Origin: Verrucomicrobiota bacterium
GTDB lineage: Bacteria > Verrucomicrobiota > Verrucomicrobiia > Limisphaerales > AAA164-E04
Assembly: GCA_047947115.1 (NCBI GenBank)
Contig: CP170459.1
Location: forward strand, 2,336,001 to 2,400,000
Length of the DNA: 64,000 nt
Direction: 5' to 3'
Shown: positions 1 to 64,000 of the stretch, piece by piece
Numbering within the stretch: position 1 is the first letter of the stretch
How the letters are laid out: every line of letters starts with the position of its first letter
Translations under genes and position numbers: made by a program
Notes under the pieces: model-generated
The model's database searches: none
What the model was told of the DNA's origin: nothing
What the model saw: only the letters and a program-made list of their open reading frames with translations

Positions 1-1440
1 TTAAAATCACCTTCGGACTGGTCGGATATCGACCGTTCATATCGGTTTCCTACGCTTTTTCTGGCGAGCAAAGCAGTCGGTTGGCTGTTGCTTGGAAGCA
101 TTTTTTCACTGATCGCATCCATCAAGATGCATTCACCTTCCTTCCTGGCAAGTTGCCCTTGGGTGACTTACGGCACCATGATACCGGCGGCGCTTAACGC
201 AGTCGTTTATGGATTTGCCCTGCAGGCATCTTTTGCGGCATTGCTTTGGATGACCATGCGGATGGGCCAGGTGAAACTGGTCGCGCCGGGTTATCTCTTC
301 ATCGGAGGTGCTCTCTGGAATATCGGGGTGCTGGTGGGGGTCGTTGGCATCATGGCCGGTGGTTCTACCGGAATGGCCTACCTCGAAATGCCCGGTTACG
401 CGCAGCCCATGTTGTTCGCCGCGTATACAATCATCGGAGGCATTGCGCTGGTGACGCTTCATAAACGCCAGGTGCGCGTTTTATATCCCTCACAATGGTT
501 CATTTTTGCGGCTTTGTTCTGGTTCCCATGGATTTTCAGTGCAGCCAGTTTCCTTTTGGTGGTATCCCCCGTTCGTGGCGTCACTCAATTGGTGATTGAC
601 GGTTGGTACGTATCCGGTTTGAACATCGTCGTATTGGGTTTTGTTGGGATAGCTCTCCTTCAATATCTCATTCCAAAACTAGCCAGACGGGATCTGTACA
701 ATGGGTACCTTTCCATGTTTGCTTTCTGGATGCTGCTGATTTTCGGAAGTTTTTCGGGCATCCTTCCAGGCCAAACGCTTCCCGCCTGGGTCTCTGCCCT
801 GAGCAGTGTATGCAGTGTGTTTGTAGCATTTGCCTGGATTGTTCTCACGTATAACCTTTATCGCACCATTGAGGGTGGGGGCGCCAAATCCGATGCTCTG
901 GGCATCAGGTTTCTTTATTTTTCTCTGGCTTCAGGTTTGCTTGTGGCACTACTGACCGCTTGGGCTTCTCGTGAAACCATCGCGCAGGTCGTTCAGTTCA
1001 CTTTGTTCCTGCCCGGATTGAAATGGCTGCAACTTTACGGATTCGTTGGAGCTGGTTTACTGGCTGCCATTTACTTGTTTCTCCCAAAAATCTCCGGCAC
1101 CGAATGGTCAAGTACCGGACGTTGGACCGCCACTTTCTGGTCTTATGCAGTGGGCGTCTTCCTGGTCTCGATCGCCTTTTTGTTCGGAGGCTGGAAACAC
1201 GGCAAGGGTCTGACTAACCCGGACATGCCCTTCATGGATGTTCTCCGTGGAGGCATCGCTCCCTTTATCCGCATGAGCACCGTGGGTGAACTCCTCGTAA
1301 CCATTGCGGCATTGCTGGTTGTCTGGAATGTTTCCTGTCTCTTTTGGGGAACTTATTCCAGTTGCCTGCTCAATTGCTGTGGTATCGCAGGGCAAGGAGC
1401 CGGCAGTGGAAAATCTCAACCCAAGAAAGGTTCGAAATAA
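1..1440 (+). CDS. cbb3-type cytochrome c oxidase subunit I (CcoN)-like membrane protein, degenerate (canonical His ligands absent); 5' end lies outside the window
   Basis: Frame 1 is open from base 1. About 12 hydrophobic segments, with CcoN-like segments (YLEMP, LYPSQWF) and a position directly before a CcoO-like gene and a cytochrome c gene. Confidence 0.8.
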   Translation, partial: LKSPSDWSDIDRSYRFPTLFLASKAVGWLLLGSIFSLIASIKMHSPSFLASCPWVTYGTMIPAALNAVVYGFALQASFAALLWMTMRMGQVKLVAPGYLFIGGALWNIGVLVGVVGIMAGGSTGMAYLEMPGYAQPMLFAAYTIIGGIALVTLHKRQVRVLYPSQWFIFAALFWFPWIFSAASFLLVVSPVRGVTQLVIDGWYVSGLNIVVLGFVGIALLQYLIPKLARRDLYNGYLSMFAFWMLLIFGSFSGILPGQTLPAWVSALSSVCSVFVAFAWIVLTYNLYRTIEGGGAKSDALGIRFLYFSLASGLLVALLTAWASRETIAQVVQFTLFLPGLKWLQLYGFVGAGLLAAIYLFLPKISGTEWSSTGRWTATFWSYAVGVFLVSIAFLFGGWKHGKGLTNPDMPFMDVLRGGIAPFIRMSTVGELLVTIAALLVVWNVSCLFWGTYSSCLLNCCGIAGQGAGSGKSQPKKGSK

Positions 1441-1442
1441 TC

Positions 1443-2333
1443 ATGAATCAGGGCCCAACTTTATTCTTAGGCGTACTTTGCGCCATGGCTGTTTCCTGGA
1501 TCGGCTTCGTCATGTTGCCTCAGGTCCAACTCGGCAGTCAGTCCACCCGTGTCGTCAAGGAACTTGGACGTCATTATCCGTCCCCACGCGGCGGTTTGGC
1601 TGATCGTGGCAAGGACGTTTACCGCGCCGCCGGATGTGCCTCCTGTCACACCCAGCAAATTCGTCAGACCGGTTTCGAGTTCGACATCGTCCTGACAGAT
1701 GCTGGCGACTTTACCAACTCCGTTATTGGACTGGTGCAGCAGGCTAATCGGTCCTTGAATGAAAAAGAAGCCACTGACCTGGTCGCCAAAACGCCCATCA
1801 CGATTCGTGAAGGGGTGAAAAAGGACATAGCGGATCATATCCTCAAGCTTTTCAAGGACAGTGGCGCCAAAGTCGCGGCCAACATTCGTCCAATGGGCCC
1901 CGATATCGAACGTGGCTGGGGACCTCGCCAAACAGTTGGTTTGGATTACTTGTACGATCAACCACTCCTTCTCGGCAACCAGCGTATTGGACCAGATCTG
2001 GCCAATGTCGGCTCACGCCTGACGGACCGTCAGTGGCACCTGCTGCACCTTTATCATCCACATACGGTGGCGGCTGGTTCGATCATGCCAGCCTACCCCT
2101 ATCTTTTCGAAACAAGAAAGATCGACGGTCAGCCCTCAGCGGATGCTCTTCCTCTGGAAGGTGATTTCGCTCCCGGAGAAGGGATGGAAGTGGTGCCAAA
2201 ACCAGAAGCCCACTCTCTGGTAGATTACCTGTTGAGCCTTCGAATCGAAAATCCGGTATTCGAAGCTCCCTACTTATTTACACAAGCTGAAAGCAGCGAA
2301 GACAACAATTCCGAAACGGAGCAGGCCCAATGA
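1443..2333 (+). CDS. ccoO: cbb3-type cytochrome c oxidase subunit II (CcoO)-like monoheme cytochrome c with inserted L7/L12-CTD-like domain
   Basis: N-terminal TM helix, CASCH heme motif, RIGPDLANVG and SIMPAYPYL CcoO motifs. ATG at 1443 is 2 nt after the upstream stop. Confidence 0.85.
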   Translation: MNQGPTLFLGVLCAMAVSWIGFVMLPQVQLGSQSTRVVKELGRHYPSPRGGLADRGKDVYRAAGCASCHTQQIRQTGFEFDIVLTDAGDFTNSVIGLVQQANRSLNEKEATDLVAKTPITIREGVKKDIADHILKLFKDSGAKVAANIRPMGPDIERGWGPRQTVGLDYLYDQPLLLGNQRIGPDLANVGSRLTDRQWHLLHLYHPHTVAAGSIMPAYPYLFETRKIDGQPSADALPLEGDFAPGEGMEVVPKPEAHSLVDYLLSLRIENPVFEAPYLFTQAESSEDNNSETEQAQ

Positions 2334-2956
2334 GCGCAAAATCCAAGAAGAACACGCCCAAGAAAAAGCACGCTGAAGACCGTGAACCAGATTTTCACAA
2401 CGCGCCTGTCCCAGTAATTCTTTTTGTCATAGCCATATTGCTGGCTTACTGGGGGATGAACTACCTCAACACCAACGCCGGTGGATTCAACCGCTACGTC
2501 TACGGACCCTACAGTTCCTATGAAATTGTGGCTGATGTTCAACCCGGGAGTGGAGATGATCCAATTAAACGTGGTGCTGATATTTACAGGAACATCTGTA
2601 GTCCATGTCACCAAGTATCCGGTATGGGAGCACCGGGACAGTTTCCTCCGTTGGCCGGTTCTGATTGGGTCAATACGGACGGTCCGAATCGTATATTGCG
2701 AATTATCCTCAATGGCCTCAATGGACCGTTGGAAGTCAATGGCCAAAACTGGAACGGCGCCATGCCAGCTTTTGGCGATGTGATTGCATCCGATGCCGAC
2801 TTGGCAGCTGTCGTCTCCTATATCCGAAACAGCTGGGGTAACGAAGGTAGTATATCTACCCCGGAAGAAGCCGCTGCCGTTCGAGCAGAATCAGGCGACC
2901 GCGGTCGCTCATGGTCCGCAGCAGAACTGCTCGCGCTGCCCGTTGAAGTTCAGTAA
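2330..2956 (+). CDS. membrane-anchored c-type cytochrome (CcoP-like position)
   Basis: TM helix, CSPCH, FPPLAGSDWV, MPAF distal Met and YIRNSWGN motifs. ATGA overlap with ccoO. Confidence 0.85.
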   Translation: MSAKSKKNTPKKKHAEDREPDFHNAPVPVILFVIAILLAYWGMNYLNTNAGGFNRYVYGPYSSYEIVADVQPGSGDDPIKRGADIYRNICSPCHQVSGMGAPGQFPPLAGSDWVNTDGPNRILRIILNGLNGPLEVNGQNWNGAMPAFGDVIASDADLAAVVSYIRNSWGNEGSISTPEEAAAVRAESGDRGRSWSAAELLALPVEVQ

Positions 2957-3024
2957 ACAAACAAAATTTGCAAACAGCGGAATCCGCATGGATTCCGCTG
3001 TTTCATTTTAAGGATAGCTAGATT

Positions 3025-3507
3025 ATGTCACGCGTTGGAATTGGATATGATGTGCACCGCCTCGCCGAAGGCCGAAAATTGATTTTAGGTGGAGTGGAAA
3101 TCCCGCACACTAAAGGACTCGAGGGACACTCCGATGCCGACGTGGTGCTGCACGCACTCTGTGACGCCATCTTTGGGGCCTTGGGCGAATCCGACATTGG
3201 ACAATTTTTTCCGAACACCGATGCCCGCTGGAAAAACGCACCCAGCACCCTCTTCCTGAAAGAAGCCGGACGCCACGTCAAGCTGCATCAGGGAACCATC
3301 GCCAACATTGACATCACCGTCATTGCCGAAGAACCCAAGGTCAATCCGCATACCAAGGAAATGAAATTCCGCATCGCGGAATGCCTGGAGATCAACCCCA
3401 ACAAAATAGGCCTCAAAGCCACCACCAACGAACGTATCGGCTTCATCGGCCGTGGCGAAGGCATCGCCGCCATGGCCGTCGCCAGCATCGACATCAAAGA
3501 AGACTGA
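3025..3507 (+). CDS. ispF: 2-C-methyl-D-erythritol 2,4-cyclodiphosphate synthase
   Basis: RVGIGYDVH, GHSDADV, DIGQFFP, KATTNE and GRGEGIAA motifs. Confidence 0.97.
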   Translation: MSRVGIGYDVHRLAEGRKLILGGVEIPHTKGLEGHSDADVVLHALCDAIFGALGESDIGQFFPNTDARWKNAPSTLFLKEAGRHVKLHQGTIANIDITVIAEEPKVNPHTKEMKFRIAECLEINPNKIGLKATTNERIGFIGRGEGIAAMAVASIDIKED

Positions 3508-3512
3508 TCCAG

Positions 3513-3653
3513 GTAGCCGCGTTTCCAAAAACGTGGCACAAGCCAACCAGTAGCCGCGTTTGCAAAAACGTGGACCCATTTCCAAAACCTTAGCCGCGTT
3601 TCCAAAAACGTGGATGTGTTTCCAAAAAAGTAGCTGCGTTTGCAAAAACGTGG
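3513..3653 (+). repeat. tandem array of four 24-nt GTAG REP palindromes (type B: GTAGCCGCGTTTSCAAAAACGTGG)
   Basis: Copies start at 3513, 3550, 3590 and 3630. The same unit flanks the RAYT gene at 25 kb. Confidence 0.85.
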
Positions 3654-4162
3654 CACCAACCTACGGAGCCCTCCTTCCGACAGGAACTTTCCGTAAAGCC
3701 TGAATCCTTGACTCATTTGGAACCACAAATCTGGAGTGCTGGCGAGACATCGCCGCTCTGGATACGCCAGGAAAACATCGACCATCGTCATTATCTCAGT
3801 AAATGAATCTTCCATCAAACCTTTTATAAGTCGTGACGTTTTCGACGGGTGCTTGATTTCATCGCCAAGGCGCGAAGGCGCAACGACGCAAAGCATGGGA
3901 CCAAGTGGAATAACAGTAGAAAGCAAACCGTAAATGATCAGATGCTTTTGAATCAATTGAAAACAGCGCAACGTGAGCGAGTTTTAAACAAGCTCCTGAA
4001 CATCACCTCCGACACCAACAGCAACAACAGTTCCCTGCGAAACAACACGATGCTGGCGCTCCGATACTTTCCAGAAGAAAAGGCCACCTTCCACTAAACT
4101 CATCCAGGAAACGATTCAAAAACTGGAAATGGTTCAGACCACAAAGTGAAAAAAATCAACCC

Positions 4163-4243
4163 GTAACCGCGCTTCCTAAAGCGTGGCACAAGCTAACCCG
4201 TAGCCGCGTTTGCAAAAACGTGGACCTGTTTCCAAAAAGGTGG
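4163..4243 (+). repeat. two type-B REP copies plus a partial copy
   Basis: GTAACCGCGCTTCCTAAAGCGTGG at 4163, GTAGCCGCGTTTGCAAAAACGTGG at 4200, and a partial GTTTCCAAAAAGGTGG. Confidence 0.8.
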
Positions 4244-4338
4244 CACGAATCAACCTATATCCGCACCTCCAGAAACTTGGCATACACTTCCTTGTCATCA
4301 AGCTCATTCCACACTAGATTTACCACATCCAAACTCAA

Positions 4339-4435
4339 GGAGAGTGAAGGGTGCCTGGTGGTCCCCGCGGTCTTCAAAACCGTTGAGAGGCGGTCAACCC
4401 GTCTCTGGTGTGTTCGATTCGCACCCTCTCCGCCA
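4339..4435 (+). tRNA. selC: tRNA-Sec (anticodon TCA)
   Basis: Anticodon arm GCGGT-CTTCAAA-ACCGT, long variable arm AGAGGCGG/CCGTCTCT, T loop TTCGATT, G discriminator plus encoded CCA; 97 nt. Confidence 0.93.
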
Positions 4436-4582
4436 GCCTTTTTGTAAAATGTAAAATATAGGTAGTAAATATATAATGGTTGCAAATATTCTCAAAAATG
4501 TTGTTTCTTTTCTTGTTTGCCGAAATCTAGTAAATCCAAATCCTTGCAAAAAATCCCATACGCGACCTATACTCATCTTGGC

Positions 4583-5761
4583 ATGGGAAAACAGGTAGAA
4601 AAGATGAAATATCGTGGAATCACGATCCGCGAACGGGTGAATGGTTCAGGCAATATATCTTACAGGGTTGAATGCCCCCTGAAATGGTTCAATCGTCCCG
4701 CTTTTCGTCAGTTCAAGACCAAGAAGGAAGCCAAGATCTTCATTGATGAGCAATTTGATGAACAGGACAAGCATGGGAAACTGGCAAACATTCTCGATTC
4801 AGAGGAACGCCTAGATGCTAGAAAAGCCATAGATCTGCTCAAATCCTGCAACATATCCTTGGTGGATTGTGCTGAATTTTATTTAAAGCATAACCAACCA
4901 GCCAGTGGAGATATGCTGGTAACAGAACTGGCAGAGAAGTTCCTTGAGGCACGCAAAGCAGGATTGGGTGTCAAACGGGGCAGGCCACTGCGTCAACGAT
5001 CCTTGGATGATCTAAATTCCAGACTGAGCAACTTTAGCATCCAGTTTGGGGATCACTTGGTGAAGGATGTGGTCTCCAGCGAAATTGAATCATGGTTGCA
5101 TGGCAATAAGTGGTCACTGCAGACTCGTCAGAATTATTACCGTATCCTCCACACCCTCTTTGAATTTGCCGTGAACAATGGATACAGGGCAGAGAATCCG
5201 ATGAAAGCCATTTCCAAGCCGTGTCCTGATGATAGTGTTCCCGGTGTGCTGTCCTTGGTTCAGTGTGAAAATATATTAGGTGCCGCCTTCCGAACAGAGC
5301 ATGACTTGGGTCTACTCGGTTATGTGGTCCTTGGAATGTATTGTGGCATTCGTTCCGCAGAATTGGAGAGACTGGATTGGTCTGCTGTGGATCTGGAATC
5401 CAGACATGTCACCATTAGTGCCAAGATTGCCAAGGCAAGATCCATCCGCAATGTGGATATTCCTGACAATGCCATGTTGTGGTTGATGCGATGTCAGAAC
5501 AGAACAGGTAGTATCAGGCCACCTCAGTTCCGGGAGCGTTTTGACAAGTTGAGAGAGTTGGCAGGAATCAAGGAATGGCCTCATAATGCTCTTCGTCACA
5601 GTGCTGGCAGTTACCATTTTGCTTTCCATGAGGATTCTGCCAAGACTGCATCCATGCTGGGTCATACACAGGATTCTGTTCTGTTTAAACATTACAGGGC
5701 TTTGACCAAGAAGGCTGATGCTAGGGTGTTCTATGAGTTGGTTCCTGATCACGATATTTGA
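4583..5761 (+). CDS. tyrosine recombinase / phage-type integrase
   Basis: GIRSAEL (catalytic R), HNALRHS (HxxR), LGH and KHY catalytic motifs. Lies immediately 3' of tRNA-Sec. Start may be 4583 or 4604. Confidence 0.92.
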   Translation: MGKQVEKMKYRGITIRERVNGSGNISYRVECPLKWFNRPAFRQFKTKKEAKIFIDEQFDEQDKHGKLANILDSEERLDARKAIDLLKSCNISLVDCAEFYLKHNQPASGDMLVTELAEKFLEARKAGLGVKRGRPLRQRSLDDLNSRLSNFSIQFGDHLVKDVVSSEIESWLHGNKWSLQTRQNYYRILHTLFEFAVNNGYRAENPMKAISKPCPDDSVPGVLSLVQCENILGAAFRTEHDLGLLGYVVLGMYCGIRSAELERLDWSAVDLESRHVTISAKIAKARSIRNVDIPDNAMLWLMRCQNRTGSIRPPQFRERFDKLRELAGIKEWPHNALRHSAGSYHFAFHEDSAKTASMLGHTQDSVLFKHYRALTKKADARVFYELVPDHDI

Positions 5762-5904
5762 AGATGTTGATTATGTTTATGACATACACGAGAACATATT
5801 GTTGGTAGCTCTCTTTAAATAGACTACAGATGTAAAAAGAAACTCTGAAAGCGTTCATTAATTTATTTTTTTGTTTTCCGCGCGTATTTCTGAGTCATAA
5901 TATC

Positions 5905-6117
5905 TTGGGGTTGCACCTGAACTTTACAAAACACATCATTACAAAATTTCTACTGGTCTTGTTGGTCAGTTCGTTTGTTTATTTTATTGTAGAATCAGAG
6001 GGTGATCGTCCGCAATCCAACGACAAAGTCATATTACCGACCAATGCAACTGCAGAACAGAATGCCATTAATGAGGAGCAAAAAACTACAACAGTTTATT
6101 CTAGACCGATAGAATAA
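5905..6117 (+). CDS. small hypothetical membrane-anchored protein
   Basis: 70-aa ORF with one hydrophobic segment, TTG start; weak support. Confidence 0.3.
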   Translation: MGLHLNFTKHIITKFLLVLLVSSFVYFIVESEGDRPQSNDKVILPTNATAEQNAINEEQKTTTVYSRPIE

Positions 6118-6190
6118 CGCGTTTTTGGCAAATCGTTACATTGTCATCTAACGCATTAAATTTATGTATTACTGAAACAACGATTTGAGC

Positions 6191-6484
6191 ATGGACATAT
6201 ACAAGTTACAACCAAGTGATTTTTTAGACGAAAGCATTTACGTAAAATTGATGGATTACGGTATTACCCGTCAGGAATTCAGCACCGATATCAAAGCGGC
6301 AAAGAATCTGATCAAGGTACTTCGCAAGCACCTTCGCACCAAAGTGGAAGCAGGTAAAGCAAGTAGAGGTAAGTATTACGCTCGGTATGGAACAGACCCT
6401 TCCACAACCACTGAAGTATTGGCTGAAACTATGCCGTTGGCTGTTTCAAGAATGGCTTTGTTAGCGTTGACCAAGTCTGTTTAG
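6191..6484 (+). CDS. small phage-associated protein (resembles the phage ABA-sandwich domain)
   Basis: FSTDIKAA...AETMPLAVSRMALLA resembles the YSTDIxAAW...AETAPLAICRAAL pattern of that family. Confidence 0.55.
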   Translation: MDIYKLQPSDFLDESIYVKLMDYGITRQEFSTDIKAAKNLIKVLRKHLRTKVEAGKASRGKYYARYGTDPSTTTEVLAETMPLAVSRMALLALTKSV

Positions 6485-7797
6485 ACAATTGCCTGATATT
6501 ACAGTATCTGTGTTGAAAAGTATAATTTAAATGTAAATAAGGCCTATTTGGTGCTATTGATCTATCATCAATATAATCACACTATTAAGAATCCATTGTT
6601 CATAAGACTGGAATGTTAACGGATTTGACATTTCCAGCACTTGTCTAAGTGGGTGGTCACTGAATAAGTGGCCACTCTATTTTTGCATAAGTAATATATG
6701 AAGCCTCCATTTGGCATTGGTTCACATATACCGAACATCCTGCAGTTTTTACGGTTTTACATAACTGCTATTTACTCAGCACTTATTAAGACTTGAATTT
6801 TGGATTCTACATTATAACGGAAATCCCTCCGGATATCTCAGAATCTCCCGAACACGAATAATTAAGTGAAGTAGTATCCGTAGGGTGGAGTGGTGGGGCT
6901 AGTTTCTGGTTTTACCATGAATTTTGCATTCTCCGGACGTCCACTCTACTCCCCCCATCCATTGATACATTGATATTTTAAATTTTTCATTCAATTAGAA
7001 AATAGACTCCACCACTCCACCCTGACCAAAGCAAAATCCAGCAACCGTCATCAGAATTTAAACAAGAATCTCTATTTTGAGTAGATTTACGAAAACCATT
7101 GTGCAATCATTAATAATTTGGGAAGTTAAAGCACAATATTAGAATTAAATATCATGATATTGTAAAAAACTTTCCCCAAGATTGTAACTTGCATCAGGAC
7201 AGAGTAATGTTCAGTTATTGGAAGCTTCCTTTCCAATAAACAGGCACAAAAAGAAGTTGTTTAGTGATAAGCAACCACCCCACTAGAGGAGAAAGCTGTA
7301 TCTGCGGCTTTCTCCTCAATTTATTAGCGCAAGTTGATATTGTATGGATACAATCCATCTTATATGCGTCAGACTTTTGTGATTTTCAGGCCTTAGTTTC
7401 GTTGTGATGCGAGGCACAACTGAAACAACCCCGAGGAGAAATTCATGGCAATGTTTTTCTCCTCCTTTCTGTCCTTATTTAAAATTGAATTAAAGATTCT
7501 CGCAGTAAATTTCTATTAGCAAGGGTAATTGCTGCCATTAGAAACGTATCAGATACTGCATTATTCCAAAACAATTGTTTGTCTCACTATGCGTGACAAA
7601 TAAATTTATAAAAAGCAGAATATGAAGAAAAAAGTAACCAATACGTAATTAAGCATGCAAATCTTTAAAATATTTATTTAAAAGTTGCTTATTCTGTCTC
7701 GAAGAATTGGGTCTCATAAGTTATTTCGATGTGATCACATCGTTAAACTAATAATCAAACATACGCAGAGGTCGTGAATTTGAAAATTGTCAATTAA

Positions 7798-8215
7798 ATG
7801 GTCCGCATTGGTTTCATTGTAGCTCCGCTAATTCAAACGAGGCAACCTTTACAAATGATAACAATATTTTCAGGTGTCACAACAAATGGCATTTCTTCTG
7901 GTAGCATTCATAATGCATGGAATACGACCGTAGATAAAAAAGAATCATGGACTGAGGTGTTGTTGTTGGTGGCAAGTTCTTTGGCCAATTAAGTTCACCC
8001 GAGGAGAGCGAAAAAATAGATTATAAGCCAGTGGAGGTTGGTGAGTTAATCATAAACAGAAGTAAAAAGCCCATCCTAGATGATAGGTTTAATGATTTAA
8101 TCGGTAAATGGGAATCATACAACGAAGCTGGCGTCCGAAACCTAGAAATAGAGTTTCAAAAATGGGATTTAGGCAACTGCTTATTGGAAAAGTGGGTTTT
8201 TTACAACGAAGCTTT
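7798..8215 (+). pseudogene. degraded hypothetical gene, frameshifted near 7950 and cut at the junction with the kinase
   Basis: Protein-like segments in two frames: ...DKKESW, then GVVVGGKFFG...DLIGKWESYN...GNCLLEKW. The rest of ORF 8031-8402 is antisense of the kinase. Confidence 0.4.
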
Positions 8216-10202
8216 TGAGATCATAGATCATAAGGTGATTTTGATGATTGAAAAAGGCGACGAATTGACCATTTGGGGAAATGCGATGGTTAAACCGAGC
8301 GTCGGCAGGAAGCGCGAGTTCTTGATTTCCTTGACGATCGACCCAATAAAGTTCCGCCATGACGGGATCGGTTTTACTGAGATAAACAAGCGTGCCATTT
8401 GATACATCAAAGCGTGTCATGTCTGGCCATTTCTCGTCGATCTGATCGATTAAAATGCTTCGGTTTCCATTGGGTTGTAGCGATGCTATATCAAATCCGA
8501 CTCCATAGAGTTTCGTTCCCTGGATGTCACTTTCCGCATAAACCAATTGACCTCCAGTAAGATAATAAGGGTGGTGCCCTCTTATCGGGCGGCCGTCAAT
8601 GCGCAGGGGTTGAGCTGTGCCACTTGGAATTCTCTGACTTTTAAGTTGACTGACAGGTCCGCCAGTTCGACCAGAGGAGAAAAGCAATGCCTTTCCCCCT
8701 GGTAAAAAGTAAGGCCATCGATGAGCGCGATCTCCGTTTTCTAATGTGGTCAATTCGATAGAATTTCCAGCTTGAACGGCTGAGATCCCCTTGATGCAAC
8801 CGGAGGCCTGGCCGATGGCTATCCATTCACCTTCACCCCAGCTCATGCCAAAAACGGGTTCTTTCGCCTGGTTCAAAGCGACCGCTGGTCCACCATCTAC
8901 ACGTGCTTTTTTGATTTGATAATCGGTTCGGTCGCGAAAGGCGATCCATTCTCCTGTCGGATCGAAACAGAAATCACTGCAATTTTTAACGGAAGTAAGC
9001 GCTTTTGGCTCCAGCATGGATGGAGCTTTAATGAAAAGCTGATTTGAATTGTCATGGGCCGTTGTCACCAGGAATGCCAAGGTAGCGCCGTCTGGAGAAA
9101 GTCGAAATGAGGTTGTTGCTCCTACCGTATCCAATTCAAGATTGTTTTCGAGACCCAATGACATTTCGAATTTCCGAATAGGTTCCAAATCAGGCCCGTA
9201 TGCAGGTTTGAGGATCCATCCTAGAATCGCCGTCACGATGCACAAGATTGTGGCAATACTGAATATCAATAACCATTGAGCGGAAGATGTAGTTGGGCGA
9301 GGGGAGTAAGCTTCATCGTTTTGAAGACCGAACAATTTTAAGGGCGTGGTCAGTGTGTCCTCCAGATCAATGCGAGCTGCCGCAATGTCGGGAGTTCGGC
9401 GTTTCAGATCCTTGGTTAAGCATTTGTCTAAAAGTCGCCGTATTGATGGGGGAACACCTTCAGGGAGCTGATTCCAGTCGGGTTCGCCTCGAATAATGGC
9501 GGCCAATGTATCGTTTACGTCGTCTCCCTTGAAAGCTCGTTTGCCGCTTAAATATTCAAATAACACGCATCCAAAAGCCCAGATATCTGTGCGTTTATCC
9601 ACCTGCTTTCCTCGGGCTTGTTCTGGCGACATATATGCAGCCGTGCCTAGGATGGTTCCAGGTTGTGTAAACGCATCGGTGATGGTCGGTGAATTTTCGT
9701 CGTTGGTTGACGTGAGTGAGTCCACTTCATCAGTCATCCCCTTGGCCAAACCAAAATCCAGGACCTTCACCTTGCCATTTTCTGTGATCTTGATATTGCC
9801 TGGCTTGAGGTCGCGATGGATGATGCCCTTTTCGTGAGCAGCTTCGAGTGCCTCGGCGATTTGCTTGCAGATTTCCAAGGTTTCTTCGACGGGGAGGGGG
9901 CCTCGCTTCAACCGTTCGGATAAATCTTCACCTTCGACCAATTCAAGCACGAGAGCCTGCGATTGACCAGATTTCTCCAACCCGTAAATGCCGGCAATAT
10001 TCGGATGGTTCAAGGTTGCCAGCGTCTTGGCTTCCCGTTCGAATCGAGCCAAGCGTTCCTTGTTCTCAGCAAAGCTCTGCGGCAACACTTTAATGGCCAC
10101 TTCGCGGTCGAGCTTGGTGTCGGTTGCTCGATACACCTCACCCATCCCGCCTTGTCCCAGCTTGGCGGTGATCTTGTAATGAGCGATGGTGGTTCCGATC
10201 AC
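8181..10202 (-). CDS. Hanks-type Ser/Thr protein kinase with TM helix and TolB/PD40-like beta-propeller, probably C-terminally truncated
   Basis: LGQGGMGEVY, VAIK, HRDLKPGN, DFG and YMSPEQ motifs, then a TM segment and SPDG/SPNG repeats. Stops shortly after an SPNG blade. Confidence 0.9.
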   Translation of the reverse strand: MIGTTIAHYKITAKLGQGGMGEVYRATDTKLDREVAIKVLPQSFAENKERLARFEREAKTLATLNHPNIAGIYGLEKSGQSQALVLELVEGEDLSERLKRGPLPVEETLEICKQIAEALEAAHEKGIIHRDLKPGNIKITENGKVKVLDFGLAKGMTDEVDSLTSTNDENSPTITDAFTQPGTILGTAAYMSPEQARGKQVDKRTDIWAFGCVLFEYLSGKRAFKGDDVNDTLAAIIRGEPDWNQLPEGVPPSIRRLLDKCLTKDLKRRTPDIAAARIDLEDTLTTPLKLFGLQNDEAYSPRPTTSSAQWLLIFSIATILCIVTAILGWILKPAYGPDLEPIRKFEMSLGLENNLELDTVGATTSFRLSPDGATLAFLVTTAHDNSNQLFIKAPSMLEPKALTSVKNCSDFCFDPTGEWIAFRDRTDYQIKKARVDGGPAVALNQAKEPVFGMSWGEGEWIAIGQASGCIKGISAVQAGNSIELTTLENGDRAHRWPYFLPGGKALLFSSGRTGGPVSQLKSQRIPSGTAQPLRIDGRPIRGHHPYYLTGGQLVYAESDIQGTKLYGVGFDIASLQPNGNRSILIDQIDEKWPDMTRFDVSNGTLVYLSKTDPVMAELYWVDRQGNQELALPADARFNHRISPNGQFVAFFNHQNHLMIYDLKSFVVKNPLFQ

Positions 10203-10363
10203 GCGGAAACCTTAATGCTTGAGCTGGAACCGTCGAGGAAAATGAAATTCAAACTGTCAGCAAAAGTGTTGGGGAATGGCAGTGGCGGATAGCGACGGGA
10301 TAGTAACCGAAAAAGTGTTTTGGGTGCTTTTAATGGTACATTGCACTTCCTGGTGCGTTTGGA

Positions 10364-10818
10364 CGTCGATGGGGGGCGCAGTTCAAATATTAGAGCTCCA
10401 TTTTCGAGGAGTAAGCTCCGTCTTACACCCATTTCAAACCTCAGTGCTTTGGAATCCTTTTCAAGCTGCAATGGAAACGCCACAGCCATTCGATGAACGA
10501 TAGTCTCCCCGCGTTCCATTCATTTTGCTCAGAAACGTTTTCAAGGGGAAAGTTTGGGGGCTCGATTTGTCGGGAGAACTCTCCACTTCATTTTTTGGAA
10601 AATGGAGGGACCGGTTCCACCCGGTTCCCAAATGTTTGCCTAAAAACATTCCTAATCAAATGAGCCGGAACGCGGGAAACTAATGGTGTTCGATAGTTTG
10701 TGGAGTATCCCTCGCAACCGTATGAGCATGCGAATGCCTTGAGGATAGAAGTGGGCGCAAAGCGGAATTTGCCCCTCCGAAAATGGAGCTCCAATTTTTG
10801 AACTTCGTCCATCGATGA
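10364..10818. repeat. long imperfect inverted repeat (about 455 bp palindrome) between divergent genes
   Basis: 10364-10560 aligns with the reverse complement of 10626-10818, e.g. AGTTCAAATATTAGAGCTCCATTTTCG vs AGTTCAAAAATTGGAGCTCCATTTTCG, and shared CCCGCGTTCC. Confidence 0.8.
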
Positions 10819-10885
10819 GGAATCGCATGATCTTTTCTTCTCAATGCCCGGATAATGGTCTAAGCTTTTCATGTTTCCCATACTC

Positions 10886-11752
10886 ATGAAAATAAAATTC
10901 ACATATCAGCGCTGTCTGTTGGCGGTCATGCTTGGTTGGATGACCTTTTCTGTTTGCCGGGCTGAAGTGCCTGCTAAAATTTTCTTATGGCCCAATGGGG
11001 CTCCTGGATCTGAAGCACGAAAGAACGAACCCGAAAAATCCGAGGGTAGCAATGTGTTCAACGTACACAACCCTTCCATCACTCCATACCTTCCAGGAAA
11101 AGGTAAAGCCACTGGAACCGCCGTGATCATTGCTCCGGGTGGTGGGCATCGAGTGTTATGTCTGGGACATGAAGGAGATGCATTGGGTCAGTGGTTTGCA
11201 GATCACGGGATTGCCGCTTTTGTAATGCGGTATCGATTGTGTCGGGAAGCAGGTTCCTCTTATACACTCAAAGGACATGCCATGGATGATACGCGTCGCG
11301 CCATCCGCACGGTGCGTCACCGCGCCAAGGAATGGGGGATTGATCCGGGTAAGGTTGGTATTTTGGGATTCTCCGCCGGTGGAGAATTGGCGGCTTATGC
11401 TGCGATGGATTCGGATCAGGGAAATCCCCAGGCGTCTGACCCGATTGAACGCATGGGAAGTCGTCCGGATTTTCAGGCACTGATTTATCCAGGTAAATCG
11501 GATACCTTCACCGTACGAGCAGGAATGCCCCCGGTGTTTATTGCTTACGGATATAAAGATCGCCCCGATATCTCGATTGGTATAGCCAAGGTCTATCTGA
11601 TGTATAAAGAAGCAGGGGTGCCCGCCGAAATGCATGTGTATTCCAATGCGGGACATGGTTTTGGATATCGCCCCGGTACGACATCCGCCGCGGGCGATTG
11701 GCCCAAGCGTTTCCGTGAATGGCTGGTGGATAGCCAGTTGTTGAGTGAATAA
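10886..11752 (+). CDS. secreted alpha/beta hydrolase (acetyl-xylan-esterase-like)
   Basis: Signal peptide, PGGGH oxyanion loop, GFSAGG nucleophile, RPDF, and HGFG His. Confidence 0.9.
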   Translation: MKIKFTYQRCLLAVMLGWMTFSVCRAEVPAKIFLWPNGAPGSEARKNEPEKSEGSNVFNVHNPSITPYLPGKGKATGTAVIIAPGGGHRVLCLGHEGDALGQWFADHGIAAFVMRYRLCREAGSSYTLKGHAMDDTRRAIRTVRHRAKEWGIDPGKVGILGFSAGGELAAYAAMDSDQGNPQASDPIERMGSRPDFQALIYPGKSDTFTVRAGMPPVFIAYGYKDRPDISIGIAKVYLMYKEAGVPAEMHVYSNAGHGFGYRPGTTSAAGDWPKRFREWLVDSQLLSE

Positions 11753-11811
11753 ACCTTATTGAGAAATCCAGTGACTGAGTTGAACAAGAACTGATCCAGA
11801 AAGTAACCCTG

Positions 11812-13455
11812 ATGTCAAAAATCTCACCTTTCGTAGGATGGCGGCCTTTGACCGGTTGGCCATTACTGTTGTTTGGACTAATTATTGCAATTTCAACGCA
11901 GGCCGCTCAGCGACCGAATTTCCTGGTGATCATTGCCGACGACATGGGATTTTCCGATGCGGGATGTTATGGAGGCGAAATTGAAACACCCAACCTGAAC
12001 CAACTTGCCGAGGGGGGATTGCGATTCACACAATTCTACAATACAGCCCGGTGTTGGCCTACGCGTTCAGCCTTGATGACGGGGTATTATCCGCAGCAAA
12101 TTCGACGTGATTCCATGCCGGAAGCCCCGGGGGATTTTGGGGGTGGTGGGAAACGCCCCAAATGGGCCAAAACAATCGCTGAGTACCTTAAACCTGCCGG
12201 ATATCGAACGTACCATTCAGGTAAATGGCATATCGATGGAAATCCAACGGATCATGGATTTGATCTTTCGAATCCGACGAGTCGTGGCCCCGGTTTTTTC
12301 GAAACGATCAAAAAGAAAGATCGTGATCCCGATTATTACCAGACGACTCACACCGCCCAGCATGCGATTGATTGTTTGAAAGAGCACGCGTCCAAATATG
12401 CGGACAAACCTTTTTTTCACTACCTTGCCTTTCACGCCCCTCACTTTCCTCTCCATGCACTTCCGGAGGATATTGATCGGTATCGCGATCGATACCTTCA
12501 AGGTTGGGATGCCTTGAGAAAGGAAAGACGTGAACGTCAGAGCGAAATCGGCTTGAACGTGGCGCAGCTTTCCCCTCTTGAGAAAAATGTGGGACCTCCC
12601 TATGCCTTTCCAGATCAACTCAAGATATTGGGTCCGGGAGAAATCAATCGCCCCTTGCCTTGGGAAGAATTGACCGATGTCCAAAAAAGATTTCAGGCAA
12701 CCAAGATGGCCATTCATGCCGCGATGGTTGATCGGATGGATCAGGAAATAGGTCGTGTGCTGGATCAACTGCGTTCCATGAAAGCACTGGAAAACACGTT
12801 TATTTGTTTTCTTTCCGATAATGGTGCCAGCGCTGAGATTATGGTAAGAGGAGATGGTCATGATCCACTGGCCACACCCGGTTCGGCTGAGACGTACCTT
12901 TGTCTTGGTCCCGGATTTTCCAGTGCCGCAAATACGCCCTTTCGACGCCATAAAACCTGGGTGCATGAGGGGGGGATTTCCACGCCATTCATTGTTCACT
13001 GGCCCAAAGGCATTGAGGCGAAAAATGAATTTCGTTCATCCATCGCTCATGTGATTGATATTGCTCCCACGGTATTGGATCTCGCCGGAGTGCAACAAAA
13101 CAAGGGGTTACATCCTGAGATGAGCGGGACAAGTCTGGTACCTGCTTTCAGCAATAAGCGTAAAATTTTGCATGATACACTCTGGTTCTACCATGAAGGG
13201 AATCGTGCATTGAGACAGGGAGATTGGAAAATTATTGATTCAAATGTGACCCGGCCTTTTCCATGGAAGGGATCGGATAAAGCAACTTCCGAAACATTGG
13301 ATACAGCTCAGTGGTCCTTATACAATCTGATCAATGATCGTGCCGAGCAACATGATTTGGCGAAAGCCTACCCGGAAAGAGTTCAAATTTTGGCTACTCA
13401 ATGGAAAGAAATGGGTGAGAAGTTCTTGAAGGATGCAGATCAAGATCCTCGCTGA
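11812..13455 (+). CDS. arylsulfatase (formylglycine-dependent)
   Basis: RPNFLVIIADDMG, CWPTR (CxPxR), GKWH and SDNG motifs; signal peptide. Confidence 0.95.
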   Translation: MSKISPFVGWRPLTGWPLLLFGLIIAISTQAAQRPNFLVIIADDMGFSDAGCYGGEIETPNLNQLAEGGLRFTQFYNTARCWPTRSALMTGYYPQQIRRDSMPEAPGDFGGGGKRPKWAKTIAEYLKPAGYRTYHSGKWHIDGNPTDHGFDLSNPTSRGPGFFETIKKKDRDPDYYQTTHTAQHAIDCLKEHASKYADKPFFHYLAFHAPHFPLHALPEDIDRYRDRYLQGWDALRKERRERQSEIGLNVAQLSPLEKNVGPPYAFPDQLKILGPGEINRPLPWEELTDVQKRFQATKMAIHAAMVDRMDQEIGRVLDQLRSMKALENTFICFLSDNGASAEIMVRGDGHDPLATPGSAETYLCLGPGFSSAANTPFRRHKTWVHEGGISTPFIVHWPKGIEAKNEFRSSIAHVIDIAPTVLDLAGVQQNKGLHPEMSGTSLVPAFSNKRKILHDTLWFYHEGNRALRQGDWKIIDSNVTRPFPWKGSDKATSETLDTAQWSLYNLINDRAEQHDLAKAYPERVQILATQWKEMGEKFLKDADQDPR

Positions 13456-13506
13456 ATCTATTTGTTCTTCGACGTCATGAAAACTCCCTTTGTGAAAGGG
13501 CGTCCA

Positions 13507-14172
13507 TTATCCCTCTCCTTGTTTTTCATATAAGCTGAGCATTTTTTGGGTGTGCTGAAGGCGGTGTTGCAGTGGACCGTCGGCGTTTTGTTCGTAACGG
13601 GTCATGACTTCGTTTATTTGAGGGACTAGTGAAGGGGATACCAGTTTCCTGGCGAGCAACATGCCAAATGCCAGCGCTACACGGTATTTGACATGATGCT
13701 CTTTGATTCGGTTCGCCACCCGTAATAGACGTTCAGCATCTTCTGGTTCGGGTTTTGTTCGAACGGTAGAGGCCAGTGCCAGCATGATGGCTTCGTTGTG
13801 TTCTTCCGCGAGCAGGTCACGTGATAGTTTTTTTTGGATGACCAAATCCGCCATGTCACGTGCGATCGCGTCTTTCGTTCGAACATTCTCCACCTGATTT
13901 GGGAGATTCAGGTTTGAATAGACTTCGGCTAGTCTGATCAGTTCAGGATCTAATCCTCGGGCTTCCGGTTGAGTTGGGGCGTTCTGAGTGTCGTGTTCGC
14001 TGTTTTCTAATGGTTCATTCGTAAGGGGAGGGCGATTGCTGGCGGTCAGGGAGGATATGCCTTTCACTATTTGTTTTCGGAAAATCAAACACAAGAACAT
14101 GATAATGGCAGGCCAGATGATATCTCCTGTCACGATGCCTGCTTGTTCGATTTTCTTTGTGAATGGTTCCAT
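13507..14172 (-). CDS. hypothetical protein with N-terminal TM helix and helical C-terminal domain
   Basis: 221-aa ORF, GAGG RBS-like sequence upstream, TM segment WPAIIMFLCLIFRKQI. Confidence 0.7.
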   Translation of the reverse strand: MEPFTKKIEQAGIVTGDIIWPAIIMFLCLIFRKQIVKGISSLTASNRPPLTNEPLENSEHDTQNAPTQPEARGLDPELIRLAEVYSNLNLPNQVENVRTKDAIARDMADLVIQKKLSRDLLAEEHNEAIMLALASTVRTKPEPEDAERLLRVANRIKEHHVKYRVALAFGMLLARKLVSPSLVPQINEVMTRYEQNADGPLQHRLQHTQKMLSLYEKQGEG

Positions 14173-14237
14173 GTCCTCACATTGTGGTGCTGTATCTCCG
14201 GGATTTCAATGAGAAGTCTTCTTGAGGGGGGGAGTGG

Positions 14238-14301
14238 CCACGTTTTTGCAAACGCGGCTACTGGGGGGAAGGGTTGGCCACGTTTTTGTAGACGTGGCTA
14301 C
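14238..14301 (-). repeat. two type-B REP copies (minus strand)
   Basis: CCACGTTTTTGCAAACGCGGCTAC at 14238 and CCACGTTTTTGTAGACGTGGCTAC at 14278. Confidence 0.8.
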
Positions 14302-14487
14302 TGGGGGGGGCATGGCGTTTTACGTGGAAGTTGGATCCAATTTATGGATGCGGGATGTTTGGTTGTTATGGAGTCAGCGGTTGGACATTGGAGTTGCAAA
14401 TTTGAACGATCCTATGCAGTTTGAATTGTGGTGTGGGACGTATGAACTGATTGAGAATGATTTCAAGGATATGGGATCTTGGTGGCC

Positions 14488-14925
14488 ATGAACTATTTTG
14501 TGTTTTGCCTTTGCTTGTTGTTTTTGTTGTGCCCCGGGTTGGATGGAGAGGAATCAGGCGGTTTTGCCCTCACCATTCAGGTTTACGGAGCTGAATCCTC
14601 GGCGGGCCATATCCACCTCTATATTTTTACCAGTAAAACGGATTACTTAAAGGTGCCGATGAAGGGCAAACATTTGTCGGTTGATGAAGAGGGCGGGGCG
14701 GTATTCAATTTCAAGTTATCTGAGGGGAAGTATTCCATTTGTGCTTTTCATGACAAGAACGGGAACGGAAAACTGGATAAAGGTTTTTTGGGCATTCCCA
14801 CCGAGTTGTTTGCTTTTTCCAATCAGGCCAAAGGCTTGTTTGGGCCACCTTCTTATCAATCGACTTTATTTGAGTTAAACAAGGATACCACGCTGAAACT
14901 CAGACTTGGGAAAGCCAAAGACTAG
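14488..14925 (+). CDS. DUF2141 family secreted protein
   Basis: G.YSI.AFHDKNGNGKLD.GFLGIPTE..AFSN...FGPPSY pattern; signal peptide. Confidence 0.85.
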   Translation: MNYFVFCLCLLFLLCPGLDGEESGGFALTIQVYGAESSAGHIHLYIFTSKTDYLKVPMKGKHLSVDEEGGAVFNFKLSEGKYSICAFHDKNGNGKLDKGFLGIPTELFAFSNQAKGLFGPPSYQSTLFELNKDTTLKLRLGKAKD

Positions 14926-15118
14926 AGCTGATCCTGTGGGTTTCAAGATCGATGCATGTCTTATACTGATTGCCAAACGTATGTGCGCATAACGGCTCGC
15001 TGTTGCTTATTATTCTCACGCCCGCTGCGCTAGGGACGCAGTGGCGCAGAGTTTTTTTCTGAAATTACTTTTGGCAAACGTTATTATCAGGAGCAAGCTC
15101 ATTCATACCTGGAGTCAT

Positions 15119-16048
15119 TCAGATGTTTGAAGGGTATGCGTTTTTCAGGTCTGCAATGAGTTTGGTTACGGCTTTTTCTTTTGCCTTGGCTTCCACTTCC
15201 ACAGTCAATTGGCAGCCTGTCCATGATTGAGGGAAATCCTTCACCGCAATGTAGTCATGATGTCTGTGAGGTTTGGGGCCGTTCCAACCTTCCAGGGGGC
15301 TGGAAATATGAAAGAGGGGTTCCGATGTCCAGGAGTCCATCGCTTTTTCGGTTGCTTCGGCGATTGATAGCTTATCGGGAAGGCATCGGTGATGGTGTAC
15401 GTCGTAGACCAACGGCACATTTAAATCATGGCACACGGGGAGCAGGTCTGACGGAGTGTACACCTTGTCGTCGTTTTCCAATGTCAGTCGAGAGCGCACA
15501 GGCTCTGGAAGGGTTGAAATGTTCCTGCGTAGATCAAGCAGTGCGGATGCCTTGTTCCCGTACGCGCCTCCTCCGTGGATGTTGATGGTATCTGCTCCCA
15601 CCCATGCCGCGACTTCCGCCTGATAGTTCAGTTCGGCTTTCGAGTGTTCGAGTGTTTTCGGGTTGGGGGAGTTGAGCACGACGAATTGATCAGGATGAAA
15701 TGAAAGTCGAATCTGTCTGGATCGGGCGAATGTGCCACATTCCCGGAAACGGGAAATGATTTCGCTGCTGCCGGGGAGCTCGCTGATGTCATAGCCCGCT
15801 TCGGAGTGTGTTTTCACCGGCAGGATCTGGCTGTTGATACGGAAAGCTCCGATTCCATGTTGCTCACAGTATTCCAGTGAACGCATCAGCGCGTCTGAGT
15901 TTCCCCGGCAAAGTGCAGAAAGTTTTTCCAACCGTTGTTGCCTTGTAAGCCGCAGCATTGCTGTAACGGTAGTGGTTCTGAACTTTATGGGTTCAGCAGA
16001 AAATTGGCAACAAAGGCCGAATCGGAGCCGAGCCAGCGGTCCCTTCAT
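15119..16048 (-). CDS. uvsE: UV DNA damage repair endonuclease
   Basis: FRINS, SFHPDQFVVLNS, IHGGG, LENDD, YDVHHH and EAKAKE motifs. ATG at 16048 overlaps the tspO stop (ATGA). Confidence 0.93.
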   Translation of the reverse strand: MKGPLARLRFGLCCQFSAEPIKFRTTTVTAMLRLTRQQRLEKLSALCRGNSDALMRSLEYCEQHGIGAFRINSQILPVKTHSEAGYDISELPGSSEIISRFRECGTFARSRQIRLSFHPDQFVVLNSPNPKTLEHSKAELNYQAEVAAWVGADTINIHGGGAYGNKASALLDLRRNISTLPEPVRSRLTLENDDKVYTPSDLLPVCHDLNVPLVYDVHHHRCLPDKLSIAEATEKAMDSWTSEPLFHISSPLEGWNGPKPHRHHDYIAVKDFPQSWTGCQLTVEVEAKAKEKAVTKLIADLKNAYPSNI

Positions 16049-16539
16049 GGATTCAGTCTCCACAGAGTAAAGTTTAGTATGGACGCGAAAGTCACCCATG
16101 CGAGGTATGGGATGAGCAAAACTGCTGCCGTGCGGCTCACCGGGTAGAAGGCCCTTATGGTGCCAGCAATGGCAGCCCAGAGCAGCAGGATCTCAGCGAA
16201 AGCCATGTCAGGTCGATGCGCTCCGAAAAACAGGGGAGACCACGCCGCGTTGAGCGCGAGTTGAATGACGAACCAGGTGAGAGGTTTGCGTTGGTGCTGA
16301 TATCCACCCTGGTGCCACACCATCCATGCCGCCACCGCCATCATGGTATAAAGAGCGCTCCAGACGGGGCCAAAGACCCACCCGGGTGGATTCCATGAGG
16401 GTTTATTCAATGAATCGTACCAGGCGCCTGGCATGAAAAACGCGCCAAGGGCGGCGGCACTGAAACTTGCAATCAGCCATAGAAGCAAGCCAAGCCATCG
16501 TTTCGGCCCATGAATGTCTTGAACCGCGGTTTCGCTCAT
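16045..16539 (-). CDS. tspO: TspO/MBR tryptophan-rich sensory protein
   Basis: WYDSLNKPSWNPPGWVFGPVW, QLALNAAWSPLFFG and PYLAWVTFA motifs. Confidence 0.95.
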   Translation of the reverse strand: MSETAVQDIHGPKRWLGLLLWLIASFSAAALGAFFMPGAWYDSLNKPSWNPPGWVFGPVWSALYTMMAVAAWMVWHQGGYQHQRKPLTWFVIQLALNAAWSPLFFGAHRPDMAFAEILLLWAAIAGTIRAFYPVSRTAAVLLIPYLAWVTFASILNFTLWRLNP

Positions 16540-16988
16540 TCCTTTGCTCCAAATTTTTCCTTCAGAGATTGTTGTCGGAATGCGAAAATTTTCTCGATAT
16601 CCCTGCGGACAAAAAGAGGGTGGGCGATGAAATCGAATGGCACGGCATAGCGAACGACATCGCGGGCAAGGGTGCCTCCGTCTTGTGCTTCAAAGGTGTG
16701 TTCGTGAATCCACTGGCGATACGGGCCGCGGAGTTGTTCGTCCACAAAACGATGAGGAGGTTCCCAATCCCGAATCAAGGTACGCCAGTGCAGTGGGAGA
16801 CCCCGGACTTTCAGTTTGTAATCAATCAATGCTCCGGTCTTGATCTCGATTGGTTTCGGCGTCACTATGTTAAAATGCAGCCAGGGCGGGGTGATGGCGT
16901 CCAGATTGGCCGCATCCGCGAAAAAGGGGAATAGTTCCTCCGGCTTCAACGGCAGCCAGATTTCGCATTCAAAGTGTCTTTCTTTCAT
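16536..16988 (-). CDS. SRPBCC family protein
   Basis: NLDAITPPWL and FVDEQLRGPYRQWIHEHTF motifs. Confidence 0.88.
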   Translation of the reverse strand: MKERHFECEIWLPLKPEELFPFFADAANLDAITPPWLHFNIVTPKPIEIKTGALIDYKLKVRGLPLHWRTLIRDWEPPHRFVDEQLRGPYRQWIHEHTFEAQDGGTLARDVVRYAVPFDFIAHPLFVRRDIEKIFAFRQQSLKEKFGAKE

Positions 16989-17080
16989 CAAGGTTTTAGC
17001 GTTCCACGGTCAGTTGATTCAGGTTCATCGTGGAGAATGAACAACTGTAACCTACCCTTGATACTTTCCGGAGCAACTGG

Positions 17081-17401
17081 TTATTTCAAGGATCCTTTGG
17101 TCAGAGCTTCCTGTTCTCTCCGAAGGCCTGGTTCGATCAAAAAGGGGCCAAAAGGAATGATGGCTGCGACAAAGATTTTGGCAGACCAACCCATGGGGCG
17201 CTGCAATGTGAGTGTCGCTCGAACCAGTGCGACGACGTAAAGGATGAACAGCACGCCATGCGCCATTCCCACAATGCTTACGGCCTCGGGTTTGTTCGCC
17301 ATGTATTTCATTGGCATGGCCACGAAGAATAGCAGGAGGCTTGATATGCCCTCAATGATTCCTGTGTGACGAAGCCACTTAATCGCGTTAATGGATTCCA
17401 T
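17081..17401 (-). CDS. DUF3817 family membrane protein
   Basis: EGISSLLLFFVAMPMKY, GMAHGVLF and IPFGPF motifs. Confidence 0.85.
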   Translation of the reverse strand: MESINAIKWLRHTGIIEGISSLLLFFVAMPMKYMANKPEAVSIVGMAHGVLFILYVVALVRATLTLQRPMGWSAKIFVAAIIPFGPFLIEPGLRREQEALTKGSLK

Positions 17402-17834
17402 GCCAGTGAAACTGAACGTTCTTCCATTGGTTTTCAAGTGTTGTGTCCCGGCGTTCTTCAGAATGGGTAGCCGACTTCCCTGGCGGGGGCGCCGCCGTTG
17501 AGCGGGATGGTTGTGTCCTTATCCATTGTTTTGGCTGAAGTTTGCTATACAAAGCTGCGAAAGTTGGGTAGTAGTCTGAGGGTCATCCATAAAAAATTAG
17601 ATTCATTCATATGAGAACTCATATCATTCGTCGTTGTGTTCCGGTATTGGCTGTTTGTGCCGTGTTGCTGAAGGGGGCTTTTTCCATGCAGGCTGAACCT
17701 TGGGTTGTTTACGAAGGGGATTCCGGGCCGGGGAAGGGGAAGCATATTCTGTTTATTGCTTCGGATCATGAATATCGCGGTGAGGAATCCTGTCCGGCGA
17801 TTGCCCGAATTCTTGCCAAACGTTATGGTTTCAA

Positions 17835-19305
17835 GAACGGTGTCAAAAGAGTGAAGCCAAATTTGCCGCCTGAAACCGGGTTCCTGCGATGTGTTTCAGT
17901 TGTCTGATTCGGTTCTTTTCAAGGGTTTCAAAATGATTAAAATGCTCTAAAACAGAGAATTTAGCCGGTTTTTGTGCGATTAAAGTTGACTCTAGCGCTC
18001 TGACCCCAAAAAATTTTCATGCCAAGAGCTCTATTAACTGATAATAAGATATTTACAGCATTCTTCAAGCCTTTATTTGACGCCTTGAATCGAGCTGTTC
18101 ACACTCGCCAATGTAATGAATTACCCGACCAGCATTGGCTTGAATTAGGAGTCACCCGAATTCTTATGGAATCCCCCAGCGGCCGGGGGTTTCTCCAGCA
18201 ATACGGCCCCCACTTTCAGAGTGATATTTCTGTGGGGCTTTATTTCGAATCTCTCAAAAGTAACCGACGCCTCCTTCTTGCCGATGAATTAAATGATAGT
18301 ATTTGCGCTAAAGCAGCCAAAGAACTTAATGACCCTCTTCAGGATTTTGAGGAACTAAAAAAATATGACATCTATGCCGCTGATGGCCATTGGCATGGTG
18401 CTTCGGCTCATGAAGTACGCAAGAATGAAAAGAAATGGGCTCCCGGTTACTTCTACGCCCTGAATCTGAGATCCCATGCAATCAAGTTGCTGGATACAGC
18501 CGATGAGGTTCATCGTAAGCATGAGCATGACATGCGAGCCCTCAAAAGGATGGGTATCGAAACACTCAGGCAGGGTGCCAAGACGGGACGCAAAGTTCTC
18601 TATGTGTATGACTCTGCGTCCATCGATTTCAATGAGTGGGATTGGTGGAAATCACGAGGTGGAATTTATTTCGTTTCCCGCATGAAAGACGGAACTGCCT
18701 ATGAATGTCTGGATGAACTGGAAGTCGATCATGAAAATGGTATCAATCACGGAATCACGTCCGATGAAAAAATCATAGTCAATAACCAGAGCATTCTTCG
18801 ACGAATCGTATGTGTCGATCCGCAAACTGGGAAGGAACACGTTTTGATCACCAACCAATTGACGATTTCGCCAGGTTTGTTAGCACAGCTCTATCGGATG
18901 CGTTGGGATATTGAGAAGGTATTCGATGAGTTTAAAAATACACTTCAGGAGAAAAAGGCATGGGCCGGATCAGTCCGGGCCAAGAAGATTCAAGCCAACT
19001 TTCTTTGCCTGGCACATAACCTCTGTCTCTTGATGGAGCATGATTTGGAAAAGGATTACGGAGTGAGCAACGAAGCAGAAATTCGTCGACGTCAAATTCG
19101 CTTTGAAGCAATGAAAAACGCTGCCAAAGAAGCCGGGAGAAAATGGTCAACGGTGTACGAATGCGTCCAGCGCTACTCCAAGCGAAGCGTAAAGTTTATC
19201 CGGTGCTTGAGATCATTTTTCTTTTTAGAAAAGCCCCTAATTGACATGGCGGCTCATCTCATCCGTTTATATGCGAAGTTATGATTGACTTTTTTGACAC
19301 CGTTC
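17835..19305 (+). mobile_element. IS4-family insertion sequence, 1471 bp
   Basis: Terminal inverted repeats GAACGGTGTCAAAAGAGTGAA / GAACGGTGTCAAAAAAGTCAA; target duplication GGTTTCAA at 17827-17834 and 19306-19313. Confidence 0.93.
18019..19284 (+). CDS. IS4-family DDE transposase
   Basis: AADG, VYD, LITN and YRMRWDIEKVFDEFK (YREK motif). Confidence 0.92.
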   Translation: MPRALLTDNKIFTAFFKPLFDALNRAVHTRQCNELPDQHWLELGVTRILMESPSGRGFLQQYGPHFQSDISVGLYFESLKSNRRLLLADELNDSICAKAAKELNDPLQDFEELKKYDIYAADGHWHGASAHEVRKNEKKWAPGYFYALNLRSHAIKLLDTADEVHRKHEHDMRALKRMGIETLRQGAKTGRKVLYVYDSASIDFNEWDWWKSRGGIYFVSRMKDGTAYECLDELEVDHENGINHGITSDEKIIVNNQSILRRIVCVDPQTGKEHVLITNQLTISPGLLAQLYRMRWDIEKVFDEFKNTLQEKKAWAGSVRAKKIQANFLCLAHNLCLLMEHDLEKDYGVSNEAEIRRRQIRFEAMKNAAKEAGRKWSTVYECVQRYSKRSVKFIRCLRSFFFLEKPLIDMAAHLIRLYAKL

Positions 19306-20133
19306 GGTTTCAAGTGCACGGTTTTGTTTGGGCAAACCGAGGAAGGTTTGATCAAACCAGGTTCTTCCCTGGTGCCGGGGATTGATGCGATTGAAGATGC
19401 CGATATGCTTTTTCTCTTCATGCGCTTCCTGGCTCCAGACGATGATTGGATGGCGAAGTTTGAAGGATACCTGGATCGTGGAGGACCACTTCTGGGGCTT
19501 CGCACCACCACCCATGCATTCAATGGCATTCAAGGCAAATACGCACATTATAACTATCAGGGAACGGAAGATTATGTAGGCGGATTTGGACGACAGATTT
19601 TGGGTGAGACCTGGAATCCCAAGTTGGGAGCGGGGCATTATGGTCGGAATCACACCTACGCAACAGCGATGCATGTGGTGCCCGAACAAGTGAACCATCC
19701 CATCATGCGCGGAGTCAAAGACATGCATGCCATGGCAGGTGCCTACTCGGCGGTGCCGATGCCGGATTCCGTTATACTGGCGACTAATCAGGTGCTTTCT
19801 TCCATGGAAGTTGGAGCCAAACCTCTCGAGAATAAACCCCCACAGCCTGCTGCCTGGGTGAGAAACTATACTTCAAAATCCGGCAAGAAGGGACGCGTCT
19901 TTTGCACCACTCAGGGAGCATCGGAGGACATTCTCAGCGAGGGGGTGCGCCGTATGATTGTTAACGCAACCTTATGGTGCATGGGGATGGAAGATGTGAT
20001 CAAAGCCGACGCGGATGTTTCTTTTGTCGGTCCCTACAATCCAAGCACCTTCAGCTTTAAACCTTCCATCACCGACGCAAAACCCAGCGATATCGAGGGT
20101 TGGGATTCGCCCATCTTGAAACCCAAGAAATAG

Positions 20134-21719
20134 CCGCCTACGCCTACGTCGAAGCCAAGGTGACCATCGACGGTGTTACCTTTCCACGGGTGGGTATTCG
20201 CAAAAAGGGTTTCATCGGGTCCTTGAGCCGTACGCGACCCTCTCTGAAGATCAAACTCGATTTCATCGATGAGGAAGGAAATATCGATGGATTGAACAAC
20301 TTGACCTTCAACAACAATCAGCAGGACGTCAGTCAGATGAGTCAGTTCATCGGGTATTCCTTGTTCAACGCAGCCGGATCACCTGCTCCTAGAAGCGCCC
20401 TGGCCAAAGTGAGGGTGAATGGAAGGAATCTCGGTGTCTATTCGCATGTTGAGAGCGTTAAAAAGCCCATGATCAAACGCGTTTTTGGGAACAGCGATGG
20501 CACTTTGTATGAAGGTACGGTGGTTGATTTCTATGAGGATTGGGAAGGGAGTTTTGAACTTAAATTTGGAGATGACACTGCTGGTCGCGGACACATTGTG
20601 AAAGTGATTCAGGCTCTCAACGGAGGGGAAGGGGATGTTATTCTCGGGCAGGGTGCGGTCGGTCGAGCCTGGGTGCCGACAAGTGAGCGGCACGACCGGG
20701 AGTGGTTCAAACCGGATTTTGATGATTCCCAATGGCAGATGGGACAAAACGGCGCGGGGTATGACCGGGAGGAGAGTTTCAAACCTTATATTGGAGACGG
20801 ATTTGATTTCGAACACCAGTTGTACGGAAAAACGGCGTCGGTTTATGTTCGGTTTCCTTTTGAACTGGTGAATCTCGATGCGATTCATGCAGCGGAAAAA
20901 TTTCTGCTTCGCATAAGGTGTGACGACGGATTCGTGGCCTACCTCAATGGATTTGAAGTGGCGCGCTCCAATGCACCTTCACAACCCAATTGGTCCTCAC
21001 GTGCCAAAAAAAGTGGCGATGACAGGCAGTCCATGAAGTTTGCTCCCTATGATTTATCCGATCACTGGGACCGACTCAAATACGGGCGAAACGTCCTTGC
21101 CATCCATGGATTGAACCATAGCAAAGATAGTTCGGACATGTTGGTGATGGCTGAATTGCAGACGAGTGATTTCAAATTTGAAGAGGAAATCTGGAACCTG
21201 ATAGATGAGGAAAGTTTCTACACGTTTTGGGCGATGGAAGGTTTGCTCAGCTTTTGGGATGGGTATTCGGGTAATCATAACAACTTCTTCATCTACTTGA
21301 ATCCCGAGACCAACAAGTTTTATTTCCTGCCCTGGGGTGCGGATGCCATGTTTGAGAAATACAGTCCATTGGGTGTGGATCGAAGGTCGCCAAGATCTGT
21401 TCGGACGATAGGTATTCTGGCGTACAAGTTATATCAAATTCCGGAGGTTCGAAAAAAATATACCGCCAGGATGAAACAATTGCTGAATGAACATTGGGAT
21501 GAAGAAAAGCTCTTGGCGGAAACCCGGCGGATTGAGAAAATGGTGGACCCGCATGTTTCCGGTTCACAGCGAGGATGGTTCTTTGACCGCAAGGTGGACT
21601 ACGAGTCGATTCGTGAATTCATACGAGAACGCCGTGGCGACATCGAAAGGGAAACCTCCGGAGAGGACATGCCCATCTGGGATACACCTCCTAAACTACC
21701 GACCATCCTTGGGCGATGA
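20134..21719 (+). pseudogene. CotH-like kinase family protein with inserted beta-sandwich domain, apparently 5'-truncated
   Basis: VGIRKKG, RPSLKI, NLTFNNNQQD, WDGY..NHNNF.IY and PWGAD motifs. Homology-like sequence (YAYVEAKVTIDG) starts 5 nt after the upstream stop, with no signal peptide or ATG. Confidence 0.7.
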
Positions 21720-21967
21720 TTGGCGGGATTCTGTATCAAGCCTTTCCAATGTGGTTATCCGTACCGCTCCCCTGGGGGGGCTACGCGATGGACGCAGATA
21801 TAGAAATCTCACTCTCCGTTCATCTCATCCTGTATATCCTGTTCCTCTCGCAGATCCCGCGACTGCGGTGGCTGTCTAAAAACAAAAGGGGCCACATTCT
21901 GGCGAATGCCGCCACTTTCGTATACAAATGCTTGAAAAATGCGGCGCTCTGAAGTCACTATTCATTC

Positions 21968-23161
21968 ATGAAGCATACACCCCTCATCCTGTCTCTATGC
22001 GTCTTCGTATGGAATGCGATTCCTCAAGGTAATGCGGCCTCTCCGCTCAAATGGCGGGTTCAGCAACTCCACAAAGATAACAACGAAGGCCTTGCTGTCG
22101 GGGATATCGATGGTGATGGAAAGTTGGATGTTACTTCCGGTGAATTTTGGTATCAGGCTCCGAATTTCAAACAACGAAAACTCCGCGAGATCCTGCCCTT
22201 TGGCGCCGATTACATGCAGAATAATTCCGAGCATTTGATGGATGTGGACGGTGACGGTGATCTGGATGTGATATCGGGAGGTTTCACGCTGATGAATGTC
22301 GATTGGTTTGAGAATCCGGGAGCGGGCAACTACGACAGAGGACTCTGGACGGTTCATCAGCTCGTCGATACCGGAACCGGGCACAACGAAGCGACCTTTC
22401 TCCATGACATTGACGGAGATGGAACTCCAGAATACATTGAAAACTCCTGGAACCCTCAAAATCCCATGCAGATATTCCGTTTGGTGAGGGGCTCTGATGG
22501 CAAAATGTCGGCTGAAAAACATGTGGTGTCCGAGGTGGCAAATCGCATGAGCAATGGACATGGACTCGGTTTCGGAGATTTAAATGGAGATGGCAAGCAG
22601 GACTTGATATACCAGCACGGTTGGTATGAACAACCTGAAGCCGGACCCTTTGCCGGTGCCTGGATTTATCATCACGATTTTGATCTGCCTCATGCCAGTT
22701 GTCCGATTCTCATTGTAGATCTGAACCGGGACGGACACAGCGACATCATCTGGTCCGACGGTCACAGCTACGGTCTCTACTGGCATGAACAACTTGAGCC
22801 TCAATCAAACGGGGGCACCACCTGGCGGCAACACCTCATCGATAAAAGATTTTCACAAGGCCATTCACTTGCCTGGGAGGACATTGATAACGATGGTCAA
22901 CCCGAATTGATCACCGGTAAACGATATTATGCCCATTCCGGAAATGATTCCGGCGCTCACGATGATATCACGGTTCAATATTACAACTGGATTCCGCAAA
23001 ACCAGACTTGGACCAAGCACCTCATTTCAACCGCACCGGCCGGTAAGGGACCGGGGATTGGACTCCAGATTCGTGTTCATGATCTCGACGGTAATGGTTG
23101 GAAAGATGTGATCGTCCCAGGAAAAAGCGGTACGCACATTCTTTGGAATAAAGGAAAGTGA
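21968..23161 (+). CDS. secreted FG-GAP/VCBS repeat beta-propeller protein
   Basis: Seven DxDGDGxxD-type repeats; signal peptide. Confidence 0.9.
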   Translation: MKHTPLILSLCVFVWNAIPQGNAASPLKWRVQQLHKDNNEGLAVGDIDGDGKLDVTSGEFWYQAPNFKQRKLREILPFGADYMQNNSEHLMDVDGDGDLDVISGGFTLMNVDWFENPGAGNYDRGLWTVHQLVDTGTGHNEATFLHDIDGDGTPEYIENSWNPQNPMQIFRLVRGSDGKMSAEKHVVSEVANRMSNGHGLGFGDLNGDGKQDLIYQHGWYEQPEAGPFAGAWIYHHDFDLPHASCPILIVDLNRDGHSDIIWSDGHSYGLYWHEQLEPQSNGGTTWRQHLIDKRFSQGHSLAWEDIDNDGQPELITGKRYYAHSGNDSGAHDDITVQYYNWIPQNQTWTKHLISTAPAGKGPGIGLQIRVHDLDGNGWKDVIVPGKSGTHILWNKGK

Positions 23162-23359
23162 CATCCTTACGGCACAGTCACGATCGCCAGAGTGTGGCCG
23201 ATTTTATCTGGGTATTCATTTGAACCGGCAATCTTTTGATTTCAGCAGTCAGATTATCCTGAGTGATGCACGTAATGCATGTGAACTCAGTGAGAGCATT
23301 TTTTGACAATTGATTCTGATTTGATTGCTTTTGGTTATTTGATACAAGCCATTCATACC

Positions 23360-24859
23360 ATGAGCAAAATCACACGACGAAGGTTTATTACGGCGACCTC
23401 TTCATTGGCGCTTTTGCCATCCATAAACGGACAGGAATCCGAAGCTCTGACCGGTTACAGCCCGGGTAATGTCCTGAGCAAAATTGATGGATTGGATCTC
23501 CTGAATCTTTGGGGGAAACAGCCGGAGCACAATCAGCAGCTTTATAGTTTGATCGAGGCGGTCCTGTCGAAATCGACTCGGAACACGTTTGCCGATGTCA
23601 GCCGGGATCCAAAAGTGCTGCAGTTTTGTGAGCGGCATCGGATTCACCACCTCGGGGGCCCCATGTTGGGGTGTGTCACAACATCCGGAGCCAAGGTGTG
23701 GGTTCGAACCGTCAAGCCTTCCAACGTCGAGGTGCGTTTGAAAAAAGATGGGAAAGAAACGACCTACGGTCCGGTTCGGAGCAGCGAGGAAAGTGATCTT
23801 GTGGCTTGTGTTCCAGTGACCGGTCTTCAAGCGGGAACTTCCTATGGTTACCGGGTGTTTGTGGACGGTTCTTCAGTTTCCATTCCTCGAGATGCGAGCA
23901 TTACAACGGTACCGAACACAAATCGGTTGCGCCTGGCCTTCGGGACCTGTCCGCATCGCTGGGGCCTTGGCAACATGCAACAGGCCAGTAGAATTCTCAG
24001 CCGGAAACCTTCGGCGCTGCTGATGTATGGCGATCTTGGTGCGCAGGACAAAAATAATCATGTTGGCAAACATCGATGTGATTATCAGATCCGCGATTTT
24101 TACCCCGCTTGGCAAACTTTATCCGCCTCCATGCCCACTTATGCGACGTGGGATGATCACGACTATTTCGACAATGATCGGGCAGGGATTCCAAAAGGGT
24201 ATACAGATGACGATCGCAAGGCGGTGCGAACCGTGTTTAGTCAGGCTTGGAACAATCCAAGTTATGGCTTTAACGATGATCGAGGCGGTGTTTTCCTGCG
24301 CACGCGATTTGGTCCGTGCGATGTGATCATGCTCGATAACCGCTATTTCCGGACCGGAGAAGAACACGCTTTTCTGGGGAACGCTCAAATGGAGTGGCTC
24401 AAGGAACAATTGCTCGACTGCAAAGGGTCATTCATTTTGATCACGTGTGGGACGATGTGGACCGATCACGTCAGCAAAGGCAAGGATTCCTGGGGGCGAA
24501 CCGATCCTGAAGGTCGTGAACAATTGTTTCAGTTCATTGAAAAGCACCGCATCCCAGGTGTGCTTTTGCTTTCAGGGGATCGTCATGGGGCATGTGGATT
24601 TCGGATTCCACGCAAATCCGGGCATACGTTTTATGAAATTGAAGCCGCCACTCTGGGCGGGAGGAGTGGTCCAGCAGCCAGCGCTGCCGGTCACCCTGAT
24701 GTCTTGTATGCTTTCTCAGGGAAGTATGCTTATGGTGAGCTTAACTTCGACGCCACCAACGCGGACCCGACGGTTCATTACCGCCTGATTCATGAAAGCG
24801 GTGTCACATTGTATGAGTTGAAATTGACCCGAAGCCAACTAACTCCTCCAGCGTCGTAG
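23360..24859 (+). CDS. phoD: alkaline phosphatase D family protein, Tat-exported
   Basis: TRRRF Tat motif, WDDHDY, LDNRYFR, LGNAQMEWL, DSW and LSGDRH motifs. Confidence 0.88.
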   Translation: MSKITRRRFITATSSLALLPSINGQESEALTGYSPGNVLSKIDGLDLLNLWGKQPEHNQQLYSLIEAVLSKSTRNTFADVSRDPKVLQFCERHRIHHLGGPMLGCVTTSGAKVWVRTVKPSNVEVRLKKDGKETTYGPVRSSEESDLVACVPVTGLQAGTSYGYRVFVDGSSVSIPRDASITTVPNTNRLRLAFGTCPHRWGLGNMQQASRILSRKPSALLMYGDLGAQDKNNHVGKHRCDYQIRDFYPAWQTLSASMPTYATWDDHDYFDNDRAGIPKGYTDDDRKAVRTVFSQAWNNPSYGFNDDRGGVFLRTRFGPCDVIMLDNRYFRTGEEHAFLGNAQMEWLKEQLLDCKGSFILITCGTMWTDHVSKGKDSWGRTDPEGREQLFQFIEKHRIPGVLLLSGDRHGACGFRIPRKSGHTFYEIEAATLGGRSGPAASAAGHPDVLYAFSGKYAYGELNFDATNADPTVHYRLIHESGVTLYELKLTRSQLTPPAS

Positions 24860-24872
24860 AAAGATGGGACAA

Positions 24873-25000
24873 GTAGCCGCCTTCGCCAGAAGGTGGAACA
24901 GCGTTTGCTTTGCGCAGTGGGGTGGGTTGGTTTTGAAAATGGGAGTCCACGTTTTTGCAAACGCGGCTACGTGGGTGTAGCCGCCTTCGCCAGAAGGTGG
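24873..25000. repeat. REP cluster left of RAYT (A+, B-, A+)
   Basis: Type A GTAGCCGCCTTCGCCAGAAGGTGG at 24873 and 24977; inverted type B at 24947-24970. Confidence 0.9.
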
Positions 25001-25009
25001 ATGCGTTCT

Positions 25010-25540
25010 TCAAAGTTTTGAATAATAAATCTTCCAAAACCGTTCCCAGTAATCTTCATCCCTCAATGATACTTCTGGGTAACCCGGAATCATCGAATTC
25101 AGGAAAGTCCACTGATTCCAACATTCTACCAAACCCTTTCTGACTGGATTGTTCAGGACATAGGCTGCCACTTTTTGAAACGCATCTTTTTCGCGATCGT
25201 TGGGGCGTAGGACGTTGTCATAGGCTTGTTTTTGCCATGCATATCCATGCTTGCGGAGATGGGCATTGGTGTGTTTTCTCAGAAAACGGACCAGTAACTT
25301 TTGATCACAAGATTCATCCCAGCCAAGTAACAACAAATGCACATGGTCCGGCATAAGACAATAAGCAGGACAGGCGGCGCCGTATCTTCCAAGTGCGTGG
25401 AGGAGAACTTCTCGAAACCAGTTGTGGAAAGCAGCGTTCAGCCAGCCGGTTTTTCGGTGTTGCATGGAAAAATTCCAATGAACGAATGCGGGGCCTTGAT
25501 ATGCAGAGTTTGTTAAACGTGGGAGATTAGAATGTTTCAT
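25010..25540 (-). CDS. REP-associated tyrosine transposase (RAYT, HUH Y1 family)
   Basis: MPDHVHLL (HUH), WQKQAYD and YVLNNPVRKGL (catalytic Tyr). Flanked on both sides by GTAG palindromes. Start 25540 or 25561. Confidence 0.9.
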   Translation of the reverse strand: MKHSNLPRLTNSAYQGPAFVHWNFSMQHRKTGWLNAAFHNWFREVLLHALGRYGAACPAYCLMPDHVHLLLLGWDESCDQKLLVRFLRKHTNAHLRKHGYAWQKQAYDNVLRPNDREKDAFQKVAAYVLNNPVRKGLVECWNQWTFLNSMIPGYPEVSLRDEDYWERFWKIYYSKL

Positions 25541-25600
25541 TCCGTATCTCACGTGCGGCATGGTAGATTGAGTTGAATGAATTTGCAAGGTTTTGGGAGT

Positions 25601-25936
25601 CCACGCTTTTGCAAGCACGGCTACGTTGGTGTAGCCGCCTTCGCCAGAAGGTGCAATAGCGTGTCCTTTGCGCGGAGGAGTGGGCTGAGTTTGAAAATGG
25701 GAGTCCACGTTTTTGCAAACGCGGTTACGTGGGTGTAGCCGCCTTCGCGAGAAGGTGGAACTGCGTGTGCTTTGCGCGGAGGGGTGGGTTGGTTTTGAAA
25801 ATGGGAGTCCACGCTTTTGCAAGCGCGGCTACGTGGGTGTAGCCGCCTTCGCAAGAAGGTGGAATTGCGTTTGATTTGCGCGGAGGGGTGGGTTGGTTTT
25901 GAAAATGGGAGTCCACGCTTTTGCAAGCGCGGCTAC
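25601..25936. repeat. REP cluster right of RAYT, 104-bp tandem units of inverted A/B pairs
   Basis: B- at 25601, 25705, 25809 and 25913; A+ at 25631, 25735 and 25839; conserved linkers. Confidence 0.92.
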
Positions 25937-25957
25937 TGTTTTTCCGGTGAGCTATAC

Positions 25958-27145
25958 TCAATCGGCCTGCTTGTTCAACAGCCATTGGGGATGGATGCGA
26001 TAGTGTGCAATGCCTTTTCCATTCTCGGATTTTACGCTGCAGGAGACGTGGATCCATCCGTCATGCGTTTCAATCATGGAGGGGTATGAACCGTCCGATC
26101 GTTTTGAGATGACTCTTTTGTAAGCCCAGGTCGTTCCTTCGTTCAAGGAGAGAGCGATGGAAAGTTTCTCACGGCGTTCATCGGAATCATTGAATACCAT
26201 CACCCATCCCTCGGTATGTTTCAGGCGCAATACTTGCAGGCTGGCGCTGGGGTTGGGGATCTCGGTTTCCTGCAGGGCACTCCAGGTTTCACCCTGGTCC
26301 TTCGAAATGGATTGCTGGACCCGGTAAGGAGGGCGCCCGGTTTCGCGCAGGTAAGCGACGAGATCGCCGTTTTTCCTTTCAACGACCGACGGTTGGATGC
26401 CGGCGATACCGACCATGGGACCACTGGCGTGCCAGGTTTCCCCTTCGTCATCGGATAGTGCTGCCAGTCCCATGTTGTAACCATCGTTGTACAATGGCAG
26501 GAGGAGTCTTCCCGAAGAGAGCTTCACTGGATGATTGCGTGTCATCCATCCTTCCCGGCGTTTGACAGGATCTTTTGCTGCTTCGGTGATGAGCTGGTCA
26601 TAAGGACGAGCATACTCCGCCCACATGGATTCATCGAAACCGGTTGCTTGAAACCCACTGGCGACACGCTCCGGAAAGTCCGAACCGGGCTTGAGGAGGA
26701 TGATGTCCTGCCAGTTCCAATGAGGTGTCCCTTCTGCAAGGTAATCCTCGGAACGACGGTATTTAAGCACACTCGTTTCCCAGCGATTCGCGCGCACCAC
26801 GATCCACATCAGCCACAAGCGCTCTTTGGCGTCCAGAAATAAAATTGGATTACAATCGGGGAAGCCGGGTGTGTCTGCCATCAAGAATGGTTTACCCCAA
26901 GTTTCTGCGCCTTGGCGTAAGCGTGCGCCCATAATGCGAACGTCATCGGCTGTTCGTTCACCTGAGCCCTGGAACCAACAAGCGAGGAGATCTCCATTGG
27001 GTAATTCCACAAGACTGCTGGCATGGGCGTGTTCGGACTGCCAATTTAGGATCAAGAGTTCCTGAGGCCAGGAGGAATCTTCTCCCCAGGTGTTCAAAGC
27101 GCAATACATCAAGATCGAGGCAATATAAAATGTCATCAATCGCAT
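25958..27145 (-). CDS. BNR/Asp-box sialidase-like protein
   Basis: HAHASSLVELPNGDLL, CNP, and Asp boxes SDDEGETW, SKDQGETW and SLNEGTTW. Confidence 0.88.
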   Translation of the reverse strand: MRLMTFYIASILMYCALNTWGEDSSWPQELLILNWQSEHAHASSLVELPNGDLLACWFQGSGERTADDVRIMGARLRQGAETWGKPFLMADTPGFPDCNPILFLDAKERLWLMWIVVRANRWETSVLKYRRSEDYLAEGTPHWNWQDIILLKPGSDFPERVASGFQATGFDESMWAEYARPYDQLITEAAKDPVKRREGWMTRNHPVKLSSGRLLLPLYNDGYNMGLAALSDDEGETWHASGPMVGIAGIQPSVVERKNGDLVAYLRETGRPPYRVQQSISKDQGETWSALQETEIPNPSASLQVLRLKHTEGWVMVFNDSDERREKLSIALSLNEGTTWAYKRVISKRSDGSYPSMIETHDGWIHVSCSVKSENGKGIAHYRIHPQWLLNKQAD

Positions 27146-27323
27146 GCGTCCAGCATGCCTGGGGCTATGAATAATGCAAGATTACCCGTGGTTGTCTTGC
27201 CCTGGTCTTGGTTTCCCGATTGAGACGCACCCGGTAAAATCATGTGGGTAATTGATCCATTACGATACCCCGGTATCTGGATGTTGCTGGTATTCGGGGG
27301 AATCTTCAGTTAGGCTTTTTTCG

Positions 27324-29024
27324 ATGAATCTTTATGACAAAGGTGTTCGATCAGGTGTGTCGGCTTTTATCATTGCAATCGGGATATTCGGGTGTTTGCC
27401 AAATGATGCACTTGGAGATGATCTTGAGACCTCCATTGACGCGTTGTTGAGCCGGTTTGATCGTTCGGATGCACCGGGCCTGGCGGTAGGGGTGGTCAAG
27501 GAGGGGGGGATTCTTTATGCCAAAGGCTGGGGGATGGCTGATTTGGAACACGCCATTCCGCTGACCCCGGATTCGGTTTTCGATATCGCCTCGGTTTCCA
27601 AACAATTCGCAGGACTGGCAATCGCCATGCTGGAGGATGAGGGGAAGCTCATGATCACCGATCCAATCAGGGATCATGTGAGTGGACTTCCGGAGGTGTT
27701 TGCACCGGTTCAATTGCTTCATTTATTGCATCACACGAGTGGAATCCGCGATTGGCCGGGGGCATTGGTGTTGGGAGGGTGCAGGTTTGATGATGTGATC
27801 ACGTTTCAGGACATCCTGGCTTTGGCAAGGCGTCAGGAAGCCTTGAGTTTTGTTCCCGGTGAAATGTATTCCTATTCCAATACGGGTTACAATCTGTTGG
27901 CTCGAACTGTTGAGACGGTGACGGGCACGGATTTTTCGGATTGGATGCAGGCCCGAGTGTTTCTCCCCCTTGAAATGACCAGCACACACTTTTACAAAGA
28001 TCATAACGCAGTGGTTGAAAACCGTGTTCGCTCCTATACCGGATCCTTTGACGGTCCGTTTCAGAACGTGGGAGATCAATTGACAGCATTGGGTTCGAGC
28101 TCGCTTTATTCAAGCGTCAACGATCTGCTGAAATGGATCATCCATTTTGATCAACCCACGATTACTGCTGCATCCGTAATCGATAAAATCATGACACCGG
28201 GTCGATTGAACAGCGGTCAATCGGCTCAGTACGGCTACGGACTGGGTGTCGGGCATTTTCGGGGGGCATTACGCATTTCACACAGCGGTGGGTGGGCCGG
28301 GTTTCGAACCTATCTTTTATACTATCCTCGTTTCAATATCGGAGTCGTCGTGCTGAGTAACTGGGGAGGCGCGAACGTGTCGGAATTGGCGGATCAGGTG
28401 GCTGCTGAAGTGGTGCAAGGTCAATGGCCTTCACCATCGAATGATCCCGTTGATGAGGCCGTGGTGGGGGCAGGCTAACGGTTGGATGTGCAAACCAACT
28501 GGTTGGGTGACTATTTTATCAACAACAATCCCTCATCGAAGGTGAAATTGTTCAGGCGGAACGGGCGCTTATGGGTTCAATTGCCGAATGACCATGGTTA
28601 TTCGTTAAAGACTGGAGCTTATGATGTCTTTTACAGTGCTGATCGCAGCATTAAAATTCTTGGGAGTCAGGGTCCCAACGGCTGGCCGCGTTCCTTATGG
28701 GTGAAAACACCTGATTGGACAGGAACGGCAAAGGAAGGGCCTGTTCAGGCTTTTGAGGACGGGGAGGGGGAGACGTATGAGGGGGTGTATGAGTCCAGTG
28801 AATTGTTGACAAATTATCACGTTCAATTTGAAGAGGGAGAACTTGTTGTCCGGCATCATCGTCATGATCCCGTGCGGTTGTCTCGGTTTGGGAAAGATCG
28901 TTTTACGTCGGGTACCTGGTATTGGAGTCGGGTTGATTTTGACCGGGACTTTCAAGGAGAGGTTACGGCCTTGAGAGTGTCGCAAAGCCGCAACCGAAAC
29001 ATGTTGTTTCGCAAGGTTAGGTGA
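27324..29024 (+). pseudogene. serine hydrolase (beta-lactamase class C-like) with C-terminal domains, split by one in-frame TAA
   Basis: SVSK, YSN and HSGG motifs in 27324-28478. The ORF at 28482-29024 is in the same frame after TAA 28476-28478. Confidence 0.75.
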
Positions 29025-29137
29025 ACATTCCTTCGTCTTAAGACGTTCACGCCCGCTGCGCATGAGGCGCAGGGGCGTGAAGGCTTGATCGAGATTTTAT
29101 TTGGGTAATCGTCACAGCTCAATAGTAGCTGCAGACT

Positions 29138-30316
29138 TCATTTATTTTTGCGGAAGAGCCCGCCTTTCTTCTTTTTGTCGTTTTCGATGTCCTCCTCCTT
29201 TTTCAGCCCTTCGACATCTCCGACGAATTGATCCAGTTCTTCCTCGGTGAACGCTTTGCTGGGGAGCTGGGAGTTCTTGGATTCGAGAGCCGTCATTTCA
29301 CCCAACTGGCGAGGATCCTGAACGATATAGGGTGTCAGGAAAATCAAGAGTTCCGTTTTGGTGTCCTCCTTTACTTTGCGACTGAAAGCCCATCCCAGAA
29401 TGGGGATATCGCCCAGAATCGGCACCTTGCGTTTGCTTTCGATTTTATTTTTCTCCATCAAACCCCCGATGATGACCGTGCGGCCATGTGGAGTGACCAC
29501 CACGGTTTCCGCCGCTCTTTTGGCGAAAACAGGAGCTTCAACGCCATCTGAAATCGTGACGCGTTCGTCGGTGATGGTTGAGATTTCGGGCGCAACGATC
29601 ATTTCCACCATGCCGTCCTGGGTAATGAACGGAGTCACACGCAAGATAATCCCGATGTCACGGTAGGTGACGGTGTTGACCTGCTGGCCACCCTGCAGAA
29701 AGTTGACATTGTCGATAAAGGGAACGGTTTGACCGACGGTGATGATGGCTTCCTGGTTGTTGCGGGCGAGAATGGATGGTCGGGACAGAACTTCGACCTT
29801 ACCTGCTTCAGAAATGGCTCGCAATGTGACGTTGAAATCGGAGTCCAGCAATTGGTAAAGACCACCTTGTCCGGGGGTGGCGAGACCGAAGGCCGATTGC
29901 ACGATGTTGGTCGTTGAGCCGGACACTTTATTCCAGGCCCCTTCCATGCCGACATCCAGATCATCCCGATGGGTGACTTCCATGAAGACCACCTTGATGA
30001 GTACCTGAGGCTTGGGGCGGTCCAATGTTTTCAGTACCTGGTCAATCTGCAGGTTGGTGTCTTCGTCCGTGATGACGATCACGGAGCGGGTTTCAGGATC
30101 CACTTCGATCAGGGCTTCGCCGACCTGGGTGGCGTTTTGATACTGTCGGGTCTGCTGATTCCCCAAACCACCGCCGAACCCTCCAAACTGGGCATGTAAC
30201 GAAACCAGTCCGGTAGTCAGTAATGCGACGATGGCGGTGGTGATCCACCCTTTCCCTGTGATGCAATCAAAACCCTCTGCCTGAGGGGGAGTGTTGTTGT
30301 CTTTCAATAAATTCAT
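29138..30316 (-). CDS. gspD: type II secretion secretin, C-terminal (barrel) half with own signal peptide
   Basis: LDRPKPQVLIKVVFMEV, LSRPSILARNNQEA, DIGIILRVTP, VPILGDIPILG and ELLIFLTP motifs. Confidence 0.9.
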   Translation of the reverse strand: MNLLKDNNTPPQAEGFDCITGKGWITTAIVALLTTGLVSLHAQFGGFGGGLGNQQTRQYQNATQVGEALIEVDPETRSVIVITDEDTNLQIDQVLKTLDRPKPQVLIKVVFMEVTHRDDLDVGMEGAWNKVSGSTTNIVQSAFGLATPGQGGLYQLLDSDFNVTLRAISEAGKVEVLSRPSILARNNQEAIITVGQTVPFIDNVNFLQGGQQVNTVTYRDIGIILRVTPFITQDGMVEMIVAPEISTITDERVTISDGVEAPVFAKRAAETVVVTPHGRTVIIGGLMEKNKIESKRKVPILGDIPILGWAFSRKVKEDTKTELLIFLTPYIVQDPRQLGEMTALESKNSQLPSKAFTEEELDQFVGDVEGLKKEEDIENDKKKKGGLFRKNK

Positions 30317-30366
30317 TCTCAATTCCTCTGTCGTTTTAAGACTCGACCAAACCGTTCAGGGTTGGA

Positions 30367-31893
30367 TCAATTGTTTCCCTGACCGCCGCCCAGACCGAAG
30401 TTTTGTTGATTGACGGAGCGATTGTTCAGCGGATTGTTGTTGTTGTTGCCGCTTCGGTTGGCGTTGTTTCGGTTGTTGATGTTACTGCTTTGTGATTCGA
30501 ACATGCCACGCAGAATGGTGGCCACATTGTCGACATCGGCGTTGTCCAGAGAGTAAACATAGACTTTTTGTTTCTTCGAAGAATCGGAATCAAGTTGCTC
30601 GATCATGCGCTCGATCTGATCCATCAGGTTGGCTGCTGCCGTGACAATGAGCGCATTGGTGCGGGGGTCGGCCACCGCGGTCACGGTGGTCATCGCTTGA
30701 GCACGGGAACTTTCAGTGGTATTCGGGGTGCTGCCTCCCCGGCTGCTGCCAAAGCCACCGCCAAACGCCGAACGTCCGAAACGGAAGCCCCCACGTGATT
30801 GGTTGTTGTTGTTGCTCTGGCCGTTCGCATCGAAGAGGTCGGAGAGAATTTGTGACATCTCGTAGGCATCGGCGTGCTTGAGCGGGAACACCCTCAGTTC
30901 GGTAATGTCGTCCACGTTCTGATCAATTTCTGATACAAGTTGATCGATCGTTGGCATGTATTCTTCGGGCGCACTCACGACGAGTGCATTGGCTCGTTCA
31001 TCGGCCACCGCCACCACACGGGATGCAGCCTGCAACGCTTCGCTGTCGCCATCACCTCCACGACTTGATCCACGACCGGAATCGCCCCCTCGATCACCAC
31101 CCCCAAACCGTCCTGGAAACCCGCCGAAACCTCCGCGACTGCTGCCACGGGAGCTGTTGCGAGAATTGCTCTGAGGCGTTTCGAAGAGATCCTTCACTAT
31201 CTTGGCCAGTTCCGTGGCGTCGGAGTAGCGCAGGGGGTATACCTTGATTTGGGATATTCCTGAAATGCTAGTGTCCAGTGCACGGATGATTTCCGCGACA
31301 CGGCGAATGCTGTTTTCTGTTCCGGTCAATACGATGGCGTTGCTGCTTTCGTTGGCGGTCATGCTGGCTTCGCTTGGAAGAAGCGGTTCCAGGTTTTGAA
31401 TCAGATCGACAGCTCCGGTGTAGCGTACCGGGATGATCTGGGTGACCATGCGGTCCGATTGAGGGATTTCGGCGGGATCGTTGCCGCTGCGCACTGGGAT
31501 GTTTTCCTTGTGGGCATCACTTTTGGCCACGATCTTCAGTGTGTTGCCTACTCTGACGGCGGTGTAACCTTTTTCGATCAGGATGGAATCCAGAAGCGAA
31601 ACCGCCTCGGCTTTGCTGAGTGGTTTGTTGTTCCAAACACTCACCGTGCCCGACACATCCACTTCGGCAATGATGGCGAAACCGGCGGCTTCGCTCATGT
31701 AATCCAGCACCATTTCTAGTGGGACATTCCGAAAGTTCATGCGCAGACCTTCTCCGGCGGGTTCTTCGCTGGCGGGAGTTGTGGTATTTGTGAGGGGCTC
31801 CGCGTTTTGAGCGAGCAGGATGCCACTGTTCAAAAGCAGGCAGCAGCAGAAAGCCCAGTGAAGGGCAAATGGGTGTGTTTTGGTTGTTTTCAT
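30367..31893 (-). CDS. gspD: secretin N-terminal (N0-N3/NolW repeat) protein without barrel domain
   Basis: MNFRNVPL N0, TQIIPVRY, YPLRYSDA, FPLKHADA and ADERANALVV repeats; G/R/S- and N-rich linkers. Confidence 0.85.
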   Translation of the reverse strand: MKTTKTHPFALHWAFCCCLLLNSGILLAQNAEPLTNTTTPASEEPAGEGLRMNFRNVPLEMVLDYMSEAAGFAIIAEVDVSGTVSVWNNKPLSKAEAVSLLDSILIEKGYTAVRVGNTLKIVAKSDAHKENIPVRSGNDPAEIPQSDRMVTQIIPVRYTGAVDLIQNLEPLLPSEASMTANESSNAIVLTGTENSIRRVAEIIRALDTSISGISQIKVYPLRYSDATELAKIVKDLFETPQSNSRNSSRGSSRGGFGGFPGRFGGGDRGGDSGRGSSRGGDGDSEALQAASRVVAVADERANALVVSAPEEYMPTIDQLVSEIDQNVDDITELRVFPLKHADAYEMSQILSDLFDANGQSNNNNQSRGGFRFGRSAFGGGFGSSRGGSTPNTTESSRAQAMTTVTAVADPRTNALIVTAAANLMDQIERMIEQLDSDSSKKQKVYVYSLDNADVDNVATILRGMFESQSSNINNRNNANRSGNNNNNPLNNRSVNQQNFGLGGGQGNN

Positions 31894-32642
31894 TGTCCCT
31901 GAGATTGTCTTCTACGTTCCATCATTTGTTTTATAATATCGTTGGCTTCCAGATCGGCTGCCGGTGCGTCTTTCCCGGAAACCTCGTTTTCGGAACCAAC
32001 ATCACTGCGTCGAGAACCAAAGCTTCTTCCCGAATCCGAACGGCGGGAACTGCCCGACCAGTCGGCTCTGGATTGTGTGCTCCAGGGGGCGTCACCGCGT
32101 TTTGCCCGGGCGGCGCCGACAGTCAGTTCGATCGATTCCCCATTCCAGTCGAGTTCAATTGTTTCAAATCCAACCTTGGTCAACTTGTGACCGGCGACCG
32201 TTTCACCCATTTTTACGGCACCTGCCCATTCACTGTCTGTTCCGTCAAAAAAAGCCAGTTGTTTGTCAGAATAAAACATGGTGCCCAACAGGGTAAACGA
32301 TTCTTCACGCGGCGGCTCCGGGGGACGCTCTCGTCTTTGTTCTCTTGGTCCACGTCGGTCTGGATCGAATATATTCCGGTCCAGAATCAGTTTGAACGAC
32401 TCGAATTCGGCCGCCGAGTGGGCGTCGCTCTTTTCTGTTGCACCCTTGATGACACCACTTTGTTCGGTTGTCTCCATGACGGTTTCCACGGTAATAGACG
32501 CGTCATCGGTCGATTTGGTTTCATCGGATTGTGCCTGAGCGGACAGGCAGGAGATCAAGGCCAGGATCAAACAGCAGATTTCAATGCAGCCAGGTTTGGT
32601 TTGTGGCTTTGGGTTCATGGAGGATGTTGGTTCGTTGCTCAT
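31890..32642 (-). CDS. T2SS accessory protein (GspC-like position)
   Basis: N-terminal hydrophobic segment and RNIFDP / LLGT HR-like region; overlaps neighbours in the operon. Confidence 0.65.
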   Translation of the reverse strand: MSNEPTSSMNPKPQTKPGCIEICCLILALISCLSAQAQSDETKSTDDASITVETVMETTEQSGVIKGATEKSDAHSAAEFESFKLILDRNIFDPDRRGPREQRRERPPEPPREESFTLLGTMFYSDKQLAFFDGTDSEWAGAVKMGETVAGHKLTKVGFETIELDWNGESIELTVGAARAKRGDAPWSTQSRADWSGSSRRSDSGRSFGSRRSDVGSENEVSGKDAPAADLEANDIIKQMMERRRQSQGQ

Positions 32643-33172
32643 TGCAGGGCCTCCGGCAGCAATAATCCGCTGAAGTTTAAATTCATACCCAGGCTTTCGC
32701 CTTTTTCGTCTCGTTGGGAAAGTTCCAGCGTGTCCACTTTCAATGCCAATGGATCGGATTCAAGAGCATGGACAAACCGGGCAATCATTTCAAGATCGCC
32801 ATAACCGTTGGCCCGGCATTCGAGCAAAAGGTGTCCTTTGTCGGATGTGCGCCAGGTTGGTTTGATGGAGGTGAAGCTGATCCTGCTTTCCTTTGCCCAG
32901 CGATCCACTGATTCCAGGATCTTATTTTCAGAAGAGGATTTCGAGATGGGGATCCCTCCACGCCACATGAGGGCCCATTTCTTGCGGATGGAGGATTCGC
33001 GTTCCATGAGCGCTCTTCCGCGCACGACCTGTTTGTCCAGCTCCTCGATGCGGGTGGCACGATCTTTCCAGGCTTCCATCATCGGACCTAGGATAAACTT
33101 GTCGCCAAACAGCACGACCACTGCCGTGACCGCAGCGACCAAAAGTAACTTTTCTCGATTGGCTTCGTTCAT
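32639..33172 (-). CDS. T2SS GspM/PilO-like protein
   Basis: REK + TM + coiled coil + ferredoxin-like tail; ATGA overlap with the upstream gene. Confidence 0.7.
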   Translation of the reverse strand: MNEANREKLLLVAAVTAVVVLFGDKFILGPMMEAWKDRATRIEELDKQVVRGRALMERESSIRKKWALMWRGGIPISKSSSENKILESVDRWAKESRISFTSIKPTWRTSDKGHLLLECRANGYGDLEMIARFVHALESDPLALKVDTLELSQRDEKGESLGMNLNFSGLLLPEALQ

Positions 33173-34530
33173 TGGTTTGATTCTTCCCAGCGGTATCTGA
33201 ATGAAAAACTTAATTGTTTGTCCTCCCTGACCTGATCCACACGCAGATCTTTGACTTCGGGGGATTCCTGTAGTTTTTTTCGCATGTCCAACCAAGCCTG
33301 GTTACTTCTGGCGTATCCGGAACAAATAACCGTGGACGGTTCCCGGATATCCAAGTCCTTGACCCAGACGTCACCCCGTTCAGGAAAAGCTTCGGTGAGG
33401 TGTTTTATCAGTTTCAATGTAGGGATGGTTTCATCAAACCATGGCCGGTAAAGCCGGATGCGATTCTGGAGTTCTTCCAGTTCGCCGACCTGTACTTCCA
33501 TGGCCTTCCATTCTTCGTCCAAGCCTTGAAGCTTTTGTCCCTGCCAGAAGAACAAGAGTCCGATGATCAAGGCCGCTGCCGTGGCGCCCCCACCGATCCA
33601 CTTGTTGCGTCCGGTGGATATTCGCTGGCTCCACTCCTGAAAAGGGCTGACTTTGGGGGGGAGGAATTCGAATGGATTGGAACGATTCAGTAAAAAATCG
33701 GAAGCCAGGTCCAGGGCGTTGGAGTTCTGGTTGGACAATGACGTGGGCTTGAGGTTCAGTCGATCGGCGACTTCCTGCAAGGCTTCTTTGAATTCGTCGC
33801 CCTTTTGAGTGTCTTGAAAGTAAAAGCAACTTTTGAGGGCTCCCTGCAAATCGGCGCTGAGTTCACCCACGCTGATTTTTATTTCACGTGCGATCTGTTT
33901 TGCGCTATCGGTTTCGTTCAGCGAACGTGCCATGGCGAGGCGGTTTCCGCACACTGCCAGCAGGTCAAAGCCTGACGGGGTTGGAATGAGGCACAGGGCG
34001 TTGGCATCAGGAAGTGCCTTCAAAAACGTGGCGCCTCCGCAACTGACCGACCAGCTCAATGGTTTGAGCCGGGCCGTTTCCATGATGCGGTTCAAGTGGT
34101 CGAGGCGCGCGCTTGGCAGGGCGCCCATCAACGCATGTGGTTTATGAGAGGGGGAAGTAAAGACGGATCGGGAAATGCTGAGTTCGTCGACGGGAAATGG
34201 GAACTCGCGTTCGGCGTGGGTTTCAAAGAAAAACTCCAGATCCTCACCTTCCAGTTCGGGGATTTCAGTCCTGCTGGTAAAGAGCCATCCAATCGGCAGG
34301 GAACCAATGCATTGTTTCTCCCTGATGCCTGCGCTTTCCAACGCATCGCGCAGTTTTGTTCCGATTGTTTCCGGATTTTCCTTGAACAGATCTTCCGGCA
34401 ATTCGACAAAGCCCGTGCCTTCGCTGCGGCAGGTGTTGCCGCTTTTGCGGACATACTCAAACCGAAGCGTTTGATAGCCCCAGTCCAGACTCACCACCGA
34501 AGTGGGTTTCTTTTTTTTCCAACCGATCAT
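33169..34530 (-). CDS. T2SS GspL/PilM-PilN-like protein
   Basis: Actin-like N region (SLDWG, EFPFP), FEFLPP, TM, coiled coil and PilN-like tail. Confidence 0.75.
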   Translation of the reverse strand: MIGWKKKKPTSVVSLDWGYQTLRFEYVRKSGNTCRSEGTGFVELPEDLFKENPETIGTKLRDALESAGIREKQCIGSLPIGWLFTSRTEIPELEGEDLEFFFETHAEREFPFPVDELSISRSVFTSPSHKPHALMGALPSARLDHLNRIMETARLKPLSWSVSCGGATFLKALPDANALCLIPTPSGFDLLAVCGNRLAMARSLNETDSAKQIAREIKISVGELSADLQGALKSCFYFQDTQKGDEFKEALQEVADRLNLKPTSLSNQNSNALDLASDFLLNRSNPFEFLPPKVSPFQEWSQRISTGRNKWIGGGATAAALIIGLLFFWQGQKLQGLDEEWKAMEVQVGELEELQNRIRLYRPWFDETIPTLKLIKHLTEAFPERGDVWVKDLDIREPSTVICSGYARSNQAWLDMRKKLQESPEVKDLRVDQVREDKQLSFSFRYRWEESNQ

Positions 34531-35753
34531 CGTTGACGTTGTTGTTGCACGTATTGCTTTAGTTCTTCTCGCAGGTTCGTCCCCAAAGCCCAACCTTGTC
34601 GGGCCAGGTCCTTTCGGAAAATCACTACGGGTTCTTCCCCGCTGGTGTCGACCACAAACTGTGTGCGACGAAATCCCCGGCCGTTTTTGCCGACAGCAGC
34701 CACATCCACCATGAACCGCTGACTGGATCCTGCGAAATATTCCTGAGCCTCGGTCAAATCTCCATCGCCGACGGCGTCACTGACCCAGCCCGTATCGGAA
34801 CCCAGGCCGGCCTGAGTGGACCTGTAGGAGACCAGCTGTTGAGCTTTGGCCTGGTCCATCCCGGGGAGGCAGGCCAGCACGGCTGCGCTGGCTGTGTTGA
34901 CATTGACTTTGAGGGTGGGTTCATCCCCTTGAATGTTGATATTATTGGGGGGATTTTGATCCGGTTGGTTGGTGCCCCCGTTAGTATTTCCCTGACCTTG
35001 GTCGTTGTTTTCCTCGGGGAATTTACTGAACACGGTCACGTATTCCGACAACCCGAAATCGAGTGTGCCGTTCTGATTGTCCATTGGCGGTGTGGCGTTG
35101 CCGTCGTTTTCATTGGGGTCCAGGATGCCGTTCATGTTGGCATCCTCGCCATAAACAAGAACAGGGGAGGCTCCGTAAACCATCATGAGCTCGTCCACGG
35201 TGTCGAACGGGGCGTTTTTGATTTGTCGGGATGGGATCATGCGGACGTAAACGTCTCCTTCGGCCCCGCCTTCGCTGACCTCCTCGTCCTCGTCACGCCA
35301 ATCGATGATGGCCGCCGCGAATTCGGGTGTCATGTTAGGCAGGTTTTCCAACATTTCCTGTGTGGCCAGGTTCAGGTCCAGTTTAGCGCCTTCATCCGTC
35401 AGTACGAATTCGGGGACGGTTGCATAAGCGTTTTGGGCGCCCCGGCCGATATACCAGTAAAGCGCTTCGCCCACAGTGCTGCGTTCGCGTGAGTAAGTGT
35501 TTGATTCCGGCAGCACGCCCTCTTCATCCGCATTGGCAAGGAGGTGCATCGCATATCTTAGGGCGCCATCAATGGCCTGTTCCGCCTGAAGACCTTCGTA
35601 GTAGTTTTCCGCCGCCCTGAATTCGAAATACATGGAATGCGAGAAGTAAAGCGTGACGCTGACCAATCCGAGTGCGACCCACATGACAATAATGAGGACC
35701 GAACCTTCGGTTCGACCTTGCTTGCGGTTTGTCATGGATGTTCGCTTTGTCAT
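34527..35753 (-). CDS. gspK: T2SS minor pseudopilin GspK
   Basis: GSVLIIVMW prepilin-like start, DEGAKLDLN, AIIDWRD, KNAPFDTVDEL and VNVNTAS motifs. Confidence 0.9.
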   Translation of the reverse strand: MTKRTSMTNRKQGRTEGSVLIIVMWVALGLVSVTLYFSHSMYFEFRAAENYYEGLQAEQAIDGALRYAMHLLANADEEGVLPESNTYSRERSTVGEALYWYIGRGAQNAYATVPEFVLTDEGAKLDLNLATQEMLENLPNMTPEFAAAIIDWRDEDEEVSEGGAEGDVYVRMIPSRQIKNAPFDTVDELMMVYGASPVLVYGEDANMNGILDPNENDGNATPPMDNQNGTLDFGLSEYVTVFSKFPEENNDQGQGNTNGGTNQPDQNPPNNINIQGDEPTLKVNVNTASAAVLACLPGMDQAKAQQLVSYRSTQAGLGSDTGWVSDAVGDGDLTEAQEYFAGSSQRFMVDVAAVGKNGRGFRRTQFVVDTSGEEPVVIFRKDLARQGWALGTNLREELKQYVQQQRQR

Positions 35754-36513
35754 TCAGTGTCATGTCACTTCCATCCACATAATGGAGGAAGGTAACTAGA
35801 GCAGACGTTGTGGCACAAATTTCGGTTACATTTCATTCACTTGGTCTCGTTAAAAAGTTCAGTTCCTGTCTGTATGCTTGATGGGGTCCTATTGGCTCTG
35901 TAGCAATGAGTTTTGAATAAGGGTCTGGTTTTCCTGCAGTTGGTTCACTCCGGTTGAAAGTTGGTCCAGCGTTTTGCTGATATTGGCAATATCGTCGTAA
36001 AGGCTTTCAATGGAAGTGTTTAGTTGGTTGGAAAGTTCCATTAATTCCGATATTCTGGTTGCGTGGGTGCTGGCTTCGTTTTGGATGGTTGAAAGTTGCA
36101 ATTGCACTTCATTGTCCATGATCTCCACTGCCTCGATCAGCATGTCGACCAATTCCTGATTGGTGGTTGCTTTGCTCAAGGCTTGTCTAGCCGCCCCCGG
36201 AACGATCATGTTGGTGGAGGTCAGGATGAATTCGGATGTTGTGGTTGGCCTGTTCTTGATGGCGATGACCTCTTTCTTGAGCCCAATGACCATGTAACCC
36301 AGATACATGTTCATCAAAAGCAGGATTGCCAGCATGCCAAGCGTCCATGGTGGGTTGTTCCCTTGTGCATGGCTTGAGATCCGACTGGATACTTGTGTTG
36401 AGGGATGTTTTGCGTGGCCAAGGTGTTCGGCGAGTTGAGAAAACCAGACTTGGTTTCCACAATCCGGACAAGCGCACGTGCTCCCTTCCTTTTCCTGTGG
36501 GTATTCAATGATC

Positions 36514-38045
36514 GCCTCTTCTTCAGAATCTGTGGGTAAATTTAGGTTCGGGTAGTTCACCCATTGTGTGAAAAAGGGCTATTTTAAGCACTTCAAAGCT
36601 ACGATAGCCGTAGGCTTTTCTGGTAGTCAGATTTATTTTGCGGTTCAAACCCTCAACAACTCCCGACGAAATAGTCTTTTTGGCCCTGAACCAATTCAGG
36701 ATCAGCGGCTGATGTTTTCGTAGGCTGCTGGCAAATTTCTTGATGGGTTCCAGACGTGAGCGCATAGCTCTGGTGCACCACTTGTTCAAATACCACTCAG
36801 CCCAATATGGGCTAGTGTAATTCCAAAAGAACTCAAATGCTTCTTTGAGCAAAAATGCCCGAACACTTTTCAGATCATACTGGAGGACTTCCTCCAGCTT
36901 AATCTTTTGATTGGGCGTGAGGTTCTCACGACGTTTGAGAAAGCAGTATTTGGTGTGTTTAAGCACTTCCTGGTATCCGTCCTGACGCATCTTACGCGCT
37001 TCGACCGCCCTGACTTCATTGATTGCTTTGTTCAGATTGGCTACGATATGGAAGCGATCCAACACGTGGAGGGCGTGTTCGAGTTTTTCCTTAATCACAT
37101 TGAGATAAGGTTTCCACATGTCCGAACAAACAAATTGAATGGACTCAAGTTGCTTTTGAGTGAGGATCTTAAAAAAATCCCGAAGGGATTGCTCGGTTCT
37201 CTCCTTGGTGACGCTTAACAATCGGCGCGTGCCTTGATCTATCTGGTAAACCACCGTCAGATACTTTTGCCCCTTTCCAAAATGCACCTCATCAACTCCG
37301 ATGGCATTAATATCGTCCAAACTCCTGTGCTTCAAGCCGTATTCAACAATGGAAGCAACGGACCGATACACCGATTGCCAACTGACTTCAAAGGTCTGGG
37401 CAACTTCTTTCCATGAAAGTTTCCGAGCCCACTGTGCAAGGAAGTGTTCCATGACACAGGTTATCCGGCTTTTTCCTTTGGCCCAAGGAACCGATTCGAT
37501 GACAACACCGTCATTGGGGCAGTTAACTCTTCGCATCCGGTATTCAAGAAACACCGGCCACCCCCATAAGGGGATGAATCGAAACTTTCGTTTTCCAGGA
37601 CGATGGTCATAGGTGGAAGCACTACGATTGCACTTTGAACATACTGGGCGGCTGTTTTGCCGTGGTTCAACGCTTACGACAATAGCTTCGACTCCTTCAA
37701 CTTCCTGGAAGCATGCTTGGCGATAGACAAAGGATTTGAATTTATGGCAACGATTGAGCAAGGTTTTCAACAGCATCGGCAATCTTTGACGAGGTTTGTT
37801 TTGGCGACGCCATGTTGAGGAGATTGCCGATGCTTTTCGAATAAAAATCCTCTGGGTTTTTCTTGGAGAAAAACCACACCACCCGTAGGCCCTCTCGCGT
37901 CGTGGAAGTCCAGGAAAACATCATATAAGTGCCGAAGGCCGACTCCGCGTCAGCGGGGGAGTTATGCTGATGTTTTACTGGACTGGAACAGAGCGATAGG
38001 GCATCCCGACGTGCTCAATTTACCCACTCTTTTTTGAGAAGACCC
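36514..38045 (-). mobile_element. ISL3-family insertion sequence, 1532 bp
   Basis: Imperfect IRs GGGTCTTCT...GTGGGTAAATT / GCCTCTTCT...GTGGGTAAATT; 8-bp duplication CAATGATC at 36506-36513 and 38046-38053. Confidence 0.93.
36523..37776 (-). CDS. ISL3 transposase
   Basis: CSKC/CPND Zn finger, IGVDE, CSDMWKPY, DRFHIV, EGLN and AYGYRS motifs. Confidence 0.95.
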   Translation of the reverse strand: MLLKTLLNRCHKFKSFVYRQACFQEVEGVEAIVVSVEPRQNSRPVCSKCNRSASTYDHRPGKRKFRFIPLWGWPVFLEYRMRRVNCPNDGVVIESVPWAKGKSRITCVMEHFLAQWARKLSWKEVAQTFEVSWQSVYRSVASIVEYGLKHRSLDDINAIGVDEVHFGKGQKYLTVVYQIDQGTRRLLSVTKERTEQSLRDFFKILTQKQLESIQFVCSDMWKPYLNVIKEKLEHALHVLDRFHIVANLNKAINEVRAVEARKMRQDGYQEVLKHTKYCFLKRRENLTPNQKIKLEEVLQYDLKSVRAFLLKEAFEFFWNYTSPYWAEWYLNKWCTRAMRSRLEPIKKFASSLRKHQPLILNWFRAKKTISSGVVEGLNRKINLTTRKAYGYRSFEVLKIALFHTMGELPEPKFTHRF

Positions 38046-38114
38046 CAATGATCTTACCGCAGGCATTGCAATGGACACTGTTGAATTCACTCATGCGAAA
38101 AAGGGCCGTCGTGA

Positions 38115-38882
38115 TTACCGGCCATTAGTATTGTTGTCTGTTTGAGTCGTTCCATCTTCGGATTCCTCTTCGATTTGAGGTGTTGCCAGGAGGGCTACGG
38201 TGGTTTGGAGCGACGGGTAGGGTATGTTGTTGGGGCGGTTGGCCAATTGGCCGTTGGCGTCTTCCCTCAGAAACTCGACCCTGACACGCACGGCTTTCGG
38301 TAATTTGCTTTCGTCCACGGTGGAATCCCAGGTTTCCTGCCAGTATTCACCGTCGTAGTATTGGAATTTCAAGGATGCGATTTCATTGGCAATGGCCTGG
38401 GGATTGACGATGGAATCGGTGGTCGGAAGAAGATTGCGTGTCACTTCCCGATACAGGGTATACCCTTCCGCCATTTCACTCCGGCCTTCGTAGATGGGTT
38501 GTTGGAGATAATACCGGACTTTCTGCAGATGGCCCCAGGGTTGATTGGTCTGGATGATGCCGGAAGCGGTGTAGAATTCCAGTTGATCGGTGCGTGTCAT
38601 CGCACCACTGACGGTTTCTCCCCGGAATTCCTGTGCGAAGGTGGTTTCCTTGAGCATGCATTGTTTCAGATCCGATTCGATGATTTCCATGATGCGCATG
38701 CGGGTGTTCAATTGGTCCATGCGCTTCTGGCCGCGTTCCCTCATCTCCATGGATTCCATGAGGGTGACTTTGATGACCAACACAATCATGGCAAATGCCA
38801 CACTCGCCACCAGTAGCTCCATCAATGTGAAACCCGAGCGCGTTGAACGTGAGGAAGAGCCTTTTGGAATGTTGGTTTTCAT
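38115..38882 (-). CDS. gspJ: T2SS minor pseudopilin GspJ
   Basis: GFTLMELL, QKVRYYL and LKFQYYDG..WQETWDS...LPKAVRV motifs. Confidence 0.88.
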   Translation of the reverse strand: MKTNIPKGSSSRSTRSGFTLMELLVASVAFAMIVLVIKVTLMESMEMRERGQKRMDQLNTRMRIMEIIESDLKQCMLKETTFAQEFRGETVSGAMTRTDQLEFYTASGIIQTNQPWGHLQKVRYYLQQPIYEGRSEMAEGYTLYREVTRNLLPTTDSIVNPQAIANEIASLKFQYYDGEYWQETWDSTVDESKLPKAVRVRVEFLREDANGQLANRPNNIPYPSLQTTVALLATPQIEEESEDGTTQTDNNTNGR

Positions 38883-39307
38883 TGTTGGTTGTCATCCACC
38901 AGAGTGGCGAGCTGGACGCGGCGACTCTGCCCCTGAACCGGGTAAGTGACAACGAGGGTCAATTGCTGCATGTCGTCCTGATCCCAACCCGATTGAATCA
39001 GTTCCCATTCGTAAAGTTCATGGTCCGGAGCAAAATTGCCCCGGCTGCCTGCCTGACGCCACTGGTCGGTGGCAATCAATTCCGTCAACATGCTGTTGGC
39101 CAGATGCGCGGCGATGCGTTTGCGTTCCGCTGTAACGGAAGCACGATTGGCAAGAACCAGGCCCTGCATGACGACCGGCAGCAGAATGGCCATGAAGATC
39201 ATCGCTGCCAGCACTTCGGCGAAGGTGAATCCCGCCTCGTGCCTTCGATCAATACGACATGAGCTGGTCTTGTGCCAGAAGGTCGTTTTGGATAACGAGC
39301 ATTTCAT
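38879..39307 (-). CDS. gspI: T2SS minor pseudopilin GspI
   Basis: GFTFAEVLAAM prepilin motif; position between gspH and gspJ. Confidence 0.8.
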   Translation of the reverse strand: MKCSLSKTTFWHKTSSCRIDRRHEAGFTFAEVLAAMIFMAILLPVVMQGLVLANRASVTAERKRIAAHLANSMLTELIATDQWRQAGSRGNFAPDHELYEWELIQSGWDQDDMQQLTLVVTYPVQGQSRRVQLATLVDDNQQ

Positions 39308-39866
39308 CGCCTTTTCTTATTTCGTAACGCAGTCCGTTTGGAGCGCGGATGATCTGGAGTTTTTGTTCTTCCAGCTTTTTGTTTTTCAAATAGAAACCGG
39401 GCAGGCTTGCAATATCCAGTTGCCCATCCGGATAATAGATAATGCTGGGCATGGATTGGGTGATGGTCGAGTTGCGGTCCAATTCAATTTCCAGGTTGGA
39501 ATCCAATTGGTAAACGTACGGCCCGCTCAGTTCACTCTGGTTCAATGGATTGCCTGATCCTGCATTCAAACCGGAAAGCTCCCTCACGCCAAACCACTGA
39601 TTTTCCAGATCGAACCATACCTGCATGGGCATTCCGCTGGAAATGGCCTCGTGTCTGGCCAGGTGGGTGACGCCCAGGATTCGGCGTGCTTCATCATTGA
39701 TGATGGTGCCTCGAAAGAACTTGTTCAGAGAAGGGGACACCACGGTCATGATCGCTGTGAGGATCACCATCACCATGATGAGTTCGATCAAGGTAAACCC
39801 GCGGGATGGCAGGGAGCAAAAGCCCAAGCGACTGCTGCAGCGATGGCTTGGGCTTAGGATTTTCAT
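39249..39866 (-). CDS. gspH: T2SS minor pseudopilin GspH
   Basis: GFTLIELIMVM, ARHEAI and YYPDG motifs. Confidence 0.85.
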   Translation of the reverse strand: MKILSPSHRCSSRLGFCSLPSRGFTLIELIMVMVILTAIMTVVSPSLNKFFRGTIINDEARRILGVTHLARHEAISSGMPMQVWFDLENQWFGVRELSGLNAGSGNPLNQSELSGPYVYQLDSNLEIELDRNSTITQSMPSIIYYPDGQLDIASLPGFYLKNKKLEEQKLQIIRAPNGLRYEIRKGDEMLVIQNDLLAQDQLMSY

Positions 39867-39951
39867 AAAAAGTTGTGATGTGACAACGGTCTGTGAACAT
39901 GGAGATGGGATGCCTTCCGTCGTCCACAAACTTCGTCATATGCTTTCGGCA

Positions 39952-40407
39952 TCAATTGTTGTTGACGTGGTCCCAGTTCGTGATGTCATCACCACCGCCC
40001 ACACGCCCGTCCGGTCCCATCGACATGATGTCATAACCCGCTGCATTTTGTTTGCCTGGAAATTCGTAGATGTAACTGTTGCCCCAGGGGTCGTTGGGGA
40101 TGCCTTTCTTGAGGTAGGGCCCGTTCCAGCTGGTGGCGTTGCTGGGTTGGTTGACCAGTTCGTCCAGGCCATCGCTGCCGGATGGGTAATATCCGTTGTC
40201 GGTTTCAAAAATATCCAGAGCAGTTTCGAAAACGGAAATCTGGCTGCGTGCGGCGGTTTCTTTGGCTTGTTGGGAACGTCCGGCAAATTTGGGAACCACC
40301 ACTGCGGCCAGGGCGGCGAGGATGACCAATACCAGCAGCATTTCCACCAGTGTGAATCCTTTTTGACGGGTGCGACGTGTTTTGTTGATTCGTGTGTGCA
40401 ATTTCAT
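39952..40407 (-). CDS. gspG: T2SS major pseudopilin GspG
   Basis: GFTLVEML, WNGPYL, DPWGNSY and SMGPDG...DDI motifs. Confidence 0.95.
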   Translation of the reverse strand: MKLHTRINKTRRTRQKGFTLVEMLLVLVILAALAAVVVPKFAGRSQQAKETAARSQISVFETALDIFETDNGYYPSGSDGLDELVNQPSNATSWNGPYLKKGIPNDPWGNSYIYEFPGKQNAAGYDIMSMGPDGRVGGGDDITNWDHVNNN

Positions 40408-40429
40408 AATTAGTTCAAGTTGTCTTTGT

Positions 40430-41665
40430 TCACTTAATGTAATCCTGGATGGTGAAAATTGGAATCACCATTCCGATAAATATCGTGCCGATAAAACCGG
40501 CAATCAGAAAAAGCATCAGGGGTTCCATGAGAGAAACCGCCGTTTTCAATTGTTGATCCAGATCCTTCTCGGTCGTTGCCGCCAGGCGGATCAGTTCCTG
40601 ATCCAATCGTCCACTTTCTTCCGCCACGGAAATCATTTCCAGAATGGATCCGTGGAACAAGACGCGGCAATCGGAAAGGCTGCGGGCCAGCGTGTCACCT
40701 TTTTTGACGCGTTCGATGGATTCCGCTACCGCATCAACCAGAATCTGGTTGCCGATGGATCGGCGGGCCACATTCAGGCCATGAATCAAAGGAACCCCGG
40801 CGTTCAGAAGAGTCCCCAGCATGCGGCAGAAGCGAGCCATGGCGAACTGGGCATTCAAAGGCCCGATGACGGGCAGGCTCAGCATGCTTTGCTCGAACTT
40901 GCGCCGCCCACGGTCCGTGGCCAGCCAGTTTCGGATGCCGATGCCTGCTATACCTGCGCCGATGGCAATGAAGAAGCCATAAGATTGGCAAAACTCACTG
41001 GTGGATACAATGACCTGGGTTAGGAGGGGAAGTGCCGCATCGAATCCTTCGAACAGCACTTTGAACCGCGGGATGAAGAACATCATCAAAAAGACCAGCA
41101 CACCCAAGGCGAGGCAAAGGAGTACGACGGGATAAATCATGGCGGACAGCACTTTGCCGCGCAGTTCCTTGTCGCGTGATTGAAAATCGGCGATCTGCCC
41201 CAGGACCAGGTCCAGGAAACCACCTGTTTCACCCGCCTCCACCATGGCGACATAAACCTTTGGAAACGTGTCGGGAAACCGGCTCATGGCATTGGCCAGG
41301 GACATGCCGTCGACCACCAGATCGTGCACGGCTTTCCAACGTTCGCCCGCTGCGGGAGAGGCTGCCTCGCGGTAGAGGATGACCAGAGCCCGACTCAGAG
41401 GGACGCCTGCGGAAAGGAGACTGGAAAGTAGCCGGGTGAAGTTTTCCAGCATCTTGAAGGTGATGCGTCCAGATTTCCATGGCAGGGAGAGGGAAGATCT
41501 CGAGGATTTTTTGGCTCCTGCCTTTCCCTGTTGTTCGGTCAACTTGATCGGCTTCAGGCCCAGAGCTTCCATCTTGCGGAAGGCGTCCTGTCTGCCGCCG
41601 GCATCGATGTCTCCGGTGGCAATTCCGCCATCCGCTTTGAGCGCCTTATATTGAAAAGTTGCCAC
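40430..41665 (-). CDS. gspF: T2SS inner membrane platform protein GspF
   Basis: LLSAGVPL, MVEAGETGG.L, AMIYP, LPLLT and EESGRLD motifs. Confidence 0.95.
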   Translation of the reverse strand: MATFQYKALKADGGIATGDIDAGGRQDAFRKMEALGLKPIKLTEQQGKAGAKKSSRSSLSLPWKSGRITFKMLENFTRLLSSLLSAGVPLSRALVILYREAASPAAGERWKAVHDLVVDGMSLANAMSRFPDTFPKVYVAMVEAGETGGFLDLVLGQIADFQSRDKELRGKVLSAMIYPVVLLCLALGVLVFLMMFFIPRFKVLFEGFDAALPLLTQVIVSTSEFCQSYGFFIAIGAGIAGIGIRNWLATDRGRRKFEQSMLSLPVIGPLNAQFAMARFCRMLGTLLNAGVPLIHGLNVARRSIGNQILVDAVAESIERVKKGDTLARSLSDCRVLFHGSILEMISVAEESGRLDQELIRLAATTEKDLDQQLKTAVSLMEPLMLFLIAGFIGTIFIGMVIPIFTIQDYIK

Positions 41666-41679
41666 GTTAAACCGTTTTC

Positions 41680-43350
41680 TTAAAAGGTTGAAAGTTCCTC
41701 GTCCTTGGTGACACGCATGACTTCATCAGGAGTCGTGATGCCCATTTCAACCAGTCGCCACCCATCCTGACTGAGGGTGCGCATGCCTTCCTTGCGAGCC
41801 AATTCTTTCAGCTCACCACTGGAACAATTCTTGAGGATTTTTTGACGGATGGGGTAACTGACGCCCATCATTTCAAAGACCGCACGTCGACCGTGATACC
41901 CTGTCTGACGACATTCGCGGCAACCCACCGCTTTGTAGACGACCGCGTCGGGCTTCCACTTCATGGTTTCCCTGAGGGCCTTGACGCGTTCGGATGTGTC
42001 CTCTATGCGGCAATGCGGGCAGAGAGTTCTGACGAGTCGTTGGGCGAGAACCCCTTCCAGGGAAGACGCCACCAGATAAGGTTCCACCCCCATGTCGATC
42101 AAACGTGTCATGGCGCTCGGGGCATCGTTGGTGTGCAATGTTGAGAATACCAAGTGACCCGTCAAGGAAGCTTGAATGGCGATGCGCGCCGTTTCTTCAT
42201 CTCGAATTTCACCAATCAGGACAACGTCAGGGTCATGGCGCAGGATGGCACGCAGTCCTCTGGCAAAGGTGAGTCCGGATTTTTCGGAAACCTGGATTTG
42301 GTTGATGCCCCTGATCTGGTATTCCACCGGATCTTCCACCGTGATGATTTTGCGTACCATGTCATTGATGGTATTCAGGGCGGTGTAAAGTGTGGTTGTT
42401 TTGCCACTGCCGGTGGGGCCAGTGACGAGGAATATGCCATGGGGCACTCCCAAAACTTGTTTGAAAAGTTGCAACTCCCGGTCTGCCATCCCGATCTGGT
42501 CGAGCCCTGGGATGGAGCCATCTTGCCGCAACAAACGCATGACAACGGCTTCTCCATGCAGCATGGGTATGATGGAGACACGGACATCGACTTCCCCTTG
42601 TTTGACCTTCAGTTTGATACGGCCGTCCTGGGGGAGTCGTTTTTCTGCGATATTGAGGTGACTCAGAATTTTGACGCGTGAAACGATGGCAGGTTGAAAG
42701 CGTTTGATTTCCGCGGGTACTGGAACCTCCTGAAGAACGCCATCGATACGGTAACGAATCTGCAATTCGTCCTCAAAAGGCTCCAAATGAATATCCGTGG
42801 CGCGCAGATCAATGGCGTCGCTGAGCACCTGATTGACGAACCGGATGATCGAGGCGTCTTCCGCCGCATTCTCCAGATCAGTATCTTCTCCGGAATCTTC
42901 ATCGACCACCTGAAAGGAGCTGTCATCCTTCAGAGTGTCGATGGTATCCGCCCCGACGCCGAGGCGTTTTTTGATTTCCCTCTGAATGGCCTCTGAAGGA
43001 GCAAGGACCGGGTTCAGTTTGAGTCCGGTCAGGGATTTCAAGGTATCCAGACCTTGAGTGGCGAAAAGTCGACTGGTGGCGATGTCCACCGAGCCATTTT
43101 CGCGTTTCAGGGGGAGCAAGCCTTCCTTGAACAACAATCTGGCAGGAAACAAAGTCAGTGTTTCCTTATCGATTTCCACTTGCTCCAGGTCATTGTATTG
43201 AACCGAATACTCCTCGGCGAGCCACTGCAACACCTCGGGTTCGGTTTCATAATTGCTCTCCGCCCCGTTGCCTTTTTGCTTCATCAGCCAGTTGGCGTCG
43301 GAAGCGGAGAGCTGTCGGGACTCGACCATTTGATTCAACAATTCAGTCAT
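41680..43350 (-). CDS. gspE: T2SS assembly ATPase GspE
   Basis: ATDIHLEP, RLPQDG, Walker A GPTGSGKT, LRHDPDVVLIGEIRD, TGHLVFSTLHTN and CxxC..CxxC. Confidence 0.96.
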   Translation of the reverse strand: MTELLNQMVESRQLSASDANWLMKQKGNGAESNYETEPEVLQWLAEEYSVQYNDLEQVEIDKETLTLFPARLLFKEGLLPLKRENGSVDIATSRLFATQGLDTLKSLTGLKLNPVLAPSEAIQREIKKRLGVGADTIDTLKDDSSFQVVDEDSGEDTDLENAAEDASIIRFVNQVLSDAIDLRATDIHLEPFEDELQIRYRIDGVLQEVPVPAEIKRFQPAIVSRVKILSHLNIAEKRLPQDGRIKLKVKQGEVDVRVSIIPMLHGEAVVMRLLRQDGSIPGLDQIGMADRELQLFKQVLGVPHGIFLVTGPTGSGKTTTLYTALNTINDMVRKIITVEDPVEYQIRGINQIQVSEKSGLTFARGLRAILRHDPDVVLIGEIRDEETARIAIQASLTGHLVFSTLHTNDAPSAMTRLIDMGVEPYLVASSLEGVLAQRLVRTLCPHCRIEDTSERVKALRETMKWKPDAVVYKAVGCRECRQTGYHGRRAVFEMMGVSYPIRQKILKNCSSGELKELARKEGMRTLSQDGWRLVEMGITTPDEVMRVTKDEELSTF

Positions 43351-43395
43351 GTCGAGTCTTGTTTCTTAAGATCAGTGATGATTCGCGGGACCAGC

Positions 43396-43929
43396 CTATT
43401 CAATGAGGCCCATCACTACGGCAACCGCTTCCTGTTTGACCGTCAGGACGGATTTCAAGGTATCTTGAGCTTTTTTCAGCTCGGCTTCCTTGGCATCACG
43501 TGATTTTCGGAAAACTGCCAGTTTGGCTTCGATGTTGCTGCCGGAATCGATTGCGGATTGCAAGGCGTCGAGCTCAGCGTTGCCACTGCCCTGACCTCCA
43601 CGACCTCCACGGCCACCAAAACCGCCGAATCCGCCAAAACCACGTCCACCCGAGCGGGCGTCACGCTGTTTTTCCTGAATGGTTTCGATCAGGGGCTGAA
43701 CGGCTTTGAATTCCGCGTCTGAGAATCCGAACTGTTCCTGATAACGTTCCATCATGCGGGCGCGGAATTCAGCAGGATCGAAATTGCCACGTCCGCCACC
43801 AGGACCACCTTGTCCACGTCCGCCTTGACCGCCTTGACCGCCACGACCTTGAGCCGCTGCATCATAAGATGTGAGAGAGATCGCCATGAGGGCGACGATT
43901 AATGTGATAGATTTGAATAATTGAATCAT
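43396..43929 (-). CDS. secreted Gly-rich helical protein (LTxxQ-like)
   Basis: Signal peptide ending AAAQ, GGRG repeats and C-terminal LTVKQ. Confidence 0.7.
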   Translation of the reverse strand: MIQLFKSITLIVALMAISLTSYDAAAQGRGGQGGQGGRGQGGPGGGRGNFDPAEFRARMMERYQEQFGFSDAEFKAVQPLIETIQEKQRDARSGGRGFGGFGGFGGRGGRGGQGSGNAELDALQSAIDSGSNIEAKLAVFRKSRDAKEAELKKAQDTLKSVLTVKQEAVAVVMGLIE

Positions 43930-44113
43930 ACAGGAACAGGTAGACGGGATGGTGTTCAGGGCGGTTACACCGTTTTTGTGCAACTTGAAAAAAACTTTTG
44001 GACCACTTTTAGACTACTTTTGGATAATCCTTCTGGAATAAGGTATGGATTGAGGGACTCGTATCGGTAATAGTTTGATTGTATGTGGATTAGGTTGCTT
44101 TAACGAAAGTGGT

Positions 44114-44554
44114 ATGATGAAGCATTTTTTTGATATCCGTCCAGGCGAAATCACCAAAGCTTTCGTGGCTTGCTGTGTCACTGGGATTTTGACTCTTATG
44201 ATTTGGGAACCTTCCCGAACCGGCCACGAGGCAATGTCCATACAATTCCCGCAGCAAACACCCGATCTACAGATTTTGCAGTTGGCTCTTTCCAGCTATT
44301 TCCAAGATCATGAGGAGAATGACATGGTTACCCAAAATGGTGTTACTTTGCAAACACTTGAGGATGAAGGCTACTTGCAACCTGACTCTTCAATAAGATT
44401 CCTTCCGGCAAGTTGGCGTTTGTTCCCACAAATATTGGAAGCATCTGTTTCAACGCCAGAATCGGTTCTTGTCGAAGCCCGGTTGCCCTCTGGAGAACAT
44501 CTGGTATTGCTTGCTGACGGGAGTGTGCAGTCTGGACCAGGGATAAACCATTAA
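44114..44554 (+). CDS. hypothetical pilin-like protein with H-X9-DG-like tail
   Basis: N-terminal TM and C-terminal HLVLLADGSVQ. Confidence 0.55.
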   Translation: MMKHFFDIRPGEITKAFVACCVTGILTLMIWEPSRTGHEAMSIQFPQQTPDLQILQLALSSYFQDHEENDMVTQNGVTLQTLEDEGYLQPDSSIRFLPASWRLFPQILEASVSTPESVLVEARLPSGEHLVLLADGSVQSGPGINH

Positions 44555-44585
44555 TCTATTTGAAGTCTAAAGCACTAGATTCAAC

Positions 44586-45575
44586 TCACATCATCTTCAT
44601 CTTGGGCAAGTCCTGCGTATCGATCAGACCAACTGGTTCTCCCTTGGCATTGACAACGATCAAATCATCGATTGGCTTCTGGTCAAACAGGTTCAACGCT
44701 TCGACCGCCAGCGCTTCATCTCGTATGGTGATCGGGTTGGGGGACATGACTTCCTTTATCAAGGCATCCAGAGGGTGCTCGTCACGGGCTAGGTAGCGTC
44801 TTAAATCTCCGTCCGTAAATATGCCTGCAAGTTTACCTTCATCATCCACCACGCTCACACATCCGGCCTTGGCGCCTCCCATGACCAGTAAAGCCTGTTT
44901 GATGGTTGTCGTTGCTTTGGTGACGGGATTGCGTATGCCACTGCGCATGACATCCTTGATTTTCAGCAAAAGAGCCCTTCCGATCGCTCCTGACGGGTGC
45001 CTCGTGGCAAAATCCTCCTTCTTGAATCCTCTCGCTTCCAAGGTGGCCATAGCCAGGGCATCTCCCATCACCAGCATGGCCGTTGTGCTGGAAGTGGGCG
45101 CAAGATTGAATGGGCAGGCTTCTTTGGGAACTTCCACGTTCAATACCCAATCACATGACTGGCCCAGCGTTGATTGGGGGACGCCGGTCATCCCGATCAA
45201 CTTCACCTGAAAGCGTTTCAGGGCGGGGAGTAGATTGAGCAATTCTTCGGTTTCCCCGGAATAGCTCAATATGAGGATGACGTCGCCGTCGTTGACAACC
45301 CCCACATCACCATGCAGGGCATCTACGCTGTCCAGCAGCACGCTGGTTGTCCCCGTGCTGGTCAGGGTTGCTGCGATTTTGCGCCCGATATTACCAGATT
45401 TACCGATGCCGACCACCACGACTTTTCCCTTGGATTCCATTGTTTGCACCAGGCAATCGATGGTTTGATGGAAGGAGATATCGATTAAATTCCGCACATG
45501 TTCCAACGCTGCCAGTTCAGTCGAAAAAACAGTCTGAGCGCGTTGAATGTGTTTTGATGGAGGTGGTTGACTCAT
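44586..45575 (-). CDS. kdsD: arabinose-5-phosphate isomerase (KpsF/GutQ, SIS + 2 CBS)
   Basis: GIGKSG, KIAATL, HGDVG, SYSGET, LAPTSSTT and GIFTDGDLRR motifs. Confidence 0.95.
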   Translation of the reverse strand: MSQPPPSKHIQRAQTVFSTELAALEHVRNLIDISFHQTIDCLVQTMESKGKVVVVGIGKSGNIGRKIAATLTSTGTTSVLLDSVDALHGDVGVVNDGDVILILSYSGETEELLNLLPALKRFQVKLIGMTGVPQSTLGQSCDWVLNVEVPKEACPFNLAPTSSTTAMLVMGDALAMATLEARGFKKEDFATRHPSGAIGRALLLKIKDVMRSGIRNPVTKATTTIKQALLVMGGAKAGCVSVVDDEGKLAGIFTDGDLRRYLARDEHPLDALIKEVMSPNPITIRDEALAVEALNLFDQKPIDDLIVVNAKGEPVGLIDTQDLPKMKMM

Positions 45576-45809
45576 CGGTATGGGGAGATTATGGGGTCAA
45601 TTCGACTGATTCGCAAGCTGGTAGACCGTCAGCTGCTTTATTGTTTTTTATCCTCAGATGTCATCGATGAACGCAGGTTTGGAGCATTGATGAACATCAT
45701 GCGGCCAAGAAAGGACCCATCCAATAGTGAAAAGTAAGTCGGCGAGTTATCCCAAGGTTGACTTTCACAATTTACGACATCTGCGGAGACCCTAATGGAA
45801 AGGTAACGG

Positions 45810-47336
45810 TCAAGCAGCATGCGATTTTGTGGTTTTCGTCATCAGTGCATTGACCTGCTCGATCCATTCGGCACTGCCGGGGCGGACATGGGCCGGGTAA
45901 CCGTAAATGGCTTCCAGAGAGCGAAGACCCAGGTGTCCATCGGAGATTTCCACCTGATGCGAGTCCATCAGGCATGGATGAGAAATGCCGGAAGCATGGC
46001 AAACTCTGAGGATTTCTTTTCGCAATACCTTGATGTAGTTGGCTAGGCGTACGGATTTGTGATTGGGGTCCAATCCCCGCATCAGCCATTGATTCTGAGT
46101 GGCGACACCGGCCGGGCAATGTCCGGTGTGGCATCGCTGAGCCTGGATGCAGCCGATGGACAGCATGGCTTCACGGCCCACATTTACCGCATCACAGCCC
46201 AGCGCAAATCCCACGAGAGCAGATTCGGGAAAGCCGAGTTTCCCGGACCCGATAAACACAAGATTCTTATGTAAATCCTGTTCAGTAAACTGCAGATAGA
46301 CCCTGCTGAATGCCTGCTTGAATGGAAGTGCGACATGATCCGCAAAGACCAGTGGCGCCGCGCCTGTGCCACCTTCGCCGCCATCAATGGTGATGAAGTC
46401 CAGACCGCGGGTGCCGGATTTCATGAGGTCGGCAAGTTGAGTCCAGAACGGAATTTGACCGACTGCGGACTTGATGCCTACAGGCAAGCCGGAGGTTTCG
46501 GCCAATAATTCGGCGAAATCGAGCAAACTGTCCGCATCTGAAAAAGCCGTATGAGCGGGAGGACTGAGGCAATCCTTGCCTGCTTCGACGCCGCGGATGG
46601 CGGCGATTTCAGGGGTGACTTTCTTTCCAAGGACCACGCCGCCGAGTCCGGCCTTGGCTCCTTGGCTCAGCTTGATTTCGATGGCTCGGATCTGGGGGTA
46701 TTGTTGGACTACACTGCGGAAACGTTCCAGATCAAAACCTCCGACCTTGTTTCGACAACCGAAATAGCCTGTGCCGATCTGCCAGACCAGATCGCCTCCA
46801 TGCAAGTGATGCCTGGAGATGCCCCCTTCGCCTGTGTTGTGCCATGCGCCGGAGAGGGCGCAGCCACGGTTGATGGCCTCCACAGCCGCCGAGCTGAGAC
46901 TGCCAAAGCTCATGGCCGAAAGGTTGATGGTCGAGGGCATCCGCAAAGCCTTCCGTCGCTTTCGATGCGCTCCCAGCACCTTTGCGCAGGGGATCCGGTA
47001 GTGCGGCGCATCCATTGGAAGATTCAACGGAAACGGGCTGTGTTTGATGAAGATGTAGTTCGGCGTCTGCTCGAGATCGTTGTCCGTTCCGAAACCGAAG
47101 TAATCGTTTTGCTTCTTGGACGTTGCGTAAACCCACCGACGCTGATCCCTGGTGAAGGGGCGTTCTTCGTCGTTGTCCGTGACGATGTACTGGCGTAGTT
47201 CCGGTCCGATGGCTTCGAGAATGTATCGAAAATGGCCGATGATCGGAAAGTTCCTGAGGATGGCATGCTTCTTTTGGTAGATATCAAAGACAGCTACCAG
47301 ACCCAGGAACCCCAAAATGATCCATAACCATGTCAC
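45810..47336 (-). CDS. FMN-binding glutamate synthase family protein
   Basis: SAMSFGSLS, NTGEGG, EIKLSQGAK, IDGGEGGTGAAP and GCIQAQRCHTGHCPAGVATQ motifs. Confidence 0.93.
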   Translation of the reverse strand: MTWLWIILGFLGLVAVFDIYQKKHAILRNFPIIGHFRYILEAIGPELRQYIVTDNDEERPFTRDQRRWVYATSKKQNDYFGFGTDNDLEQTPNYIFIKHSPFPLNLPMDAPHYRIPCAKVLGAHRKRRKALRMPSTINLSAMSFGSLSSAAVEAINRGCALSGAWHNTGEGGISRHHLHGGDLVWQIGTGYFGCRNKVGGFDLERFRSVVQQYPQIRAIEIKLSQGAKAGLGGVVLGKKVTPEIAAIRGVEAGKDCLSPPAHTAFSDADSLLDFAELLAETSGLPVGIKSAVGQIPFWTQLADLMKSGTRGLDFITIDGGEGGTGAAPLVFADHVALPFKQAFSRVYLQFTEQDLHKNLVFIGSGKLGFPESALVGFALGCDAVNVGREAMLSIGCIQAQRCHTGHCPAGVATQNQWLMRGLDPNHKSVRLANYIKVLRKEILRVCHASGISHPCLMDSHQVEISDGHLGLRSLEAIYGYPAHVRPGSAEWIEQVNALMTKTTKSHAA

Positions 47337-47430
47337 TCGATCTATTTGCTCCTTACAATTGCGTCGGTTCTAATTGAAGCCTGGCCTTCCTGACTCGGTT
47401 GAGGGGGCCTTGCAATCAGACTTAATCTAC

Positions 47431-48018
47431 TCAAGGAAGATCGTTAATGGATTTGATGATCTTACCGGCTAATCCGTATTCCACTGCTTCTTTGGGGCCC
47501 ATCCAGAAATTACGATCGCTATCCTGGCGGACTTTTTCGATGGGTTGTCCGGTTTGGTCGGCAAAAGTTTGATTCAGGCGTTCGCGCATTTTGATAATCT
47601 CACGAGCCTCGATCTCGGCATCCGAAGCGGAACCTCCCACACCCCCCATGGGTTGATGCAGCATGAAACGGGTGTTTGGCAGACACAAACGGTATTTTTT
47701 GGGAGGTGCCGAATAAATGAGTGCGCCGGCACTGGCTACCCAACCGGTTCCGATGATGTATACCTTTGATTTCACAAACCGGATCATGTCGAATATGGAA
47801 TCGCCTGATTCGACATGCCCGCCCTGAGAATTGATGAAAATCTTGATGGGTTCCTCCGACTCGGCATCCAGGCACAGCAGGCTCTGGGTCACCTTTTCGG
47901 CGACCTCCTGGTTGATTTCGCCAAACAGGGTGATGGTCCGTTGCTTCAACAACGATTCCACAACCTTGTTGGTCACCGATGGTTTTTTCTCTTCTGAATC
48001 CTTACAGTCTAACCTCAT
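47431..48018 (-). CDS. clpP: ATP-dependent Clp protease proteolytic subunit
   Basis: INSQGG, VASAG (Ser), MLHQP (His) and DRNFWM (Asp). Confidence 0.93.
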   Translation of the reverse strand: MRLDCKDSEEKKPSVTNKVVESLLKQRTITLFGEINQEVAEKVTQSLLCLDAESEEPIKIFINSQGGHVESGDSIFDMIRFVKSKVYIIGTGWVASAGALIYSAPPKKYRLCLPNTRFMLHQPMGGVGGSASDAEIEAREIIKMRERLNQTFADQTGQPIEKVRQDSDRNFWMGPKEAVEYGLAGKIIKSINDLP

Positions 48019-48140
48019 GTTCCAGACAATTTGATCAGTAGAACAGTCTGGCGCAAGTGATTATTTTGAAGGTTTTTGATCCGCACCACCGCAGCCGCGG
48101 GATCTTCGAGATTTTGCCGATTGTCGCGGATTGGTGTTTT

Positions 48141-48324
48141 TGAACCACAGATTGCGCAGATTGACGCAGATTTTGGTCCTTGGAAGATGGTTGTTGTTTT
48201 TGGATGGAGCATGACTTCTTGGCATAGGTTAAGCGCATTCGTCCTTTGAGATATCTCCAAGGCAAAGAGGGACTACCTTTTGCCTTTAAAAAATCTGCGT
48301 CAATCTGCGATAATCTGCGGTTCA
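48141..48324. repeat. inverted pair of CGCAGAT tandem repeats
   Basis: TGAACCACAGATTGCGCAGATTGACGCAGATTTT (48141) and AAAATCTGCGTCAATCTGCGATAATCTGCGGTTCA (ends 48324). Confidence 0.8.
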
Positions 48325-48332
48325 GAATCAAA

Positions 48333-49235
48333 TCAAGAACTCCATTTCAAAACGAAAATTCCCATAAGAATAATCAGGATACAGATCAGTTTTGGACGCA
48401 TGTTTTTCTCCCGGTAGGCGATGATGCCGCCGAAGAAGGTGATCAGTACGGCGCATCGGCGAAGAGGGGATACCACGGAAATCAATGCATCCTGCTGGGA
48501 CATGGCAACGAAGTAGAAAAAATCCGCGGCTAGCAAGGTGATTCCTGTCATGGGAATACTCCATCGCCAGTGGAAGGTCGATTTGCCGATTTTTCCCATG
48601 CGCCACAGGGCACAAAAAGGCCCCAACACGGCTGTCAGGTAGATGGAGAACCAGCATTGCACGGTGGCTGCTTCCATTGCGCGGGTTTGAAGCAGGTATT
48701 TGTCGTACAAGGCGCTGAGTGCGCCAAGCAGGGTGGCGATCATCATGAACCCCACCCAGCGATCGCGGTGAAAGTGGATGCCTTCCAGTTTTCCAACGAA
48801 GGAAAACGCGTAGAATCCGCACAAAATGATGGCGATACCCAACCATTGCATGACTACGGGTCGTTCCCCAAACAAGGTCACTGCAATCATGATCGTCCAC
48901 AACGGAGCGGTCGCGCGAATGGGTGAGGCCACCGAAACCGGCAGATGTTTGACCGCGAAATAATTGAACACCCACGACGCGGAAACCAGTGTGGACTTGG
49001 CCAGAATCAGTCCGTGTTCTTTCCAGCTCATGGATTTCACCAGAAACAAAGCCGATGGAAACGAATCCGGTGAGACCATCGACCAGCACAGGAAAGGAAG
49101 CCACACCAAGGCGCCGGCCAACACACTGAAGAACAACACCGGCGGCACCGCATTTTCCCGGACCCCTGCTTTCTTGATCAGGTCGTATACCCCAAGGAAC
49201 AACGCAGACAATATGGAAAGAACCACCCAATTCAT
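48333..49235 (-). CDS. EamA/DMT family transporter
   Basis: About 10 TM segments in two repeats; PVSVASPI, LFGER and YREKN motifs. Confidence 0.9.
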   Translation of the reverse strand: MNWVVLSILSALFLGVYDLIKKAGVRENAVPPVLFFSVLAGALVWLPFLCWSMVSPDSFPSALFLVKSMSWKEHGLILAKSTLVSASWVFNYFAVKHLPVSVASPIRATAPLWTIMIAVTLFGERPVVMQWLGIAIILCGFYAFSFVGKLEGIHFHRDRWVGFMMIATLLGALSALYDKYLLQTRAMEAATVQCWFSIYLTAVLGPFCALWRMGKIGKSTFHWRWSIPMTGITLLAADFFYFVAMSQQDALISVVSPLRRCAVLITFFGGIIAYREKNMRPKLICILIILMGIFVLKWSS

Positions 49236-49344
49236 GTAGGGGCGACACCATTTAGGATTCCAGGCGTCGAATCAAGTAGATACCATTTATCTTTGGAGGA
49301 TCCGGCGACGTCCCCATGCGTCCCTCGATGAGGCGGGTTCCTTC

Positions 49345-49520
49345 ATCGTCAATGCATACATGGTCCCAGGATACATTGGGTACGTTTGACGGTATGCGTC
49401 CATAATTTTGATTCTGGTAGAATTCCAGAATTCCAGAATTCCGTTCCGTCGTTTGTGCCGCCACTCATCAGGTGTTTCGATTGATTTTCCATCAGAAAAT
49501 CTTAACGGAGCAGGTAGTGC
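49345..49520 (-). pseudogene. remnant resembling the N-terminus of a CE15 glucuronoyl-esterase-like hydrolase
   Basis: Removing one of three AGAATTCC units (49419-49442) restores LPAPLRFSDGKSIETPDEWRHKRRNGILEFYQNQNYGRIPSNVPNVSW. Confidence 0.55.
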
Positions 49521-49593
49521 TTGGTGTGTTTTTATGACGCTCTAGTGGAGAGTCTTGAGATCCATCTTTGGTATCACGTTATTTTTATTGGTT

Positions 49594-50534
49594 TCACTCC
49601 CGGGCCTGGTCAGTTGAAGTCGCAGGTGTAAGCGCCGCATTCAATGCAGGTTCCAGTTTGACGGCATGGCTTGATCCGGCGACAGCGAAGACACGTTCTC
49701 CCTTTTTGACCAGATCCAACAGAATGGCAAGGAAGTGTCGGTCGCGGATGATGTTTGCATCCATTTCACTTAAAAAACCCGGCATTTCATATTGGTCGGA
49801 TACCGTCCTCCAGTCGGGTCCGTTTGGAAAATGTTTATCCCAGGCATGTTGCAGGGATTGCATATTGGGGAAGGCGTTTTCTATTCCTGGCCATTGGTTT
49901 CGCTTTTTCCTGACAGATTCCACTACTGCATCCGGATCATCCGGGCGCCCATATCGCAGGTTCGAGAAGTAGGGGTGAGGATGAATCGAAGCGCCACTTG
50001 TTCTTTTGAATAGTCTTTCAGTAAATGTTCGATTTGAATTTCTATGGGTGGTTCCCAAGTATAGGTTGGGATGTTATTTATCCTTGCCAGAGCGTGAACA
50101 AATCCCGGTTCGCCAAACGTCCCGACCGGATCCATGAGGCCGGGGAACAAGATGCCCAGGCGACTTTCACAAAGAGCAACACTGGGGGCAAATTGTTTCC
50201 AGCGGGTTTCCATATCTTTGAGTTGAATATCGTCTGGGTCCTTCGTGTGTTCTGCTCCATAAAGAAGTATGGCTCCTCCATGTGAAGTCGTGATTTCCAC
50301 GACGAAGGGACGATCGTGCGAATCGATCAGCCCGCCATAATGTTGGTCGCTCAGAATGAGCCTCTGGTACCATTCGGCGCTGCCTTCGTGAGGTTGGTAG
50401 TCATCGAGAGGCCGCCATGCGAAAAGCAAGGCATAGATGCCAAACACGATGGCCGCGATGAACCAGATGGCGACCAAACGACAGAACCATGTGAGGATGA
50501 ATCGCCAGACTTGTTTGGCCAGGGGGGCTTTCAT
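49594..50534 (-). pseudogene. membrane-anchored hypothetical protein frameshifted near 49975
   Basis: ...EQVALRFIL in one frame continues as PYFSNLRYG...RDRHF...AGSSHAV in the next frame; one base appears to be missing. Confidence 0.7.
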
Positions 50535-50660
50535 ATGGACGTATGACTTCGTGTGTTGGGTGAACCATTTCAACACACGAAGTCACACGTCAGTTTCATA
50601 AAAATTAAGAAAGGGCAGGGAACGTCCCTGAACAGCTGACTGGGCTGTGAGCCGTTTCTG

Positions 50661-50876
50661 TCAGGGCTGTTTGCGACTTTGATCCGAGGCAGGGGGAGTA
50701 GTGTTCTGGTGTGAATCTGGTTGCTCGACCGAGCAACTATCGGCCATTCACGTGGATATGCCAAGCCTGGGCAAAATGACCATTTGCAGCAACAGGTAGA
50801 CGCCGACAAACAACAGCACGCTCCCAAGGGGACTGCCGACGAAGTTCACGAGAAACGTCTTGATTGCCTCAAACAT
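50661..50876 (-). CDS. candidate small membrane selenoprotein (71 aa, Sec43)
   Basis: MFEAIKTFLVNFVGSPLGSVLLFVGVYLLLQMVILPRLGIST-UGA(50750-50748)-MADSCSVEQ...KQP-stop. SECIS-like hairpin follows the UGA, and tRNA-Sec is in the same window. Confidence 0.7.
50720..50737 (-). promoter_or_regulatory. candidate bacterial SECIS element
   Basis: GUUGCUC-GGUC-GAGCAAC: perfect 7-bp stem starting after a 10-nt spacer from the UGA, with G first in the apical loop. Confidence 0.7.
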
Positions 50877-50907
50877 GTGGGGAAGATAGGCCTTTCTCAG
50901 TGATGAA

Positions 50908-51522
50908 TCAACTATTCAACCATTTTTTAACGGCGGGGATGGTTTCTTCAGGACTGACGTGGATCTGTCCCGACCATCCGCGTTCGATGGCTGCTTCCAC
51001 GTTTTCTGCTTTGTCGTCGATAAAGAAGAGGTCCCTGCCTTGGCGCCCCAAAATGTGTTCGACCTTTTCGTATAAGGCCAACGTGGGTTTCATCATGCCA
51101 TGTTCGTAGGAATAACAATGATGATCGAACTCACTGAAGAAAGGGAATGTTTCCCGGATAAAGGACACCGCTATTTCATTGGTGTTCGAGAAAACCATGA
51201 CGGGGACCTGTTCTGATTTTAGGGATCGCATGAATTCCACCATGACATCCCACTCCTCGAATATGTCGGCAAAATCGTTCCGAAAGACCTCGAAAGATTC
51301 TTGGTATCCACAAAGTGTGCCGATGTTTCGATAGAACGCCTCGGAGGACACTTCGCCCCTTTCATAAGCGTGCAGGTGCGGCGTTTGGTTGATCTCGGCC
51401 AGAATTTCCTCAGCCGTGGCATCGGCGTGGCGAGCAAGGTTTTTGGCCGCGATGCCGAAGTCAAAGTGGAGCAATACCTTGCCCAGGTCGAAAACAACGG
51501 CTTTTGAGTGCGTTTCAGTCAT
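50908..51522 (-). CDS. HAD family phosphatase
   Basis: FDLGKV, SNTN, MKP and FIDDKAENV motifs. Confidence 0.92.
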   Translation of the reverse strand: MTETHSKAVVFDLGKVLLHFDFGIAAKNLARHADATAEEILAEINQTPHLHAYERGEVSSEAFYRNIGTLCGYQESFEVFRNDFADIFEEWDVMVEFMRSLKSEQVPVMVFSNTNEIAVSFIRETFPFFSEFDHHCYSYEHGMMKPTLALYEKVEHILGRQGRDLFFIDDKAENVEAAIERGWSGQIHVSPEETIPAVKKWLNS

Positions 51523-52123
51523 GTGGGAGTGCGGCTCTGCCTTGCATGGCTTTGCCTAAAGTCAGTTCATCGGCGTAATCCAGTTCGCTGCCGGCAGGCA
51601 AACCTTGTGCAATGCGAGTGATTTTGACGTCCAATGCGCTCAATCTTTTCGCCAGGTAGTAGGACGTTGCGTCTCCTTCCACGTCCGAACCGAGCGCCAG
51701 AATGACTTCTTCGACCGGATTTTCCCGAATCCGATGTTCGAGCGAGTCGATACGCAGATCCTCGGGCCCCACTCCATTCATCGGTGAAATCTGGCCACCG
51801 AGGACGTGATACTGTCCCTTGAAAGCCTGCGATTTCTCCAGCGTGAGGATGTCCGTCGGTTTGACCACCACGCAGATGCATTCCTGTTGACGCTGACTGT
51901 TCGAACAGAGCGGGCAGGGCTGGGTTTCGGTCAAGCCGCCGCAGGTTTCACAAAGGGACACCTTTTCTTTGGCCTCTTTGACAGAGCGAATCAACAGATC
52001 GACGGCATCCTGTTTGGATTGCACCAAGTGCAGGGCAATGCGTTCAGCCGATCGCGGGCCAATGCCCGGCAAACGGTTCAGGGCCGACTTCAGCTCTTGT
52101 ACAGCTGGTGGTAACGTGAGCAT
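51515..52123 (-). CDS. recR: recombination mediator RecR
   Basis: LPGIGPRSAER HhH, C4 Zn finger, YHVLGG, VEGDAT and ELDYAD motifs. Confidence 0.97.
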   Translation of the reverse strand: MLTLPPAVQELKSALNRLPGIGPRSAERIALHLVQSKQDAVDLLIRSVKEAKEKVSLCETCGGLTETQPCPLCSNSQRQQECICVVVKPTDILTLEKSQAFKGQYHVLGGQISPMNGVGPEDLRIDSLEHRIRENPVEEVILALGSDVEGDATSYYLAKRLSALDVKITRIAQGLPAGSELDYADELTLGKAMQGRAALPHD

Positions 52124-52226
52124 CTTATCGGCTTGCTTGGTAGTATTCGAACCTGAAGGCGTTGTTCCGGGCTGGTGCCAGTTTTCCTATTTTCGACCGG
52201 GTAGCTTGTTGAACTGCCCCTATTGG

Positions 52227-52538
52227 TTACATCAATCCAGGAATCTTGAGTCCGGATGTCAGTTTACCCATTTCTTCGTTGGAAATTTCCTTGGCCTGTT
52301 CCAACGCGCTGTTGGCAGCCGTCAATACGAGGTCTTCGAGCAAGGAAATATCGTCCTTGTCAACTGATTCGGGATCAATGGTGATGGCTTTCAGGGTCCC
52401 ATCGCATTTAGCGGTTACTTTTACCGCTCCGCCGCCGCTGGTTGCGTCCACCGTACGATCTGCCAAATCCGTCTGAGCCTGTTCCATTTGACGTTGGATA
52501 CGGCTCGCTTGCTTCATGAGTTTTCCGATACTAGACAT
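52227..52538 (-). CDS. ybaB: YbaB/EbfC nucleoid-associated protein
   Basis: SGGGAVKV and LEDLVLTAANSA motifs; lies between dnaX and recR. Confidence 0.95.
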   Translation of the reverse strand: MSSIGKLMKQASRIQRQMEQAQTDLADRTVDATSGGGAVKVTAKCDGTLKAITIDPESVDKDDISLLEDLVLTAANSALEQAKEISNEEMGKLTSGLKIPGLM

Positions 52539-52572
52539 TATGCGGACAGTTTATGCGGCGCGCTGGAGGATT

Positions 52573-54402
52573 TCAAGTCGATGATTCGACGTTTAACATT
52601 CTTGCCTTGAATACTTCCAGCGCTTTTTGAATGAGCGGGTCGTTGAGGAATTCCTCGGGATCAATGGGCACTTTGGGGGCTCCGGGCGGAATATCTTCTT
52701 CTCCCGGTTGATCGGAAGTATTCGCTTTTCCGTTGGTTCGTGCTGTTGTTGGATCTGGTAGGGGTTGTTTTTCTTTTGGTTGCAGATTGTCGGATTTGAC
52801 GAAGCGTACCTTGCAGTCGGGGTGTCCCAGCGTTTCCAAATAGGATTCGATGGCCTGATGGTTTTTCTTGTTGTCGACCATTTCCATCTGATCCACCTGA
52901 GACGGAGGATAACCAACGGTGATGACTTTGCCTTTGACTTCCAAGGCGTGTCCGTCCGCCAAATAGCTGTGCAGAAACGGGTTTTCCTTGCCAACATGCA
53001 GAACAAGTTTGTTCCACAGGGTGTGCAGGTTGATGTCCCCGGGTGCTTGTTGGGGTTCTTCGGCTTGGACTGGCTCCGGCATTGGGGCCGATGCCACCGT
53101 TCTTTCCGCTGCTGTCGGATTGGGGGGCGGGGAAGCTTGATCTGGTGGTGTGCGGGTCCCAGGTGGAGTGCTGGAGCTTTTGGGGGCGGCGGCGATGGGA
53201 GCTGGTGCCGGTTTGGGTGGGGTGGCCTGACCGGGGGCAGGCTGCCCGCCAGCGGGTGATTGGTTGCGGATGGCATTCAGGGCTCCGATGACTTCGTTGA
53301 TACTTCTTTCCTGAAGGGATTCGGATGCCCGGATCAGTCCTATTTCCACTGCGATTCGTTTTGCGCTGGCTTCCCTGAGCCGATAATCTGTGTCGGATAA
53401 TGCCTCCAACAGCCGTAATACCTGGTGATCATTCAGTCCGCTTGCGTGTTGCTGCAGTGATGCAAGTTCGGATTCGGACAGGCTCTCAAGTGCTGCCTGA
53501 TCACCGGAAACCTTGATGAGCATCAGGTGGCGGAAGTATTCCTGCAGGTCTCCCAACAGGCGTCCGAGGTCTTTGCCGTTTTGCGCCAGGTCATTCAGTT
53601 CGCTCAGCAGCGCTGGTTTATTGCCCTGGATCATGGCTTCGGCCAGTCGCAGGATTTGATCCCTGGAGGTGAGTCCGAACATGGAAAGCACATCAGGTTC
53701 TTCAATTTGATCGCCGCAGAAACTGATCAATTGATCCAACGTAGACTGAGCATCCCGCATCCCGCCATCGGCTCCACGCGCCACGGCCTGGAGTGCGGTT
53801 TGTTCGATTTGGATACCTTCCTGGTCGGCGATTTTCTTCAATTGTCCCATGATTTCCGGAGCGGCAATGCGTCGCAAATCAAAGCGCTGGCAGCGGGAAA
53901 GAATCGTCGGGAGCACCTTTTCCGGCTCTGTGGTGGCGAACATGAATTTCACGTGCGGCGGGGGTTCCTCCAATGTTTTGAGCAGGGCATTGAAAGCTTC
54001 CTTTGTCAGCATGTGGACCTCATCAATGATGAAGATTTTATAAGGTGACACGGCGGGTGCGTAGTGGACAGTATCGCGTAATTCGCGAATTTCCTCGATA
54101 CCACGATTGCTGGCGCCGTCGATCTCCATGACGTCCAGGGATCTGCCTTCCGCAATTTCCTGACACCTTGGGTCATCTTCCGGCCAGTCGGTTCGAGGGC
54201 CGTCGGAGCAATTCAGGCACTTTGCAAAAATGCGCGCCAGGGTGGTTTTTCCGGTGCCCCGCGGGCCGCAAAAGAGATAGGCGTGGGCGATGCGCCCTTT
54301 CTGGATGGCATGGCCCAAGGTGCGCGTGACATGGTCCTGGCCCACAACTTCTTCGAAGCGTTGAGGTCGGTATTTTCGAGCGATGACCTGATAGGCGGAC
54401 AT
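52573..54402 (-). CDS. dnaX: DNA polymerase III subunit gamma/tau
   Basis: ARKYRP, GPRGTGKT, EIDGASN, IIDEVHML and SRCQ motifs; Pro-rich linker. Confidence 0.97.
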   Translation of the reverse strand: MSAYQVIARKYRPQRFEEVVGQDHVTRTLGHAIQKGRIAHAYLFCGPRGTGKTTLARIFAKCLNCSDGPRTDWPEDDPRCQEIAEGRSLDVMEIDGASNRGIEEIRELRDTVHYAPAVSPYKIFIIDEVHMLTKEAFNALLKTLEEPPPHVKFMFATTEPEKVLPTILSRCQRFDLRRIAAPEIMGQLKKIADQEGIQIEQTALQAVARGADGGMRDAQSTLDQLISFCGDQIEEPDVLSMFGLTSRDQILRLAEAMIQGNKPALLSELNDLAQNGKDLGRLLGDLQEYFRHLMLIKVSGDQAALESLSESELASLQQHASGLNDHQVLRLLEALSDTDYRLREASAKRIAVEIGLIRASESLQERSINEVIGALNAIRNQSPAGGQPAPGQATPPKPAPAPIAAAPKSSSTPPGTRTPPDQASPPPNPTAAERTVASAPMPEPVQAEEPQQAPGDINLHTLWNKLVLHVGKENPFLHSYLADGHALEVKGKVITVGYPPSQVDQMEMVDNKKNHQAIESYLETLGHPDCKVRFVKSDNLQPKEKQPLPDPTTARTNGKANTSDQPGEEDIPPGAPKVPIDPEEFLNDPLIQKALEVFKARMLNVESST

Positions 54403-54569
54403 GGGGATCATCATGCACGGGGATGCTGGTTCAGGCAAGACTGGAGCGGGTTAATTTGGGTAGTTTCCGCAGTCGTGGGTTCTGCGGGATGAAGTGGGTT
54501 TACAGGATAAGTAGGTGTATTCGGACACCCTGGCGTTGGAATTTTGAAATTCAGAAAGAGGGGGCTTGT

Positions 54570-55280
54570 TTACCATGAATAGGTTCCGGTGTTGCCCAGT
54601 CGGTCCAGAAACCGGCCGGTTTGTCGTAAGGTAAGAGATTGGACGGTTTGTTCGATGGATGTTCCCACACTTTCGGGCTCCAAATCGGCCTCGCTGCCTC
54701 CCATATCCGTTTTGACCCAACCCGGACTGAGTGCCACCACCGTGATTCCCTCAGGTTTGAGTTCGGTGGCCAATCCGCGTGTGAAATGATTGAGAGCCGC
54801 CTTTGATGCACCGTAACAATACCTGCGCCCGGACCGTTGGGAGATGGAGCCGGCTCCGGAGGAAAGGTTGACGATTCGTGGGTTTTGGCTTTTCGCCAGC
54901 AGGGGAAGTAGGGTTTTTGTGACTCGAATGGTTCCCACTAAGTTGACGTTCATGGCTTCATGGAACCAATTCAAATCCAGATTTCGGAAGGACATGTCTG
55001 TGGGTTCAGGAAAGATGCCGGCATTGTTGATCAGCACGTCCAGTGTCACATTGTTTTCGTTCAAAAATTTGGCGACTTGATCAATTTGAGCTTGGTGCGT
55101 GATGTCCATTTCCAGTCTTATTGAAAACCTCTGCCCGGGTTCTGTTGGACGCGCCTGGTCTGTGAGTTTGCGCATGCAGGAAATGACCTGCCAACCCTTT
55201 GAATGAAATGCTCCTTCCATGGCGGCTCCGATGCCGCGGTTTGCTCCCGTGATCAATACTGTCCTGGCTTTTGCTGTCAT
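54570..55280 (-). CDS. SDR family oxidoreductase
   Basis: TGANRGIG, NNAG, YGASK and PGWVKTDMG motifs. Confidence 0.93.
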   Translation of the reverse strand: MTAKARTVLITGANRGIGAAMEGAFHSKGWQVISCMRKLTDQARPTEPGQRFSIRLEMDITHQAQIDQVAKFLNENNVTLDVLINNAGIFPEPTDMSFRNLDLNWFHEAMNVNLVGTIRVTKTLLPLLAKSQNPRIVNLSSGAGSISQRSGRRYCYGASKAALNHFTRGLATELKPEGITVVALSPGWVKTDMGGSEADLEPESVGTSIEQTVQSLTLRQTGRFLDRLGNTGTYSW

Positions 55281-55324
55281 GTTTTCCTGATTCAAGCAGA
55301 AAGCGTTTGGGGGCAACATATAAA

Positions 55325-55351
55325 AAGACGCCTGCAGCATATGCAGGCGTC
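55325..55351 (-). terminator. probable intrinsic terminator of the fasciclin gene
   Basis: AAGACGCCTGCA...TGCAGGCGTCTT stem, followed by a T run on the minus strand. Confidence 0.6.
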
Positions 55352-55388
55352 TTCCCTTTTGGTTTGTTGGTTGAGTTTTGGTTTAATT

Positions 55389-55874
55389 TTAGGGGAGGAT
55401 CACGTGGTCAATGACGTGGATGACCCCGTTACTTGCTCCGATATCCGTTTTCATAACCTTTGCCTGGTTGATGCTTACCCCATGATCGGTGATACTAATC
55501 TTCACTTCCTTTCCGTTGACTGTTTTTACCTGACCTGCTTTGACATCTTTTGCCATCACTTTGGCTGGAATGACGTGGTAGGTGAGGATTTCGGTCAGTT
55601 TCTGTTTGTTTTCCGGCTTGAGCAATGATGCCACCGTGCCTTCCGGGAGTTTGGCGAATGCTTCGTCAGTAGGGGCAAACACAGTGTAGGGGCCTTCGGC
55701 TTTCAGTGTGTCCACTAATCCAGCTGCTTGGACGGCTGCTACGAGTGTCTTGAATGAACCAGCCTTTATTGCGACATCCACGATATCTGGGCTGGCTTTG
55801 GTGTTGCCGGCGAAAGCATTTGAAGTGACCAGGGCGATGGTGAGGAGTCCGATTGTTTTTAGTTTTTTCAGCAT
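55389..55874 (-). CDS. fasciclin (FAS1) domain protein
   Basis: [16 protein letters not shown] and NGVIHVID motifs; signal peptide. Confidence 0.95.
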
Positions 55875-56113
55875 AATTTCTATTTTGATTTGCGGTTCTT
55901 GTTACATGCGTTTGTTAGCACGGACCCAACATGCCTCTTGTTTAGTTGGTGTCAAATTTTTGCATCAAAAATGTTTAAATAAATCGTGCGTTCCATAACT
56001 ATCACAATATTAGGTATAACTGGATTTTAAGCAGCTGTTTTGTGATTTTTCTGGCTGAAAAAAATGTTAGTCAAATCAGATTTGTTTAACTTTTGTAGCT
56101 TAATTTTGAGGAG

Positions 56114-58024
56114 TTACCAGGCTACTCCATAATCATCACCATGGTGGCTGGCGCCGCCCCACAACGTGCCGTGTTTGCGGTCGAAGTAGATGGCGGTGAT
56201 GGGGCCCGAGGTGCGTTCGTCGAAGTCCAGTCGATAGCCCATGGTTTTCAACTCGTTGCGTACCCAGGGGGGAACGTCTTCCTGCAAGGTGAGTTTGCCT
56301 GGTTTGAATTCATGTTCCCCAAAGGAAGCGTGCATTTGGTAGCTGGTGATGTTGGGAGACTCGCAGGCTTCCTGAACGTTCATACCGAATTCCATGAAGT
56401 TGATGAGGAATTGCACCAGATTCTGCTCCTGAGTATCGCCGCCTTGAACGGAAAAAGCCAGGTAAGGTTCTTTGCCTTTCAAGGCGATAGTTGGGGTGAG
56501 GGTGGCGCGAGGGCGTTTGCCGGGTTCAAGGACGTTGTAAGGTCCGTCTTCCGGGAGAAGCACAAAACTCTGCATGCGCTGGCTCATGCCAATACCGGTG
56601 CGCCCGGCGATGCAAGCCGGCATCCAACCGCCGCTGGGGGTGACGGAAACCACCCACCCATCCTTGTCCGCCGCTTGAATGGAGGTTGTCCCTGCGCGGA
56701 AGTCGCGATGGTACTGGTCCCAATAATCCGCGGAAGCACGAGGTCGCTGGAACGGGCTTTGATTACGCCAGTGGTCCAGTTCGCGTTGGAATGGGTTTGG
56801 TTTGTTGTTGAATCCATACGGATCCCCGGGACCTGCAAAGGGGTCATTGCGCATTGGATTGATCTCTCGGAGTCGAAACCGTGCATAATCTTTCGATAAC
56901 AATGTTTCCAGAGGCTCATCCGGGGGAAAGTAAGGGTCGCCGTAGTAAAAGTCACGGTCTGCAAACGCCAGGTTCATGACTTGGTAAAGGGTATGGATGT
57001 ACCGCGCCGAATTCAACCCCATGGATTTCAGATCCAGTGGCTCGAGCATGTTCAGTATCTGCAACATGCAGGGGCCTTGAACCCAGGAGGTCAGTTTGTA
57101 AACTTCCACATCATGGTAAGTGGACATGACGGGTTCCTCGATGTGGACTTCCCAGTTTGCCAGGTCTGCCGCGGTGTGGAGACCTCCTTGTTCGCGGGAG
57201 CCGCGGACGAATTCTTCTGCGATGTCCCCACGATAAAAACGATCATTGGCCGCCATGATAGCTTCCTTGCGTGTCGCACCTCTTGCCAGTGCCTTCTTTT
57301 CAGCGAACACCAGTTTTTCCAGTGTTGCTTTCAGCTCGGGCTGGCGGAAGATTTCTCCGGGTCTGGGTGCTTCGTAATATTCTCCTTCATGCGGGAGAAA
57401 AATGTCTTTGGAGTAGGGCCACTGCTTGAGTGAATCTTTTGAGCTTTCGATCCATTCGGACGTCCCGGCTTCCATTGGGTATCCTTCCGCCATTTGGATG
57501 GCGGGTTTCAACACCTGTTCCAATGACATCGTGCCGTACTCAGCCAACATCACCATCAAACCGCCGGGTGTTCCCGGCGTGACGGCGGCAAGAGGGCCTT
57601 CTCCCGGGGGATATCGCATGCCTCGGGCGAGGAAAAAATCCGCCGTGGCACCCGTGGGGGCGACGCCGAGCGCGTTGATTCCGATGACCTTTTTTTCGAT
57701 GGGATGATAGACCAAAGCCTGAGTTTCACCCCCCCAACTCAGGGCGTCATGCATCGTGCAAGAAGCGGCCAGCATGGCGCACGTGGCATCAATGGCGTTT
57801 CCGCCTTGCGCGAAGATCTGTGCTCCGGCGCTCGCTGCGAGGGGTTTGCCTGTGATCGCCATCCAGTGTCGTCCGTGCAGGATGGGTTTGTTTGTTTTGG
57901 CGTGTAGAAAGTGTTCTGCAGGTGCGCACACGAATCCCAACACGATGGCAAGCCCAAGGTGCAAACATTGCCAGGGATGTGATTGCCGCCGGCGGATACC
58001 ACCTGGATGTGGTTTTCTGGTCAT
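56114..58024 (-). CDS. ggt: gamma-glutamyltransferase family protein
   Basis: GGNAIDA, AFADRD, GTTS (Thr nucleophile), PGKRP and GGDTQ motifs. Confidence 0.92.
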   Translation of the reverse strand: MTRKPHPGGIRRRQSHPWQCLHLGLAIVLGFVCAPAEHFLHAKTNKPILHGRHWMAITGKPLAASAGAQIFAQGGNAIDATCAMLAASCTMHDALSWGGETQALVYHPIEKKVIGINALGVAPTGATADFFLARGMRYPPGEGPLAAVTPGTPGGLMVMLAEYGTMSLEQVLKPAIQMAEGYPMEAGTSEWIESSKDSLKQWPYSKDIFLPHEGEYYEAPRPGEIFRQPELKATLEKLVFAEKKALARGATRKEAIMAANDRFYRGDIAEEFVRGSREQGGLHTAADLANWEVHIEEPVMSTYHDVEVYKLTSWVQGPCMLQILNMLEPLDLKSMGLNSARYIHTLYQVMNLAFADRDFYYGDPYFPPDEPLETLLSKDYARFRLREINPMRNDPFAGPGDPYGFNNKPNPFQRELDHWRNQSPFQRPRASADYWDQYHRDFRAGTTSIQAADKDGWVVSVTPSGGWMPACIAGRTGIGMSQRMQSFVLLPEDGPYNVLEPGKRPRATLTPTIALKGKEPYLAFSVQGGDTQEQNLVQFLINFMEFGMNVQEACESPNITSYQMHASFGEHEFKPGKLTLQEDVPPWVRNELKTMGYRLDFDERTSGPITAIYFDRKHGTLWGGASHHGDDYGVAW

Positions 58025-58079
58025 CCTGCAACTTATACCTTTCCGGATAAGTTTGGTAAACCCTATACCTCGTCTTGCA

Positions 58080-59258
58080 TCAAGTGGTTGTTGTTTTCAG
58101 TTTCCACCTGGCGACGAACATGCCGTTGGATTTCCAGATGTGGGGTTGGATGGTGAATCCGTGAATGGGCTTGCCCAGATCGAGTTCACAGAACTCCGGC
58201 AGATTCGGTCGAGATCCGTTCCACGGCCAGGGTTCCAGTTCCGGGTGGGCCTGTTCGATGCGACGTACGACGCGTGCCGTTTCCTGTTTGGTCAGGGTGC
58301 AGACGGAATAAACCAGTTTTCCGCCGGGTTTGAGGCGGGTGATGGCGGATTCGAGCAGGCTAAACTGAACTTCGGCCAGCTCCTTCACGTCTTCCAGGGT
58401 GGTGGTCCATCGGGCATGCGGGTTGCGCTGCCAGGTGCCCAGTCCGCTGCACGGTGCGTCGACGAGCACACCGTCGAATTTCTTTTTGAAGGGTATCTTG
58501 GAATTACCGTCCCACTGGGAGGATTGATAGTTGAACACCTTGGCTCTGGCGGCGCGGCGTTTCAGTTTCTGAAGCCGCCATGCCGATCGATCGGTGGCCC
58601 AGACACATCCTTTCTGCTCCAGCAGATCGGCCAAGTGCAGCATTTTACCTCCTTCGCCCGCGCACATGTCCCACCAGTGTTCGGATGGTTCCACCTGACA
58701 GAAATTACCGACGAATTGAGAGGCAAGGTCTTGTATTTCAAAACTGCCGTGCTGGAAAGAACCGGTCTGGTAAAGGTCCTCCCGACCGAAATAACGGAAG
58801 GAATTACGCCAGCATCCTTCTCCTGCAGGCTGAATATCCTTCTTGAAAAGTTGTTCTACACGCTTGCCCTTGGCTTTGGGGGCGCGCAGCCACAGGGTGG
58901 ATGGTCGCTGGATCTGGACCAGCCATTCGCGGGTGACTTTCATGGTGTCATAGCACCAGTCCGGGACCGTTTTTTTGAGGACCTCGGATTTGATCTTGCC
59001 AGCGTGTGAGCGAAATGCTTCGTCCAGTTCGCGTGCCATTCGGATCTGGCGGTTTAAAGTGTTGGACGGATTCAGGCATCCTTTCCATCGAAAGTAGGTG
59101 TAGACCCGTTCGACCACTGCTGTCTTGTGGCGGGGCAGCATTTCCTTTTCTTTGCGAAGTGCGTCCCTCAGTAGTCGGTCGGCTGGGTTTTTGGCATCGC
59201 ATTGTCTGATGATATCATCAGCCAGAGAGGTGATGCCGTTTCGTTTGCGTTTGGGCAT
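58080..59258 (-). CDS. RsmB/NOP-type RNA m5C methyltransferase
   Basis: IQDLASQ, DMCAGEGGK, VDAPCSG and YSVCT motifs. Confidence 0.92.
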   Translation of the reverse strand: MPKRKRNGITSLADDIIRQCDAKNPADRLLRDALRKEKEMLPRHKTAVVERVYTYFRWKGCLNPSNTLNRQIRMARELDEAFRSHAGKIKSEVLKKTVPDWCYDTMKVTREWLVQIQRPSTLWLRAPKAKGKRVEQLFKKDIQPAGEGCWRNSFRYFGREDLYQTGSFQHGSFEIQDLASQFVGNFCQVEPSEHWWDMCAGEGGKMLHLADLLEQKGCVWATDRSAWRLQKLKRRAARAKVFNYQSSQWDGNSKIPFKKKFDGVLVDAPCSGLGTWQRNPHARWTTTLEDVKELAEVQFSLLESAITRLKPGGKLVYSVCTLTKQETARVVRRIEQAHPELEPWPWNGSRPNLPEFCELDLGKPIHGFTIQPHIWKSNGMFVARWKLKTTTT

Positions 59259-59264
59259 AAATGG

Positions 59265-59849
59265 TTAGAGAGGTTTGCACCACCAGAACATGCGTTCCAG
59301 TCCGGTGCGATTGGGATAGGATCGCGGAACCCATTCCTTTTTCAATTCAAAATGTGGGGAAAACCTTTGGAACACCTCGTCACGGGTTGTTCCGAAAGGT
59401 GGTCCATCCTCGTCGGGGATCAGGTAATGTACGGCCAGCAGGGAGCCCCCAGGTTTGATCCACCGCAACATAGCCTGGAGATAGTCGTTCCGCTGATCGG
59501 GTTGAATGGCGCAGTAGAACGTATGCTCGAAGACCCAGTCAAAAGGTGATTCCGGAGATTCGTTCAGAAAGTTACCAAGATGAAAGCTGCATGCATGAGC
59601 TTTGCCGGAAGCGTGTTCACGTGCCCGTTCGACTGCGGACGGAGCGATATCGACGCCGCTGGCCTCAAAGCCTTTGGATGCCCAGGCCAGCACGTCATGT
59701 CCGATTCCACAGCCGGGCACGCAAACGGTCCCTTTTTTCAGTTCCGAGTTGTCGACCAAAAAATCCACCAATCCCGGGGAGGCTTCGCCTTTGTCCCAGG
59801 GTGTTTCTTTTTTTTGGTAGCAGGTTTCCCAGTGATCCAACTCATTCAT
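59265..59849 (-). CDS. TPMT/thiol-halide-type SAM methyltransferase
   Basis: TPWDKG, VPGCGIGHD, EHTFYCAI and GPPFG motifs. Confidence 0.88.
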   Translation of the reverse strand: MNELDHWETCYQKKETPWDKGEASPGLVDFLVDNSELKKGTVCVPGCGIGHDVLAWASKGFEASGVDIAPSAVERAREHASGKAHACSFHLGNFLNESPESPFDWVFEHTFYCAIQPDQRNDYLQAMLRWIKPGGSLLAVHYLIPDEDGPPFGTTRDEVFQRFSPHFELKKEWVPRSYPNRTGLERMFWWCKPL

Positions 59850-59953
59850 CAGGTAAACCATCTTGATTCCCATTGAAAGATCAAGTTCAATCGCCAACTT
59901 TCAAAAAACGCATTGCATTGGAGAAATGGCCTATGCAGAATTGGGGCGTGGTA

Positions 59954-60031
59954 CGGGGCGTAGCGCAGCCCGGCTAGCGCGCCTGGATCGGGACCAGGAG
60001 GTCGGGAGTTCGAATCTCCCCGCCCCGACCA
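59954..60031 (+). tRNA. tRNA-Pro (CGG)
   Basis: CGGGGCG/CGCCCCG acceptor, CCTGG-ATCGGGA-CCAGG anticodon arm, TTCGAAT T loop and ACCA end. Confidence 0.95.
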
Positions 60032-60049
60032 TTCCTTCTTGCAGCCGGT

Positions 60050-60799
60050 TCAGGGGTTTGACCGGTTCTCGTCCTGGGAAAGTTCGTAGGTGTAAAGGTA
60101 TTTGTCTTTGTTGACCCATTTGGCACTGCCGTCGCACATCTGGAAATTAGTGCCTGCGTCCCCGTGATTATCGTTCGGGTCGGGAAAATTGTTTTGTGCG
60201 CCTGGGCCCTGTCCGTCTCCGTCAAAGATCAGGTAGATGTCCGTTGGACCGACGACCTGACCACGTAAATCAAAGGCGCGACTTTTATGCACCCAGCTCA
60301 AAACCGTCCGGTCCGTTTTACGAGTCGTGAAGTTCATGAACGCATTGATTTCATAGCTCACACCACGCAGATCGTTTTCGCGAGTGCGTGAGCTTTGCAT
60401 GCGTTTGTAATCAGCCTGGCGTCGCAAATCTTCCAGGACGGTTCTGCCTCCGACTCTGACCGTGTTTGTTCCGATGTAATTCTGGGTGGATGGGCAGACA
60501 AAAACGGATTTGGCGTTTGCCGAGGGGATGTATTCGGGGTTCAACCATGACAGATCATCGCTGCCATCCGTTGGGGTGCCCGCCAGCCAGCCTTTGTCGT
60601 TGTCTTGAGAATACATCATGGAGCCCAGCCCCATCTGTTTGAGGTTGTTCAGGCAACTGATCCGTCGGACTTTCTCTTTCGCCTTGGATAAGGCGGGCAG
60701 CAGCATGCCTGCCAGGATGGCGATGATGGCGATAACGACCAGTAGTTCGATTAAGGTGAAACCGCGGTTTTGAGGGAGACTGGAAAGTGATGTTTTCAT
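60050..60799 (-). CDS. prepilin-type N-terminal / H-X9-DG domain protein
   Basis: [35 protein letters not shown] and H...N..CDG motifs. Confidence 0.9.
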
Positions 60800-60913
60800 C
60801 TTTGATGGTTCATTCTGGTTGCTTTTAACATGAAAGACCATCTTTTTTTGCCGAAATGGATTTGCTCTGGTCCAGGTGCTGGGCAGGGGGGAGGGGGGGC
60901 GAATGAGCGCGCT

Positions 60914-61066
60914 TCATTCCTCATCGACACTTTGATCTTCGCTGAGACGCTGAAACAGGGTTTTGATGTCTCGAAAACCACCGATCGTGACCCAGACAGC
61001 CATTCCGGCAAAAAGGGTGATCGAACCAAAAAAGAGTATTGTCCAAAGCGTTTTCCACATATTCAT
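60914..61066 (-). CDS. small membrane protein (50 aa), probable SSS transporter partner; below the ORF-track cutoff
   Basis: MNMWKTLWTILFFGSITLFAGMAVWVTIGGFRDIKTLFQRLSEDQSVDEE; single TM; starts 18 nt after the symporter stop. Confidence 0.7.
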   Translation of the reverse strand: MNMWKTLWTILFFGSITLFAGMAVWVTIGGFRDIKTLFQRLSEDQSVDEE

Positions 61067-61084
61067 TTTGTCTGGATTAAAGAG

Positions 61085-62680
61085 TTAAGCTTCGATTGGT
61101 TTGGTTGATTGTGTTTTGGGTTTGTCGGGAAAGAGTAGCGAGCCTGCGACAAACACGACCATGGTGAAAGCCACTGTCATCAACCCGACTTCATCTCCGC
61201 TGAGGTATTGAACATCTTCGTTCGTTTTAGGATCCACCCACTTGAGTCCAACCAAACGTTGCACGGGGTCCAGTCCCAGCAATGCCGTCATTCCGCTCAG
61301 CAAAGCGAGAAAAGCCCCTGTGGAGCTGGCTCCTTTCCAGTATAGCCCGCCAATCAGAAGTGAAAATGCCCCGGTGAAATATATGGCCCCTGTCACTGCC
61401 ATGTAATCCCAGATGTCGTCGCCTCCCTCATAGATGAGGCCCCAATAAAGGATGTACAATCCAATGACCACAATCAGAATGCGCGTCCACTTGATGCGGC
61501 TGGCGGTTGAAAAATTCTTGCCCCGGATGGGCGCGATGATGTCCTGGGTGATGACCGAACTCCAGCAGAGCAGATAGCTGTCATGAGTGGACATGAAGGC
61601 TGCGATCATGGCGGCGGTGATGATGCCGATGAGCCCGACGGGTAAAACGCGTCCGAGAAAGATCGGCATGGCGTAGAGATTGTTGACGGGTTCCACATTC
61701 GGATCGGTCGGAAGGAAAAGTTCCTGCAGATCAGGTGCGCTGGTTGTGAAATATACCAACGCACAGATGCCCCAGAAATATGGAATGATAAACCGGATCA
61801 TGAAGGAGAGGGAGGACCACATGTATTGTTTCTTGACCGCCTTGGTGCTTTCCATGGCCAGGGCGCGTGCGACCGCTGTGGGCCAGATGGCGCAACTGAC
61901 CAGTCCTGCGGTGAAAAACATCCATGCCACATAAGACCACCCAAACCCGCTGCCTTCCATCAGCGGATTGAAACCTTCTTCACCTTTTAATTCCTGCACC
62001 GTGTTGACAATGTTTTCCCATCCCAGTTGGTTCAGGCACACAACGGTTGCCGCCAGGATGCCGAAAGACAGAACGACGAATTGAATGTAATCCGTAACGA
62101 TCACGGAAATCATGCCACCCATGACGGTGTAAACGAGCACCAATGCCAGCAGCACCGTCATGACGGCAGGTAACGCCCGGCTGTCCTGCGACATGCCAGT
62201 AATGCCCACCACAAACATGGATCCCACCTTGAGGAAAAGCCCCATATTCAGGATGCCGCCAAACGCCAGCATCACTCCTCCAAGGATACGTGTCTTGCGA
62301 TCAAACCGTCTTTCATAAAACTCAGGGATTGTAAGGACTTTCAGGTCGCGCAATCGGCAGACAATAAATCCGGTGGCTCCGACAATGAACGTTACGATTG
62401 CCGCCGCGAGAGCGATGTGAAACGCGGCAAAACCTCCTGTAAACCCCTTCTGTGAACTGTACATCACCGTGATCAAACCCATCTCCGTCCCGGTCATGGT
62501 GGCGATCCCCAAACAGGTGCCTATGGCTCGGCCTGCGCCCAGGTAAGTCGTCATGTTTCGGACGTATTTCTTCACAAACAACCCGATCAAGACCGAGATG
62601 GACAAATAAAGTACCACCAAAATCCAGTCCAATGTGCTGAAATTGGTATGGCTCAGTGCCTCTGTAAAAGAATTTTCCAT
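61085..62680 (-). CDS. sodium:solute symporter family protein
   Basis: YLGAGR, TIPEFYERRF, YTVMGGMISVIVTDYIQF and AAFMST motifs; 13-14 TM. Confidence 0.93.
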   Translation of the reverse strand: MENSFTEALSHTNFSTLDWILVVLYLSISVLIGLFVKKYVRNMTTYLGAGRAIGTCLGIATMTGTEMGLITVMYSSQKGFTGGFAAFHIALAAAIVTFIVGATGFIVCRLRDLKVLTIPEFYERRFDRKTRILGGVMLAFGGILNMGLFLKVGSMFVVGITGMSQDSRALPAVMTVLLALVLVYTVMGGMISVIVTDYIQFVVLSFGILAATVVCLNQLGWENIVNTVQELKGEEGFNPLMEGSGFGWSYVAWMFFTAGLVSCAIWPTAVARALAMESTKAVKKQYMWSSLSFMIRFIIPYFWGICALVYFTTSAPDLQELFLPTDPNVEPVNNLYAMPIFLGRVLPVGLIGIITAAMIAAFMSTHDSYLLCWSSVITQDIIAPIRGKNFSTASRIKWTRILIVVIGLYILYWGLIYEGGDDIWDYMAVTGAIYFTGAFSLLIGGLYWKGASSTGAFLALLSGMTALLGLDPVQRLVGLKWVDPKTNEDVQYLSGDEVGLMTVAFTMVVFVAGSLLFPDKPKTQSTKPIEA

Positions 62681-62941
62681 GGTGATTGGGGGGCATTGTT
62701 CATGGTTTGGGCGATATATACCAGCCTGATTTTTGGAAGAAAAAGCCACCACGGTTTTAAAAGGCGTGAGCTTTGATTTCGTGGATGTGTTTTTCAACGC
62801 AGGGTGTGGTGATTTGTTCGTTATAACGGGACTTTCACAGTCATCTTGGATCATTTTCGTGAAAACAGGCATTGAATATGCTGACTTCAATCGGATTTGC
62901 GTGAAGTTGCATCTTGGTTTATCACAAACAACGAGAAGATC

Positions 62942-63550
62942 ATGAACACAAGGATGATGCCAAAGACCGGTCAAAAGGCGGGACTCGGGGGGATGACCAT
63001 GATTGAAATCCTGGTAGTGATGGCGATCATCGCCATTCTGGCCGCCATGTTGTTACCTGCGGCAGGGAATGCAATGGAACATGCTCGCAGGACGGTATGC
63101 CGTCATAATTTGAGGCAGGTGCACTTGCTGGTGATGGCTCATGCCTCTGAGAATGGCGGTCTGCTGCCGATGGCTCAGGGCATGATGCCAGGTCAGCCTC
63201 TACCTTTGGGGCAGCCGATGCGCATTATTGCGCAGGCCATATCCACAGGGCCCGAAGAAAAAGTGATGCATTGTCCGAGCGATCGGCGGAAGTTTGCTTC
63301 CGGCCAGAGTGATTTCAGTTTTTACTGGAATGGAAAATCGTTAGGGCAGCGGACCGATCTCCTGCTTTCATCCAGCCGTCTGGCCAGTGAGAAATGGTTT
63401 TGGCATGATCGGTCCCAGCCGAAACGCTATCAATACACAACGACCTACCTGGGCAAAGCCACCACGCTGTTGGGGGACGGCAGCACGCATTATGAGAACG
63501 TGCCGTTGCCGTTGCTGACAAATCGAGTTGAGGCTTCCGGCAATGATTAG
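62942..63550 (+). CDS. prepilin-type N-terminal / H-X9-DG-like protein
   Basis: [36 protein letters not shown] and LLGDGS motifs. Confidence 0.85.
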
Positions 63551-63619
63551 GAGCGGGCAGCAGCTTTTTTTGATTGAACAATTACAGGTAATCCAAAGAA
63601 TACCGATGGAAACGAATCA

Positions 63620-64000
63620 ATGGAAGTGGATAACCATGAGAACAGGGGTGAGGTCTCTCAGGCGAGTTTGACGGGATGGAAGGCAGATCCCAATCTTCTC
63701 GGCATGATGGATGCCGCCGAGCTTGGTTTTTTATTGTTGGATACGAAGCTCAAGATTCGCTTTTTTCCAGTCAGGCATTGGAAATCTACACCATTGAAGA
63801 AAGGGATATCGGAAACGATTTCTTTAAAATTGCCGCCCGAATTCCTCAGGACGATTCACTTGAATTAGCGACCTTGGCGTTGCAAGCAGGTAAAAAGATC
63901 AGGGAAAAGAAAGTCACCATTTCCAATGGCAAGGTTTACCTGAGGCGCGTCTTCCCATACCGGGCCAAGGATGGTGAAATGTTGGGAGTCTTGCTCAGTT
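63620..64000 (+). pseudogene. PAS-domain protein (CheB/CheR-type PAS) with a frameshift in a T6 run; runs off the window
   Basis: FLLLDTKLKIRFF continues, after adding one T at 63761-63766, as SSQALEIY...DIG...YLRRVFPYRAKDGEMLGVLL. Confidence 0.65.

Follow-up and report, generated by a model that had tools for sequence, protein, structure and literature searches.

The locus and its operon

The window analysed here, a 64,000-nucleotide stretch from a Verrucomicrobiota bacterium of the order Limisphaerales, opens with the last genes of a respiratory operon. A CcoN-like oxidase subunit is followed by a CcoO/FixO-like cytochrome c, a second cytochrome c and an inverted repeat (Table 1). The CcoO-like protein is encoded by a single uninterrupted open reading frame, which contains a homologue of the C-terminal domain (CTD) of ribosomal protein L7/L12. 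The nucleotides assigned to this domain translate to the sequence quoted in the original prediction.

Table 1. Features of the oxidase-like module, numbered from the first nucleotide of the window.
Feature	Position	Strand	Remarks
CcoN-like subunit without the six metal-binding histidines	1..1440	+	Starts a few codons before the window; COX1 91.7 bits
CcoO/FixO-like monohaem cytochrome c, host of the insert	1443..2333	+	296 aa
Predicted N-terminal membrane helix, residues 4-29	1452..1529	+	Helix H4-29 in the model; hydrophobic sequence
Haem-binding motif CASCH (C65, C68, H69)	1635..1649	+	Invariant in 117/117 aligned homologues
Net 73-residue insertion relative to orthologues without insert	1674..1892	+	Domain plus the ends of two linking strands
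L7/L12 C-terminal-domain homologue	1677..1883	+	Residues 79-147 of the CcoO-like protein; PF00542 44.6 bits as an isolated piece; beta-alpha-alpha-beta-alpha-beta
Met215, likely axial haem ligand	2085..2087	+	Invariant in 117/117; role by analogy with the CcoO family
Monohaem cytochrome c with membrane anchor; closes the module	2330..2956	+	Cytochrom_C 50.6 bits; same place in 11/11 operons
Perfect 14-bp inverted repeat behind the module	2972..3003	+	Terminator-like; function inferred

Upstream of the module, six genes resemble alternative complex III (ACIII) in size, order and haem motifs, with five CxxCH motifs in the first and one in the fifth; one small membrane-protein gene accompanies them. 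By the usual layout of ACIII operons, the six would encode the pentahaem ActA, the Fe-S protein ActB, the NrfD-like ActC, ActD, the monohaem ActE and ActF. A Pfam scan of ActF returned no match. The gene order actA-F, ccoN, ccoO, cytochrome c is shared by each of the 11 operons mapped in the class and recurs in further regions. Refojo reportedly described ACIII genes beside cbb3 oxidase genes in Opitutaceae in 2010.

The model of the CcoN-like subunit (pLDDT 94.8) retains the 12-helix CcoN fold, with a TM score of 0.91 and an rmsd of 2.4 to 3mk7_A. When aligned with the intact CcoN of the same genome, all six histidine ligand positions are substituted, and three histidines remain in the whole protein. 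It scores 62.6 bits on the ccoN equivalog, far below the cut-off of 583.15. At other loci, the genome encodes an intact ccoNO fusion and an A-family COX1, and COX1 matches below 1e-100 occur in 36 of 41 genomes of the order. Since the neighbouring CcoN lacks its six histidines and an intact ccoNO is found elsewhere in the genome, the CcoO-like host does not appear to be part of a working cbb3 oxidase.

The histidine-less CcoN is a finding in its own right, exemplified by positions 1-1440 of the window (13974-15440 of locus L001). Most of the order's loci have it next to ACIII, as do some from other orders (L043, L056, L059, L177, L178). The histidine ligands are kept in many Opitutales-type loci and in a few of the window's order.

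Further downstream, a presumably ispF-like gene (3025-3507) is separated from a tRNA-SeC (4339-4435) by two short clusters of imperfect repeats at 3513-3654 and 4163-4294. These lie about 650 bp apart, are 89% identical over 75 nucleotides and have an internal period of 20 nucleotides. Behind the tRNA follows a 414-residue open reading frame (4517-5761), which we take from its motifs to be a tyrosine integrase. The tRNA and the integrase-like frame likely mark the edge of an integrated element.

Identity and fold of the inserted domain

Within the whole protein, the insert matches the Pfam family Ribosomal_L12 (PF00542) at 40.1 bits, with a cut-off of 25.9 and over profile positions 1-65 of 67. 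FixO (PF02433) is recognised at 90.3 bits (cut-off 29.6) in two stretches that flank the insert. A phmmer search of the PDB retrieved the E. coli L12 CTD (5e-8, residues 1-67). On an L12 profile built for this analysis, the insert scored 43.1 bits, its reversed sequence 0.4 and its shuffled versions 10.6 at most (1964 of 2000 shuffles scored). Four residues (QTGF) separate CASCHTQQIR from EFDIV. The span from CxxCH to GPDL comprises 122 residues in the host versus 49 in orthologues without insert, which gives the net insertion of 73 residues. The protein falls short of both full-length equivalogs, scoring 38.7-39.3 bits on the whole bL12 model TIGR00855 (cut-off 84.4), where the flanks are CcoO sequence, and 79.5 bits on the NCBIfam ccoO model (cut-off 200.65). 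A feature search returned one FixO cluster of 61 members, 39% of them with PF00542. Genome contigs scanned with one insert as the query gave no confirmed match.

The AlphaFold2 model, based on 117 homologues, predicts residues 77-151 with a pLDDT of about 93 as strand-helix-helix-strand-helix-strand; host residues 159-190 are poorly predicted. In Foldseek, nine L12 chains rank first (8yeq with TM 0.93 and rmsd 1.1), and VIA-align gives a Z score of 13.2 for L12 versus 9.4 for ClpS. The predicted fold superposes on solved L12 structures with an rmsd of 1.1-1.4 Å over 69-72 residues, at 36-40% sequence identity, while the host core weakly matches 3mk7_B, 8smr_F and 6xkw_o. The first and last strands of the domain project outward from the loop behind the haem motif. 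As these strands run side by side, the domain can plug in as a hairpin extension that leaves the haem domain intact. Profile matches, predicted fold and the tree described below agree with the original prediction that an L12 CTD homologue sits inside a CcoO-like cytochrome c with FixO sequence on either side, and we regard the insert as confirmed to be a complete L7/L12 C-terminal domain homologous to that of bL12.

Correctly noted at the outset was also the replacement of the K..VIK.VR signature of L12 by T..VIG.VQ. Four basic positions that are invariant in 52 of 52 L12 CTDs read T91, G96, Q99 and T111 in the window, and are kept in 6, 16, 17 and 25 of 163 distinct inserts. The lysine content drops from 17% in L12 to 7% in the inserts. 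We take the lost positions to correspond to K65, K70, R73 and K84 in helices A and B of E. coli L12, where they presumably bind translation GTPases. The window's genome has a separate, intact rplL, and the window's insert is identical to the CTD of its product at 23 of 70 positions.

c-type haem domains lie in the periplasm. In the model, a single N-terminal membrane helix is followed by the domain with the invariant CxxCH, from which we infer that the insert is periplasmic as well. Recruitment of a ribosomal fold into a periplasmic respiratory subunit, as originally proposed, thus holds with regard to homology and probable location, but the host would not be a subunit of a working cbb3 oxidase.

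The insert is also carried by relatives and by single contigs from other studies, and is not the product of a chimeric assembly. In two of the four sequencing runs examined, the whole 1.2 kb lies on a single contig, and joints were seen in none of the four; one of these runs, X1, is near-identical to the window and possibly its own source. Half or more of the words of the stretch turn up in 20 of the 24 runs listed, which represent metagenomes of estuary, marsh and seawater from 18 studies. The stretch is present as one contig in two RNA libraries. The GC content is 0.51 in the insert and 0.57 and 0.53 in its flanks. Among the best 120 of 895 homologues, a list biased by its ranking for likeness to an insert-bearing query, 119 have the insert, and the remaining one is a fragment that lacks the haem motif. 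In the window's family, 20 of 22 genomes contain a full-length match; the two genomes without a match are 79% and 94% complete.

Two further uses of L12-like sequence came to our attention. Locus L160 (2459-2656, minus strand) may hold a second L12-like domain in a loop of a multi-pass transporter, which looks OPT-like to us; it matches PF00542 positions 2-65 at 21.5 bits, below the cut-off. Loci L163-L168 encode small proteins that have one or two copies of the L12 helix hairpin alone, plus a C-terminal membrane helix. These proteins are common in the order and are a different use of L12-like sequence.

Distribution, origin and variability of the insert

When 401 genomes of the phylum were searched, one continuous match was found only in the three genomes that belong to the window's order, among the 150 of 648 matches listed. 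The other genomes among the matches listed align in two pieces, covering residues 1-82 and about 151-280. A profile of the insert gave a single match in 126 of 128 genomes of other orders and none in two; where listed, this match is an rplL-sized frame. The sensitivity of this profile is incomplete, as it missed short variants inside the order. Among the genomes searched, the insert was found only in the window's order. There, 258 of 301 genomes (a tally that includes the unpublished genome G651) have a match, and 119 of the 150 listed matches cross the insert in one piece by hand count; some of the weaker matches carry it too. The record titles of insert-bearing loci name Limisphaerales or Verrucomicrobia subdivision 3, and three titles from outside the phylum are probably label errors.

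The insert coincides with the altered CcoN. We parsed 126 loci, of which 112 remained after removal of 10 duplicates and 4 loci without usable CcoN; histidine status was assigned by motif count and checked against the CcoN alignment. All 59 loci with an insert have a histidine-less CcoN, none of the 29 loci with intact CcoN has an insert, and 24 histidine-less loci are without one. An independent scan of 80 loci recovered 32 L12-type inserts, 28 beside a histidine-less CcoN, four with no CcoN in view and none beside an intact one. These loci are kin and do not represent independent trials. Since 59 out of 59 probably reflects one gain after one loss of the histidines, the link between insert and dead CcoN may be historical and not causal.

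We reconstructed the history of the insert from 39 selected rows, using the CcoO core without insert together with CcoN, and rooted the tree on the intact operons. The histidine-less operons form a clade (support 100/100), whose first three branches have no insert. All 20 rows with insert fall into one subclade (95/94), together with 11 rows without. Insert-bearing rows as a clade of their own were rejected (p-AU 0.0004); after addition of three rows with scar-like junctions, which were chosen after the tree had been seen, such a clade was not rejected (p-AU 0.14). The trees imply seven to nine changes between presence and absence, of which three to four are forced by the starred branches. An independent tree of ActA, ActC and ActE gives eight changes and does not unite the four operons with intact CcoN in one group, so that the order of events depends on the CcoO and CcoN tree. 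Some rows without insert inside the insert clade have ancestral-looking loops, which suggests recombination as well as deletion. On these trees, the simplest reading would be one gain after the loss of the histidines, followed by several losses or replacements.

As to the donor, the inserts of 14 families, represented by one each, form a group (94/93) within the rplL clade of the order plus a further family, f8 (100/94), and 13 of the 14 are closest to the rplL of f8. An alternative topology is not rejected over the 69 columns (p-AU 0.23). One relative's insert, at 60.5 bits on PF00542, is identical to the L12 CTD of the window's genome at 36 of 70 positions. From these trees, the conclusion stands that the insert was probably copied from a verrucomicrobial rplL with a donor of the order-plus-f8 type.

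An earlier assignment to the order's own modern rplL has been withdrawn. It had relied on a narrow outgroup sample of L12 and on 13 inserts that had been selected with the order's profile according to score. The extra loop residue on which it drew also occurs in rplL outside the order, in 11 of the families sampled, the insert profile scores the rplL of other orders at up to 77 bits versus 40-54 for the order's own, and the window's insert reaches 43.1 bits on the outgroup profile versus 34.5 on the order's.

Two peculiarities of rplL itself are possible taxonomic markers. The genes of the order and of the 11 other sampled families encode an additional residue between helices A and B (L358-L377, L130-L157), and most of those of the order a second one in the first loop.

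With respect to constraint, the dN/dS of the insert is about 0.05 between the window and its closest relative, equal to that of the core. For 12 of the 15 pairs compared, it lies between 0.015 and 0.51. Of the rest, two were unequal in length and one saturated; one pair had a misaligned core. By this measure, purifying selection on the insert is strong in some lineages. Column identity is 0.33 for the insert, 0.63-0.68 for the haem domain and 0.73-0.79 for real L12. Most positions conserved among inserts are glycine, proline or alanine, or belong to the core that the domain has in common with L12. G-T-N stands out as the one clear new motif, present in 128 of 163 inserts; the window's genus reads GDF at this place.

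The domain also varies in size. Insert lengths of 53-144 residues were found in the independent scan of 80 loci, and a 54-residue form has dispensed with one helix (helix B) and one strand (strand 2). Together with the tree, these comparisons suggest that the insert has repeatedly been lost, shortened or interrupted. Two loci illustrate the upper end of this variation. L327 holds an insert of 144 residues, and the CcoO-like orthologue at L161 (976-2415, minus strand) has about 170 extra, alanine-rich and weakly TPR-like residues nested inside its L12 domain.

After correction, co-variation with the insert was seen at no residue of the CcoN-like protein, the cytochrome c, ActA, B, D, E and F or the product of the small gene ahead of ccoN. 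The test, confined to these products of the operon, has low power with its five to six independent pairs. Only the insert junction itself passes.

Possible roles of the graft and comparison with known systems

We consider it the most plausible explanation, held with moderate confidence, that the electron-relay cytochrome of a dead oxidase carries the graft as a dispensable steric appendage, and that the graft is not the binding site of one particular partner. In this scenario, an ACIII-linked cbb3 oxidase would first have lost the ligands of haem b and of the b3-CuB site. This loss would have relaxed the loop behind the haem motif, which measures 49 residues almost without exception in working enzymes. 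The 3' half of a verrucomicrobial rplL would then have been copied once into the relaxed loop. The metal-free CcoN would serve as a membrane scaffold that positions two c-type haems beside ACIII, from where electrons would pass to the intact oxidases encoded elsewhere. The graft itself would need only to stay folded, and at most it would space or shield the relay. The relay role is suggested by the invariant haem ligands next to a subunit that is unable to accept electrons at haem b; the canonical path in cbb3 oxidases, as given in PMC7876108, runs cp-co-b-b3/CuB. As a counterpoint, purifying selection on the sequence and persistence in about half of a large order would also fit a real binding role. 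Moreover, the conserved G-T-N motif is unexplained if the domain is a mere appendage.

Such a binding role was put forward in the original prediction, which envisaged a docking module for an electron donor or assembly factor. In its specific form, the domain would bind ActA, ActE, ActB, the neighbouring cytochrome c or an intact terminal oxidase and thereby organise a supercomplex. We judge this somewhat unlikely. The L12 CTD and ClpS, the latter matched by the insert with a Z score of 9.4, are both generally known as binding folds, dN/dS is low in several pairs, and the insert is confined to modules whose role has altered. There is a precedent in the cytochrome c1 hairpin of P. aeruginosa, a lineage-specific extension of a periplasmic cytochrome that ties a supercomplex together (PMC10556555). 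Yet besides G-T-N the inserts have no conserved surface patch of their own, some variants do without helix B and strand 2 while others accommodate large blocks nested inside the domain, and several losses have occurred without a detectable change in the eight neighbours. With repeated loss and remodelling, and no co-varying residue in the low-power test, the docking proposal is so far not supported. A more far-reaching variant, in which the L7/L12 head is an adaptor that couples a two-haem ACIII exit with metal-free CcoN to ACIII or to a working oxidase, and hence forms a new supercomplex architecture, appears unlikely to us.

Decidedly less probable is that the domain serves to display a modification, with its exposed G-T-N turn glycosylated and presenting the glycan in a manner akin to the Thr-Asn motifs of periplasmic tails. 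TN is 4.9-fold enriched over expectation in the periplasmic part of 84 proteins of the order versus 0.55-fold in 28 from other orders, the tails of the order carry repeated TN, ActE has an invariant TN, and T89 is new relative to L12 and present in 81% of inserts. Against this, the window's genus reads GDF, its proteome shows no excess of TN (0.84 versus 0.86, with a crude secreted set), GTN is kept where the tails lack TN, and the threonine and asparagine may simply cap a helix. N-glycosylation by an STT3 enzyme in particular is not supported, with STT3 above the cut-off in only 2 of 61 genomes of the order, the window's genome not among them, and N-x-S/T not enriched.

The Thr-Asn repeats merit separate mention. 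They occur in Ala/Pro-rich periplasmic tails, such as the C-termini of the CcoO-like proteins L108, L111 and L115, and in the ActE alignment. Other orders and the genus of the window have hardly any of them, and they may be a modification signal of unknown type.

A retained ribosomal function, by which the domain would bind the ribosome or translation GTPases, perhaps while the protein is inserted co-translationally, is highly improbable. The fold is full-length, with an rmsd of about 1.2 Å to L12, but the invariant basic residues are mostly gone, the lysine content has dropped, the domain lies behind a single membrane helix inside a c-type haem domain, and the genome has its intact rplL. Finally, a chimeric assembly or convergence on a look-alike small alpha/beta fold, a fold class common enough to give ClpS and the pedestal domains of PBPs Z scores of 6-9 against the insert, is refuted by the near-universal presence of the insert among the best homologues, by the single contigs across it and by its 36-40% identity to L12 compared with 7-12% to ClpS.

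The domain graft is real, unusual and apparently unpublished. A literature search at the level of titles and abstracts found no report of the insert or of a histidine-less CcoN, and passages of PMC9599734, PMC4013037 and PMC13274419 contain nothing on the insert. The graft presents a dated and traceable case in which a core translation domain has moved across the membrane into a respiratory chain, and present-day genomes still show the donor type, the insertion site, the ancestral state and the later losses. Some insert-bearing proteins are already mislabelled by automatic pipelines as ribosomal protein L7/L12 (P0089, P0103). As the ACIII-adjacent 'cbb3 oxidase' of this order and of some other verrucomicrobia could bind neither haems b nor copper, genome papers may be mistaken in counting it as a high-affinity oxidase. 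For Limisphaera, PMC13608581 lists ACIII and caa3, cbb3 and bd oxidases. The finding also bears on the route by which electrons leave ACIII in these bacteria, which are abundant in soil, fresh water and coastal settings.

The closest known counterpart of the operon is the ACIII-cbb3 gene cluster of Verrucomicrobiota; PMC8498564 and PMC6688271 describe ACIII genes that adjoin cbb3 oxidase genes in verrucomicrobial methanotrophs. Its gene order is the same as in the window. Passages of these papers treat the cluster as a working cbb3 oxidase, whereas here its CcoN has lost the histidines in most loci of the order.

The host shares with CcoO/FixO of cbb3 oxidases (PF02433; 3mk7_B, 6xkw_o) the N-terminal helix, the CxxCH, RxGPDL and SxMP motifs and the gene position. 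It differs in the 73-residue insert, the score below the equivalog cut-off, the histidine-less CcoN partner and the monohaem partner cytochrome.

For the insert itself, two folds invite comparison. The ClpS adaptor has the same topology and a Z score of 8.9-9.4, but its identity is as low as 7-12%, and a Pfam scan gave no match to the ClpS family up to E 1; L12 is closer to the insert by every measure. With the bL12 CTD (PF00542; 1ctf, 8yeq), the insert has in common the match over the whole profile and the predicted topology. The N-terminal dimerisation domain and hinge of bL12 are absent from it. Unlike its ribosomal counterpart, the grafted domain sits inside another domain, has lost the invariant basic residues, evolves far faster and is presumably located in the periplasm.

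Follow-up and report, generated by a model that had tools for sequence, protein, structure and literature searches.

An in-frame UGA in a short reading frame

The window (the whole stretch of 64,000 nucleotides that was analysed) carries on its minus strand a short reading frame that begins 31 nt past the stop of a HAD hydrolase gene (50908), the gap given in the first-pass annotation. The recomputed frame was as claimed there, with an ATG at 50876, 42 codons ending in LPRLGIST, a TGA at 50750-50748 and 28 more open codons up to the stop at 50663-50661. With the UGA read as selenocysteine (Sec) the product has 71 residues, including U43 and C48. The hairpin behind the UGA also had the geometry first described, a 7-bp stem with a G-first GGUC loop 17 nt from the UGA at about -10 kcal/mol, and the tRNA-Sec(UCA) gene reported at 4339 was confirmed. 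The features are collected in Table 1.

Table 1. Features of the candidate selenoprotein gene and the tRNA-Sec gene in the window
Feature	Position	Strand	Basis
Micro-selenoprotein gene, 71 aa, single-helix (predicted)	50661..50876	minus	ATG 50876, final stop TGA 50663-50661; reading frame and homologues
Predicted transmembrane helix, residues 17-35	50772..50828	minus	Kyte-Doolittle 2.43; AlphaFold helices; alignment
In-frame UGA, predicted Sec43	50748..50750	minus	TGA 109, Cys 10, TAA/TAG/TGG 0 in 119 loci
Cys48, second residue of U-x4-C	50733..50735	minus	Cys at +5 in 90/97 UGA forms and 142/147 parsed library proteins
SECIS-type hairpin, 7-bp stem, GGUC loop 17 nt from UGA	50720..50737	minus	Folding, SECIS model, relatives in the order
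tRNA-Sec(TCA) (selC), trans-acting	4339..4435	plus	Found within the window

Residues 17-35 are strongly hydrophobic (Kyte-Doolittle mean 2.43), in agreement with the single transmembrane segment proposed earlier. The AlphaFold model, built on a five-sequence alignment, adds a preceding helix and has helices at 2-14 and 16-37 followed by a low-confidence tail (mean pLDDT 63.9, pTM 0.33). Helix 2-14 is the N-terminal extension of the window protein and is absent from most family members in the alignment.

Metatranscriptome contigs from four runs cover the gene, two of them short and spanning little beyond it, with no variant at the UGA; they give a weak hint of transcription, with DNA carry-over possible. 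One substitution at 50674, in the tail region, occurred in two RNA runs with the UGA and hairpin unchanged. At least 85 nt separate the final stop from the start of the next gene on the same strand. Two consecutive minus-strand ORFs of 217 and 154 aa at 49594-50576, in different frames and overlapping by 136 nt, look like one gene broken by a frameshift; they had no Pfam or NCBIfam match and were not found between the micro-selenoprotein gene and EamA in close relatives.

Selenocysteine machinery and genetic code

In a profile search the genome's selA, selB and selD exceeded the curated cut-offs, all three lying outside the window and selD with one TGA. Together with the tRNA-Sec gene, the machinery that the first-pass annotation had left to be confirmed is all present. 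SECIS elements were compared with the genome's own fdhA-type and selD hairpins in place of E. coli fdhF: the selD element has a GGA loop 17 nt from the UGA and the fdhA-type element a GGUCU loop at 18 nt. Among the genome's long ORFs TGA is used as the stop more often than any other codon (578 of 1,170) and is followed by a median of 17 open codons. The code is therefore not reassigned here, and a code with UGA as tryptophan was rejected.

A family with UGA or Cys at one site

UGA occupies this position in a genome from the same genus and in one from a different family of the order; on a metagenome contig the position is Cys. Of the 76 proteins that a profile search returned, most are 'hypothetical' stubs of about 29 aa ending just before the UGA codon; annotation misses or truncates the gene almost everywhere. 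A larger profile reached 1,884 clusters (50% identity, E up to 0.001). Among the best 150 library proteins, 147 were parsed (one of them wrongly) and three dropped; the residue at the site was Cys in 123, Trp in 17 and another residue in 7, and position +5 was Cys in 142. The 17 proteins with Trp are probably gene calls under another code.

A scan of species-representative genomes found 366 places matching one narrow motif. The best 80 of these 366 were taken, scored against a full-length Cys query, which favours read-through-like matches. By title they were mostly Desulfobacterales or Deltaproteobacteria, with Planctomycetaceae, Obscuribacterales, Calditrichaceae, Bacteroidota and others among the rest. 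A further 27 loci came from profile searches of 300 genomes in the phylum to which the Planctomycetaceae record belongs, and 11 from such searches of 250 genomes of the window's order. An earlier search of 400 genomes of the phylum with the five-sequence profile gave no convincing member, and the one of its three weak matches that was inspected was unrelated.

With L130 dropped as a duplicate of L056, the codon at the site was TGA in 109 and Cys in 10 of 119 distinct loci, and TAA, TAG and TGG did not occur, in a sample weighted to full-length-like forms that rare true stops could escape. The homologues thus carried UGA or Cys at position 43 throughout (119/119), the pattern that the first-pass annotation had proposed to look for, and none ended there in TAA or TAG. 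Three loci (L155, L205 and L212) were missed by the pattern and read separately; all have TGA, and they stand outside the 93-sequence SECIS count given below.

Conservation extends past the UGA, another point proposed there for checking: Met or Leu at +1 and Cys at +5 were each present in 90 of 97 UGA forms, with tails of 9-51 aa. The proposed U-x4-C motif is therefore the usual one, but its second Cys is not obligatory, being absent in 5/97 UGA forms. Cys at +5 is also kept in the Cys forms, which have no hairpin to preserve, so the constraint on it is at the protein level. Some members have extra Cys, either as CC or as a further C in the tail. The second Cys is missing from the UGA members L033/L211, L149, L150, L151, L153 and L154, most of which retain the hairpin by the SECIS filter; they suggest that Sec alone is enough in some lineages. 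A core of 40 residues is too little sequence to resolve the order of Sec/Cys switches.

The hairpin in the window and in the family

The SECIS filter was our own implementation of the bSECIS constraints rather than bSECISearch. As given in section 5 of PMC13188914, the model has a loop of 3-9 nt, a stem of 4-16 bp, a G in the first two loop positions, a spacing of 16-37 nt and a minimum free energy at or below -7.5. The window hairpin passes. Its z-score against dinucleotide shuffles was only -0.8 to -1.2, and 22.5% of synonymous shuffles of the window sequence passed the model too. The window hairpin alone is thus not beyond chance, and the evidence beyond chance comes from the family.

Among the distinct UGA forms 70/93 passed the SECIS model, against 13.4 expected from synonymous shuffles, and 23/93 failed it. 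None of nine Cys forms passed, and ordinary TGA gene ends of this genome passed in 73/600 cases. In the window's order the hairpin with the GGUC loop was found in 9/9 newly found UGA forms; the order's single Cys form lacks it, though its genome has selB. The covariation expected of the hairpin was seen in a 68-sequence alignment, where both sides had changed in 63 cells of the commonest stem register, compared with 21.4 in shuffles (0/500 reached it), and this register outdid all six slid versions. Two of the five covariation measures were not above shuffles. Only 69% of cells pair, because the position of the stem shifts by at least one base from lineage to lineage.

Co-occurrence with Sec genes

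In four sets of genomes with the UGA form, selB was found in 41/44, 24/24, 9/9 and 2/2, that is in 76/79, and the remaining three have selA. All 79 tested UGA genomes therefore carry selB or selA; the UGA form without Sec machinery, an outcome that would have spoken against the earlier proposal, was seen in no tested genome. Among the genomes with Cys forms selB was present in 2/10, and none of the five searched for selA, out of the eight without selB, has it. The Fisher p of about 1e-7, calculated without the last two genomes, is overstated, most assemblies being incomplete and kin not independent. Of the 80 motif-scan genomes (best 80 of 366), the selB test covered 50. An Rfam search for tRNA-Sec in five genomes was left out, three results being ambiguous with scores near the cut-off.

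The genomes with two or three selB matches, at scores above or close to the cut-off, are G457, G462, G477, G478, G501, G509, G539, G568, G634, G647, G651 and G732, and selA was matched twice in G487. These extra matches may be paralogues, split genes or bin contamination.

Topology, fusions and neighbouring genes

In 105/107 members more Lys and Arg follow the helix than precede it. This suggests, as a rough indication, that the C-terminus is cytoplasmic, for the count of charges is crude and compares windows of unequal length, the first of which may reach upstream of the start. In two library members (P0181 and P0226) the family domain is N-terminal to a thioredoxin domain; the P0181 fusion may be a read-through artefact, because its thioredoxin part begins with a Met and its end is aberrant. 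A search for longer fused forms gave two matches, neither with a known domain.

Sulfane-sulfur genes, here a panel of persulfide-dioxygenase-like, rhodanese, SQR-like, TauE, DsrE, YgaP-like, YeeE and TsdA-like genes, were found within 3 kb at 12/100 loci versus 2/1,013 tiles of this genome. For Trx, TrxB or CcdA the figures were 9/100 and 3/1,013. Both enrichments are overstated because the panel was drawn from the same loci, with self-matches, and the baseline is one genome poor in such genes. No sulfur neighbour was present at 88/100 loci, and one was present in 7/91 UGA forms versus 5/9 Cys forms. At L159 and L161 it is flanked by a metallo-beta-lactamase (dioxygenase)-rhodanese gene on one side and an SQR-like gene on the other, and TauE-like, DsrE and TsdA-like genes lie close by; L050, L056 and L096 have similar gene sets. 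Other loci adjoin YgaP-like, YeeE, thioredoxin, thioredoxin reductase, CcdA or DUF302 genes.

The usual neighbours in Desulfobacterales-like loci are an ECF sigma with a zf-HC2 anti-sigma factor, a 4Fe-4S protein with a membrane protein, an FmdB zinc ribbon and sigma-54 activators. At 14/80 loci (best 80 of 366) the gene immediately downstream encodes an ECF sigma. In the 13 for which the filter gave its frame, the start of this gene falls within the read-through frame, shortly after the hairpin and 34 or 40 nt past the first UGA base. Translation of the ECF sigma gene could possibly be coupled to Sec insertion. The overlap loci are L049, L073, L085, L088, L090, L093, L097, L098, L100, L106, L108, L117 and L127; the ECF sigma gene overlaps the tail by roughly 25-45 nt, and a zf-HC2 anti-sigma gene often comes next.

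In the window's order the contexts vary between genomes, and no panel gene was matched at its 11 short loci (about 1.5 kb on each side). The HAD/recR neighbourhood noted at first is present, but it is confined to near-identical relatives and uninformative on function; a functional link to dnaX-ybaB-recR-HAD was rejected, the arrangement being seen only in G001 and near-identical metagenome contigs.

Relation to described families

Pfam and NCBIfam scans of the window protein and 22 members gave nothing below E 0.01, in line with the first-pass annotation, which had recognised no classical family. The family has nevertheless been listed with U before, in survey supplements only and without a function, and a claim to a brand-new family fails. 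'Unknown (Geobacter lovleyi)' stands in Table S3 of PMC5029168 (2016) for five organisms, without sequence, and its identity with the window family rests on the shared label. Six sequences in a 2025 supplement, compared by eye, share with the window protein one hydrophobic helix, LP[RK][LM]G[IV]xT-U-[ML]-x-x-x-C and a short polar tail, one of them with the same LGIST-U-M context. The window protein differs from the supplement-listed family in an N-terminus 13 aa longer, and its hairpin differs in register, with the GGUC loop at 17 nt versus AGGU at 16 nt in most Desulfobacterales-like loci.

The accessible part of Table 1 of a 2026 review (119 families) has no entry by family name, and the family is absent by name and by motif terms from deep-Sep Table S1. 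The label was not found in the available portions of PMC2398784 or PMC13326102, nor by term search in the supplement of PMC11227280. Full-text searches gave no paper on the family's function among the matches listed, as far as the texts were accessible, and no first description was found in the accessible portions of the literature examined.

With other bacterial SelB/SECIS genes (the bSECIS model and the genome's selD and fdhA-type genes) the window gene shares the in-frame UGA, a 7-bp stem, a 4-nt GG-first loop, the spacing of 17 nt, an energy below -7.5 kcal/mol and the Sec machinery. Unlike their products, the window protein has no thioredoxin-like or enzyme fold and is mostly a membrane anchor and a disordered tail. 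It was not placed in the thioredoxin-fold UxxC/CxxU class, having a four-residue spacing and a model of two helices with a low-confidence tail. The PDB sequence search gave chance helix matches only (E at least 0.13), and the ESM Atlas, queried with a natural Cys homologue, gave one cluster at 0.88, a lead only.

The YgaP-like TM family (PF11127, formerly DUF2892) comprises small membrane proteins that lie beside some family members and in the same sulfur operons, and some of them end in a similar LG[IV]xTC. Unlike the present family they have two helices, and homology was not supported, with no match among 22 members and an hhalign probability of 7-17% over 9-19 columns. By analogy, the eukaryotic SELENOK and SELENOS may be likened to the window protein as small single-pass membrane selenoproteins with a disordered cytosolic part. 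In SELENOK and SELENOS the Sec is near the C-terminus and far from the helix, and the SECIS is in the 3' UTR.

Proposed function and alternatives

As judged from sequence comparison, the product of the gene is very likely a selenoprotein of 71 residues that spans the membrane once. This selenoprotein reading, first made from the window alone, is strongly supported by the Sec/Cys pairing, the conservation past the UGA, the covarying hairpin and the Sec machinery. With high confidence we would expect SelB to bind the GGUC hairpin and insert Sec at codon 43. If selenium were lacking, translation would end after 42 aa and both redox residues would be missing. The helix would anchor the protein N-out/C-in, the LPxLG turn would put Sec at the membrane surface with U-x4-C just beyond the membrane on the cytoplasmic side, and the tail would be a disordered spacer.

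A redox function is probably indicated by the conservation of U-x4-C, the two thioredoxin fusions and the sulfane-sulfur neighbours of a minority of loci. If Sec is inserted, the chances are slightly better than even that Sec43 would react with an oxidant or a sulfane-sulfur (persulfide) species, form a selenenylsulfide with Cys48 and be re-reduced by thioredoxin. That the family forms a membrane-tethered Sec/Cys redox relay linked to both thioredoxin and sulfane sulfur we would put at about an even chance. In this organism the protein would be a stand-alone redox accessory, since no sulfur operon surrounds the gene. A still broader proposal is doubtful and is put forward tentatively: a bacterial selenoprotein family among the most widespread, yet almost undocumented, in which a minimal membrane-tethered selenol would connect membrane sulfur enzymes with thioredoxin as a persulfide/selenosulfide relay and so be the bacterial equivalent of SELENOK/SELENOS, and in sulfate-reducer relatives the read-through might double as a selenium-gated switch on the overlapping ECF sigma.

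The U-x4-C of such a selenoprotein could instead bind a soft metal or Fe-S species, as a sensor or chaperone and without redox cycling. Two chalcogen ligands on a flexible loop, the extra Cys of some members and the neighbouring HmcB/HybA-like Fe-S proteins (10/80), FmdB zinc ribbons (15/80; both in the best 80 of 366) and zf-HC2 anti-sigma factors would fit, but the UGA, and mostly the hairpin too, persists in members that lack the second Cys, the thioredoxin fusions and sulfur operons indicate thiol chemistry, and there is no CxxC metal knuckle. Metal binding is considered unlikely.

Selenium-dependent read-through, or the peptide itself, might mainly serve to control a neighbouring regulator, for which the overlapping ECF sigma genes speak, together with the sigma-54 activators flanking 13/80 loci (best 80 of 366). 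The ECF arrangement is, however, limited to related Desulfobacterales-like genomes, which are kin and not independent, the window has a wider gap to its next same-strand gene, and the UGA-less Cys forms retain the protein motif, which argues for a function of the protein. A mainly regulatory role appears rather improbable. That the protein is a small subunit for the structure or assembly of a membrane redox complex, Sec/Cys providing a covalent or cofactor link, is improbable: the single helix with its conserved juxtamembrane motif, the position at the end of a run of a 4Fe-4S protein and a membrane protein in 10/80 loci (best 80 of 366) and the adjoining SQR-like genes would suit it, but no partner is fixed across lineages, the gene stands alone in the window's order, and no solved structure was matched. 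That the UGA is an ordinary stop behind a 42-aa peptide with an incidental hairpin, or Trp under a reassigned code, is very improbable: databases do end the protein at the UGA, the lone hairpin is not significant, Trp stands at the site in some library proteins and UGA-to-Trp reassignment has reportedly occurred in some bacterial phyla (PMC13462651), but neither TAA/TAG nor TGG occurred at the site in the 119 loci, M/L-x-x-x-C is conserved past the UGA, the UGA form tracks the Sec machinery and TGA is a normal stop in the genome.

The membrane selenoprotein family favoured here is, with its 1,884 clusters and 366 narrow-motif places, far larger than the supplement lists suggest. With no Pfam or NCBIfam model and no entry by name in the 2026 catalogue, yet so many clusters, counts of selenoproteomes are probably short by one common family. 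Proteins of 50-70 residues with natural Sec, Cys and no-second-Cys variants are also an unusually simple object for studying what selenium contributes at a membrane surface.

Other likely selenoprotein genes lie on contig C1 of this genome near 25239 (plus strand), 1762526 (minus), 3793083 (minus) and 3463805 (plus). Three of these four candidates have W-U-x-x-C contexts, which by motif we take to be peroxiredoxin- or redoxin-like, and one has an fdhA-type U-H context; a G-first hairpin is present in each.
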